DNA of 64,000 nt from Podarcis vaucheri (lineage: Eukaryota), in assembly GCA_965113315.1 (NCBI GenBank), contig OZ220366.1. The stretch is one strand, 5' to 3'. Each line of letters opens with the position of its first letter. Within the stretch, counting starts at the first letter, position 1. Positions 1-64,000 of this stretch are shown here, piece after piece. The translations under genes were made by a program, and so were the position numbers. The notes beneath the pieces were generated by a model. That model was not told where the DNA came from and searched no databases. It worked only from the letters and a program-made list of their open reading frames with translations.

Positions 1-2118
1 TTATCTATTAGTTCCTGCCTTCCTTTAAAGCCCATATAAGGCAAAATTGCTTTTTCCTTCAGAAGGTATTGTGCTGTAGGTATTTGAAGTTACAATAAAC
101 TTGTGCTGATTTTAAACCATAAACCCATATAACTTCATTTCAATTTAATTGTTAAGTTATAGAACAAAACAACATTAGTTGAAAGAAAACAAAATAAGAA
201 GCGCATATTTAGAAGCAGCTGATCAATTTGTAAAGAGAACCACTTTATCTGTTCTCTTTTCCTTTACAAAATCCAATAAACTGCTATTATATTCCTTTTA
301 AATGGTTCCATTACTAGGATTCTATAACAGACTAATCTCTTCATAATTATAATAAATGCCTATAATCAAAGCAGGAACCATTTAAAATAGGAAGAAAGAC
401 TGTTTTCCATCAAACACTTTGTTGTTCTTTGACCTTTGGAGCATTAAGCTACAATATAACACTACCTATAGATACAACATAGTTTTTTCAACTTAGCTTG
501 CTCAGATAAAAATAAGTGGTTGAGATCAATGAAAATGTGGATTGACATATTAATAGTTTGTTTGTTTTTCCTTTTCAACGTTTCTACAAAGTAGGAAGAA
601 TTAAATGGATAAGGACACTAGCATCTAACTGGGTATAAAATCTATGGAATTTAGATTGCAACCTTTGTAATTTAGTTAGAATGCAAAGATTCCTTTGAAA
701 AGAAGAGCGATATTAGAAAACTCAATCAAAGTGAGCTGCACATACCACTGTTGCGCTTTATGAAAGTATTGTTTTCCTTAACACAAAAACTGGTATTGTA
801 TTCAGATGAACAAACAATCATTTCCAGAGACATTTAAGTAACTGAAGGCTGATAAGATTACGGGAAATGACTATATGTGATCAGAATGGCTTTCATCTGC
901 ATTTTGTTAGACCAAGCATTGATTTCACTTTTCAGCTGTGAACAGCAAGAGGCCAGCTGTGGCCAAAGGAGCGAGCAAGCAGTGAACTAGGGTCACAACA
1001 GAGAAAATGCAACACTTTTAACGATTACAGCTTAGCAAAAAAATCTTCATGTTACAACCGTTTGAAAATTATGTATCCACTGGATCCACAGACTTGCCAA
1101 ACATAGTGGATTTAAGTTCTGAGGAATTAAACCTTTGAACTGTAGTAAAATAAGTAAACATAATTATAAGGCAAAAACAAACAAAGTGGGTCAAATACAA
1201 CTTCAAGGCAGAAACAAGTACATTTAACTTAGTATTCCCAGATGTGTTGAAGGGAAATTTACGAAAGTATTTTGAAAAACAAATTCCCATTTAAAAGCGT
1301 TTTAGATTCAGTGAAACTAACCTTTCTTCAAACCCTTCACAGTTGTCCTAAAATGTTCTAAAACTATTGTCAGGTATATTTTTAAATAGCTAGTGTTTTA
1401 AATAGCTAGCCGTTACTCAAAGAGCATATTAACGTACTTCCAGTACATTGTGAATGGCGTAATACAAAATGTCTACTGAAATACTGATAGTACGCTAAGT
1501 GTAGCTTTAAAGGGACACAAATAACAACCTAGTGTATAGAGTACTAATAAGGTGTAATTTCTGGCAGCATATTTATTATTATTTGTATTTCCACATATGA
1601 GCGTTTTAACATTTATTTTCATTTAAATCACCATCCCTTTTTCTCCTATGCTTTCTGATAGCTTGAAATCTAATTCCTATGCTTCGTGATAGCTTAAAAT
1701 GATCAAAGACACTTAAAATGCAATGAATGCAACAATAGCCATACAAATATTAAATCACAATCTCTACCTGTAAATTTGAACTTGACAAGAGGCAGGAAGG
1801 GAAAGTGTTCATACAGGAGGAGTTGCTTTCCCAGATGCTTACATCCCAGACTATCAAAAACAGCACCTTGAAATGGGCCTGGAAACCCCAAACCAGCCAG
1901 TGAAATTGTCTCATTTAGTACAGGTTGGTTGTGTTACTGCCTTCCGGACGTAATAAGAAGGCAAGCTGTAGCATTCAGGTCCACTGCCTGCTGTTTCCAT
2001 ATCATCTTCAAAGGTAACCAGACACAAGCACATAACAGCAGTTGATCGGCCATCCACTGTCCTGTGGGAAGGATCCCAAGAGAAGCAAGCAGTACTTCAG
2101 AGTCTGCACTGGCTAGAC

Positions 2119-2254
2119 CAGGCATAGGCAAACTCGGCCCTCCAGATGTTTTGGGACTACAACTCCCATCAACCCTAGCTAACAGAACCATTGGTTAGGG
2201 ATGATGGGAGTTGTAGTCCCAAAACATCTGGAGGGCCGAGTTTGCCTATGCCTG
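2119..2254. mobile_element. 136-bp hAT (Charlie-like) MITE, almost fully palindromic
   Basis: 53-bp perfect terminal inverted repeats CAGGCATAGGCAAACTCGG...CCGAGTTTGCCTATGCCTG; 8-bp TSD GGCTAGAC (2111-2118) / GTCTAGAC (2255-2262), 7/8 identical with central CTAG. Confidence 0.9.
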
Positions 2255-5200
2255 GTCTAGACAATCCCTGCAGGGCTCATCTACCATCAGCTGCCCTGAT
2301 TACTTTTATATGTTGATATTGTTTCTTTGCTGTTGTTTTGCAATGTATTTCTTTTAAGCTGCCTCTGAAGGGCCTGTATCCTAAAAGTCAGGATCTCTTG
2401 TAAGAATTGTAAGAAAGAAAATCACTTAATTTGCATCATTCCCTCTAATAGTAAACTTGGTCCCTAATTATCAAGTGAACAGTGCTAAGAAAAAAACAAG
2501 GCATTGTTTCCCCATAGTAGTGAGCCTTTTTATCTGTGAATGTGTGTGTGTGCGCGCACACGCGTGCGTGCGTGCATGTACACACAAACTTATCAATTGA
2601 AATAAATTCAAAATTTCCTTTTGCTGCCTTCAACCTTTTTGCGGGGTGGGGTGGGGAAAATGTTGCCAAAACATAACAGTACAGTCCTCAGATCCTGGAT
2701 TTATTCATTTTAGTATAAGCAGCTCTCATTTCTAGTCTGGGAGAAAGGGTCAAAAAAGGAACAAGAAGTTGGGCAGACTGTGTGAATCTAACAATTAAGT
2801 CTATGAAGCCAGTTGGACCATTAAAGGTTGAAAGGGTCAGTATAATCCTAAGACATTTGCATTGTATAGCATAGCAGTTGAATGGTAGAGAAGAAGGAAG
2901 GGCTCCTCTGTGAGCCTCAAACAGCACTACAAGCTTCTAGCTTAAGGCTGCACAACATCAGTTAGGGGCCAGGGTTAAAATGCAACATTTTATTGTGAGA
3001 CTCTACTTGTATTTTTCTCTTGTTAAACTTCTTTTTGATATCTTAATCAGTTGGCTTAGAAGCCAGCAATTCATCCTGGCCATTAGTAAGAAATATCCTG
3101 TATCAAATCTGGACAAATTGTCTTAGCAAGTGGTGAAGCTCAATGTGGAACAAATATCTATTCTTAATTTTTTAAAAAAAAAACCCCGAATAACATTGTG
3201 GAGGTTTACAAATACAATGGATCTTGAGCTCAATGTAGGTGAAAGCTTCCCTTTAAAAAATCTATTGGGTGGCAATTATAAATTGGCTGTGTCACATTGG
3301 GTTGTTTTGTACAAACTAAATTATAGAGAATCTCTTTATTATAGGACAGTGCAGCAAAACACAGCAATGGATTTTGTACTGTGTGCAGTAGCTTAATCAA
3401 TTTCATTGCTCTCTATGCGAAAGAATGAGCTCTCTAGATCTCTACCGATGACATAGGGAAATGAATAGAAAAATCAAAGGTTCAAAGTTTCTTGATTCAG
3501 AATGCAGCTATTTGACCCTGAGCAGAGTTTCTCTTAAATCTTCATATAAATAATGAGCATTAAAAGTTGCATACAGTGGCAGATATTTTCATATAAGTAC
3601 AATGTACCTTAAATAGCACACTGAGTTTAAGGAACTTGATCAACAAGTTGAATTGCTAGGTTGAAAACCAATACATGAAAAGTTAAGTGGTGTATGTAAT
3701 AATGAGTCAAATTGTATACCTTGATCTTAATTTTATGTAAAGAGATTGTATTTGCTTTTTGAATTGGCCTATATGGTCAATATATGCATGCTGCTAATAC
3801 ACTTCTTACGATTTTGGTGTCATATTTTTACACTTTACAACTTTAGTCTGTTGTCCAGTAATGTGCAAAAGTTACCCACCCATATTTTGACTTTGTAATT
3901 TTAAAGAAGTTCCATTTGGAGCATAATTAGCTTTTAAGTGTATCATCTATTTAGAAAAAAGAATGGACAAATAGTTGCATCCAATGTTGTCACATATCTG
4001 ACAGAAGATTATTTAATCCACCCATTCAGTTTTCCCCACACCACTTTCTACTCTGCTCCAAAGGGTACCTCAACTTGGTGGAGTAAATTGGGAGAAGGAC
4101 ATGGGGAATTGGCAAAGATCACATCTTGCCTTCTGTTGGCAGAATCCTTTACTGGGTCAAAGTGCCCTCCATCAGTGAAGGAGCACAGTTGGATACAACC
4201 CAAATGCATTTTAACATTTTGAAACAATTAAAGAAAACATTTGTTTCCTTCCACTGCCATCTCTTTTGCTATCTTCACTGGAGTATGTGAAGCTGATAAA
4301 TTTCATAGTGAGGGCTGTAGAATTACAATTCTGAAGAGGATTCTTCTTGTGATGTTTCTGGAGATGGAGAAATGTGTAAAGTTTCAGTGGAATTGTATTT
4401 AGGTACAGGCCATCAAAACCTACACCCATCTCCAGTACTTATAAAAGGCTATCCTCAACCAACCAAAATATCTTTAACACCATGAATTCTCTGTACATCT
4501 GTTAGTAATATTCTTCTTTCCAATATGTCCCATCCATAATTTAAGAGAAGATTTATCTGTGTTCAGGTCTCCTTTTGGTGGCAAAGTTCAGTGTTCATCT
4601 TTTGAACAGTGGCAGTTTGAGCAGTCCTGCCTCTTTAAATTTCCGTAATGTTTACACTCCAGGTAACTTTAACAGCTTTCAGTAGTTACTTTACTTTTGA
4701 AGATAAACTGTTAAAAAAGATTACCTCACAAAGGCATTTGTTATTTTTACCAATACTTTAGTTGCTGAAAAGTAAATACTTTTCTGTCTCACTAGGAGTG
4801 TGCATTTAACTTAATGAATGCTAATTTCACTACAATATTTTAACGTTTTATAATTCATTAACTTCTGTGTTTTAGAAAAAACTTAGTCCTCAAATTCCCA
4901 TAACCCCCCATATCTCCTCCCCTGTATCATTAGTCTGTGGCTTTTTCTCATCACTTTTCCTCACAGTGTGTTATAAAGCAACAGTATTCCTAAAAAATTA
5001 AACCAGCTCACCTAAACAAACACTTCATCTTAGAGTATATTTTACCCTGTATGCTTTTGTATGTGTGTGAGAGACTAATCCTTAGTTATTTCTTGAAAGT
5101 GTGCCTTTATTTAGTGAGAACAATATAACAGAAGCGCGCACATGTGTTATGGAATATGGATTTGTGTGAAAAGTGATTGAAATAGCTGGAATACGTTCAA

Positions 5201-7322
5201 ACAGAATGGGAGAAAATTGATGGCTTCCTGATCCAAGTTCTACTGAAACTAATTAACCTCTGTGTTTTGTTGACTTCAGTGTGATTTTGATAGTTTCTTG
5301 AAAGTGCTGTGCCTTAATCCATGTGATCATACTTACAAGTGTTAACTGAAGTAAAGGTTGATCAATCATCCATCATGATATCAGATTTTTACCAAAGGTA
5401 TATGGATATTAATTTTAGTTGTAATAACATCAGAGAAGAAATATGTTTTAAAGTACAGCCGTTTTTCATTATCTTCTTTAAACTGTAGAGGTAAACTACA
5501 TTATAGGAAGCTAGAACTAATATAAAGGTCTTCTCCTCCAACAACTACAGGTGAATAGCTAGCCAAATGTGGTCTAACAATAGATTTTTGCAAATAAGCA
5601 ATGGTGCTTGGATACACATAAGTACCACACTTTGGAGTGATTATATGTTGTGATCCTATACATGTATAACTGGATGTAATTCCCATTGGGCTCAATATAC
5701 CTGTGCAGAGGATTGCAATTCGTGTATCATACTAATATAAAGGACTTCAGAAGGATCTGATCAAGTGACAGAATAAGTAGCTGGTTATCTTTTCTGACAA
5801 GTATTACAAAATACGATATAACATTTCGACCATTTTGGATGTAGACACTTGGACAATAGGCGACTGTAAGCACAAAAATGATAGAAAATGTCCATGTAAA
5901 CAATATATCTATAGGATTAGTATGCTCCCAGCTATATAGTGATATAGGCTGCTAAATGGACATTTCTGCTTGCTGTGCAACAGTAAAGAGAAAGCAAACA
6001 GTGTTGGGCAAAGTGTTTGAAGAGTGGACTTCACTGGTATTCTTTCACCAGTACTGTTTGGGTCATGTTTTACACAATAAGTACACACAAGCTGAAATTT
6101 CTAAGTGGGAACAAAACATTATTACAGACCCATAGAATCTGCACCCTGAGATTATCCAGCTACTGTCGCATATAAAATAACTGTCCTCATATGTAATGAT
6201 TTGTGTGAATGAAGAAAATAAATATAAAAGGAAGGCATCAAATTTAAAGATTTTCAATATACGTAATTAACCCGTTGAGTCTATCTCAGCATATCATTGA
6301 AACAAAGAGAATGGTAAGAATTAAAGTTTTGTATGAATTAGATTTGCCTTGATAAGACTGGATATTTTTTCCGAAAAAATATTAAACCCTCATGCTTCAG
6401 TGCATAAGACAACTGCTAACTGATGGAGGTTAAGTGCAGCCTATCTCTGGCGTGACATTTATTCCATAAATGTCAACTACAAAGTTTCTTGCACCTTCCT
6501 TGAAAACATCTGTGTTTTGCCTGTTTTCAGACTGACTTAGTTGAACCAGTTGTCCAGTTAAATGTCTTACTTGCTTTCGGGTATAGTTCCTTTGTGAGAT
6601 ACCAGTTCTATATATCTATCTAAATACGTCTTTATTAGCAACAGATTTAGCTTTTTCCAATGTTAGTTTCTGAAAAATGAGATGCCATAATTCATTTTCT
6701 CAAGGCAAATGATCGGAATAGGCGTTTTCTTAGTGGGACTTCCCATTTTCCCACTTGCATGTCAACACCAGTAAAGTTTCTGCCAACAACAGGTTTCTTG
6801 ATCTGATTGCTTACAGGTAACTATATACACTAATGTAATAAGCAATGAAGGACCAAGACATGTTTCAAATTACTAATTTGGTTCTCTTTAAAAGGAAACT
6901 ATTAGGCTTGTTAGATCTTTGTTTCAGGTTAAAAAAAATCATACAGAGTTGTGAAAAGATTTTGACTTGCTCTTTGCATTTCATTAACAATTTCTTAGTG
7001 TCTTTCATATTGAAGTGACCTTCTTGCAAATAGATACTGTAGCTTTCATTGGCTAATTATTTACTTGCACCAGCCAATGGCAGTAATATTTTCATCCGTA
7101 CTGGGGGTCAAATTATATTGGTTATCACTTTTTTAAAATGCAGTTCTGTAAGTGTGCATACCAGTGCACGAAAGAAGGTGAACACAGCGCTGCAGAGGAA
7201 GGATGGAGAGGTTTTGGAATTTATTGCATATGTATAAAGTTAAAAATTTAGTAAGAGTTGTGTCTCCGGTATCCTCTGTGTTAATAACAAAGCTGTTAAG
7301 CTGGATCTGGATCTTTTCTATA

Positions 7323-7515
7323 CAGGCAATCCCCAATTTGCATGGGGGTTGTGTTCCAGGTCACCACCCACGACAGCGGAGCGCACATAAGCCCACTCTA
7401 CCCTGTTATTCCCCCTCCCCTGTTGTGTCTCCTTTTCTGGCCACTTCCAGGTCACCGCAATGTGCTTGTGCATGGTTGCACGTCAGTTGGACACATGTAA
7501 GACTTTTGCTGCCTG
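7323..7515. mobile_element. Degenerate Tc1/mariner (Tigger-like) MITE
   Basis: TA-CAGGCAATCCCC at the left end and GCTGCCTG at the right (short inverted termini); right TA not intact. Confidence 0.45.
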
Positions 7516-9145
7516 TTTAGGGGGCCCACAGGAATAGCCATAGGAATAATTTGCTGTCTTCCATTGTACATATCACATTTAACATGGACTTATGTCCCCA
7601 CTTCTAGTTGCCTGTGCAATCTGTCCAGTAGGAAAAATAGATGTTGATAGATCAGGTGATCCCAACCTACCCATAGCCTACAGTGGCGTTCATGGGTGCC
7701 AGTTCACTTTCAAGTTTATATATGTGGGGAGAGCAAGGTGTGTGAGAATGTGAGGCTGGCTTCTATGCCCACTGAGTGTATAACCTACTTGTAGGGTATC
7801 TGTCTGTCTTTCTGTCTCACTCTCTCTCAAATCTATGGGCACAGGAGGGGTTAAGCACCCATCCACTCCCATGCTAACGATCCCTTGCAACTGCCTCCCC
7901 ATCCCACATTCCCACTTTCACAACTTTTTTTCATTATTATAAAGTCTAATTCTGAGAGAAGCAGGTGTGATTTAAAGATGGATAACTACTGAAACTTATT
8001 CTGCATGAACCATCATGGTGACTCTCCAGTCTTCCTGCCCCTCTCTTTTACATTTCTGTATTTATTTTGTGTAAAGACTTGCATTTGTGAAGGCATAAAA
8101 GAGCCAAGATTAAGGTACATTCTAGTGCCCTTCATACCCTACTATATCAGTAAATTTATAATTTACATGCCAAATACTAATTTTGTTTCCTTCCCACCCC
8201 CCTGGTTTGCTGATGTAGTAAGACAGAGGTTTAAGCACTATCTTGTTCTGATCACCCATCATATTGACATGGAACCTGTAGATAAAATAATAATAGTTAG
8301 CATTTTGTCAGTGCCATATAGCAAATTTTGAGATTCTTGACTGTTTCCATATTTAGTAACTAAATTTAATATAAATGAATGCATGTATTTGCACGTTTGG
8401 TAGGATATGGGTTAACAATGGTTTCTGAATGATTCTGTGAAACTTTAATATTGGTTCTGAATGCAAAACAGGCAGTGTAAAATGATGATGGCCATGGTTG
8501 TTAATGACTTGTTTTAGCTGGGAGCTATAAAATCATCCAAGGACTCTGTTGGTGTTGGAATAATAATTTACCTAGACAATTACCACATGGTGGAATTTTT
8601 TGCAGCTCTAATTCAGAGTTATTAATAATGAATAAAATTGCAATTTTCTCAGGTTGCTGGGGGCAATGGGGAATTATTTCAATGAATATTTCAGCACATT
8701 ATTTTAATCATAGTTCCACAAAAATTCAAGTGGGCAATATTTTATACTTTTAAGTTTAGTCTGCTAAGAGACCATAATCATTAAATTGCAAAATATTTGC
8801 TCTTAGGTCCATTCTATGATTTACAATCTTTTTTTAAAAGAAACACTGTAGAAGAAAGCAAGCTGTGTCATTAATACTTGTAATTTGATGCTGCATTTGT
8901 TAATGGGCTTGCTCTGATTAATGTTTTTTTGCAGTAAGCAGAGGGGTTTGAGAAAGTTGAATCCTTAAATGCTTCAATGAAAGTAAAGAAGTACTCAAAT
9001 ACTGCACTTTAATAATATATGTTGTAACATTTTCCTTGTACTCACTGAAAAAATTAAGGAAATGTTTTATTGAGCTGCTGCTCCTTCTCTGTATCCCAGT
9101 GTAGTAGACACTAATCTTTTATTATTCTTGTTATTATTTTCTTAG

Positions 9146-9270
9146 CCAACTGCATGATTTCTGGCGCTTAGATTATTGGGAAGATGATCTGCGTCGACGG
9201 AGGCGGTTTGTTCGCAATGCCTTTGGCTCCACCCATTCTGATGCATTGCTCAAAGCTGCTGTGGAATATG
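9146..9270 (+). CDS. NBEA: Neurobeachin internal coding exon (DUF1088 region), 125 nt, phase 2->1
   Basis: Acceptor ttattttcttag, donor G|gtcagt; translates (S)QLHDFWRLDYWEDDLRRRRRFVRNAFGSTHSDALLKAAVEY(G), the recognisable NBEA/LRBA motif; phase joins the exon at 23887. Confidence 0.96.
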
Positions 9271-10035
9271 GTCAGTACTCATTGTAACATACCCACTCTC
9301 TTAAAAAGCTTTATTTTTATTTGTAAGATGTTTCTGAGAACCATCCACTTTACTCCCTTTTTCCTTTTAGTACCTTTTGGGCCTTTCATGAAAGATACAC
9401 ATAGCTACAAGCTTTGTAGGGTACTTCGTGTTTAGAGCTCCTACTTCCGAGGCCCATCTTATCCCTGGGAAGGAACTGACATGTTACTCAAACAGGAACA
9501 TGGCTGTAAACATGACCCCCTATTGTGTTCAGGTAAAGGAGAGGTTCTGGGTGCAGTGATTTTACTCAGTTATGGTTAAGGTTGCTAGCACTTTACTGGA
9601 TACAGCAATCTGAGGTTGCTGTCCTGTTGGACAGGAGTAGTAAGGGGAAATATATGAGAAAGTGGAACGACATCCCATTGTAGAGTGCGAAGGGGGGGGG
9701 GAAGATTGTCAACAGTATGTTCCAATGCAGGATATTTATTAGCATGTCTCATTGGTGAAGGATTTGCTCATAGCTACAGCAGTGTCACAGGCTAGTAGTG
9801 GGCAGCAGATATGAGGATGCAAGATGATGTAAAAAATAATAATTTTGTAAGTTGTGTGTCTTTGTTTCTCAGTTTGATCCTTTTATTCTGGCTTGTTTTA
9901 TTTGATGCTTCAGTGTGCTCTAAACCGCTTTGAGATTTTTTCTGAAAAATATAAAGCAATATAGAAATGAATAATAATCAGACCATTGTCTAGAAAGAAC
10001 AAAGTCTTGGGGACTTTGTATACTACACTCTTAAG

Positions 10036-10165
10036 CAGTGCTATTTTTCTACAAAAATAAGTGTCGGAGCTCACCATGAACTTCTCCCTCGTTCTCTTAG
10101 AATGACAAAGGCTTCTATCTGAAAGGTGCCGGAGCTGAGCTCCAGCTGGAAAACAAAAAGCCCAG
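10036..10165. mobile_element. 130-bp hAT MITE
   Basis: Termini CAGTGCTATTTTT...AAAAAGCCCAG; perfect 8-bp TSD CTCTTAAG at 10028-10035 and 10166-10173. Confidence 0.8.
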
Positions 10166-10178
10166 CTCTTAAGTATTA

Positions 10179-10607
10179 TCGTATTTTTCGCCCCATAGGG
10201 CGCACCAGCCCATAGGGCGCACCTATTTTTTGGGGGGGGGAATAAAGGGGGGGAATTATTTTCTCCCCCCCCCAGGTGCGGGGCTGGGGCGGGGGAAGCC
10301 CGAGCTTCCCCCGACCCCAGAACAGGCTGCTATCCGCAAGCCTAGGGAGCCCGGCAGGAATTCGCGCCGGTCTCCCCAGGTTTGCGGAGAGCTGCCGGAA
10401 GCCTGGAGCACGCTTCTCAGCGCACCCTGGGCTTCGGGATGCAGGCAGCTCTCCAGAAGCCTTGGGAGACCGGCGTGACTTTTGCGCACTGACCCCTCTC
10501 GCTCTCCAGGCTTCAGCGAAAGCCTGTATTCACCCCATAGGACGCACACACATTTCCCCTTCATTTTTGGAGGGGGAAAAGTGCATCCTATAGGGCGAAA
10601 AATACGG
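10179..10607. mobile_element. Tc1/mariner-superfamily non-autonomous element (429 bp)
   Basis: TA TSDs at 10177-78 and 10608-09; TIRs TCGTATTTTTCGCCCCATAG / CTATAGGGCGAAAAATACGG; repeated subterminal CCCATAGGRCGCAC motif; CpG-rich, so likely young. Confidence 0.88.
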
Positions 10608-10629
10608 TATATAGTTACTTACTGGAATA

Positions 10630-10900
10630 TAGGATGCTTCCTTCTACTTCTTTAGACCAAGGGTCATCTGAGTCAGTATTGGCTACACCAGAGACAACTA
10701 ATGTGGTACCCTTCAGAAGATGCAAAGTGTAGCTCCCATTAACCCCAACCATTGTCCATGCTGACAAGAGCTGATGGGAGTTGTAGTCCTCAACATATAG
10801 AGGGCACTGGTCTGCACAGACTTGCAGTGACTCTCCAGAGGTTTCAGGCAGTCCTTCCATTCCTACCTTGAGGTATCAGGGATTGCAATTGGAAGTCACA
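10630..10900 (-). mobile_element. Degenerate tRNA-derived squamate SINE interrupted by a hAT MITE
   Basis: ATAGGATGCTTCCTT...AGACC...TCAGTATTGGCTACAC, then after the insert GACTTGCAGTGACTCTCCAG...CCTACC...CAGGGATTG; matches the reverse of a common lizard SINE also seen at ~26900-27090. Confidence 0.55.
10689..10809. mobile_element. Older hAT MITE nested in the SINE
   Basis: Internal AGCTCCCAT...GATGGGAGTTGTAGTCC...GAGGGC shared with the 2119 element; degenerate TSD GGCTACAC/GTCTGCAC (6/8). Confidence 0.65.
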
Positions 10901-11034
10901 TTCATAACATAGCACTATTCTACTTAAACTGTCACAGAGAATCCTGGGCACTGTTCCTTGTTAAAGGGTGCTGACCTCAGAGAGCTACAGTTTGACAAAC
11001 TACCGTTCCAAGGATTCTCAGTGACTGTCAAATA

Positions 11035-11258
11035 CAGTGGTACCTCAGGTTACAAACATATCGGGTTACAAATACCTCGGGTTCCAGACTCCGCTAACCC
11101 GGAAGTAGTACCTCGGGTTAAGAATTTACCTCAGGATGAGAACAGAAATCTTGTGACAGCAGCATGGCGGCAGCAGGAGGCCCCATTAGCTAAAGTGGTA
11201 CCTCAGGTTAAGAACGGACCTCTGGAACGAATTAAGTTCATAACCAGAGGTACCACTG
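11035..11258. mobile_element. Tigger/pogo-like MITE (224 bp), nested in an older palindromic repeat (~10900-11290)
   Basis: TA-CAGTGGTACCTC...GAGGTACCACTG-TA; repeated internal TACCTCRGGTT motifs. Confidence 0.9.
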
Positions 11259-13851
11259 TACTGTAGTGCTTTAAATGCAACATCTGTGTGTACAGCTTTT
11301 TGTTCTATACTAACATATAGCCCTACCTCAAAGCTGGCTTGTGTCACACTGGGCATTTTATTTTATTTGTGTTTTATAGAGAAGAGGAAAGACAGTAAAG
11401 TGGAAAGATAGTGGGCATAATGAGACAAAACCAAATAAGAGGGTGAAAGAAGCAGGGAGGAATGAAAAGAAGCAGTAATGTATTTGGGCTAAAATTAGGT
11501 CCTGATCTGTACAGGGTGAAGACTATTGATCACAACTGTGGAGCTGTATAAGATATACATTGGCATAGCTGTAGTGTCAGATTGAATCGTGTACCTAGAA
11601 GCAAGCAGTCTGAGGGGTGCATGTGGAGCAGGGGCAGCAAGATTTTCAGCCAAGCATGTTTAGGGCCAAGCACCCAGCAAGCGAGTATACAAGGAAATGG
11701 GATTAAGAGGTATAGAAAACTCCCCCCCCCAAAAAAAAAATAGGCCCTTGCCGAGTAAAATTAAGAGAACCTCATATTGTTTTCCCAATATTGTATTCAG
11801 ATAAAGAAGAAAATAAAACTGGCACATATGTGGAGAAATGTTGTCTGTGTCACTATTGGTTATATTTCAGATCACAACAGAAGGAAGTCGCCACTTACGT
11901 GGTACTAACATAAATGTTTCTGAAGCTTTCAGTATCAAAATTAACAACAGCCTTCTAGAGGAATTTAAAACAGCTTGCTGCGAGATTAAATCCCATAGAT
12001 TTTACCTTGATGGACTTTTTGAGGCTTGTGCTTATGGATTTTAATATTAAAACTTTTAGTTGACCTTACTCTATAAGAAAACATCCTTAACACTGATGTT
12101 ATTTTTATGCCTCTTGGTGATACTAATGAGTTGAATAATTTATGAGGTTGTCATGTGAAAAGGATTTGGTGCAGTTTGATGTATTTTCAGCCTCTGGTGC
12201 TGGAATGTGATTAATAAAGCGCTAGAAGCACAGATTTTTTTTTTCATGGGGCTTAACTTTCATTAGGGATTTTTCATCAGTGTTATTTTGATAATTTTTA
12301 TAGCTGTCTGGTATAGTAGCAAAATTACTCTTAGTTTTAAGAATGAAAATCACATTAGACAAATAAAACGTTGTTTTTTTTTTTGTTTTAAAGGGAGGTA
12401 GTTTACTGGCCTCGGATATCTTCTTAGTGGAAAATGACAGAGAGAGTAATGAGTCGCATAACGCATTTTTTGGGGGGGTTGTTGTTTGTTAAATCTTGCC
12501 TCTAAATGTAGAACCATGAATGCTGCTTTGAGTATCCATATAATAGTGGGAAACATCTTAGTAGTTTTTCGTTATCTACATTGACTGTCAGTTATCATTT
12601 AGGGGGGTTGTGCATAAATATTGCAGCAAAGGAATGTTTAGTCAAAGCCTAAGTCAGCAAGCTCCTCTGTGTCTACGATCAAAGGCATCAGCTTAAATAG
12701 GTCTGATCAGGCATTGCAGACGAGGGCAGGCAGCTTCAGCCGAGCAAAAAACACAGAGCAAAGATGACAAAATTAATCAGTCATTTCTCTGGCAATAAAT
12801 AACAAGATATGCTGAGGTCTGCAGATGAGAGAATTTCTAGGTTCCTTGGAGATGTGCCTGCTTAATACCCGATTTATCTAAGCTTGCACAGCCATCAAGA
12901 TATGACCTTGATGAATAAAAGAGCACTCTCTAACTAATCTCGACTTAAATCGGTATTGATAGTGAATGCTTGGATACAGTAACAATATGATAGTCACAGT
13001 CACCAAAGAACAGGGAAGTCTCGAGAATGGCAAAAATTGTCTGTGACTTTTTGCACCTGTTCGGGGGGAGAACGTCAGCTGTTAACTAGTGAGCGGAAAC
13101 ACAAAAAAATGTGGTGAAGATTACTTAGATGAGTTTCTATATATTCTATATATTCCTTAAAAAAACATAAGAATCTTTGATTCTTTGTAAAATGCATCCA
13201 ATTAATCTTTTGTGGGAAGAAAACTTGATATTCAGTTTCGGGGGGGGGGGGTCATATGTAGCCCCTTCCTACTGCTGCAGGAACAGCCACAGAAGGAAGC
13301 CAGAGGTTGAAAGGATTGGCATTGGGCAGCTTAGACCTTCCCCTTTCCACCCCAGCTGCTTCCAGTTCCTTCCTCTGTACCCACCTGCCAGCCCCAAAGA
13401 CCTGCCCACTCACCAGGCCAGATCACACCCTCTCCCCTTAAAGCTCAGCCAAACCACGCCTCTGCCACACCACTGGACTGGGCAGCTCCCCAAGAACCAT
13501 CCTGCTCTTCTTCTATTTCCCTCCTCCTTGGTCTCCAATGCTGCTGCAACCAAAATGGCCTTGTTGTGAAGCACACAGCGGCAGCGTGGTTGCTGGGGAA
13601 CTTTCCCAGATTTCTGTTCCTTTGTGGCTTGCCTAGGACACCCACCATGCATGCTGCTTTCCTGGGACACCCATTCCCTGGGCTGTCTGCCTACCTGAAG
13701 CAGTCATCTGCAGTTCTTATGACAATTCTTACAATTATATGCAAAGATAGCAGTTCATCATTGAGAACTTTTTTCTGTAAAATTATATTTTAATTTTTTT
13801 CCAAATCAAATTTCATTTTCTTTTGTTTCCTTTCATTTTGTGCTTGTGTGT

Positions 13852-13868
13852 GAGAGAGAGAGGGGGGG

Positions 13869-13910
<42 letters not shown>
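13852..13910. repeat. (GA)n microsatellite interrupted by a G run
   Basis: Directly visible. Confidence 0.95.
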
Positions 13911-13913
<3 letters not shown>

Positions 13914-16900
13914 TTGCAAATTATGACACAGTCCCCAGAGTACAGTGGTTTGTTAACAGTACAACTGTTAGTGTTCTAAGCAGTTTATGCAATCTAGCAA
14001 GGTCAAAATGACCGTGAACTGTGCAGAGAGCTGTTTGTATAATTTCCTTGCCAATAGGGATTATGTGAGAGTTCGGCTGAGCTTGGCTTGGACCTGAGTC
14101 CAAACTGGATTTGAGCCTTCCAATCTATAAACTTCCATTTCTGGGCCTTCCAGATACTAGCACTTAGCAAAGGAACCTGCCTTATTAATTTCTTCCGTTC
14201 CGATGCAAGCTAATTCACTGTGAAGCAGCTCCATCCACTAGCACTGAGACGGTGTGTGAGAGGAGAATCACTGCAGGTATAAAATGGGAGAGAGGCCTGA
14301 CTCCCTTGATCCTCAGTGGGGCTATCCACAGACATCTAGCTTTTGGTTTCCAACCCCAGATTTGCTCCACAACACACACACATACATCAATTCCCTTAGG
14401 AACTAAATACAAATACCCCTTTGGGAAGTGAGGAGGTTCCTGACAATGGCCCTCAGACTGGCTCAATACAATTACTTGAGCATGTATCATTTGGGGCAGC
14501 AAAATTCCATGTTCATACAAGAAGACCTTCTGAAAGCTCACTAATTTATACTTGCCACGTGGATATAAGTTTTCGTGATTCTGTGTATTCTCTCAGATGG
14601 TTGTGTTGTAAATTGTGGATATATGAAGGTCTCATGTATGTACTTTGGCACAGGAGTTTCATAAACTGTGGATCAGCTTCCAAGAACATATCTTTACTTG
14701 GTATGTGGATGGTCTATAATCAAGAAAGCACTATTGAGTTGTCTCAACAGTGGTGATGAAAATAAAGGTGGCCCCTAATATATGCAAGACCATTTATTAT
14801 ATGATGTCACAGCAGAAAAAGTCCTACTCCTCATAATTTCCAAAGGTGGTGACAGACCAGGGCTTTCTCCAAAGATCTAGAAGGGTGGGGAAAATGGTAT
14901 GTATGGAAGCAGATAGTCACTGGGAATTAAAGATGGTTGATATGGAGGCTTGAAGCAAAGAATAGGGCATGGCACTGTCTTGATCTGTTGTATGGATCTG
15001 TTTGGGGTAGGGGGATAAGAATGACCAGCTTCAAGCTGAATCCATGCTGCTTAGCTATAGAATTTAGCGCCTAGTTTAAAGGAGCATAAATCCATACCAC
15101 CCAGCATCCTATGCATATGTTCCTATTTGTGAAGAGAAATTGGTTGTGCACACATGGATTTCCATTGCAAACAGAATGTCGCAATCTCTCTTTGATTTCA
15201 ACTTATCATTTGCTCATGCCTTTTTAGTCTTGTGACTTACAATTTGAATTAGGAATGTTCATAAAAGAATGCTACAAGATAAAGTGGGGGGAAATAACTG
15301 CTTTGATAATCATTCCTTCTAAAATGGCTAAGCATTCCCATCTGTGCATGTGTACTACAGTTTCTTACTAGTGAATCATGTATTTTTTTCCCCTACCAGG
15401 GGAAAAAGCTACTTTCATTTTCGGTGTCTTTTGAAAATAATATTTTCAAATGTAACGGTGCACAAAGCATAACACGTAGCATAACATTCTTTGTTCATTT
15501 TTATGCTGAGCTTTTACTTCTATATAAGTACAAGATGAGAATATATTTCTGGAACTTTTATGGAGTGGCATCCACTTCATGGACAGAGATTATGTAGATA
15601 CTAATCTAGATATTACAGTGACGAGCTCTTTTAAAATGTGTATTCAGTGGTAAAGGGCTTCCAGATGTCATCAAATAACTCTTCTCTGTTCTTCAGTCTA
15701 AATGTGATGATCTCAGAGGAAGCAATGTAAGACAGGCATGTAAACCATTCCGTTTTACTTAAAGAGCATTGTCTTCCCCAGATTTTCTTCCTTGTTCTTT
15801 CTTTCTTTCTTTTTTTGCTGCTTTTGGTTCATTTATCAACAAACTTTTCCATTTTCACCCTACATCTTTGCTATCCAAAATTTATTTCATTGCATTGATG
15901 CATGTTCATATTTTTAAGTACAGTACACATTTGTTAATAATTTCCCATGCACAGTGTGTCTTGTTTTGAGGTTGCTGTTCTCTTGTGAGAATATTGCGCT
16001 TTACAAGCACAGTCCTGTGAATGTGGGGAAATGCCCCAAAATGTTCATTAATTGACTGCTATGATTTTTATGTGGACTGCTGCTGTTCAGGTGTGATAGG
16101 TACCTGTTGGGTTTTTCTTTTGACAAGATAGCTATGTGCGCCACAGTGTCCCATTCTGCCACCATTTTGTGAGATATATTTTTTTTAAATTGCTTTGGAG
16201 ATTTTTGCTTTGTTATGTGGTGAATGACCTTGTGAGTCAAGTATAGAATATTTTGTCTACTCTTAGAATTTCCCCTCTAAAGATAAAATCATTTATACTC
16301 ATTTATACTCTTGCGACTGCCAATTTAAATACAGAATCAAAATTTATACATGAAGCTTTTCAGAGGTTTCAGTCTAATCCTGTGAATGAATTCCGTTACT
16401 ACCCTGGACTTAGCAGCAACCCTTCAGATTCATTCTACAATTTCATTGTTTTCAATGAAGGAAACCCATGTTGTATTTAATTCTCAAGTGGCAAGAAGCA
16501 TTGATGGGGGGCAATTTAATTATCAGGTTTGGAACCTTAGTTTTGTTTAGCTTTTGCTTGTTACATTTTAATCAAAAACCCTACTAGAAGATTCTATACT
16601 TATCATTTATGTGTAACCTCTAAGGCAAGTTTTATTATATTCTATTTCAAAATAATTACCTACCTTCTCTTAAGAGTATTCTTACATTATCTTGCACTTC
16701 CATAGTATACAATCACATTACAAGTGTTCAAGTCATATTGCAAATTCAAGAACATATTTTAGCTTTTTTAATTGCATTTTTTCTCTTGGTCTATTTTATA
16801 AATATCTTTCCTATCAATAAAAGATATCTTTTATATAAATATAAAATATATCTTCTTTTAAAAATATGTTTTTGAACTAGTATTAGAAGGTAGGTAGGGT

Positions 16901-18149
16901 GTATTTTGAAAAGCAAATTGTGAAAACGCATTGCATGGCTTTTGAAAGTCAGTACACTCTATTAGCAAATCTGTCAATATAAAAAGTGCATTCCATTTCC
17001 ACCTCTTGCTCTAATAACCTTTTCTATGTTACTCACAGGCAGTTCACATAATCAGAGTATATTGTCAGCTTACTGGAGTTGGGGAAGCATGAAATGAAAA
17101 TCACGTTAATATTGATCCAATTCTTTCTTGCAAGTGTCCTTGATGTCCTTTGCTACTGAGCAGTAGCTATTTGTTATATTTGGGAAAATAACTCAGTTAT
17201 GACTATTCTTTGTAAACTGTATTCAAGCATAATTATTATTAATGTAGTTTTTGCTACTTGTCATTATTTTCTCATTTTCAATATTTTGTAATATAAGATC
17301 ATTAAATCACAAGTAATTACCTCCTTATTTGCTAGCCTTTGCTATATAATGAATGTCTGCAACTTAAGACATTATGTTAACTAATGAAAGGTATGTACAA
17401 TATGGGTTAAATTATCTGGACATATCCCTTATGAGATTTTCATTGACAAATGCTGCTTACAAGGTCAGATGTCATTGCTCTGTTCCACCATTACAGTACT
17501 GAATTTTCTTAAGTACAACACCTCTCAAAATGAAAATAACTACCAGTGTCTGGCATGTTTATTGGAAACCAGGGCAAAAAATGAATTCTCCTCATAATTA
17601 GTAGAATCAAATATTTCCTATTAGAATTGTTGATTGTGCTCTAAATCTATCTGTTTTTAACTTTAGATTGTGCGTATATCCTTTCTGTAGTTTATTTTTT
17701 ATACAGAGCTTAGAAAATCTAAGTGCCCAGTAATTGTATTCTTTTTATTTCAAATATACGTTACCTGCTATTTCTCCTCTTAATCCTTTTCTCCCTAGGT
17801 TTTTTGTTTGTTTGTTTTTTAAAGAATTCTTTTTCAACTCTGGAAAATTATGGAACTCTTAACAATTCATTAAGAGATGAGATTCTGTTGAGGGATTTTA
17901 TGCTTATGGGCATAATTCCTGTATGAATTATTACTACTACTATTATACTTTATTTTGTTATTTCTTCCTATGAATATCTTGACATAATTTCACAATAAAT
18001 TAAAAGTATATTTAAAACAGTTACATATATGCAAACAATTAAAAAAAACCCTGTATAAAAACAATTAATTATATATATATATATAATTTGAATTTCAAAT
18101 CCAATGCAGTTAGCAACTGATAATGGTGGCAATATACGACTGCAGTGAA

Positions 18150-18400
18150 TATTCAAACCACTACGTTTTGCACCAACTGCAGCTTCTGAGTCAGCCTCAA
18201 GGGCAGTCTCACTCAGAGCACATTATGGTAATCTAATTTGGAGGTAACCAGCAAATGGATGGCATTCGTCAGGCTATCCTAGCCCAAAAATGGCTGTAGC
18301 TGTCCTACCAGCCAAAGTTGGTAAAAGGAACTACCCACTGAAGTCTCTAGTGTTAGTGATCTAGGAGACTATGAACCTTTTCCAGTAGTTCAGTAAACAT
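18150..18400 (-). mobile_element. Decayed L2 LINE ORF2 fragment
   Basis: Minus strand reads FYQLWLVGQLQPFLG*DSLTNAIHLLVTSKLDYHNV, like the L2 post-RT motif (...LVTSRLDYCN). Confidence 0.7.
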
Positions 18401-18530
18401 TCAGGTAAGACTTTCAGCAAGACAAAATGGTAGGCAAGATTCAAGTAGGCCTCTGGTGAGGCAAGGCAAAGCCGATATTTAAGCAACAAAACATTAGTTT
18501 TGGGGAGGCTGTACAGCTACTGCACTAGCT

Positions 18531-18831
18531 GAGAGCCAGTGTGGTGTAGTGGTTAAGAGCGGTGGACTCATAATCGGGTGAACCGGGTTCGTGTCTCCGC
18601 TCCTCCACATGCAGCTGCTGGGTGACCTTGGGCTAGTCACACTTCTCTGAAGTCTCTCAGCCCCACTCACCTCACAGAGTGTTTGTTGTGGGGGAGGAAG
18701 GGAAAGGAGATTGTGAGCCGCTTAGAGACTCCTTTAGGATAGTGATAAAGCGGGATATCAAATCCAAACTCCTCCTCCTCTTCTTCTTCTTCTTCTTCTT
18801 CTTCTTCTTCTTCTTCTTCTTCTTCTTCTTC
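18531..18831 (+). mobile_element. Full-length tRNA-derived SINE (Squam3-type) with (CTT)n tail
   Basis: Head GAGAGCCAGTGTGGTGTAGTGG (A box) ... GGTTCG (B box); CORE-like GCTGGGTGACCTTGGGCTAGTCAC; (CTC)n(TTC)n tail from ~18769. Confidence 0.9.
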
Positions 18832-19154
18832 GCTCAGACTGGAAGCCAAAGCAAACCAGGATTCTCAACTGGGCTTACACACTGCAGTACACATTCTGGC
18901 CATTATTAGGGAGGTGCTATACAGCAATAACCAGCAGTTTCTTGGTTTGTGACCTGCCCTGATTCTTCCAAAACATTGCCCTGAGCCCTGCTGCTAGATC
19001 TGCAAGTTAGTGCCTGCTGGGACTTTGCAGTCTCATGATTGCATCTTTTTAATTGTTTACCGCCTGACATAGTTTTACTTTTACAATATTAAACAAGGAA
19101 GACATGCCAAATGTGTACGTTTTCTTGCTCTCATTTCATATCTCAGGTAATGAA

Positions 19155-19190
19155 TTCCAATGCGCTACCCATTGCGCCACAGAGCCGCAA
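19155..19190 (-). pseudogene. Retroposed 5' half of tRNA-Arg(UCU) with 4-nt leader (tailless retropseudogene)
   Basis: Minus strand TTGC+GGCTCTGTGGCGCAATGGGTAGCGCATTGGA equals nt 1-31 of vertebrate tRNA-Arg-TCT as I recall it (one mismatch); flanked by 17-bp direct repeats ATA(T/C)CTCAGGTAATGAA at 19138-19154 and 19191-19207. Confidence 0.85.
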
Positions 19191-22100
19191 ATACCTCAGG
19201 TAATGAAATGTGTTATCTCTTAAGAGTCAATTCATTAGTACCCTTGACTATAAACTGAAACAGGGACGTTATGCTAAAAAGCAACACAGGCTAAGATACT
19301 TTAATAAGAAATAAGAAACGTCGTATAAGTGTCCAAGAGAGTAGAACTTCACAAAAACATCTTTATTCTGTAAAAGATTTTTTAAATTAAATGCAGCATT
19401 TTATTGTGAAGCAGACAGACTTTAGTTATGTCAAAACACTCTTTTAGGAGCCACATAAAGCTGTAAAAGACGGTATATGAAAAGGCATTCTTTAAGAAAA
19501 GAAATCACCATCCCATGAAGCTGATTTCCAGATGTTTGGAAACATTAGAATTTCCTGTCAGTACATTTAGGTAACACTAAAATGAGTTAACTTTCCATTC
19601 TGCCAGCCCTCTTCAAAGATGAAAGAGAACTCTCTGCATAAATTGCCTTATCTATAATTCACTGAAGTAAGCTGTGGAATGAACTCTGAAAGACGCAGGA
19701 CTCTCCCTTGGCTTGTATCATGGCCTCTAAGCAAACTTTACTTTTATTTCCACTCTATTTTTAAAATGAAATTAGTGACCTTAAAAGTTGAATGGATGTT
19801 AATGAGTGATGATGTTGAGTGGTTTGTTTGAACTGAGTTATGTGCTTGTTTGAATTTTGTATTTGTATTTTTTTTTTTGGTTTTGCTTCTGCTTCTCAGA
19901 AAGTCTACCCATGTCTGAAATCAGCCACGTTATGAGTCTACATTTATTCAAGTAGCCTTGAACTGACTTCTTGTAAGCATGGACACAGCAGGTTATCTTT
20001 GAAGCTTAGCTTGCATACCTAGTACCAGCTGTGACCTGAAGAATCCAAATGAGAATTTACAAGTTTAAATGAAATTTGAGAGGAAAATATGGATGTTATC
20101 AAAATAAATGTTGACATGCCAAATACCGTTTTCAAAAGGCTCTCTGTCATTATATTTCATGCTTCTTGCTGTTTCATTGTACTTTAAAGAGAGAAAATAT
20201 TCTTTATAATGAGTGCACTCCTTATTCCACTGAATCAGAGGCCCCATTCCCTTTGATTTGATGGAATCTGGATTAATGCAGGTCTGTATCTTGGTCTATC
20301 TGCTCATAATATATACTGGTCTCAGGTGATTCCTTGAGTAGAATTTGTGTTTCATTGAAAAGGATTAAACTTTTAAACTCTTAACTGCAATTTCATACAC
20401 CCTTTAAAAAGAAAAGAGTGGTGCTCACATTTCCCTTGCCAAACACAAAGGAGGCCACCTATATGTTATTTACTAGATGGCATCTTCCACCGAGCAGACT
20501 GAGCCATTTACATTAGAGTTGTTCAAATTTACCTTGACAGAGCTGTGGTCAGGTTTGAATGTATCTCTATACATAGTATAGTCCAAAAATGCCCCAAACT
20601 ATTAAAATTCTGAAGGGAGATTCTGGCTCATATCAAAAGTGATATACCTTTCTTTTTGATCCATGGATAGGGCTCTTCAGTGTCTTTGTTTCAGAGATAA
20701 TTCATTGACTCAGTTACCCAGTTACTTACTGCAGCTAAATTTCAGACAGCAAAGGCATAGAAATGTATCAATACCTCCCAAATTAGAAACTGGTATGAAG
20801 AACTGTGGGATCTACTTGTCACAGGTAAAATTTAGTCTCGGATCAAGAGTGTGGCCAACCTATTTAATAAAAACCTTTTGGGGGGAATATTATCTCACTC
20901 ATGTTTTGCAGAAGACTAATGATACTGAACCCTATTTAATATATCTTAGAAAAAAAATGGCATGTTTAAGACTAACATGGTTTGCACCACTCCTCATATA
21001 TTTGTCCTTTATTTTTCTCATTTCCTCAGACATTATATTCTGAGTTAGAGTGTAGAATGATATTTCCCATCCTTTATTTCTATTTCTTTTATTCAAGATT
21101 TCAACTTTTGTTTCTTCTGTGGTTATTTACTTAGTGGTTTCCGCAAATAAAATGTTAGTAAAACAAGAGGCTAGTAAATTCCAATTCCTTTATCATGCCA
21201 TAGAACTTTTAGCTAGATTCTACTCAGAGTAGACCTAGCTTAGTGATGTTCATTAATTTCAATAGGTCTAGTTTGAGTAAAACTTAGCTGAATACCATCC
21301 TTCATTTTTAATTGTGGTTTTGGTAGCATCACAAGTGCTCTGTCAGATGTAAGCATCTTAGGAAAACATTTATTATTTCAACCATTTAAATTATGCACTT
21401 ATAACCAAAAAACAAAGCCAGAGCTGCTTTATTCTGCACTAGGCCCATATACTTACTTGTCAATATACTAGAGAAAGTGATTTGTAGATTTTTATCCAGT
21501 TCAGGTTTCAAACAGGAAACCAGTGTCCTTACGTAAGGTCCTAAATACAGGTACACAGGTCAAAGTTTTAAGGCTAGAATAAACTGCAAGGAACCTGGCA
21601 TCTGTAATCATTTAGGTGAACCAAACAGAGAGTAAAAATCAGTATGAGGGACCTGCTTTTCTCCTCTTTTGCATATTCTTTGCAGTGCAAATATAACCAT
21701 GCCAATTCAGGAGTAAGTCCTGTTGCATTCAGTGGGGCATACCCTTAGGTAAGGAAACGGGGGGGGGGGACACCCCAGTTTGTGCATTGTCACGTATGTG
21801 TACAAAAGAAACCTCGTGAGCTTGTAGCCCATGGTTTAGATCCAAAGAACCACACAACCCAGTCTACAGGTCTAAGGGACTTCAGTGCTTGTGTCCCTCA
21901 AACAATAACTCCTGTTTCTCATAGCAGCTTTTGAAACAAAGGATACTCGCAAAAGCACTTTGTGATATAACCTAGAGACTGGATTCTCATACTATCAACA
22001 GGGTTGCATTCTGGATTATCACCTTGTCTTACGAATCATAGTGAAAGGACAAAAAAATCCAGGATAATCAAGAAAAACATTCTTAGCCATTTTCCTGGGT

Positions 22101-23630
22101 CTTTTCTCGTGGCTTCCTAATCTTCAGATACTATCTTTGTCGAAGCTGGCAGCTTGTAAAAGCTACAAGGAAGAGATTTTTAAATTGCTTTCATATTTTT
22201 ACCTCTAATGAAACATGTTAAATAAGCATACTTAAGTTGCTGTCCTGACCCCACGATGGTACTGTCTTTAGAATGAGTTTAGGATGGTACGTAGGCCCCT
22301 CTTCACTAGCAGGGCAGGACTCTGCCATGGCAGAAGAACCAAGCAGCGCCGTAGCAGACAGAAAGCTACTGACACTTCTTCTCCCACTCCTGATAGAAGA
22401 CCCCACTCCTGAAGACCTCAAATGTGGCATGTCAGGGCGGAATGGCAGAGCCTTTGTGTGTATGAGATCCAAAGCTCCACAAATCTCCTGAGGACCCCAG
22501 ATGGTGCAGCAAAAAAGGAAAGATTCCCTCTCTCACTCACACACCTCTTCTGCCTTGGCTGGCTGCAGCTGACTGGGCTTTGGAATCTGCCACTCTGCAG
22601 CTCCCCAGTCCTTGATAGATTGCACTGTCTAGATGTTTCCCTGGTATTTGTATTATTTTAGAATAAATAAAATTATTTTTATTATATTTTAGAAATGCTA
22701 ACAATACGAAGCATATTTGCAATCTTGCCAGTGTACTTCTATAGAGAAATTAGAAATAATCAGCTTGTATCTTTTCTTTTGAGATCCTTTAAGGAAACAA
22801 AAAACCTTCAGGAGTATGCAATTAGAACATCTGTGACAGATCTGTTTTTAACATATTTCGTACTTCAGAATCCAAGGAAGTCTGGTGGTCTGTGGAACTT
22901 GCTTGTTAATTTCTTGATGAATGGGTACTGAGGCCAAGAAGTGCACTCAGTACGGCATGTCTTCCGAAGATAGATTATCTCAAATAAATTCTATTCCCAA
23001 TCAATTTTTGATTTGTTAGGTGTTAAACCACTTCTTTGTAAGGGCAGTGTTTATAAGCCTTGTAATGAGACAGCCTTCTGAGACATTACCTCTTCTTTCT
23101 GTAATTTTGATAAATGGAACTCTAATTCATAAAGGATACAGTGATTGAAGGGCAACTTTCGGTCTCCTACACTTTCATTTAGATAAATGCTTGGTATATT
23201 GTGGCAAACTGAGGTATACTCAACTGAGTGATAAATTTAAAGAACAGCCAAGCCAACAAGCTTCTATCAAACCAAAGCAGGCTAGTTTTATATGTCCTTC
23301 AGATAAATGTATGTTTAATATTGTAAAACAAAACTGATTTCAGAAAGATTTGTCTACATCATTAATCAGCACATTTGCCACATTCACCTGCGTGTCTAGT
23401 ACAGTACCTTTCTGCTACAATGCATTGTCAGATTGATGTGAGAGGATTACTGCCAGCAATGACAAGCTAGTTAAAAACAAGTTGGAGCCCAGCCTTCTGT
23501 TTTGAAGTTTACTACCATGCCTTTGTTCTCTAAGAGCACACATCCCCATGCATTAAAAGTTCTGGAAAGGCTGTTTTGAAGTGTATTTTTGATAATTGAT
23601 ATTTCCATCAGTGGATAGATTCCATCTGTT

Positions 23631-23801
23631 TAGGGTTGCCATATTTCAAAAAGTAAAATTCCTGACACTCAAAGTTGTTGTTTAGCTTTTTTTAGGAAGA
23701 CCCCAAAATTGTTGAGCTTTTTGGAGCTGTTTTCACTGCTTTTTCCATCGCATCCGAAAACCAGGGCATGTCAGGAATTTTCCTGACATATGGCAAGCCT
23801 A
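23631..23801. mobile_element. hAT (Blackjack-like) MITE just upstream of an NBEA acceptor
   Basis: Termini TAGGGTTGCCATA...TATGGCAAGCCTA; repeated TTCCTGACA subterminal motif; TSD degenerate. Confidence 0.7.
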
Positions 23802-23886
23802 ATTTGCTTTGTATTGGAAAACAGGTTGTTGAGACTGATCTAAAGACCTAACAGAATTCTAAAATGTTTGCAACCTTTTTTTATAG

Positions 23887-24030
23887 GCACTGAGGAAGAT
23901 GTCGTGAAGTCAAAGAAAACCTTCCGAAGCCAAGCTGTTGTCAATCAGAATGCTGAAACTGAGCTCATGCTGGAAGGAGATGATGATGCTGTCAGCTTGC
24001 TCCAAGAGAAGGAGATTGACAATCTTGCAG
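23887..24030 (+). CDS. NBEA: Neurobeachin internal coding exon, 144 nt, phase 1->1
   Basis: Acceptor cctttttttatag, donor CAG|gtaaaa; translates (G)TEEDVVKSKKTFRSQAVVNQNAETELMLEGDDDAVSLLQEKEIDNLA(G). Confidence 0.96.
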
Positions 24031-26899
24031 GTAAAAATCTTTTTTAAAAAAAGTTTGTTGTAAATAAATGATATAAAATTGAACTGATTTTCTAAACTTT
24101 GCTAACTGTGTCCTGTATTGGCATTTGTGTGAGATAGTGAGCCTTGTTGTTTTGGAAGCACTTGGTACAGATTGCAGAAGTTCCCCACTGTTTTCATCTA
24201 ATTTATCCTCACAACTTTATAAAATACTGATTAGTCAAAGATCAGATGAACCTGGGTGACTCATGTCCAAATCAATCATGCCATCTGTCATAATACACTG
24301 ATAAAAAAAGATTGATCTGTGTTTTAGAAAGTATATTTTGAGTGCAGTAAATTAGATGTATTAAAGGATTTTTATTGTGAAAATGTAACAAAAGGGAAAA
24401 TAAGATGTATCAGCCTGACCAGTTATGTTTAGAAGTATTCCCACCATTGTGAACATTTTATTCAGGCAGTGGGGGGTGATTTTGAAAACTTTCCCCATTT
24501 GGATTACAAGATTAGAAAACAAACCCCATGCCTGGGTTTGAATGACAAGACAAGCCAGATCATGGCTTGTTTCCTGACAGCATAGCAGGACCAGGACAAG
24601 CATATAACGCCTATGATTTCACTGGCGTGCACTATCACACTGCTTGTTTGCCTTAAATCATACTTTATTTTAACTATGGTTTAATGTGAGATGCAGACCA
24701 GGTCACTGCCAGTGAAGAGAGTTACAGGCTCATAGCAGTCTGCTGTATATATAGATCAGACAACATTTTCCATGGCTTCAGACTAAGCATGTTTTGGTAA
24801 ATAATAAGTATAATTTGTTCACAAATGCGGTTGTAATCAGAGTCCAGCTCCAGCACAGCAATTGGTCCTAACATAAAATGATTGCTGAAACAATAAATGT
24901 CATTAAGATCCTCTCTTAACGTAAAAGCAGTTAATTCTGGGGCATTAATGGTAGCTTCAACACTTGAAATGAGAAGTGGTGGAGAATCTCTTCCTGGAGA
25001 AAAGTATGGTTTAACAGATACCCCATACTTCTCTGTCATCTGTCTTGCATTCAGTGTAATTACTCCTTCCCATTTCCCCATACTAGTTAATATAGACAAG
25101 TTTTAGGTTAACTCACATTTTCTCCTAAAGTTCAATAGGCTGAAGGAAGCAGAAGGTGCTTGGCAGTTGTTAGAGATCAAAAGGAAACTTTCAGCTAAGC
25201 TTCGGATTCAAAGGGAAAACCTTTGTACCTATGTTTTACAGCAGACAGGTTTTAGTCTTGTGAATTCTGGTGGGTGTGCTGCAGGGGCAAGGGGGGAACT
25301 ATGCACATTCTGTGAAGTAAGTGTGAAAAATGACTTCACATTTTCAGGGTTGTTCTGACAGTTTCATATGATATGGAATAACAAAGTAGCTTATTGTAGC
25401 ACGGATGGAACAATATTAGATAACTGAACTGCTAAGTATTTATTTCATAATTAATTTGTATAAATATAGGCATGATACCTTAAGTATCAGACTACTAGAT
25501 TTACCACTTTATGAAGATACACTTTCAAAATCTGACCAAAAACAAACAAATTTCATTATTCCAGAAAATACTATGTAAAATTACGTTTTGCCACTTTTGA
25601 AATTGTAGTGAGGGATTGGGGTTATTCAACATGATATTTGTTAAGAAATGCCCACTTGTTCTGAAGAAAACCGATGTGATAGAAGACTACACAAAATAGC
25701 ATTCCTAACTAATGCAAAATCTACATACATTGGTTACATTTAATTTAACTGAAGTCTCGGTCCTGTTTCAGTGAATACAGCAGTAGCATAATTTATAGCG
25801 TTATGTAAAAGAGAGAGCCAGAGTTCCCCCAAACCTTCATTTGGGTAAATGCCACAAAACACCCAGCCGGTACTTCTAATCAATTTCTCATCGGTCTTCT
25901 CATTCCTACCTACTATTTTTGCAGCCCTTGCTACTGTCCTTTCTCCCTGCACAGCCTTTGCAGCTACCTCTTTTTCCTTTCTGCCCAACAATTACTGATC
26001 ATGTGTAGATACCTTTTACCCATACCTATGGTGAAGCCTTACAGTTTGTGCGTGAGTTGCCTAACAACTCACAGGCTCCCATGTTGCTACTCTGCATTTG
26101 ACACAGGAAAAGAGAAGGGCCATACCTCTAGAGCACATGTACACTGAGATTTCTGGTCATTTTCAAGTTTCACAGCTTGACTACTTTTTGTGTAAAACTA
26201 AAGTACATAGGAATGCTTTCATTTTCTTTAGTGTTAGAATCATGTGTGGCTGAAATCTTATTACGGTTAAATAGTGTTTAACATCTGATAAATGTTCTTA
26301 AGGTTTTAAGAACAAGAATAATGTAGCCACCTAATGAACTGCAGTCAACTTTATATAAAAAACTTTGTATTTCATCGCCTTATTTCATAATAATAAATAT
26401 TTCATAATTTTCTGTTTCAATTTTAGCTCCTAAATTTCTTCCCAGACTGTTCATTTCAAGAGGCAAGTTGCTTATTCATAAATCACTTGAGAAAAATCAA
26501 TAACTAGTAGTACTTTTTGGTGTCTAAAACTATGAATCAGCAGCATCTCAGTTTGCACAATTGTAGCGAATTGATTATTATTAACTTGTCTATCTGATCC
26601 GTTTATTTTTCTATGTCATAAATGTTTAAAACATGATTTTCATTAATTTTCTGAATAACAATTCTACTAACTTGTAGTTTAGAAGTATGCTCCTAGCATT
26701 CTGTGGTCATTTACTGACAGATAGTGTAAAGATAATAAGCGTTGGTTTGAACGTGGGGCTGAATATTGAATAATCAGTAACTTCTATAACAAGTGTGATC
26801 TGTAAAGCACTGCTTTATTTCTGAACACCAGAGATCTGGACTCCAACCCTTGATGGTGATTCAGAAATAGTAAACAAGGCCATCCACTAAATTTACAGG

Positions 26900-27090
26900 G
26901 ATATATGAAGCTGTCTTACACTGTATTAGACCACTGGCCTTTTTAGCTCACCACTATGCAAATGGGTTCTGCTTCTTCCAAGTCCCAGGCAGAGGTGGTT
27001 CTTCTGCCACCTGAAATCCTTTTCAGTGGAAGCAGTAGGGATTGAAGCTGGGACCTTCTGCATGCAGAGCATAGGCTCTGCACAGGAGTT
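26900..27090 (-). mobile_element. Degenerate tRNA-derived SINE
   Basis: GGGATTGAAGCTGGGACCTTCTGCATGCAGAGC is the reverse complement of a tRNA-like head with B box. Confidence 0.6.
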
Positions 27091-27214
27091 CCTGGTATTT
27101 CTTAAAAAGCGGGAGCGTTACAAGTCCCACTCTGCTGAGCCAGGCCTACTACTTTTCCTCTTGGTTCCATCTGTGGCTCCCAACCCTGCTCTCTCATGAA
27201 AGTATCTCCTATCA

Positions 27215-27375
27215 ACTATGATATGTGAGCAAGCCTACATGTTCTGAGGCAGTATTCCTGATTCTGGAGACAAGCCCCAGGGGAATACTGTTGGCTTGTT
27301 CCTTTTTTGTAAGATTCCCAGGGGACATCTGACTGGCCACTGTTCGAAAGAGAGTGCTGGACAAAAGATGGAGAC
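27215..27375 (+). mobile_element. CR1 LINE 3'-region fragment
   Basis: CATCTGACTGGCCACTGT...GTGCTGGACAAAAGATGG resembles squamate CR1 3' UTRs. Confidence 0.45.
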
Positions 27376-29636
27376 AAACAATTCTCAAGACCACACACCA
27401 AATACAAATCAGAGGTGAGGTCTGAGCCCCAAACATCCCCTCTCCAAATTATTTCCCCTTCTAAAAACGACTCCTCTTGACTGATTTGCTGCAATGCCAT
27501 TGAATGCCATGCTCTGAATTGCTCCCCCTGATCCAACTTCTCATGTTTAAAAAAGGCCAGAGGGAAAAACAAATTCAGGCAGCCTCACACAGCAGTATTG
27601 CACACATTATTTCTTCCCTGGAAAGATTTCTTTTTCCTTTTTAGAATATGCTGCTGCAGATGTTATGACTGCTAGCTTAGAAGGCTTTTTAAAATGATAA
27701 GATCAATTTGTGGAAGATTAGTTATGAACAACTATTGTCTGTGACAGCTAAATGGAAAGTTCGTGTTCAGGGGCAGTGTACCTCTGACTATCAGGTGCTA
27801 GAGGAAAATGGGGGAAAGCTATCATATTTTGAGTTTCCAGGGAAATCTGGCTGGCCCATGTACTTCCCAAGTGTCTCCAATAATTCATGCCCCCAGATGC
27901 CCCCAGTTAACGCTTTCCTCTGCTGCCCATCCCCCAAAAGAAAACTTCCCATTTTTCCGAACCATAAGCTCTGTCTTCCCAAGTCTTTTTTCCTGGTCTC
28001 CATTTTTTCTTGTTCTGCTCAGAATAAGTTGGCAGGAGGATCTCTTCCCATCAGTCTTCTCCTGTCGTAACAATTCTGTTTTCTCCTCCAGATAGGAGAA
28101 TGAAGGTGTGAAATTTTAAAATGGTCAGCTGCTGTCCAATAAGCAAGTCTGCACCACTGCCCAGGTAGCAAACCTGCCCTTTTTACTCATCCCCCTTCCC
28201 AGTGCCACAGCACAAGTGCCCATGAAATACTTTGGACTAATTTATAGGAGCCAGCAGAGAGTAAATTCATTTTGTACCGCTGTGTTGGCATACTAGTGCC
28301 AGAGGGTACACCCACTCTGAGCTTTAAAAGCAAAACCCTAAGTTTAAAATTATGTCAGTTGCACACATGTGCTTAGATATTTTAAGGATTCCCCCCTCTT
28401 TTCCAAAATAGTAAGTGACAGACTGAGCCACAATGCAGACTGAATAAGAAACTCTGCACCTGCACTAAGTGCACCCAGTGATTCTGGGTTATGTAACATT
28501 ATTTTGTTTTTTTAAATCCATAAATTGACTGTGACCTCTTCTTCGGCTAGGGAAAAGTCTAATGGTTGATTTACTGGGAAATACCGTAATAAAGAAAGAA
28601 AAACATTTAGTAACTATTCAGGTGTATGATACTTGCTGTAGAAAGCTGCAACATTGTAATTATCCTATGCAAATTGCTTTCTTGGTTCTCTGGTACCTTG
28701 GCATGTTGGCCCTTTTCCAAGCTTGTTTGTAGCACTCATTAAGATGTGGCACAAACACCTCCCATCTTGCAGTGGCATTGCATCCCTGCCTTTGTCTATT
28801 CCACCCCAGGCTCATCACAGGTGTCTGCCACCTACTAGCTCCCTTGCCCCTTGTGTGCACATAGGTATTGCCACCACAAAAGGTAAGTGTCCCATTAGCC
28901 ATTCACTTAGCTTCTCCTATCCTCCTCTTTGGGTGCTGGGTGGCATTTTTTCAGAGGGCTCATCTTTCCCACTCTGTTGCCTGCTATCCAGGTGGCTGAC
29001 AGTTTTGAGAGGTGGCAAGTAAAGCAGAGCTCTGTGTCTTCTGCATCCGTGTCTAGCTCTTACCTCTAGCCTCTACAGAGCTCCTGTTTTAGGGAAACTA
29101 TAGCTCACTGCTGTGCAGCCAGAGAGAAAGCGGGACAGTAGTGTGGTGTGCCAGGTTATATCTGAGGTTTCTGTCTCGTTTCTTAGCAGAGAGAGAGGAG
29201 TGAGGGATGGATGTTATCCATCTCTATCTGATTCCAGCTCCCTCCTGTCTTTCTGGCTTCCAGCTTGAAGGCAGGACAGAACTGCAGGAACAGCTGGCTT
29301 AGCACACTGCTGTGGGGACTGTCTGTCCTGAAGGCAGATGGAGGAATTGGGGGAGGCAAGCAGAGCAAGAAATAGGTGATTCCTCCTTGGATAATTACTT
29401 AAATGGCTACGCATATTTACATGATTGAAATATTTGTTTGGTTTTTTTGTTTGAAGATTTGTGATTTTTTAAATTTCCCTCTGGACAAGCTTCAGCAATT
29501 TTTAGCAACACAGATTTAGATGTAGAGATGTGGCCCATGTGCCCACTAGGGCTTTCCTGGCACTTTCCTGCTTCAGCCCTTGCACTTCTTAAAAGTCGAT
29601 CCTGAAGACTGGAGAGCCCTCTAGTTCAGTGTAGGG

Positions 29637-29900
29637 CAGGGAACAGCAAGGTTTATCTTGCCTAGGCCGGATCGGTCCCATGGAGATCCCTCCGTGGGCT
29701 GGATCATGCGCATGTGTGAGCACCCACAATTTTCAGCGCATGCGCAGATTATATTTTCGGCACCGCGGAAGCAAGTCCCCACTCCACACTGCACTGGTTT
29801 AGTGCAGCGCACGAGCAGGCAGCTTGGTTCGGGATGTGGGCTGGTCAAACGACCTCCGCGGGCCACTTCCGGCCTATGGGCCTTAGTTTGCTGACCCCTG
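29637..29900. mobile_element. 264-bp hAT (Charlie-like) MITE
   Basis: Termini CAGGGAACAGCAA...TTGCTGACCCCTG; perfect 8-bp TSD GTGTAGGG at 29629-29636 and 29901-29908. Confidence 0.88.
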
Positions 29901-30633
29901 GTGTAGGGCTATTTGAAAATGTTCTGTTTGAAACAAATCAGAAAACATCAACTAAGCTATCATTCCAGCCTCTCCTTCCCCCTACCAACACAACTCCATT
30001 CGTTGAAAATGAGCCCAAATGAAAAACATCTGGAAGTTCGCCATTTTCCCCAAACCGAGGGCAGTATTCAACTAAACAGTTTCACTAGCTCATTGACATT
30101 TAGTTCCCTGTTCTGAGGCATCACTCACCTCCAGAGCAGATTTAGGGTGTGCACGGGGAGAAGAGAGGGTGAGGAAGTTCGGTCGGGCCACTAAAAGTCT
30201 TTATGCTGGCAGAACTGTTCAGTTGCGGCAACCACTGAAAATACTTTTATACGTGACTTTGTGTTGACTGGGTGGAAGCATAGCATAGGATGCAAGAGTG
30301 AAGTCTTGGCTGCTTATGGACAGTGACTGAATCAGGTGGAGGCTAGTGCAGAATCACTTCAATTTGTCTCGTTATTTGGGGTACACACAGAGCCAGTGGA
30401 CATCCCTACAACTTGTACACCCATGAGCCCTTCTTATGTGAGATGATGCATCTATTTTGTACTCTGATACTAACATCCGCATTAAAATATATTGAAATGT
30501 TCCTTAGAGGCAAAAATGGCAGAAATTAAATAATAAAAGCAAACTTACCAAGAGGTTCTGTGAAAATATAGTATAAAGAATAGAAAGACAGGTGCTTTTG
30601 TCCAGCAGTTTGATCTTTTCCCCATGTTCTATT

Positions 30634-30761
30634 NNNNNNNNNNNNNNNNNNNNNNNNNNNNNNNNNNNNNNNNNNNNNNNNNNNNNNNNNNNNNNNNNNN
30701 NNNNNNNNNNNNNNNNNNNNNNNNNNNNNNNNNNNNNNNNNNNNNNNNNNNNNNNNNNNNN
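30634..30761. other. Assembly gap (128 N)
   Basis: Run of N. Confidence 1.
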
Positions 30762-30974
30762 CATGTTTATTCAGTCACTATTTTATGTGACTAAGACTGA
30801 ACTAACAATAGTTCATGGCCATGTATGAATTGGTATATTCGTTTTAAAATTTAGAAGTGTTCATGATTTAGAAGATGGTGGCTAACTAATTCACTACCAT
30901 CACTTTAATGGTAAAAACTAAAATTTCTGTCCCTTTCAGATATGATATTCTGATTGGAGGTAAGGGGTCTTTAC

Positions 30975-31060
30975 TTAAGAGTACAATCCTATGCATTTCT
31001 ACACAGAAGTAATTCTCACAGAGTTCACTGGGGTTTATCCCCACAAGATCGCAGCCTTAG
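30975..31060. repeat. ~85-bp imperfect palindromic MITE-like repeat (representative copy; possibly PIF/Harbinger-type)
   Basis: CAATCCTATGCAT...AGAAGTAA...GAGTTCAC/ATGGG...GATYGCAGCC-TTA; related copies at ~5650, 21690, 32980, 40485, 41000, 47150, 47330, 48770, 54310. Confidence 0.7.
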
Positions 31061-34000
31061 TACCATACAGCAGATGTGAAATGACCTTTCAAATGCACCG
31101 CTTCATTTAGGGCTGCTTCAAGTGACAGTAGTACCTTTATCATCTGCAACCCCGTAGGCAGCCATGAGTGTAAGTTCTAAAGCAGAATACAGAAATTTGA
31201 TTGGCAGGCAAGCTGTATTTTTTTCTGGCCCAGCCTTAGCTCATCTATCATCACTTACCAAAAACGTTATAAGGATATTTTTCACTCATGTTCCTGTAAA
31301 ACGTTGAGAGGACAAAAGAACAAATCTAGACTCTTATAGGAAACTCTTTATCCAAAATGGTCACAGTTTCTGTGCCAGATGCAGATGATTAAAAGTAGTT
31401 CTTGGCCATTGCTGATACATGATCACCTGGCATCAGATGAGAGGGGCTTTTAACTTTGTCCACAACCATGTTAAATCCATGTGAACTGTTAGTTTTTAGC
31501 ACAGTTCAAAAGCATTGTTTCAACTTTATCTGCACTAGAAAGGAAGAACCAACATTTTTCAGAGTGTCATGGGGCAAAACTATAGTGTATGTTGACTCTG
31601 CAGTACGATTTAAGTTGTTTTAATGAGCAAATAAATATATGAGCTTGCTGTAGGGGAGGAAAATACCCAGAGTTTACTAAAATAAGCACAACTCAGTAGA
31701 TGCCTTCAAGTATATATAGCAAAAGTATGTCCCAATGTCTGCAGCAATATTGAGAGGAAATACTTGCTCTGTAAACATACGCAATATGTGTAAGTGTGAA
31801 GAAATAACAGGCTCCTAAATTTATATGCAAGTTACCCTTGAAATCTAGACTATGCATACACCATGTGGTAGATTTCCCCCTTTAATGCTAAATAGTCTTT
31901 TTTGCACTTTTGCACAGTTAATTTTATTGTGTACATCACTGATAAATTCATTTTTGAAGCTGTTTGTTGGCCAGTTTGTCAGGAACAGAGTTGCTGGAAT
32001 TCTTTAGTTTTTGCTTTTGATACAGATGGGTGAAAATAAGTTATTGAAAACTTAAATTTCACCAGTTATGCAGCCAAAAGTCAAATTCCACTTGATCTTT
32101 ATATTAAAGAACAAAAATAGTAAAACTGTGGTGTGCTACATATTCTTAGAATTTCTGCATGAGCTTAGAGTTCATTGTTTTCTATAACCGTTACTTTACA
32201 GACTACATGTTAGTGAATATTACTTATTTTATTTGTTGACTATTTTTCTTTAAATAATACTGCCCACACAGCAAGGGAATTCTCCAGCATCTAACTGGCT
32301 TATGTTCTGCATTTTTACTTTGTTTTGTAAACCATCCATAGCTTTACAAACTATACTGAGGAACAATTAATTTCATTTGATAAAACATAGTTCCAAGAAA
32401 TTCTCCCAAATAGGTACATAACAGTAGCAAAAATAAAAACAAAGTGCAGGATCGAGACCATGGACATAGCGTCTTCACACACAGAGTATTCCCAAAGGCT
32501 CAGTAGAGTCCTGTCTCTCCATTCTCACTCTCTCCCTCACATACTGGGACAATGCAAATATGGAATGAATGGTCTGTGCACACCTCCCTTATCCCATCCC
32601 ACCATTCCTTTTGCCCCGATACATGTTTCTCATGCTGAGTAACATTGACAGAAAACAAAGTGCCAGATGGGGATATAGGAGGCAGACATGCTCCTTTGAT
32701 TCCCCTTACAATTCCATTTGTGCATTTGTGTTCACACCTGTATTTCTGCATACAGCTCGGAGCCTATGGCAGTCTTCTCTATGTGAACACTACATGTGCA
32801 GTGGACAGATTGTTCCCTGTGTGTCTACATCTTGTAGAAGAATATGCTGTTAGGCTTTTATACAAGTTCATTGAAACTGTCTTTACATTCTCCCACCCTT
32901 CTAATTCTTGCCATTTTACAATATAGTAAGCCTAGAACCTTGCTGGTTGTATATATAGATTTTCAAAATGACTTACAGCGTAATCCTAAACTATGCCCTG
33001 CACAGGAGTGAAATCTTATTCAATGGGGCTTACTCCCAGTTAAGTGTGATTACAACTGGAGCCCTAAAAAGTTTATTCTAAACTAAATAGCACCTTGATC
33101 TTAAAGTTACTGATTTAGAAGCAAATCCTATTGCTTCTAGTTAACAACAGTGCTTGATGTGGTTTGGCGGTCCACCAGTAGGTATCCCATCTGAAAATGG
33201 ACCATAAGTTCTATACCTTGTCATTTTGGGGCAAACGTCTTCACATCTGGGTTGTTTCTGAAATTTTTTTTGTTCTTCAGCTGTCTTCTTTTTAGTCTTG
33301 AACAATTTTTAAATGCCAATTATAATATAGTAATCTGGGGAAATTGACTATTTCAGGTTGACTATTTTTTAGAGACAAAAATTGATCTTGCATCCTAAGT
33401 TCATTAATACTTTGGAAATTTATTGTTCTTCTGAAAACATTCCTTTTCAGGGCCAACTTATTTTTGTTCTTTTGTTTTAGTTAAAGGAAGCATTAGATTC
33501 TAAAGTGCCTAAATTATTTTAACTTTATAAAAAAATCCTTATTACCTATTTATTAAATGATTTGATACTGCACTGGAACATAGCAGCTTGTTAAAAAAAA
33601 CAAAACCATACTGGTGGATTAATATGTGTAAAGCCATCTGCAGAATTTAATTGCAATAGCACCAAGAGGTCCGGTACTATTTAGTTGCTTTATTAGCTAT
33701 TTTATGCTTTAAATGCCTTCACTGAAATTAGAAACACTGTTCTGGCAGCTACATAAAATTGGGGCTAATGATTAACAGGAAAAGGGAGTGATCCAGTAAG
33801 CACTACTTCTGTGCAACCTGCGTTTCCATTTATTCGCAGCAGGACTTGAGCAGTAGCACTCCCAATGCACATCCTGTTGAGCACTGTAGAGAAAGTGCTC
33901 CCGTCTTTAGCAGAACAAATCCTGTCTTTGTTTTCCCGGAAGTAATTCCCAATGAGTTCGGTGGGTCTTGTGCCCCGAACTGCTGCCTTAGGCTACAATC

Positions 34001-34249
34001 CATACCTGGCAATGCACACCAGGAATTCAGTGGGGCTCATGTCGAAGAACTCCCTCGTGGCTTCTGCTCTTTAAGCTGTGTGAGCTTGTACAATTTAGTT
34101 TGCATCGACCGACCTTCATTAGAAGTCTTCCAACAAGCCAAACGAAATTCAGAAGGTGTTGCCTCCTGAATCTATACCAGACTCTTTCTTCCCTGTGACT
34201 CTTGCGTGTGTTTTGCTTAAAAGATGTCTAAAGGTCAATCTCGCCGTTT

Positions 34250-35500
34250 CTTTCTGGAGACGCGGCGCGCGTGTTCCCCAGGCGCCACTCGCCCCGGGGC
34301 CCTTTGGCTGCGCGCAGCGGACTCTGCGCGCCCTGGCGCCTCTCCGCCACTCGGCCTCCCGCTTCTTCGGCTGGGCTGCTGGGGACGCCCAAGCGGGGAT
34401 CCTCCGTCCAAGCCCCGACTCGGCGGCTCGCCGCGGCCTGCCGCCCTTTGTTCTTCCGTCCGCCGAGGGACAACAAAGCGGACGGGCTCCCTGGACCAGT
34501 CACGGCCGCCGGGGCCGGGCGGGCGCAGGTGGGAGCATCTGCAGCTCCGCGGCGCGATTTGGCACGGTCCCGGTGGACATGGAAAGAGGCTCCTGGCTCC
34601 GCAGGGGCAGCGCTCAAGCTTGTGCCGATAAGTGAGTGGGGGTGGCGGGATCTCACTTCTTTCCCCTGCTGTTTTGGACTTGGGAGTGTGGCGCTTCCCC
34701 CCTCCCAAAGGGGTGGAATTGCTTGGATCGGCAGCGCCTGGCGCGCTCTCCATCCAGTCCATGCCCGGTGCGCCGCGTTATTGTTTTGGGGAGCCGTTTG
34801 GGAAGCGGAGCCAATGCCGCGCTGCTATCTCGGGGCCATAGGGAGAAGCTGCACTATTTTGATTACGCCTGGTGTAAACATTTTAATGTCGGATCCTTAA
34901 AATCCAGAGCCTCTCCCAAAGGGGATTAGAACATAATCCTCTCGCTCTATAGCTGGAGTGGATTAATTTCGTATTCTCTCAGTGGCGGGTTTGCTCCCTG
35001 AAGGCTCGAACAAAAAGACTCCGCGCTCCTTAAATGTGCCGTGGTATTGGGACTTGTAATTGGAGATTTCCAAAGGACAAGTGTAAAAATGACACACTAT
35101 TAAGAAGGAGCGTTTCATTCGGTGCCTTTTCAATGGGCGGGCGGGAGGGGGGCGCTTCAGAGGCTCCGAGTGAAATATGTGAAATGTTACACTCAGGTTA
35201 TGATGTGGGGGAGGGGCGCCAAGTGCCTTTGGATCCCTGTCCTTTTGCTAACCTCACCCAGAAGGCCCAATCCATCCCGCTATAATGCCAAGGGGCAACT
35301 GGGAAGGGAGCATCTGCCCCCTCCTCACTTGCGCTGTGCCTCCACGTGTCCAGCGGAGATCGTCCTCCCCTGCTCGGAGAGCGCGCAGGTAGAGGCTGCT
35401 TGACCTTTGAGCAGTCGCCCACCCCTTTGCCTGGCAGCTTGTGCGCTGGACGCGTTCCCGGATCCTATGATCTCCTCCTGCAGGCCCTGGGCGAGGAGCC
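34250..35500. promoter_or_regulatory. Intronic CpG island without an associated exon
   Basis: Abrupt switch from AT-rich, CpG-poor DNA to dense CpG/GC sequence; no recognisable TE or protein. Confidence 0.75.
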
Positions 35501-36429
35501 CCTTTTCGAAGGGGCTGAAGAAGCAGCCACCGTTCCAACGCCAATCCTACATGCTGGACCCTGGCAACACGCCCTCTGCCTTATTACAGACTGCCTAAGT
35601 TGGGAGAGAGTGCGCTACGCCACGGGTAGGACATATTTGCTAAGCAGTAGCGGAAACTCCTAGCTAAGCCTAAGCTCTTCCTGTGTGCTAAAGCCAGCAG
35701 GCTAACTCAAGTGGTGGTGGCGAGGCGGAATTCGACCAGGGAGTGCTTTTTAAAATACACTCCAATGAAGCAGTCCAATTACGTAAAGTTTATTCAAGAC
35801 AGTTATAAAAGCAAATTAAGAGGGAGGTCATCAGTTGGTGTGATAAAGACAACAAAACAGTTTCTGGCTAATCAGTCTAGTGCAATCTAGTTTAGCCATG
35901 TCATTTGCATCTTCTCTCCTTGCTCACCCTGAGAAAAGTGAAGTCTTCTTGGATATCTATTGACTATGCCATTAACCCTTTCGTTTCAGGAGAGGGGGTT
36001 GAGTTCTCCTATAGGAATAAAGAGACCAGTGCACCTCTGCACATAAGGCAAAGGTTGCAATTTTCACAGTCTTAGCTCCAGAGATGAGATTCACATAATC
36101 AGGTACAGTATTGTTTGAGAGGATAGGCTATCAGTACTGGGAATACCCTAGAAAGGTGAAAATCAAGAAGGATGCAGATTGTGGATTTAAGAAATCTTGG
36201 AAGGACATAATCTGAGAAATCTCTTGATATGCCTTATAGTTATTCCAGCCAAATAGATACGGGGTTCTTAAAAGTGTGCAGGTTTGTAGAAAACATTGGT
36301 TATAAATCTAGGGTGGCCAACCTGGTAACATTCAGATGTTGCTGCACTTCAACTCCCATCAGCCCCAACCACAAGTCCAGTGGCCAGGAAGATTTTTGTG
36401 TCAGTTCAACTTACAGGTGTGCTTGGAAG

Positions 36430-37170
36430 AAGTGGATTACAGTCTGGGTTCAGGCCCAGTTATGGCACCAAAGCTGCCATGGTTGTCCTAGTGCTACCTC
36501 GTAGGCATTTGATACTGCACACCATAGCTTGGAGCAGTTTCATGAATTGGAAATGGAGCCCCTTCTGCACTAAACTGCTGTTGTTTCACTCCTACCTTCA
36601 TGCTTCCAGAGACTTATCAATGTTGAACTATAACTTGACATCATAGGAGTTTGGTGACCCACAGGGATCACTCTCGGCCCTCATGTTATTCAACATATGC
36701 GAAGCTGTTGGAGGATGTCATCAGGGGAGTTGGAGTGAGGTATCAGCTGATGACCTTGAACTCTATGTCACTTTACCACCTGAATCAGAAAATGCAGTTC
36801 AGGTGCTTGATGTGGACCAATAAATTGAAATTTGATTCCAGACAAAATGGAGATGTAGTGTGTTGCAGGCTCTCACCTGTGGAAAGTGAGTAAATAACCT
36901 GTTCAGTTTGGAGTGGCACTGCCCTAGAAATAACAGGTTTGAAGCTTTAAAATGCTCCTAGACCAAACACTGCCAGTGGAAGCTGGCTTTAGTAACTAGG
37001 AATACTTATTTTTGGACAGAGATGGTCTGGCTATAGTGCTCTGGTAACCGCAGGGCTGGACTACAGTACTGCATTATACATGAAGCCTGCATTATACATG
37101 AACCCTTGAAGACTGTTCCAAAGCTACAGCAGTTGCAAAATGCAGCAGCCAGGGGGCTGGTAAGAATTCC
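36430..37170 (+). mobile_element. Decayed L2 LINE reverse-transcriptase fragment
   Basis: Frameshifted motifs QSGFRPSYGTKAAMV, AFDT, GS.S..LFNIY.K.L..VIR..G, ADD, LVT..LDY, KLQQLQNAAAR. Confidence 0.8.
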
Positions 37171-37715
37171 TAGTTAGCCACAAATTACAGGAGTTCAGAG
37201 CATGGTTTCCCTAGTCGTTTTGTGTATTGTGGAATGAATCCCATCTGTAAACTGGGATAGTTTGACTGAGAAGTTGGTGTTCCGTGTCATTTTTCCAGAA
37301 TATCATTTACAGCCCTGAAGAGGTATTGGAACTTGTTTTCTGAGCAGGTTTTGTGGCTTAATGCATGAAACCCATCTAGCTATGTGTGACTGGTGGATTT
37401 GGATGATTAGGCGAGCTCAGAAGTTAGCATTCCAGAGCATTTACTCTGTTTATGACCCAGAGCAGGTAGTTCTGTGGAATATTTTTGTGGTTTATATTAT
37501 ATATGTGATTTGTGAATGTGACAGATCTAGTTAGCTCTGAAGTTGTTGTGCCCTGGCCATTCCTCTCTTACAGATGGGTTCTGGTTGTGAAGGGGTTAAT
37601 ACATAATATCTGACAGGTTTCCATTCTAAAATATTACGTCTAACGCAGCTTCCCGGTTTGGGAATTCCACCATGTTCCATAGGAAAGGGACCATAAACCA
37701 ACAGTAAGGAAAGTA

Positions 37716-37854
37716 TCAGTCGGTAGAGCATGAGACTCTTAATCTCAGGGTTGTGGGTTTGAGTCCCATGTTGGGCAAAATATTCCTGCATCCCAGGGGA
37801 TTGGGCTAGACGACTCCGTGGTCCCTTCCAACTTTACAATTCCATGATTCTATG
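37716..37854 (+). mobile_element. tRNA-Lys(CUU)-derived SINE with CR1-type 3' tail
   Basis: TCAGTCGGTAGAGCATGAGACTCTTAATCTCAGGGTTGTGGGTTTGAGTCCCATGTTGGGC (anticodon CTT at 37738-40), followed by GGTCCCTTCCAAC...ATTCCATGATTCTATG, a CR1 tail. Confidence 0.88.
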
Positions 37855-38559
37855 TGGATTTCCCTTACTGGACTCTTCCCCACCACCCCACCCAGCAAGA
37901 GAGGGCCAAGCAAGCAAGTGGAATGGTGGTTGCTCTTGCCACCTCTCCCTGGGTGGCTCTTCAGGGCCCAGTCCCCACTCTCCAGCAGACCCGGGGGGGG
38001 GTGAGTTGAGAGAGGTACAGATGTTCTTGCGAAGGGCATCCATCATCTTTCATTGCACTTTCTTCAAGTGCCCCCACTGGGCAAGATAAGAGATTGTCAG
38101 TGATCAAAGCGAGGAAGCAGCTCCTTGTAGTCACCACTCAGTCATCCACTTTTTGTTGGGGAGCAGGAAGCAGCTGCCTTCTGCTTTTGGGGGGGGGTGG
38201 CAGAAGCAATGGGCTGGCGAAGCCCCAAAGCAAGGGGTGGTGGCTGGGTAAAAGGACCAGCACTTAACAGACCACCCCCAGACACACACCCAGGCCCAGA
38301 ATGCTGACTCTGCTTTCCATCTCTGGTACCTCCTCGCTGGGATAATATCAAGGCTTGCTTACTTACATGGGTTTTGATAATGAAATAATCAGGAATATTC
38401 ATGCTGCTAAGTAACACCCCCCACACACACACACCGCTTTCTTCCCTTTAGCGAAAAAGAAAGTTAATAGAAACATCTTGTGATCCTTCGAAACGCCGCT
38501 GGTTTGAGTGGTAGCTGTTTTTGCCTAGTTCAGGCTCGTATAGGATTCACAAGGTCGTT

Positions 38560-39900
38560 TGTTCAGAGCGCTTGGAAGTGTGAGGGGTTCCTCGCAGGCG
38601 TTTTGCTCTGAAATCTCCGCGATGCACTTATTTCCAGCAGCCATTCTGAAAATTAAACCCGGCTCGCCACTGTCGTTCTCCCTTGTGCACCCACGCCCCG
38701 CACACAAAAGATTTAGGCATTCTCTCTCTCTCTCTCTCTCTGAAGAAAAAGATTTCTTGCTATAGTCTCTGGCCTCCTGACCGCGAACTACCAGCCACTT
38801 CCTTTTTATTTTGCCCATATAACAAGCGGGGAGCCGGGAGGTAATTGGGTTAACTACCTGATCTTCCTTCTGGGAGCGCGCAAGGCCCACTAAACGCCTT
38901 CTTATCATGATCGACTATCACGCGGCTCCCCAACTGCATCATCTTTAAGGGACTTTTTTTATTTTCTCGCCGAGGCCTGTAAAGCCCCGGCGCTCGGGTG
39001 GCGAGGAAGGGTTAAAGGCAGACGGGGGCGGGGAGAGGAGAGGGGCCGGGGTGGCGATCGCAGAGGGGAGGAGAGAAGCAGCAGCAGCAGCAGGGCCCGG
39101 GAGCTGCTGCTGCTGCCTGGAGAGCTCGGCCTGCCATTACGCACAAAGGCGAGGGGCCTGGGGAATCGAAACCCAAATCCACTTGTAATCGCACGAGAGA
39201 ATCGCGCGTAATTACTCGAGCGACCGAGATTAAGATTGATGAGCCTTTAAAGCGCCGTTTCGGATCGATCCGCTGCCCTAAGCAGGAGCCCCGCCGGCCA
39301 GGAGGGCGGCCCGCTTGCCGGCCTGCTTGCTTCCTCGCTCGCCGAGCGCCACTGGCGCTGTCCGGCCGGAGGGGGAGGCGGCAGGGAGGACGGAGCAAGG
39401 GCGATGCCCAAGCCCCGCGCGTATGGTCCGCATCAGCTGACCGGGGTGAAGAGGCCAGGCTGGCCTATTAGGCGCGGGGAAAACAAGAAAATGAACGAAA
39501 ATAGAGTTTGTCTCCATATTATCCAGCCCCTGGTGGGCTGGCTTGAGAGCTGTCAGAGGCGGGAAGCCGAGCGTTGCCTAGGGCTGGGTGGAGAGGAGGG
39601 AAGGAGGCGATGCTTGGAAGGGAGGGAAGTTAGCGCTGAAATGAGGCCTGCCACGCTCTCCGTCAGGCCGAGGGACGGGCTGAGCTCGGGCTAAGTGGCG
39701 GGTAGGATGGGGAGCTTCCAGCGGGATCCGTAGAGGCAGGAGACGGGGCTCTGGAGAAGGGCAGAGCTTGGCAGCGCAAATGGTGGTCGGACCGAGCGCC
39801 AGCCAGCCAGCCAGCCCTACCTCAGCTGCCTTCCCCACAGAAAAGAAGCCGGGGAGAGGCTGCTGGAGAGACACCAGAAACCAAATCCGACCGAGCACAT
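38560..39900. promoter_or_regulatory. CpG island with embedded TAAT-rich core
   Basis: Dense CpG; AT-richer core 39170-39260 with TAATC/TAATTA/GATTA/TGATGA motifs. Confidence 0.7.
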
Positions 39901-41279
39901 CATTTCACACACACACACACGGAATTAACAGTCTCAGCACCTAAAAGAAAAAACAACAGTACCAGCAGCCAGATAATACTATGCCTTATTACTTCCCAGT
40001 TTCTAAAATGTGGCATCAGTGTATTGCATTTCATGTTATTCGAATAGATGTTTCGGTTTATTTATCCGTAGGGCGGTCTTGGCTCAATATCCCATTATCC
40101 CATGCATTTATTTTTATGCGATCTGCATAGATCTCGAGATGGAATTTCCAATAAGTTCGTTTAGGATCCGGATGGGAAGTCTCCTTAGAGTCAATGTAAT
40201 AACGGTCCGCAAACAGCAAACAGCCTTATGGCACCTTAAATGTTAACACATTTATTATGGCATACGCTTGTCAGGCCATAAGATGCCTGGTTCCTATTAC
40301 TGGTCCTCCTGCTCTGAGGAGCCCCACGGCGCTTGGCTCTAAGGTTGCCGTCGCCAGGACTCTAACTAGGCAGCCTGACCCGCCTAATACAGCCGGATTC
40401 GCCTCCCGAGGAAACCTGCAGAGGATTGCGTTGCACAGTACTAGAAATGCCCAAATAATTTCGGGGTTTTCTTGCAGGTTTGAGCTACGATTCTGTGCAC
40501 ATTTACTTGGAAGTAAACCCCGATGAATTCTGTAGTATATACTTGCGTGTAAGCAAGTTAGAATAACTCTGAATCTTTTTGTTTTGGAGTAATTATGCTC
40601 TCAGCATTAACTTTTCAATAAATTAAAGAGGGAGAGAGATTGTTTCTGGCGTCTCTGCGGAGACAAATTGTTTTCTTTATAACAATTGTTTGTTTCACAA
40701 TAAAGGCTGCACTTTGTTTTACACACACATACACATTTTCTGCACAGAGAGAGCCCTAGTCTGGCATCTGATGTCTCGCAGATAGTTTTATGATGTAGAA
40801 AACACTGCATTGCCTAACGTCCAGAATAATAAAAAAGAAGTAAAACATATTCGATATGTGTGGTGCATAATTTGTATTGTAATTTTATGACTAGATACAG
40901 GAAGCGTAAATCTAAATATATTTTATTGGAAGCCCCTCTGATTTTTATTCCGTGACACTGCTTTTCTAAATACTCGCTGCCCGTCTTAGGCTGCCCTTCA
41001 TACACACGTGCAAACCGGTAAATTTACTGAATTGAGTGGGACCTGCACTCGACCTTTATGTGATCGGGCTTCGAGATTAGGAAGAGATGGGCTATTTTCA
41101 TCAGGGGGCTGTGATCTCCCCACCCGCACCCCGCTAGTATTCTCAAATCTTCCTGTCTTTAGGTGGCGAGACCTACACACACCCTAGTTCTTGGGTGTTG
41201 TTTTGTTTGAAAGACCTATATAAAGTGGCCTGCTGTTCCGATGGTCCGTCAATCATCCTTTGAGGTTCAGGCATACACA

Positions 41280-42750
41280 GCGCCCCGCTTCCCGAAGCCT
41301 CTTCCTAGGAGTCCCGGCAGCGCTCCGTAGGCATCCCTCGCCTGAGTCGGACGGCTTCCTCGCTCCGCTCTGCCGTCGTCGGGCAAAGCGGCCGGCCTCT
41401 CTTTCGCAGCCTCCTCACGCCGCTCCGTCTTGTCTTGCAGGCCCCGTGGTCCTCAGCACGCCGGCCCAGCTCATCGCGCCGGTGGTGGTGGCCAAGGGCA
41501 CCCTCTCCATCACCACCACAGAGATCTACTTCGAGGTAGACGAGGAGGACCCGGCCTTCAAGAAGATCGACCCTAAAGTGAGTACAGGATCCAAGTGGGG
41601 GGGGGTGGGAAGAGGAGGGGGTGGTTTCCCATAACCATGAATTGAGGAATGCTCCCAAGTGCCTGGAAGCGCCCCTCTCCTTGCCCCCCTTCGTCTGACT
41701 CCGTGGCTGTTTTATTTAAGAGCGCGGCGCGTTAATGATGTAAAATCCGCTCTTACTCCCGCGCTCGCTTTTTAACAAATCTCCCCCCCCCCCGCACTTC
41801 CCCCCGAAGGCCTTTGTATGAACGTGGGCAGATTTAGCAGTTAAGCCAATTGCTCGGAAATCCCTCGAGGTAATGGCGGGCCCGCACTCCAGCCTCTTTC
41901 CTCGGGCACCCGTGGCAGACAAGGAGACGCGCTCCCTCTCCGTCTGCCTTCGATGCAGTCCCCAGGGACTGGAGCTTCCGCTTCTGCGCGGGTGCGCGGT
42001 GCAGGGGCGCGCGGAACAGCTATTGCACAGCCTGGGCCTGTAGGAACTAGCAAGCTTGGGGTGCGCAAAGACAGAATCTCTCCCGAAGACCCCTGGAGCA
42101 AGGAGATAGAGCGGAGATTTGCCTTGTTACAGAATTCAAAAGTTCACGTCAATGTCGTTTTCCTTCTCTCCAGATCTATAGTGATATTGTTACTTTAATT
42201 TCACTTTCGTAGCCTTGTGTAAATACACACTATTGTGGCCTCAACGTCGAGGCCATCCGTCTGTTGCCCGCCTGCCAACCTTGACAGGAAGAATTAAAAG
42301 TGTCTTCCGGATTTTAAAACACACACGCAAGCAAAGCAAAACAAAACAAAACAAAACAAAACATGGAGTTGGGTAACATGGCGAGTCTAACGGTTTTGCT
42401 GCAGCGCATCCAAGCGCGGGCAGAGCGCAGCTGAAGTTTGAAACAGCATCACCTGGGCAGATCTTGAGCACATTGTTGCACCCCCTCAATGCTTGCCGGG
42501 ATATTTGCCCTTTGGCTGAATCACGGTTTGCATCCGGAAGGAACTGCCTGCTGCGCTCTCTGCAAGGGCAGGACGGGGCTTCTGGCGGAGGCGGCTCCTT
42601 TGCTCCGGCGGGGCCTCCGGAGAGGCCGGCGCTCGCTTTTTCCAAACACAACTGGCGGCGGCTTTATGGCCAGGCTGGTGATGTTTAGGGCAAAGGTAGC
42701 AACATTCTTTACCTGCCGATTGTTGGCTTGACCCCCGCAAATCTCTGAAC
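41280..42750. promoter_or_regulatory. CpG island overlapping an NBEA exon
   Basis: Dense CpG across and around exon 41441-41577. Confidence 0.7.
41441..41577 (+). CDS. NBEA: Neurobeachin internal coding exon (start of the BEACH-associated PH domain), 137 nt, phase 1->0
   Basis: Acceptor tcttgtcttgcag, donor AAA|gtgagt; translates (G)[45 protein letters not shown]; in phase with the 23887 exon. Confidence 0.96.
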
Positions 42751-43150
42751 GTTGCAGCTTCCCCCTCCCTTCTCTCCAAGTGCTGTTAATTTTGTTACAA
42801 ACTAGGCTCGCTTGGGTAATGCGTGCCTTCAGCTTGGTTCAAAACCGGACAGCCACGTTAGCCTGGCCCACTAAATCTTTTGAGTAGTAGATTTATTTCC
42901 TGACGGTTGTAAAAATGTTACTCGCTTAATTGCCACACACCGGAGTGTGACCGATGTCGATGGCCTTCAGGACCCCATTTTTTTAGGGTAGGCTACACCG
43001 ATTTTTATCTTCGTTTTAAATTATGCTACTTTTAACAGGCCGTCAAGGGCTTCAGACCCGCTTTACACCGCCCCTCCCCGCCCCCCAAAAAGAGAGAATG
43101 TAGCAGACTGAGGGCTTTCATGGAATCCAGCACTGAAACTCTTAAGCATA

Positions 43151-43171
43151 TTTATTTTACTTTTATTTATT
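43151..43171 (-). terminator. Probable MAB21L1 polyadenylation signal cluster
   Basis: Three TTTATT (AATAAA on -) at 43151, 43162 and 43166, at the end of an ~0.9-kb AT-rich 3' UTR-like tract. Confidence 0.6.
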
Positions 43172-44052
43172 AGCTTGTAATTAAATAAAATCAGCAACAG
43201 AAATTTAAATCACAAAAAGTAATTATCCAGTGTATTTCAAGTGCATTTTTCCAATATATAATTCCAATATTCACAATTATATAAGCAAAATCCAAATTTC
43301 TTCTGAATATATTTAAATAACATTTCAAGTATATTTATGGAATGGTAGAAATAGAACAAGCAATATATTTGAAACAAAAAAAATGTAAACTTCTTTTTAG
43401 CTTAGACACTTCAAAAGACAAGTAACAAAAGTACCATGATAAAATCTACCTTTTTTTTAAGCGGTATCTTCTTGAGCAGAAAATGTCCTGAAGTATCCAA
43501 AATGGCAATTTAACTTCTTTTCACCAAATCACAAAACACTAACACCCACAATTTCAAAGACAATGTGAGATCACAATATTCCATACAATTTTTTTAAAAA
43601 AATGTACAGGGGAAGAGTTGGGACAGTTGTGGTTTGTTTTGTTTCTTTTCCTATCTAACGGTTGTGGTTATTTGGGTGGCATCTTCAGATTCTCTCTTAC
43701 TCGCACAAAAATCCCGGCCTCGTTATAATCCATTGGTCTGGTTTCTAGGCGGAGTGGTCACAATCAGGCTAAAAACGGCAGCCCATATTGCATTTCCCCT
43801 GGTGATAATCATACACGGTTTCGTTTCGTTTTGTTTTCCGGGCAGGCTTTTAAAACCGGGATACCGGCAAGAGTCATAATACTTGCAGTTGGCTTGGTGT
43901 GCGTGTGCGCGCAGGCGGGCAGCCTCTTCCCCGAACGCAGGGCGACGTTTGCCCCGTAAAACCCAGCAGAATCCTCCGAAGAGAAAGGCAGTTTTTTCTT
44001 TTGTTTTCGCGGGGGAGAGAAGAATAGTGTCAGGCCGCCGCTGGCTGGCCCT

Positions 44053-45132
44053 CTAAAGTTTCTCCAAACTTTTGGGGTTGGTGAGGATCTCCCTGGCCAG
44101 CCGCCACGTTTGTTTGGCCGCGTTTTCGAGGGCCGAGTGCGGCTTGCCCTGGAAGAGGTCTAAGTTGGGCAAGAAGTAGTGCGGGCAGCGCCTGCACTGC
44201 AGGCACGAGATGAGCTGCAGCAAGATCCCGTTGAGCCGGTCGCCCAGGCACGACTCGTCCCAGTCCGACTCGCGGGGATGCTTCTCGCACTCGTACGACA
44301 CCAGAGTCTTCATGTGGTAGTTGTTGAGCGGCTGGCCGGGCAGCTCCAGGTGGCGATCCCGCAGCGTCTTGAGGATGGAGAGGCACTTCTTGCGGCAGCC
44401 GCCCATCTGCAGCCGGTTCTCGGCCTCGGCGAACTGCAGCACCCAGGCGTCGCTCTCGGCCGAGCTCTGCTTGCCGGCCAGCGAGTGGCACTCCTTGGAG
44501 AGCAGGTTGAAGCCCTCGGCCTTCACCTCGGCCACGCGGTTGGGCCCCGGCCAGGGGATGTGCGGCAGCGGCCAGTGCGCCGCGCTGCGCGGCCAGATGC
44601 CCGTGCACTTGAAGGCGGGCGTGATCTGCACCACGTAGCGGTCGCGGATGCGCAGCTTGACCTCGCTGGTGTCCGCCACCATCTTCACCACGTCGCGGTA
44701 GCTGCACTTGTCCACGGCCTGCGCCACCAGCGTCTGGAAGCGCGAGCGGATCTTGCGCGCCGACAGGTAGCCCGAGGCCGTGATGAACTCCACCCAGAGC
44801 GACATGCTCCGCTTGCGCCCGTCGCTCAGCTTGAGCACGGCGCAGCCGGGCAGCGAGCCGTCGTCGACGAAGTTGAAGACGCCCATCTGGTTGAGGTAGA
44901 GCACCACCTCGAACTCGGTGGGCGAGATGACCTCCAGGCCCTCGTAGCGGTTGTCCATCTCGTTGAGGGAGCTGATGAAGCGCGGCTCCTGCACCTCCAC
45001 CTCCTTCAGCACGTCCGACACCACCTTGCACACCTCGCGGATGGTCTTGGCGATGGCCGCCTTGCGCGCCTGGCACTTCTCGTTGTAGTATTTGTTGAGG
45101 TGGTACACCAGCTTGGCCTGCGCCGCGATCAT
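44053..45132 (-). CDS. MAB21L1: Mab-21-like 1 (cGAS-like nucleotidyltransferase fold), intronless, 359 aa, nested antisense in an NBEA intron
   Basis: AAC-ATG at 45132 through TAG at 44053; MIAAQAKLVYHLNKYYNEKC...LTNPKSLEKL; residues YNEKC, LNEMDNR, ECHSLAG and SLEKL distinguish it from MAB21L2; NBEA host fits. Confidence 0.99.
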   Translation of the reverse strand: MIAAQAKLVYHLNKYYNEKCQARKAAIAKTIREVCKVVSDVLKEVEVQEPRFISSLNEMDNRYEGLEVISPTEFEVVLYLNQMGVFNFVDDGSLPGCAVLKLSDGRKRSMSLWVEFITASGYLSARKIRSRFQTLVAQAVDKCSYRDVVKMVADTSEVKLRIRDRYVVQITPAFKCTGIWPRSAAHWPLPHIPWPGPNRVAEVKAEGFNLLSKECHSLAGKQSSAESDAWVLQFAEAENRLQMGGCRKKCLSILKTLRDRHLELPGQPLNNYHMKTLVSYECEKHPRESDWDESCLGDRLNGILLQLISCLQCRRCPHYFLPNLDLFQGKPHSALENAAKQTWRLAREILTNPKSLEKL

Positions 45133-45281
45133 GTTGGGACAGAGATCCGGGTTGTAGACCGGAGTCTCGCAGTACGCGCTGGGATCCAATGCGGCTGCTA
45201 AGGCGGGAGCCAACTTCAGACGGGAATCCGGACGCCCGGCGCGGGGAAGCGGAGCCCCAGGCCGCCCAAAGGCGCTGCTCT

Positions 45282-45302
45282 CGCCGCCGCCGCCGCCGCC
45301 GC
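45282..45302 (-). repeat. (GCG)7 trinucleotide repeat flanked by CAG units in the MAB21L1 5' leader
   Basis: Minus strand GAGCAGCAGAAAGAGCA(GCG)7AGAGCAGC. Confidence 0.9.
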
Positions 45303-45769
45303 TGCTCTTTCTGCTGCTCGGCTCCTCCTCCGCTCCGAGGCTCGCTCGCAGGCTGTCTTTCTCTCTCCTTGCAGGCTGGAGGTGGACACTTCTGCCCCGG
45401 ATAGATCTCGGAGTCTTTCCCAAACACGCACAGGCACACAAACCCCTGGGTTTTTTGTTGGAAAGGATCCTTCAGGGAGCAGAGGAAAGCATGGAAGAGC
45501 TGCAGTTAAAAAAAGGGAAGCAAAGTTTGCGCCCAGTTGCAGCCAGGCTCCCACCAGTCAAAATAATAACACATCGGAGCAGGCATTTATTTTTCTCCTG
45601 GAGTCACCACGGGGTGTGAGTGTGTGTGTGTCTGCGCGCAATGTTGGTAGTCAGATGGGGGGGGGCCGGATTTCTGGGTGTTTCTCTTTCTCTCTCTCCC
45701 CCTCTCTCTCTGTGTGTGTCTCCCTGTCTCTGAGTGTGTGTATATGTCAGGAGAAGCTTGCTGTTGGTT

Positions 45770-45890
45770 TGTATAAGAGCCCAGATGCACTCGCGTGGAA
45801 ATTATAAAGGCAGGGCCAGGCAGGCGGGCGGCCAATCGCCACTGGGCTCGTCACGGCAGCCTCTTCCAGCTCCAGCCTGGTTAATTAATC
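45770..45890. promoter_or_regulatory. Probable MAB21L1 core promoter (TATA, GC box, CCAAT, CRE half-site, TTAATTAA)
   Basis: ATTATAAAG 45801-45809, GGGCGG 45826-45831, CCAAT 45832-45836, CGTCA 45849-45853, TTAATTAA 45881-45888; ~670 bp upstream of the ATG inside a CpG island. Confidence 0.65.
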
Positions 45891-47499
45891 CCTCTCGGGG
45901 AGACAGAGAAACGCACAAACTCAAGGTAGGGGGCTGGTGGCAGAAAGGGACCAGCCAGGCCAGCGACCCATTGGGCAGGCGAGGAGGCGGAAGGCGGCTA
46001 CGGCTGTTGAGGAAAGGACTGCTTGCCACTCTTCTCGCCAGGCGTCCTCCGGAGCCTGCTCGTGGCGCAAAGGGGACCGCAGGTGCCAGGAACCCGGCAC
46101 CCTTCTCCCGGCGAACTGGAGAGGCGCTTCGCTCCGGGGAAAAGGAAGCGGAGACATCACATGCGAAAACTTGGCTTCAACTGGCGCTGCCTGATAGACG
46201 TTGGAAACAGCTGGGAAGTTCTCCGCTTGTCAACCGGGCTAGCCTAGTGTTAGAAAGTCACCGGTTGTACGATAGAGGGGAAATATGTACCAGGAGCAGC
46301 AGCCTCCTCCTCTTTCTTCTTCCTCCCCAATTAAATAGCACAAAAGGCGAGCTGACGGGTCTCAATCGATTGGATGCAAATGGAGGCGCGTTTTTTACCT
46401 GGCTCTTTAGATTGGTAGCAGCTGAAGGAAGCGACCAGTTGCTGGCGGGCTTGACAGTTTTCCGGATTGAGTTTCCGAAGACGCGCAGCCCTGGCGAGCA
46501 ATGAGTCAGTTGCCTTGTTGCCGCCTTTGTGTACCGCACGTGTCGCAAAGGTGCCCAGCCGCCTGCGCTGTCATTAGCAGCAACATTGTGGCAAAGTAAA
46601 TGGCAACTCTTAATGGTCTGAAGTGGGCAGGTTTCTGCACCCCACCTCACCCCCGTGTGGACTGTATTTGCAGTCTGGGTGGATTGTAATGGGAACGCGA
46701 CAGAGGAGGAGCGGGAGAAATCGCGGTCAAGCGGGCAGGCAGCTTTTCTGTCCCATTTGCACAGTCCAGGTTTAGGGTAGCTCTAGTTATGAGCCACTAT
46801 CCCCTCCAGTGCCTCCAAGCAGGGCTGTTGGTTGCGCATAGCCGGCCAAACCTTCTGGTTTGCCGCCTGCTCTCTTGTTCCAAGAAGCAACACAGTTCGG
46901 AACTGGGAGGGGAGCCCTGGAGCAGCTCCACCTTCCCCTCTCCCTTGAACGGCTTCCAAAAGCATCTATGAGCATCTTAATGTTAAAATTAATTGGGTGC
47001 TGTCTAGGGAAAGTTAAGCGCGCTTTAGTTAATTCGAAATCAATGGGATTTAAGCCTGCATCCTAAAGATGTCGCTCAGAAATATCCATTAAAATCAATT
47101 AATAAGCGTAAAACTAGACTGATGGGTGTTTAAAAAATATTTGCTGCTCAAGCCTATATACGTCTACTCGTAATTAAGTCCCACTGAGTTCAATGGGACA
47201 TACTCTCAAGTAAATGAATATAGAATTTTAGAGCCTTAAGCTGGTGCCTAAACCCCATTGATTTCAGTAGAAATCAGGCGCGCTTGATTTGCCCTGAATT
47301 TAAGCCCCTTTGTTTATCAGTTGCTCCCTTAAATCTGATGCATGTCTACTTAGAAGTAAGGCCAACTGAGTTCAATCGGGTTTACTGCCAAGGAACGGAA
47401 TAGGATTGCAACCTTATCCTCCTGCGCTCTTGCAGAATTCGTTCGGAGCTCGGGTGTCAATTATTATTATTATTTCGTTGCACTGAATAGACCTGCTTC

Positions 47500-48330
47500 C
47501 AGAAAATGGTGAACTTCCTTATCGCCCGGCCCTAAAGGCATTTGCTTCCAAGCAAGTCCATCGACAAGTCGCGTGTTGGGCATTGCAGCAGCCCGGTCCC
47601 ATTAGGATCCTATTGTGGCTGCTTGGCCCTTCAGATCACCTTTGCGTCTAGCGATCTGTTTGGGTTGCCTTCACTGCGCGCTTCTCCTGGCGTGTTAGGT
47701 CGTTGAATTAGGTAGAGGCGAAAGGAGGAGAAACCGGAGCCGCCGCCCAGGGCGCGGGGAGGCAACGGTAGCGCATCCTCCTGTGGACGCAGGGCTTTGA
47801 GGATGAGGATGTGGCGGGGCGCGCATTTTCTGCGCGGCCGTTTTCTGTCTGGGCAGGGATTGCAAACGGCGTCGAGACGCTTCCAGACAGCAGCTCAGCA
47901 GCGTGGCCTTGCCTGAACTTAGCTTCAGAAATGTGCGTGGGGCAGGGAAGGATCGTGGGCGAGCAGATAGGTTGGGGTCGAGCAGCCGAACAACAGGTGG
48001 AGGGGCGCCAGGAGAGACGCTGCGCAAGCAAATCTCTTTCCCGCAGAGAAGAGACCCGTCTCCATCCAGTCCTGCTATTTCCCTTCGCCCTCTTGCCTCT
48101 AAGAGGCTAAGACTTGAGCCTGCGAAGGGGAAAGGCACTAGCGTGGCGCTCTCACATTTTATCTCCTTCATCCCGAGGGTGTTTGGGGTCGATGGGAGAA
48201 GGGACCAGGCTTCTGCGCAAGGAGAGTCTGGCAAGCATCTCGACTTTGCTCCTCTGAACCGGGAGCCCGGCCCCGGAGCACAGCCCCTGCACTTCTTTTT
48301 AACAGTGCTGTATTAGTAGCGAGCAGGCTG
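47500..48330. promoter_or_regulatory. CpG island upstream of MAB21L1
   Basis: Dense CpG/GC with a sharp boundary to AT-rich DNA near 48350. Confidence 0.7.
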
Positions 48331-51300
48331 TGTTGCCCAAATACAGAAATTTAGCTGGAACTGTGCAGTGAACTACTGAATCGCTTAGTAAAGGGGAAAA
48401 CACACAGTAATAAATTGAAATTCGGTTCTCAGTGGAGGTGCAACAAAACTCCTCTGTGATAATTGAAAATCTTCACAACAAAGCACTCTCCTGAAGTGGT
48501 TCCTCTATGCTCTTCTAGCTGCTGAGATGACACATACAGCGAAGTCTTTAGACTTATATTTTGCTTGTTTCTATAATGATAAGGTGAAGGTTAGAATTAA
48601 CTCCCTTTAAAATTCCTTACATTGGTTAGGATTGAGCTATAAATGGGTTGAATTATCTGTTACGCCACAAAGTTGTTAATGTTTCTTGCAGAATATTGTC
48701 ATTAAATATAAAATAATTACAGAAATTTATAAGCCTGCATTAGCAAAATGTTGCTACACCTCATATTGTGATCTGTGCATGTCTACTTTGTATGTAAAAT
48801 ATAATTAATTCAGTGGAACTTACTACTTGGTAACTATGTATGGAATTGGAGACTAAAACTGCAAGCTTATGTACTTGGGAGCGTAGGTTCTGTTGTAGGC
48901 AATGATTGAACTCCAGTTTCACTAGAATAAATATTCCTTTATAAATTTATAGATCAAGCTGCTTTTCACATAGTGTTAAAAGTTTTGATTCTTTAAAATT
49001 AACTCAGTAACTGATGCAGTTGGTCCAGATATTTTGATTTATTTGAACTGTAAACTTAATCTAATAAATATAGAAGGCTAACATTTAGGGAATATTATAT
49101 TATTATTATAATATTAAAATATTGAATTTGTTGTTGCATACAAAAACATGTAGGCACTGAGAAAAGCTGTGTAACATAACAATGATGTTATAGAATTTAG
49201 CATACTAGATTAAAATTAATTCCAATTTTTAAACATTTTGTAAGGCATTTTTTTTAAGGTGTTTGGAAGTTTTTCACATCCACTTGTAGTATGGGTGTTT
49301 AGAACTAGTCTAGATACAAAATTCAATGTGAACTTTAATTTTATTTTTAAATTTTAGTCCTGCCAGGATTTATGCCAGTTTTAATTACACTGAATCCAAA
49401 TGCAACTAAATTGAATGAATCCCTGTGCTTCTCTTTGTGATGAATTGGACTGAATGTTAACAAAGACTTTTAGACTTCATAGTCATACGGAAGTCTCACA
49501 TTAGATGAAAAAATATAAATTAAGATGCTTGTTTGAAGGTGGTTAGCACACTTTACATATGCTCCTATATTTAAAATAGTCAGTTTTCTGTTTTCATTAT
49601 ATCCACCTATCAACTGAATCAAGTTTGGTCTTAGCGATAAGGACTTCTATCAGCATAGCAAGATGAAAATAACCCAGTGGAAATTAGGATTGCTAATTGT
49701 GTAAGGAATTAAAGGTGTAGGGAAGTCTGAGGAGTGACTTTCTTCAAATTCTGCTGTTGTTGTTCCTGTTGCACAGTCTTGCTCACTTTTACAGACTCTG
49801 CTGGGAACTCCCGCTCCTATACTTTCACATAAAATAATTTGTGCAATATTGTTGCAGTATTATTCAAAAAGCCTATCTCAGTTGGAAAAGAAGTGTGCCT
49901 AGACTGATTTTATGTTCAGCAAACATAATTTATTAATTAGCAACTTCATTTGTAATTTTACGAATATTGGCTTTCCAGCTAGAGAAAACGTGTTGGTTGC
50001 TTTGAATTCACAAGCTCTTCTATTTATGCCACATTGAATTCTCTTTGTGTAGTTGTGATTCTTCACACCACTGTTCATAAGTTTAAAGTCTTGTTTTTTA
50101 ATATCTGTGTATTGCACTAGGGAGACAGAATATGAAGTGGGTTTTATTGAATTATTTATCCCTGTTGTTGGAGTGGGTTTGAAGGCTCATTTAATGTATC
50201 TGATATTCTAACAGTTCTCCACCCCCACCCATTTCATTACACATCATCCTGCAAGCCAAAATAAATTTCTTTTTTGCACTAGAGAAATGAAGCATACATC
50301 TTTGTAGCAGATTCACTTTTATTGTCATTGGGGAAAAAATAAAGGTGTATTTTCTTCCAGTTTAATTTATGGTGACTTTGAGTTTTTGTATTTCTTTTGT
50401 TATGACTTTTTCAAACTAAGAGTGAATAAAGGGGGGAAACATACTATTAAAAGGGTAATCAGAGTAATGTCCATAATGCTTTTTTCATGTTTATAATTTT
50501 TTAATACTTTATGCAGATAGAATGCATTATTATATTACAAAGGATTTGTGCGTAAGTTTATTTATTTACAGTTGCTTAGAGAGAAATTTCACAGGGTACG
50601 ACTCATGCAAAAATTAAGACTGCGGCCATACCATTAGTACTTGACACAGTTACAGTCCCAGAGCTTTTTTTACACATACATTCTCTGTTCCAGATTTTGC
50701 TGAACTACAGCTCCCATCATTCCATTGGCCATGTTGGCTGAGGCTGATGGGAGTGTTCCATGGCTGGTCTAGAGAGAATTATGTTCTCTGCTCTTTTCCC
50801 TCCCCTTGTTACTTCCTTTCTCCAAAACATTGCAAATCTATTACAAATATTTCAGCAGTGTCATTCGGCTTTTGGAAAAAAAAGGTGAACAGGGTTATTT
50901 CCACAGTGACTCTGTTTGCGGTTAAGTTGATACAGTTTTCCAATTCTCTGCCTGCCTCCTTTGCATTCTGACTGAGAAGTGCCCCCACTCACTGGACCCC
51001 AAACCCAGTATTGTAATGATGTTTAGGGATGGTTGTTGTCTGTTTTCCTGTTTCCCATGTCCCAGATAATCCATCACAGCATGTCTGAGGAGGGAATTTT
51101 ATAATCTGTGTTTTGATAGCTGCCATGGGCTGCTCAAGCCTCTTCTCCTGTCTCTTTGAAATGCAGTTTTTTCATTCCCCCTCCTCTGCCAAAGCACTAT
51201 CCTAACTGCTTTCCCCAGATGCATAATTTAGTGCTATGATTCTTGGGAAGCAAGAATTAAAACAGTACAAGCAAAAATCGCATGTGAGTACTGTGTATCA

Positions 51301-53381
51301 CACAGAGTCTTATGTCACTCACAGAGCTCAAGCATAGTGGGTAATATCCAAATAATGTTTCTCACAGATTAGTTATGGCGCTGTGCCAAAAATAAGCCAA
51401 AGTATCTCTGTAAATTTCTAAAATAGTATTTATACTACATTCTGTTCTTCTGGACACTTGAGAACAACCACTAAGATCTCTCTGTTATCTTTTAAATAAA
51501 CCATTCAGTGTTGTTAGAAGAATGTTTAAGACAAACACACTTTCCTCTTTGCAACAACAGGTTGTATAGTGTTGGCAAGTAAATAGCAGGCAGGATAATA
51601 TGGTTTATTTATTTATCAACTGCATCAAAAGCAGACATTCTCAGCATGCCAGATTTCAGTTAAAGCAGTCCAACAGTGACGTTTTAAGAATCCTACTTTG
51701 GGAATGCTCTTTTTTCCTGAACCCAGAATGGTCCATGGAATCAGGGGGGATTAGCTCCCTTTAATCTACTGCATCTGCAGTGGGTCATCCAACAGAACTT
51801 TCATTACTGTTTCATGTTGTATGTGATTAAGTGACTAAAATATTCAATACTGACCTTGAAAATGAAGCAGCATGTGTTGGATAAACAGCTTTGAAAGCTT
51901 AAAGTAATCTTTCCTATAAACAAGATTTCCAAAATGTATTGTTTAACAGAGTGAACAGGATGACCAGAAAGGCATCGTTTGTAAGAGGGAACTGAATTTC
52001 TAGAAGCAGACATAAGTAAAAATGCACAAAAGATTAAAACACATTCATATACTACCAGATGTTATTCGGATGGTTAGCATGATGCACACAAGCTGCCTTA
52101 ATTATTGTGAAGTACTCGTTCTTAAATGAATTTTTACCTCACTTTAAGCACATTTACTCGGAAGCGTCCTACTGATTTTAGTTTAATTCGCCTCCCAAGT
52201 AAGGGCTGTTTTGAGATCTATTTTTCACATCTAAGGCCACTATTATGCATGATACTAGGTAGAAACCAGTGTGAGAAAAAGACATAGCTTTTCTTTTAGT
52301 CACATGGAATCTGCCACAAGTATTCAGAGGCAGAAGTTGTAAATGAATCATTGTAGGTATGAAGCTGAGCATGAGTTTTAATAGGCCACTGTTAGGAATG
52401 CATTACACTGGGCTGAAACCAGTGTTTCTGGAAGTAGTGCCTAGAGTCACACAGCATCTGTGTTTCTGGAGTTAGAACCGGATTTTGCAACACAGTATTT
52501 TCAAACTTTTATGCTGTGATTTTGAACTTTAAAAAATACATTGATTTAAGCTGTGAAATTCCTAGGTACTGAGAATCTGCAAGGCAACAAATTGCTGTAC
52601 ACCTGATTTTTAGAAGTGTCACGAATTTAGTGGATAGTTCAAGGCAAATTCAAAAGCATTCCACCACTAGTCACCTCCATACTATACTGCTACTCCTTAT
52701 AGCCATTAACAAGAAGCCACTTATCCTGAGAAACCAAAGAAATATCTGGATTCAATTAAGCCAAGGTCCAGAGGCTGGTAGAAAATCCTTGTTACTGCTG
52801 CAACTGATGGAGATGTATCAACCATATATGCTCAGCCATTGTTAGCCTGTGGCACTAGTTTTTTCAAATTGGGCATTGTTGCATCTTTTCTCAGTAGTTG
52901 CAACAGCACAGGCCATTGTATGACTTATGGACATTATGGTATTTGATACGTTTGTAGATGGAGAGGTTTTGGTTGAACTGGCATTAGTAAAGGGAAATGT
53001 CATGGCAACACAGCTGTGTATGGACCATACTGCATGCTGGCACCATAGAGTTAGCAGGAATGAATAGTAGCACACTCTTATGCCAAAAAAGGCCAATAAC
53101 AATAGTAACACAGCAGCTTTATTTTAGTGACTTCTATATACCATGATCTAATAATTCTTTAGTTGAAATTTGGAAACTATTTTGCAAATCAATTTTTCAG
53201 ATTTGAAGCCTAACGGTAGCCTAACAAATGTATTTTTAAAATCACTTGTGTCACACCTTTTGAGTTATAGACCACTTGAAGTAGCTTAGAATAATATTAA
53301 AGCAACACAATATAGAAACCAACAATGGCAGAGCTGAACAAAAAACTCCAGTTAAAATAAATAGCAAGCACCAGTCTTAAC

Positions 53382-54085
53382 TGGGGTTTGTGAGGTGTTA
53401 GGGGAGGGGTAGTACCCTTGGTGATCCTTCTAGCATAGTTTGTCCATCTTTGGTCACCATGCTGCACTCAGCTCTCACCTATGGCTTCTAGAAGCTCTCA
53501 GCATGTGACAGCAGCCAAACCCCAGGAGTGACTTCCAACTGGCTGGTTGAGGGTAGCCGAGGGGTCTCAAACCCTCGGTGAGCTAGGGACTTTCCCTGTA
53601 TGTGAAGACGGGCTCCAGCAGATTGAACAGATGAGACCAATAGTGGGTCCAATAAGGCAGTTTATGCACATTCTGTTGAGGGAAGTGAGGTCCAGATAGG
53701 GCTTGTCCACCTTGGAAGATAGCCCATCTAAGGGAAGGAAAACTCTAGTTCTAAACCTGTACTGCTTTGGGGTATATATTCAGGAGAAGAAAGGGCTAAG
53801 GAGTAAACCCTACACAAATCTAGAGTGGGGTACTTTACCTAAGACTGTTAGATGGTGCTTTGTGTGCCAGCAACTCCTGCAGCTAAGCTAGTGCAAAAGG
53901 TATTGCTCTGCTTTCCTTTGGACCACATCAGCAAGGCCTAGAGGGGTGTTTTGTTGTCTGGGCAGCCCAGGACCTCCGTGCACACTGCCCAGGTTTGCTC
54001 TCCAGGAAGGTCGCTTTGGTGCTGCTAACACAGCGGTTTGACTTCACTCCATTGACTCTCGAGACAGATGGATGCCAACAGCAAC
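53382..54085 (+). mobile_element. Probable interspersed repeat, RTE-clade-related non-coding portion
   Basis: GC-richer block with GGGAAGGAAAACTC...TAAACC motif like RTE 5' regions and a short CAA-type tail; family from recall only. Confidence 0.4.
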
Positions 54086-54109
54086 AATATAAACTGCAGC
54101 CCCATAGTA

Positions 54110-54112
<3 letters not shown>

Positions 54113-54145
<33 letters not shown>
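54113..54145. repeat. (CT)n microsatellite
   Basis: Directly visible. Confidence 0.95.
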
Positions 54146-54149
<4 letters not shown>

Positions 54150-56904
54150 GCAAAGTCTCAGTATTGGACTATCTACTCTTTGGGGGGGGGGGGACTTAAA
54201 GCAGAATTTCCACTGTCCTATGATTCTCCAGAAGAAATGATCTTGTATATCATTACTTGGAAATGAGTCTTGCTGAGCTTCAATGGTTATAACTCTCTAA
54301 CTGTGATATAATTTTACATGTGTTTACTCAGAAGTAATCCTCACGAGTTCCGTGAGACATACTCCCAGATAAGTGAGTATACAATAGCAACCTTAATGAC
54401 TGTTTTAAAATATACAGGGCAGCAGTGCTTTCAGTAATGCTTCCTCTGCCCGTGTGGGGAATGTCTCCAAATGTCCCCATTAATGACTGCTGGAGAAATT
54501 ATTTTGATGAGTGATATGAAATGCATCTCCTCTGGAACACATTCTTTAAATATTCTAATTCCGGATGAAGCCATGACAGATTATCCAAAAAGTCAACACT
54601 CTCATGCAAGTTTCCCCCCAAACTACACTTTAAAGCAGATCAAGCTGTGATTAAAAATGTGGAATTCAGGGTGGTCCAAGTCACTGAGCTGCCTGAGACA
54701 AAGCACAAGATGGTGCTCCCCCAACCTCTGCTCCACAATTTGGAGCTGCACTGGCAACTGAATCTGAACCTCAACATTGTCCATCTGCCAGTGTCCTCCA
54801 CTGCATCCCAGGGCAGTTCAGAAAATGTCTGAACCACACCTTTATTCAAAAGTCTATCAGGCGGTGAACATAAAAGCAATGCAGTATTAAGACCAACAAC
54901 TAATAAAATCAAAACAACATGAAATTTGAGGAAAATCTGCTTGGGAGTTGCACGACAGGCAAAGCTCTGTCAGCCAACACTTTGCTACATCTGTCCCCAA
55001 CCCCCTCCATGGCAGCCACACTTTTCTGCCTAGTGGTAGGGTCAGTCCTGATGGAATGTCATTTTCCTGCCTTTCTTCTTTTACTGACTGGATGAAGCAA
55101 CTGTCCACATTGTACTTCAGTGTGTCAAGAGGACTGGAGGCAACTGCTTACCTGGGCATCATAAAATAAAAATCTGAAATATTGGCTTAGGGTAGAAGGT
55201 AAATAACTGCTGTTGGCTTGCAAAAAGCTGAAGCTAGCACCTAGGATTTGCTGCTTCTTCCTTTTTGAGCCGTGCTCTTCAACGGTCTATAAAATATGGT
55301 ATCCATTCCTAAATGTCATTGCTATATAACTGGTGGACAGCCATGCATCCTGTCTCCATTTGCAGTTCTTTCTTTGCTGCTTTCTGCTGCTTGCTTTGTG
55401 CTGGTAAAACTCACTCTCAGTGTCTCTGTGGTCTGTAACTTCCAGCAGTAGCTGTGTTGCCCTATTGCAGCAAAACAACAGAGTGTCCCCAGGCACCTTG
55501 AAGACTAACAGGTTTATTGTGGGATACATTTTCACAGGCCTCACCGCCCACTTTCACTTTTCATTTTCAATCACATGCAGCTTATTTCATGATCTTCCTT
55601 ATAGTTCTTCTTTGTGCCTTTTTCTTTCTCTCCAAATATTTAAGTGTAGATAAATCTTAAAAATTTATTACGGAAGATGTCAAAGGGAAACCCCTTGCTG
55701 CATCTTTTATTCTAGTAGTACATCAGAAGAATCACGTCAAATTGAGGTTGCCAAGGATTGCACTTAAAGCTAACTAACAAAATTAAAAGCTGAATAACAT
55801 TTACCCAAACATTCTCGAAAAAACTTGGATGCGAAATACCTGAACTTACATGTGCATGCAAATTTGGCTTCTTGTTAAAAGACTTGAAAGTGGTCAATAT
55901 AATATTTTTATTTTATTTTATTTTATTTTAAAAACAAGAAAACTACTGACATATCCGCCTAACCCCTGTTCCAGGCAAGCACAGAATGCATTATGAAAGC
56001 TAGAATAGTACATATAACCAACCTTGTTGAGGAACGGTCAATGTGGCTTGTTACAAAGGGAGGTTTGTCTCACTAACGTTTTAAGTTCTTCTACACCAGC
56101 TGCTTTTCTTGAGAGATGTACTGAAAACAGCTTGTGCAGTCTGTACCTCATCACTGTACTAGCCTTAATTAGGATTGATTTTGGAGGGAGGGGGTTAGTG
56201 GGTACTTTTTAAAGGAAGCACTCATTTTATCTGTATGTTGTCTCAGGATGCCTGTCAAACAGCAGGCTGGAGTACATGTACACGCAACCACGCACACACA
56301 CCAGCAGCAGCGAAAGGTTTTTCCAGCTTTTCTACTTAATGCAGTTCTCCCCCACTGTTCTTCTCTATAGACACAGGGGTGAAGTCCATCTTCACATGCA
56401 TCTCCATGCATCATCTGTTAGTAAGAAAGACATGCAGTTTCTTTATGCTGTGCCATGAAAACTAATAGCACAGGACTTTATCAGGGCAAAGAGAGACATA
56501 TGTGAGAGACCCTCCTTGTCCCAGAAATAAACAATTTGGTGCGGACACATAACCTTAAAAGGGATTCTTTTCTTTTTCTTTTAGGGGTAAGAGTAGCTGC
56601 TCATTTACACAGAAAACATCCAGTAGACGTGATGTTCTTGGGTTGTCAAATAGGCTTTTGCCAAAGCCCCCCGATTGATATAGTGCTTGTTTATCCTCTA
56701 GTTTTAAAAGTATAAAGCTGAGATGCTGAAAATGCTGAAGAAACCACTTGAAAAATGCTAAAATTTTACCTTTTTTAGGTTTTATATAAAAATGCAACTG
56801 AAGGGAATGTGACTGAGGAATATTTGTACATGTGTGTGTATCTTTAAGAGGATATCACTGTACTTAGACAACGAATACAACTAATACAACTTAGTGTATT
56901 TTTT

Positions 56905-56993
56905 GTCTTTGTGAAAGCTGCCCAGAGTGGCTGGGGAAACCCAGCCAGATGGGCGGGGTACAAATAAATTATTATTATTGTTGTTGTTGTTGT
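56905..56993 (+). mobile_element. 3' terminus of an L2-type LINE with (ATT)n(GTT)n tail
   Basis: GCTGCCCAGAGTGGCTGGGGAAACCCAGCCAGATGGGCGGGGTACAAATAAATTATTATT: stem-loop plus short tandem tail. Confidence 0.75.
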
Positions 56994-57079
56994 TATACCA
57001 CCTGGTCAGAAAGGCCCTCTTTTTTGGATAGGTCATTTCCAGTCCACTTCAGGTGTCCCCGGAGGAAATTGTTTTGAGG

Positions 57080-57770
57080 CTTATTTCCATATGGTTTCAG
57101 GCCATGTTTTGGCATTGACAGAGCCTTGGCCACCCGCATAGATTACTTGTATTGCTCTCACAGCAGATTTTGATGCCATTGGCTGTGGCAGTCTTCTGTA
57201 TCAGTGCTAGGGATTGACATTTGAGGCCACTCTGTTACAGTGGTTTTGTTCCTAAATGCAGGATCAATACCACAAAGTAGTATTGGGTGATTTCTGCTTG
57301 GCTCTCTGACAGTTAGGTTGTGGGCCCCAGAAGATTCCATTCAGTCCCTGATGAAGGTTATCTGGGAATTTGTAGTGTGTTATCATCAGTGTGTGGATAA
57401 CACCACTCTGTGCCTCCGTTCCATCTGAATCAGGAGAGACTGTTCACGTGCTGGACTGGTGGTTGAGGACATAATGAGCTGGATAAGGGTTAAGAAAGAC
57501 TCTTGACAAGATTTGGGCATAGATTGTAGGTAGTTCTAAAGTCGACTAATTGAATAGGTGACCTGTCTTCAATGGAACTGTACTCATCCTGAATAGAGTA
57601 AGTTTATAGTCTGAAGGTGCTTCCTGAGTTAATGCTATCATTTGGGGCCCAAATAGCCTTGATGACAGGGAGTGTCTTTCTCCAGCTCACAACTCCTCTC
57701 CTCTTTGCATGGAATTACTCAGTTTTGGACCACATTCTTTAGAGTTACAACCTTCTCAGTTGTATTGTGA
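57080..57770 (+). mobile_element. Heavily decayed L2 RT fragment
   Basis: GGTTTCAGGCCATGTTTTGGCATTGACAGAGCCTTGG approximates GFRP.FGTETAL; later remnants are collinear with the 36430 copy. Confidence 0.5.
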
Positions 57771-60199
57771 GGCACAGGAACATGTAACAAAATTTAAACA
57801 GGATTTAGAGTATTGATATTTCTCTGAAAGGAAGGGGGGAATGAGACAATAACCTGCCATCCATGCATAATCTCCCATTGGTGTTTGAAAAAGTACAAAA
57901 TGGAGATTTCATCCTATATTGTTTGGGAAATTGTTTTATTGTCCACATACGCTGTAACGTTTGGAGAGTTGTATTATTGTTTACATACACAGAAGATTTA
58001 TTTGTGAACAAAGAGGGAGTAGAAAAAGGAGAACCAGCTCTACAAAGACAGGAATCTTTGATGCTGTATCTCATCTGGAAGTAAATTCATACTGCATATT
58101 AAAACAAGAAACAAGATAAATATGTTTCAAATTCAGGAATCAAACTTCATTTTAAGTATTATATCGATACACTCCTCTTGAATACATTTCCAGTCTGCCT
58201 AGTAGCAATCTCTTGTTTTCAACAAGAGAGAAATTCTCAGCACATGCAAGACGAAAAGCTTGTGTGAGTGTAGATAATCTTCCTTCCATTGAAAAGAAAA
58301 GGAGTCCTAAAGCAAAATTTGAAGTGAGTTTAGGAGTCATTTCTATGGCAGAACATCAGATGGATCTCAAGGGAAGCCATACGTGTTCTGATAAAACCAT
58401 CAAATTTTCAGAGGGCACTTTTCCACATCCCCAGTTAGAAAGCACTGTGTACATGGGGCTTATGGTTGCATTCAGTACATTGAAGAGAGGAATGCAATTT
58501 TCAAAAGGGTTTGATGTTTGAAATATAAAACAAGCCATTTACATTTTTATGAGTAACATGAATGTGTTTGAACAGTGTTACAAACTCTGTAGCTATAAAA
58601 GTGAAATCTGATTCAGACAATGCGATACAATCAAGTGATAGATTCCATTAAAAAGTCCTTCTTCCGAATGGATATCTTTGCTCATTTCTTAACCATTTTT
58701 CATCCCCTTTGTTTGTTCTTCCCTGTAAAATGTATGATAGTGCTTCCAATTTAACTCTGGAAACAGCTTATTCATGGTCACCTCTATAAAGAAATGAATA
58801 CCCCTTTCAACCAATGGCAAACGTTTTTTTAACAGAATCATAATGTTCTGAGTAATGCTTTTTGCCGTTGGTTGGAATGGTTGTATATTTCTTTTCCAGA
58901 TGTAGTTTATAAAGTTAGAGCAGAAATACTCTGGTATTTTAAGAATATTGCATGGTGTCACTAAATTATTTTGAAGCAATTTTGCTTGTGTAATGTGCTC
59001 TAGAAATTCATTTAAAAATTCAGCACACCACAAAACAGTAAACTGGATATGTGATTTATTTTAGACGTTCGGTTATAATTGAAAGAGTAATTTCAAGTCA
59101 ACTTTGTGCATGTTTACAGGCCTATTAGAAGAAAAGTTATTGCTAGAAAAATAATACTGAACAATTTCCAGTAAATATTCTGCCATACTCACATTCTCTC
59201 TCTCCCTCCTATAAATCATTTCTCAAGTATATCAAAGGCTAACTTAGACCCTACATGTTTTTTTAATAACCCTGTAAAACGAAACAGTTAATAAATAAAG
59301 ACTTCTCATTGGCAGTAGGAAGTATATGTAAGTAATATCACATTTGCTAGGTTGTGCCTTAATGTTTGCAATTTTCATCTGCACCTTGAGAGATTGCCTC
59401 TTACCAAGGTAAAATAACAGCACACGCGTAGGACACAGTTGCCTCATTGTACTCATTAAACATGTTCATTATTTGTGCTATTAGCATTTAGCAGTCAGAA
59501 TAAAACTGTGTAGGAAATTTACTTTGCCAACACACTTCCATCTCCACTGCCGCTGGTATCTCTGTCTCTGCCTTTTGAATTTTTGTTGCACAAGATTTCT
59601 TAAATTTCTCCTGATGGAATAAGCAGTAGAATATTTATTGTACAAAATTTATTATTGACCTAATTTGCACTTTATAAGCAAATGACATATCTCAATGGGG
59701 GAAAAGACTCCCTCCCACCACCAAATTCAGTTCTTCATTTGTTTTGCTCACCATGCCGCATTAGCACAGTTTTCCCCTGTGTCCATCTGCCAGTGTACAA
59801 TTTAGCCATGGGCATCTGCAGACCTTGCGGTGATCAGTATTGCAGGCAAAAGCCATATGTGTTTAAATAATAAAAAAGAAACTCTTTATTTCATTTGCTG
59901 TTTTAACTGGATGGATAACTTTTGTGCCTTAAGTCAGACGGAGAGAAAATACAGAAATAATTAATTGCCTCTATTCTTTAGGCAGTTTCATTTTCCTTTT
60001 CCAATATGGAATGCTTGTCAGCTTTCCTGATAAATGACTGCATGTATTTGCATAGATTTTACATTAACAGAAAAATTAGTTTATTTGTGAAAAGTAGTTT
60101 ACATAATAATGCAAAGTGTAGTATGAATTATGTTTATTAACCTAGGGGAAGAAACTGTAGAAGCCTGTGCATAATAAAATCTTGTCAAGCGTTTGAGAT

Positions 60200-60222
60200 A
60201 CACACACACACACACACACACA
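60200..60222. repeat. (AC)n microsatellite followed by poly-A
   Basis: Directly visible. Confidence 0.95.
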
Positions 60223-61929
60223 AAAAAAAAAATTCAAGCCCCACAAACCTTTATTTTTATGCCTCTTTAAAAAAAGAAAAAGTCTTTGAAAGATTTTTAG
60301 TCAACTGACTCCAGATTTTCCTAGGGAAAGCCTTTTTTGGAATCTATTGGGCATTCTCCCCCCCCCAACACATTTAAACCCATTTGGAAAAAATGTACGC
60401 TAAATTTGATCTGTTTTGAAGTTTATTTCCAAGTTTGAACAGAAGACTGCAAGTCAGTTCATTGTTTGCAAAGTACACATTAAGAACACATTTTAAGTTT
60501 CTAATAACACCACTGATGTGATGTTATCTGTAGCTTTTATTTAAAAGCTTTCAGTTGCTGCATTATCATTTAGTAGGATCATGAAAATAAATTTGAGTTT
60601 CCTGCTTCACAGCTTATTACATGTCCTCTAATATGTGATCATTATTGGGTTCAAACTGCATTTAAAAACTGGAATTTAATAGTTTAAAGAAAAATCATGA
60701 CCAAAGTGTTCTTCATACATGCCATTTGTTTTTTCCTGGGGAAAGTATTGGTTGTTCGGCTTGGAGCTAGTAGCCTTAAGGCAAATAATACTATTTATGC
60801 AGCATCAGGGTGTTTTTATGCCATATAAAATGCAGATGTATTCAGGGCTGTTGTCTCATGCTGTATTGCAAAATATCTTGTTGCTTATGAAACATGCTAC
60901 ACCTAATGGCAAGTTAAAAGAAGAGAGTGCCTTTGCCACTTCTTGAATCTGGGACACCCTGGGTACCAGCTGTCACAGTTCAGCTAATGATGACAAATAC
61001 TCCTCTCTATGCAGATTGCCGAGTTTGCAGGCTGCTGTGAGAGGCAGCCAGATTACCTTTCCTCAGATAGTAATTTAACCTTTTAAACTCAAGTGTCAGA
61101 AGGAAATTATTAGCCGGGTTATTTTCAATAACTATTGCTTTCCCCCCTTTTTAAGCTAATACAGTAATAAATTCACAAATAGTTCTTGTACCTGTTGTGC
61201 TACAAGAACAGGAAATCAACATGATAGTACCTATAAGCAGTAAAGGTACTTTGCCAGCATGAATTCTTAAACTGACCTTGGATAGAGACTATCTGTACTA
61301 TCTGGAAGAAACCTGGAAGGCTATATTTATGCTTCCACTGGTCCCACCCCCAGTCCCACCATCACCACTTGTATTCACAGATATAACTAGTGCAATGTTT
61401 TTAAAATTATATTTTTGTTTTCTTGGATGTTCATACTGTGATTCTGTCTGGGAGCTTCCAGTAGTCTCATCCAGGTTCCATTTATTCCAAGTTCTATGCC
61501 TCAATTTAACAAGGTCTTTGATTTTTTTCCTAGTTTTATATGTCTGCATTTTACTCAGGGGACTTGTATGAGTAAAAAGGTTAGGATTATATTTTCTGGT
61601 GTAATCATTTTGTCAATGTTCATCATAGAAGCTTTCAAATGAGAAAAGTTTGTCAAACTTGTTTTGCATATTTTGAAGTGATTTTTTGAATAATGGGCAT
61701 ATTTTGTGACAAGATCCCATAATCTTAGAGTGAATTCATTCCTCTTGACTATGGATCTTCACGGATTCAAAAGGGCATCCCTGCACAGTAGTCAGGGAAA
61801 TACCAGGGTTTTATAGAGAAGTTTGAAAGATCTTTAGGGCAGGGTGGGGGCACCTAATAAAAACTGAAAAATGGTCCACAGAATGTGCTGACTGATAGTT
61901 GAGCAGGAGGCAGAAAGGCAATTTGTTTG

Positions 61930-62600
61930 TTACAAGCATGACAACTGTGTATATGTTATCTTTTGTTCACAAGTTACCAAGGCAGTGTACAATAAAATAA
62001 CTTAAGTCAATCCACTAAACACATTAAACACCATTAGAGAATAAGATGTTACATCTGACATATCTAAGGAACAATAAAAATGTATCCAAGGTCCTCAATA
62101 CCAGAGTGAACAGGCATATTTTACTAGCCAATGAAGTATATATACTGTTGTACCTGTTTGAAATCCAGGTGGAAATCATTCCCTGAGATGGATGCTGTTA
62201 CAAAGGCAGCCTCTCTCTGAGTAGTCATAAGCTGAATTTCCATAGGGCATGGCATGACCCAGAAGACTTCTTCTGATAACTGTAGAGGATAGGTAGTTCT
62301 ACACAGAGAGAGCCATTCCTTCAGATACCCTTATCTCAAACTTCGTTACCTAAACTTGGCTTGGCAGCCAGTACAATTCTTTAAGCATTGGTAATATGTG
62401 CATGTGATGTGGTGTCCCACTTAGCTGTGACATTTTGTGCTAACTGCAGTGTTCAAGCAAACCTGAGGCCAGCTCCACATTGATCTCATTGCAATAATCC
62501 AATTTTGAGATTACCAGTGTATGAATCGTTGTTGCTAAGCCGTCTCTGTCTAGGAATGGCCACAGGTGGTAAATCAGGCAAAGGTGGTAAAATGCTCTCC
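61930..62600 (-). mobile_element. Decayed L2 LINE 3' fragment
   Basis: ORF track 62440-62688 contains AFYHLCLIYHLWPFLDRDGLATTIHTLVISKLDYCN, the L2 ORF2 C-terminal motif. Confidence 0.75.
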
Positions 62601-62841
62601 TAGGCAAGGAACGTGGGATGAAGTATACTGGAAACGGGCATGTTGAGATGACTGAAACCCTGATCAGGAGCATCCCACAGGGCAACAATTTGTCGTAGCT
62701 TCAGCTGCTATTATAAATGACCACATAAGTGTTTGCATAAAAAGAGTTAAAGGAAAATGATTCTTATTGAAACTAAATTATGTGAGGCTGGAGCATACCT
62801 GGAGAGTCAAAGTGCTTTTCAAGCAATAATGGAAGGGTATG

Positions 62842-63155
62842 GGACTTGTCGATCAAAAGTCGGTGGTTCGAATCCCCGCGATGGGGTGAGGTCCCGTTGC
62901 TCAGTCCCAGCTCCTGCCAACCTAGCAGTTTGAAAACACGTCAAAGTGCAGGTAGATAAATAGGTACCGCTCCAGCGAGAAGGTAAACGGTGTTTCCATG
63001 CGCTGCTCTGGTTCGCAGAAGCGGCTTAGTCATGCCGGCCACATAACCCGGAAGCTGTATGCCGGCTCCCTCGGCCAATAAAGCAAGATGAGCGCCACAA
63101 CCCCAGAGTCGGTCACGACTAGACCTAATGGTCAGGGGTCCCTTTACCTTTACCT
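62842..63155 (+). mobile_element. Sauria SINE, 5'-truncated (A box missing)
   Basis: GGTTCGAATCCC B box, GCCAACCTAGCAGTT...GTAGATAAATAGGTACCGCT body, (ACCTTT)n tail. Confidence 0.92.
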
Positions 63156-64000
63156 ATGTTTTTTTGTAGAGAAAGTGCCTTATATGTCTTACCTGGTTTA
63201 CCACCCTCCTGCTGCCTTTCCCTAGGAAGCCCATCATTGCCTCAAACCACAGTGGAGCCTCCAAAGATTTTGACATCCTTCCAGTAAATACTTGATGGTC
63301 TGCTTAGAAGTGGTTCTGCCAGGCTGAGCATTCTAGGAGTGCACTTGGCCCTAGAGCGATCACAGCCAGGGAGCAACAGACAGAGAGGTCTTTCTATCAG
63401 CTATGGCCAATGCCAGAAGGATGGATTTGCAAGAGCTTGTCTTGCAGGCTTTCCCCACACTTTGCAAAAACCTTGCAGTTGGCTACACCTTCACTATTGG
63501 TGACAGATCACTGTAAAACCGAGAAAGAGGGAAGAATAAATTCCTCCTACTTCACAGGAATTACTGTGTTTGGGCCTTGGTTGATCTTGCTTAGGGGTGG
63601 CAAACTGGTGGACCAAATAATCCTTAAATGGAAGCCATAATAGAATTGTGATATGTGCATGGTTTTAAGAGCTCTGAACCATGTCCAGACTTGGTGGAAT
63701 TAGGCTCAGTATGTAAATGGTGAGGAAACAAAAAGCCATAATAATGTGATCTGGGAAACCCATGTGTTGGATGTGTGCGGTGAGAGAAACAAGAGTGTAG
63801 TCATAGGCCAAAGGTATATTAATGCCACAAAATATACCAGTGAATTAGAGAATGGAAGTATCTTGAAATTTGCTGCAAAATTATTATGATTATTTCCAAT
63901 TTTTTGTGAAATTCTCAGCTCTTTCTTTAATATAGTTTTATTCTGCTCTTATTTAGCTTTTATTAGTTGTATTTGTTGGAATTTATAGTGACCCCTCCAA

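Follow-up and report, generated by a model that had tools for sequence, protein, structure and literature searches.

Does translation of MAB21L1 begin only at its AUG, or also at near-cognate codons further upstream in the same frame? MAB21L1 and its paralogue MAB21L2 share a cGAS-like fold, and both are disease genes of eye and brain development; we addressed this question at the MAB21L1 locus of Podarcis vaucheri, within a window of 64,000 nucleotides (contig OZ220366.1, assembly GCA_965113315.1), by which we mean the whole stretch of DNA that was analysed. We put at roughly 80% the probability that the MAB21L1 frame carries a conserved coding extension upstream of its ATG, which would yield UUG-initiated longer proteoforms beside the 359-aa AUG form. 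Both initiation at the UUG codons and a stable long protein are what we infer from the constraint on this extension and from human predictions made independently of it.

The MAB21L1 locus and its open frame

The annotated-type MAB21L1 coding sequence lies on the minus strand at 44053..45132 (359 aa plus stop, uninterrupted; ATG context cccaacATGa), and its product is 100% identical to named MAB21L1 records such as P0010 (Pfam PF03281 and PF20266, precomputed). The sole other strong match in the genome is a second MAB21 copy of MAB21L2 type (L002). A sequence-only reading of the window had described the frame as open from 45471 to the ATG, which was borne out: the stop-to-stop frame (minus strand, 45471..44053) comprises 472 codons, of which the 113 upstream of the ATG at 45132 are stop-free, contain no in-frame ATG and are continuous with the annotated coding sequence. 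The 27 codons preceding the ATG encode LAPALAAALDPSAYCETPVYNPDLCPN. This upstream portion falls into three minus-strand segments: a core 19-codon extension, running from TTG(-19) to the codon preceding the ATG (45133..45189) and common to MAB21L1 and MAB21L2; a less constrained, MAB21L1-only addition of 8 codons (LAPALAAA) between the two TTG codons (45190..45213); and a GC-rich remainder of 86 codons without paralogue similarity (45214..45471). The extension contains neither Lys nor Arg.

The open frame alone is unremarkable, and weak evidence in a GC-rich leader. Shuffles of the MAB21L1 leader stayed open over 19 codons in 2929/5000 cases, over 27 codons in 2603/5000 and over 113 codons in 184/5000; because open frames are this common in shuffles, the case for an extension rests on conservation instead. 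The whole 113-codon frame was rejected as a true extension, since it is unconserved and the corresponding human open stretch has 36 codons, and the segment 45214..45471 is probably non-coding leader. A second minus-strand frame, open for 491 codons (44030-45505) and spanning both gene and leader, is probably a shadow of GC content.

Two near-cognate codons in start context

Two in-frame TTG codons, at 45213 and 45189, had been singled out for their strong context, and both do carry a purine at -3 and G at +4; among the in-frame TTG, CTG, GTG and ACG codons of the last 30, they are the only ones that combine these features. At least two strong-context in-frame near-cognate codons occurred in 46/5000 shuffles. 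CTG(-29) was also considered as a start and dropped for its poor context. TTG(-19) (gccgcaTTGg; 45187..45189, minus strand) is likely the ancestral near-cognate start, giving a candidate 378-aa, 43.1-kDa form, and TTG(-27) (ctgaagTTGg; 45211..45213, minus strand) is likely a second one, giving a candidate 386-aa, 43.8-kDa form. Under a leaky-scanning model, initiation at UUG(-27) and UUG(-19) would be of low efficiency and the remaining ribosomes would reach the AUG, so that one MAB21L1 mRNA would yield three products of 386, 378 and 359 aa (43.8, 43.1 and 41.0 kDa). Several upstream AUG ORFs, which end before the extension, may contribute further control.

Coding-type divergence from MAB21L2

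The MAB21L2 copy reads LDPSTYCESPVYSPDVCPN preceding its ATG. A likeness to MAB21L2 in this region, which the sequence-only reading had suggested, proved to be real, with 15/19 residues identical between the paralogues. Across codons -19..-1, 10 are identical, 5 differ synonymously (including an AGC/TCC serine swap) and 4 differ non-synonymously, all conservatively (A/T, T/S, N/S, L/V); the alternative two frames give synonymous to non-synonymous ratios of 1:8 and 0:8. The paralogues show 12 differences over these 57 nt, and when 12 substitutions were placed randomly, 4 or fewer non-synonymous codons arose in 0.245% of 20000 trials (mean 8.2), under a crude null (P about 0.002) that leaves out transition, CpG and other mutation bias; the observed BLOSUM score was never reached in 20000 random placements. 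The substitution pattern upstream of the AUG is of coding type. In the coding sequence proper, the residue is kept in 324/346 codons counted (13 codons excluded), and the tail is about as constrained as the core by this paralogue comparison (15/19 versus 324/346 residues).

Further upstream the resemblance fades. Codons -27..-20 show 3 synonymous changes relative to MAB21L2, all in Ala codons, and 5 non-synonymous ones, with no residue match above -22; codons -45..-28 keep 2/18 residues. When the two 1300-nt leaders were compared by blastn, a single strong match emerged, covering the last 66 nt (77% identity, E 4e-10; next 0.005) and beginning at the context of TTG(-19). Leu(-19) is encoded by TTG in both paralogues, and elsewhere TTG accounts for 3/41 and 0/45 Leu codons (coding parts counted). 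A near-cognate codon in start context thus appears to be conserved at the 5′ border of conservation. Because both paralogues carry TTG at -19, we infer that this start is ancestral and that the -27 start is a MAB21L1 addition.

Conservation across vertebrates

Among vertebrate-type proteins with residues before Met1 — a sample of protein records biased in that frameshifted or stopped orthologues cannot appear as extended proteins — 42/42 end in P-[DE]-[LVI]-C-P-N; 38 of these cover all 19 positions, two start inside and two are gene models that join inside. The peptide is kept in catshark, catfish, carp, guppy-type fish, newt, Xenopus, gecko, pigeon and sparrow, and likewise in sheep, bat, hamster and squirrel records. 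A set of 16 MAB21L1 rows reaching -27, from which lower starts, other-sequence joins, duplicates, insertions and the newt row were excluded, has 13/19 core positions invariant. Positions -21 and -20 are invariant in 16/16 rows and -24 to -22 are variable; invariance at -27..-25 is partly circular, because the rows were chosen for L-A-P at -27. Lys occupies -28 in 13/16 rows, consistent with A at -3 of TTG(-27), and identity among the 16 rows collapses above about -33. The last 27 codons had been judged protein-like in comparison with the leader further up, and the alignment agrees, conservation dropping above -27.

In ten records the first residue, written Met or Leu, falls exactly on the -19 Leu position, and in two on -27; P0155 and P0156 are fish-type gene calls whose first residue is Met at -27. 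Such starts presumably reflect gene callers accepting TTG. The codon itself was read in DNA for Podarcis vaucheri and deduced from Leu or Met in other species: TTG(-19) is present in both paralogues here and predicted for human MAB21L2, and TTG(-27) is present here and predicted for human MAB21L1. One 378-aa record with Met at -19, P0135, includes an NCBI rattlesnake gene model.

Three records contain in-frame insertions: P0150 (+1 residue), P0213 (+1) and P0013 (+22). The last opens on Leu at the -19 motif, and its 22 inserted residues, rich in His and Pro, separate the YCE and PDLCPN blocks. In a tree of 28 core proteins, P0013 groups with vertebrates, its branch being long and its support unsettled; our guess is that it comes from a jawless fish. 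In a frog record, P0214, the 27-residue extension is kept and Thr-Asn replaces Met1-Ile2; a misassembly, a pseudogene or a genuine loss of the AUG could each account for the missing Met1.

Invertebrate and metagenomic MAB21 proteins

In most invertebrate MAB21 proteins the start lies 0 to 9 residues above the equivalent Met. When the extension was aligned locally with 84 invertebrate upstream stretches, the best was equalled by 5/500 shuffles, and none survives 84 tests. An invertebrate-type MAB21 locus (L018:733-750) reads GCT TTG GAC CCC AGT (ALDPS) 18 codons above the equivalent Met; 20/500 shuffles score equally to this echo of the vertebrate start region, which is not significant among 84 tests. 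A degenerate DNA pattern of the vertebrate coding start gave 0 matches in metagenome contigs. A protein scan of the same collection recovered 63 loci, none above 82% identity and therefore apparently invertebrate, and the full motif was found in 0/60 anchorable metagenome MAB21 loci. Among 50%-cluster representatives, 3/150 matches listed align from query residue 1, all of them vertebrate-type. Since invertebrate proteins lack a significant match to it, the extension looks vertebrate-specific, and it would predate the MAB21L1/MAB21L2 split.

Human predictions and prior art

The extension had been taken to be unreported, which does not hold: human rows for it exist in a supplementary table of Fedorova et al. 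2022 (PMC9789052). Supplementary file 9 of that study places MAB21L1 and MAB21L2 among 60 genes with positive PhyloCSF upstream of the start, scored over 120 mammals (set median 156), and both genes also appear in supplementary file 13. For human MAB21L1, the open stretch is 36 codons, with a PhyloCSF of 228 and a predicted TTG start 27 codons up; for human MAB21L2, the open stretch is 20 codons, with a PhyloCSF of 292 and a predicted TTG start 19 codons up, so that there is little room for another start. The starts proposed here, at -27 for MAB21L1 and -19 for MAB21L2, match these independent human predictions from ribosome profiling, and the idea of a MAB21L proteoform longer by 19-27 aa gains support both from this coincidence and from the coding-type constraint. 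In the same tables ribosome-profiling support is weak (MAB21L1 rank 1950, coverage 40.9; MAB21L2 rank 4331, coverage 7.1), and the proteomics count is 0 for both genes. MAB21 occurs 0 times in the main text and neither gene is on the re-annotation list; the authors caution that coding-type evolution is no proof of non-AUG initiation.

These PhyloSET entries agree with our analysis in the genes, the TTG codons, the 27- and 19-codon lengths and the inference of a non-AUG extension; they differ in being table rows confined to mammals, as listed in the supplement, with no peptide or mutational test, whereas here the peptide is followed across paralogues and into shark, fish, amphibian and bird proteins. 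Two further sources do not name the genes in the parts consulted, namely the main text of Ivanov et al. 2011 (PMC3105428) and the text plus one supplement of a 2024 5′-UTR proteomics survey (PMC11317171). The UUG cases NTF3 and tNOX in the former likewise combine a near-cognate start, good context and coding-type conservation upstream, and the C1QL and TEAD families in the latter have a start common to paralogues, as do MAB21L1 and MAB21L2. Relative to these described cases, the two stacked UUG candidate starts are a feature of MAB21L1. A full-text search, with most subscription journals and bioRxiv supplements outside its scope, found no paper discussing a MAB21L extension. The prediction is therefore already in print as human table rows and appears to be unstudied. 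What is added here to the catalogued human entries is depth beyond mammals, a pre-split origin, a predicted unstructured tail by the pentamer contact, and a reading of the c.-68T>C variant.

Alternative explanations

The 57-81 nt could instead be conserved as a non-coding element (an RBP site, an RNA structure or a DNA enhancer), with the peptide as a by-product. Similarity does persist above -27, with P(-33) in 9/16 rows and S(-31) in 12/16, MAB21L2 is a developmental locus that has conserved non-coding sequence in its vicinity (title of PMC11511899), and human peptides were not detected in the Fedorova tables. Yet the paralogues differ at 12/57 nt with a residue-preserving bias in one frame only, PhyloCSF is positive across 120 mammals for both genes (PMC9789052), and the RNA fold has z-scores of -0.79 for the MAB21L1 stretch and +2.03 for that of MAB21L2. 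In single-sequence folds of the two paralogues, compared with shuffles, the two folds differed, and neither an unusual nor a shared fold was present; a conserved RNA structure, stabler than shuffles and common to both paralogues, was not found in these stretches. We consider a purely non-coding origin of the conservation very improbable. Even more so is a coding role through a spliced-in upstream AUG exon in place of UUG initiation. AG dinucleotides end at c.-82, -66, -63, -47 and -34, and five eukaryotic gene models (P0002, P0003, P0008, P0136 and P0137) appear joined from unrelated upstream sequence, but these models have no upstream sequence in common, and their disagreement fits gene finders reaching for an ATG. 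MAB21L2 has moreover been described as single-exon (PMC4897736), Fedorova et al. left out extensions overlapping annotated coding exons, and splicing would leave unexplained why a TTG in start context is retained in both paralogues.

A different possibility keeps UUG-initiated translation and shifts the function: the extension might work as a nascent peptide with a regulatory role, or as a tag for degradation, and so set the dose of the 359-aa form through stalling, start-site tuning or destabilisation. It is proline-rich (4/19 residues) and predicted to be unstructured, human data show footprints yet no peptides (PMC9789052), and loss-of-function alleles of MAB21L2 are reported to be dominant (PMC8238893), so dosage matters. 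The invariant Tyr and Cys residues together with the 22-residue insertion tolerated in P0013, however, suit a binding motif at least equally, and we regard such a regulatory role as improbable. Our preferred reading remains a conserved coding extension that would be translated from UUG into longer proteoforms.

Structure and possible function of the tail

An AlphaFold model of the 378-aa record built from 142 sequences has a mean pLDDT of 91, with residues 1-13 below 50 and without secondary structure; it supersedes an earlier run with 48 sequences (pLDDT 69.5). The spine helix begins at residue 17 of this model, three residues into the tail. A complex prediction of the extension with the core, in which alignments were unused, scored 0.26 against a mark of 0.34 and weighs neither way.

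The crystal structure of MAB21L1 (de Oliveira Mann 2016, PMC4897736) provides the natural comparison. It shares the protein core, the cGAS-like NTase fold and the N-terminal spine helix, and differs in that it appears to be without the extension, because its residues are numbered as in the AUG form. As described there, a pentamer contact is formed by I2, A6 and Y10, which rest against helices 11-12 of the adjacent protomer, the protein is monomeric in solution, and the crystal form is inactive, a conformational change being needed. The tail would attach beside the I2/A6/Y10 contact and would prolong the N-terminal spine helix that carries it, which may point to an effect on partners or oligomer state rather than on the active site. 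A Tyr/Cys/Pro/acidic stretch that is conserved yet unstructured suggests a linear docking motif, and we tentatively propose, at less than even odds, that the tail is a short motif of this kind (Y-C-E-x-P-V-Y-x-P-D-x-C-P) that alters partner binding or oligomer state. The broader statement, that all vertebrates make a UUG-started MAB21L1/MAB21L2 proteoform predating the gene split, with oligomer state or partner binding governed by its Tyr/Cys/Pro tail, is more doubtful still. If it were true, biochemistry on the 359-aa protein would have overlooked a functional form. The published structure and tagged constructs, as described in the reports, appear to be built on the AUG form, and the published blots consulted show constructs of about 41 kDa with the tag at the N terminus and cannot reveal a long form.

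Human variants and the upstream leader

Translation of the extension would also turn 5′-UTR variants such as MAB21L1 c.-68T>C, seen in a case of microphthalmia, into coding variants: the coding part would reach up to c.-81 in MAB21L1 and to c.-57 in MAB21L2, and a change at Met1 would abolish the short form only. Seese et al. 2021 (PMC8238893) describe a child with microphthalmia and coloboma who carries c.-68T>C and, in trans, p.Arg62Cys, and report no effect on uORF or RNA fold. Assuming human spacing as in the window, c.-68 falls on the middle base of the TTA Leu codon at -23 (45201-45199), and c.-68T>C would be a missense change, confined to the 27-codon form. Position -23 is among the most variable (L, Q, I, K and P in the 16 rows), and this putative effect offers a lead while falling short of an explanation. 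The MAB21L2 variant c.1A>C, classed as likely pathogenic, would leave the UUG form nearly intact, changing only Met to Leu; this classification suggests that the long form would be scarce or no substitute.

The leader of MAB21L1 holds several further elements. An upstream AUG ORF of 26 codons (45586-45506, minus strand), with a nested second AUG at 45574, would encode a Trp/Cys/Tyr-rich peptide, and a 6-codon uORF at 45492 lies in the MAB21L1 frame, with its stop at 45474-45472. A GGC repeat of ~7 units is found within the leader at about 45302-45282 of the window (minus strand); the 5′ UTR of human MAB21L1 contains a polymorphic CAG repeat.
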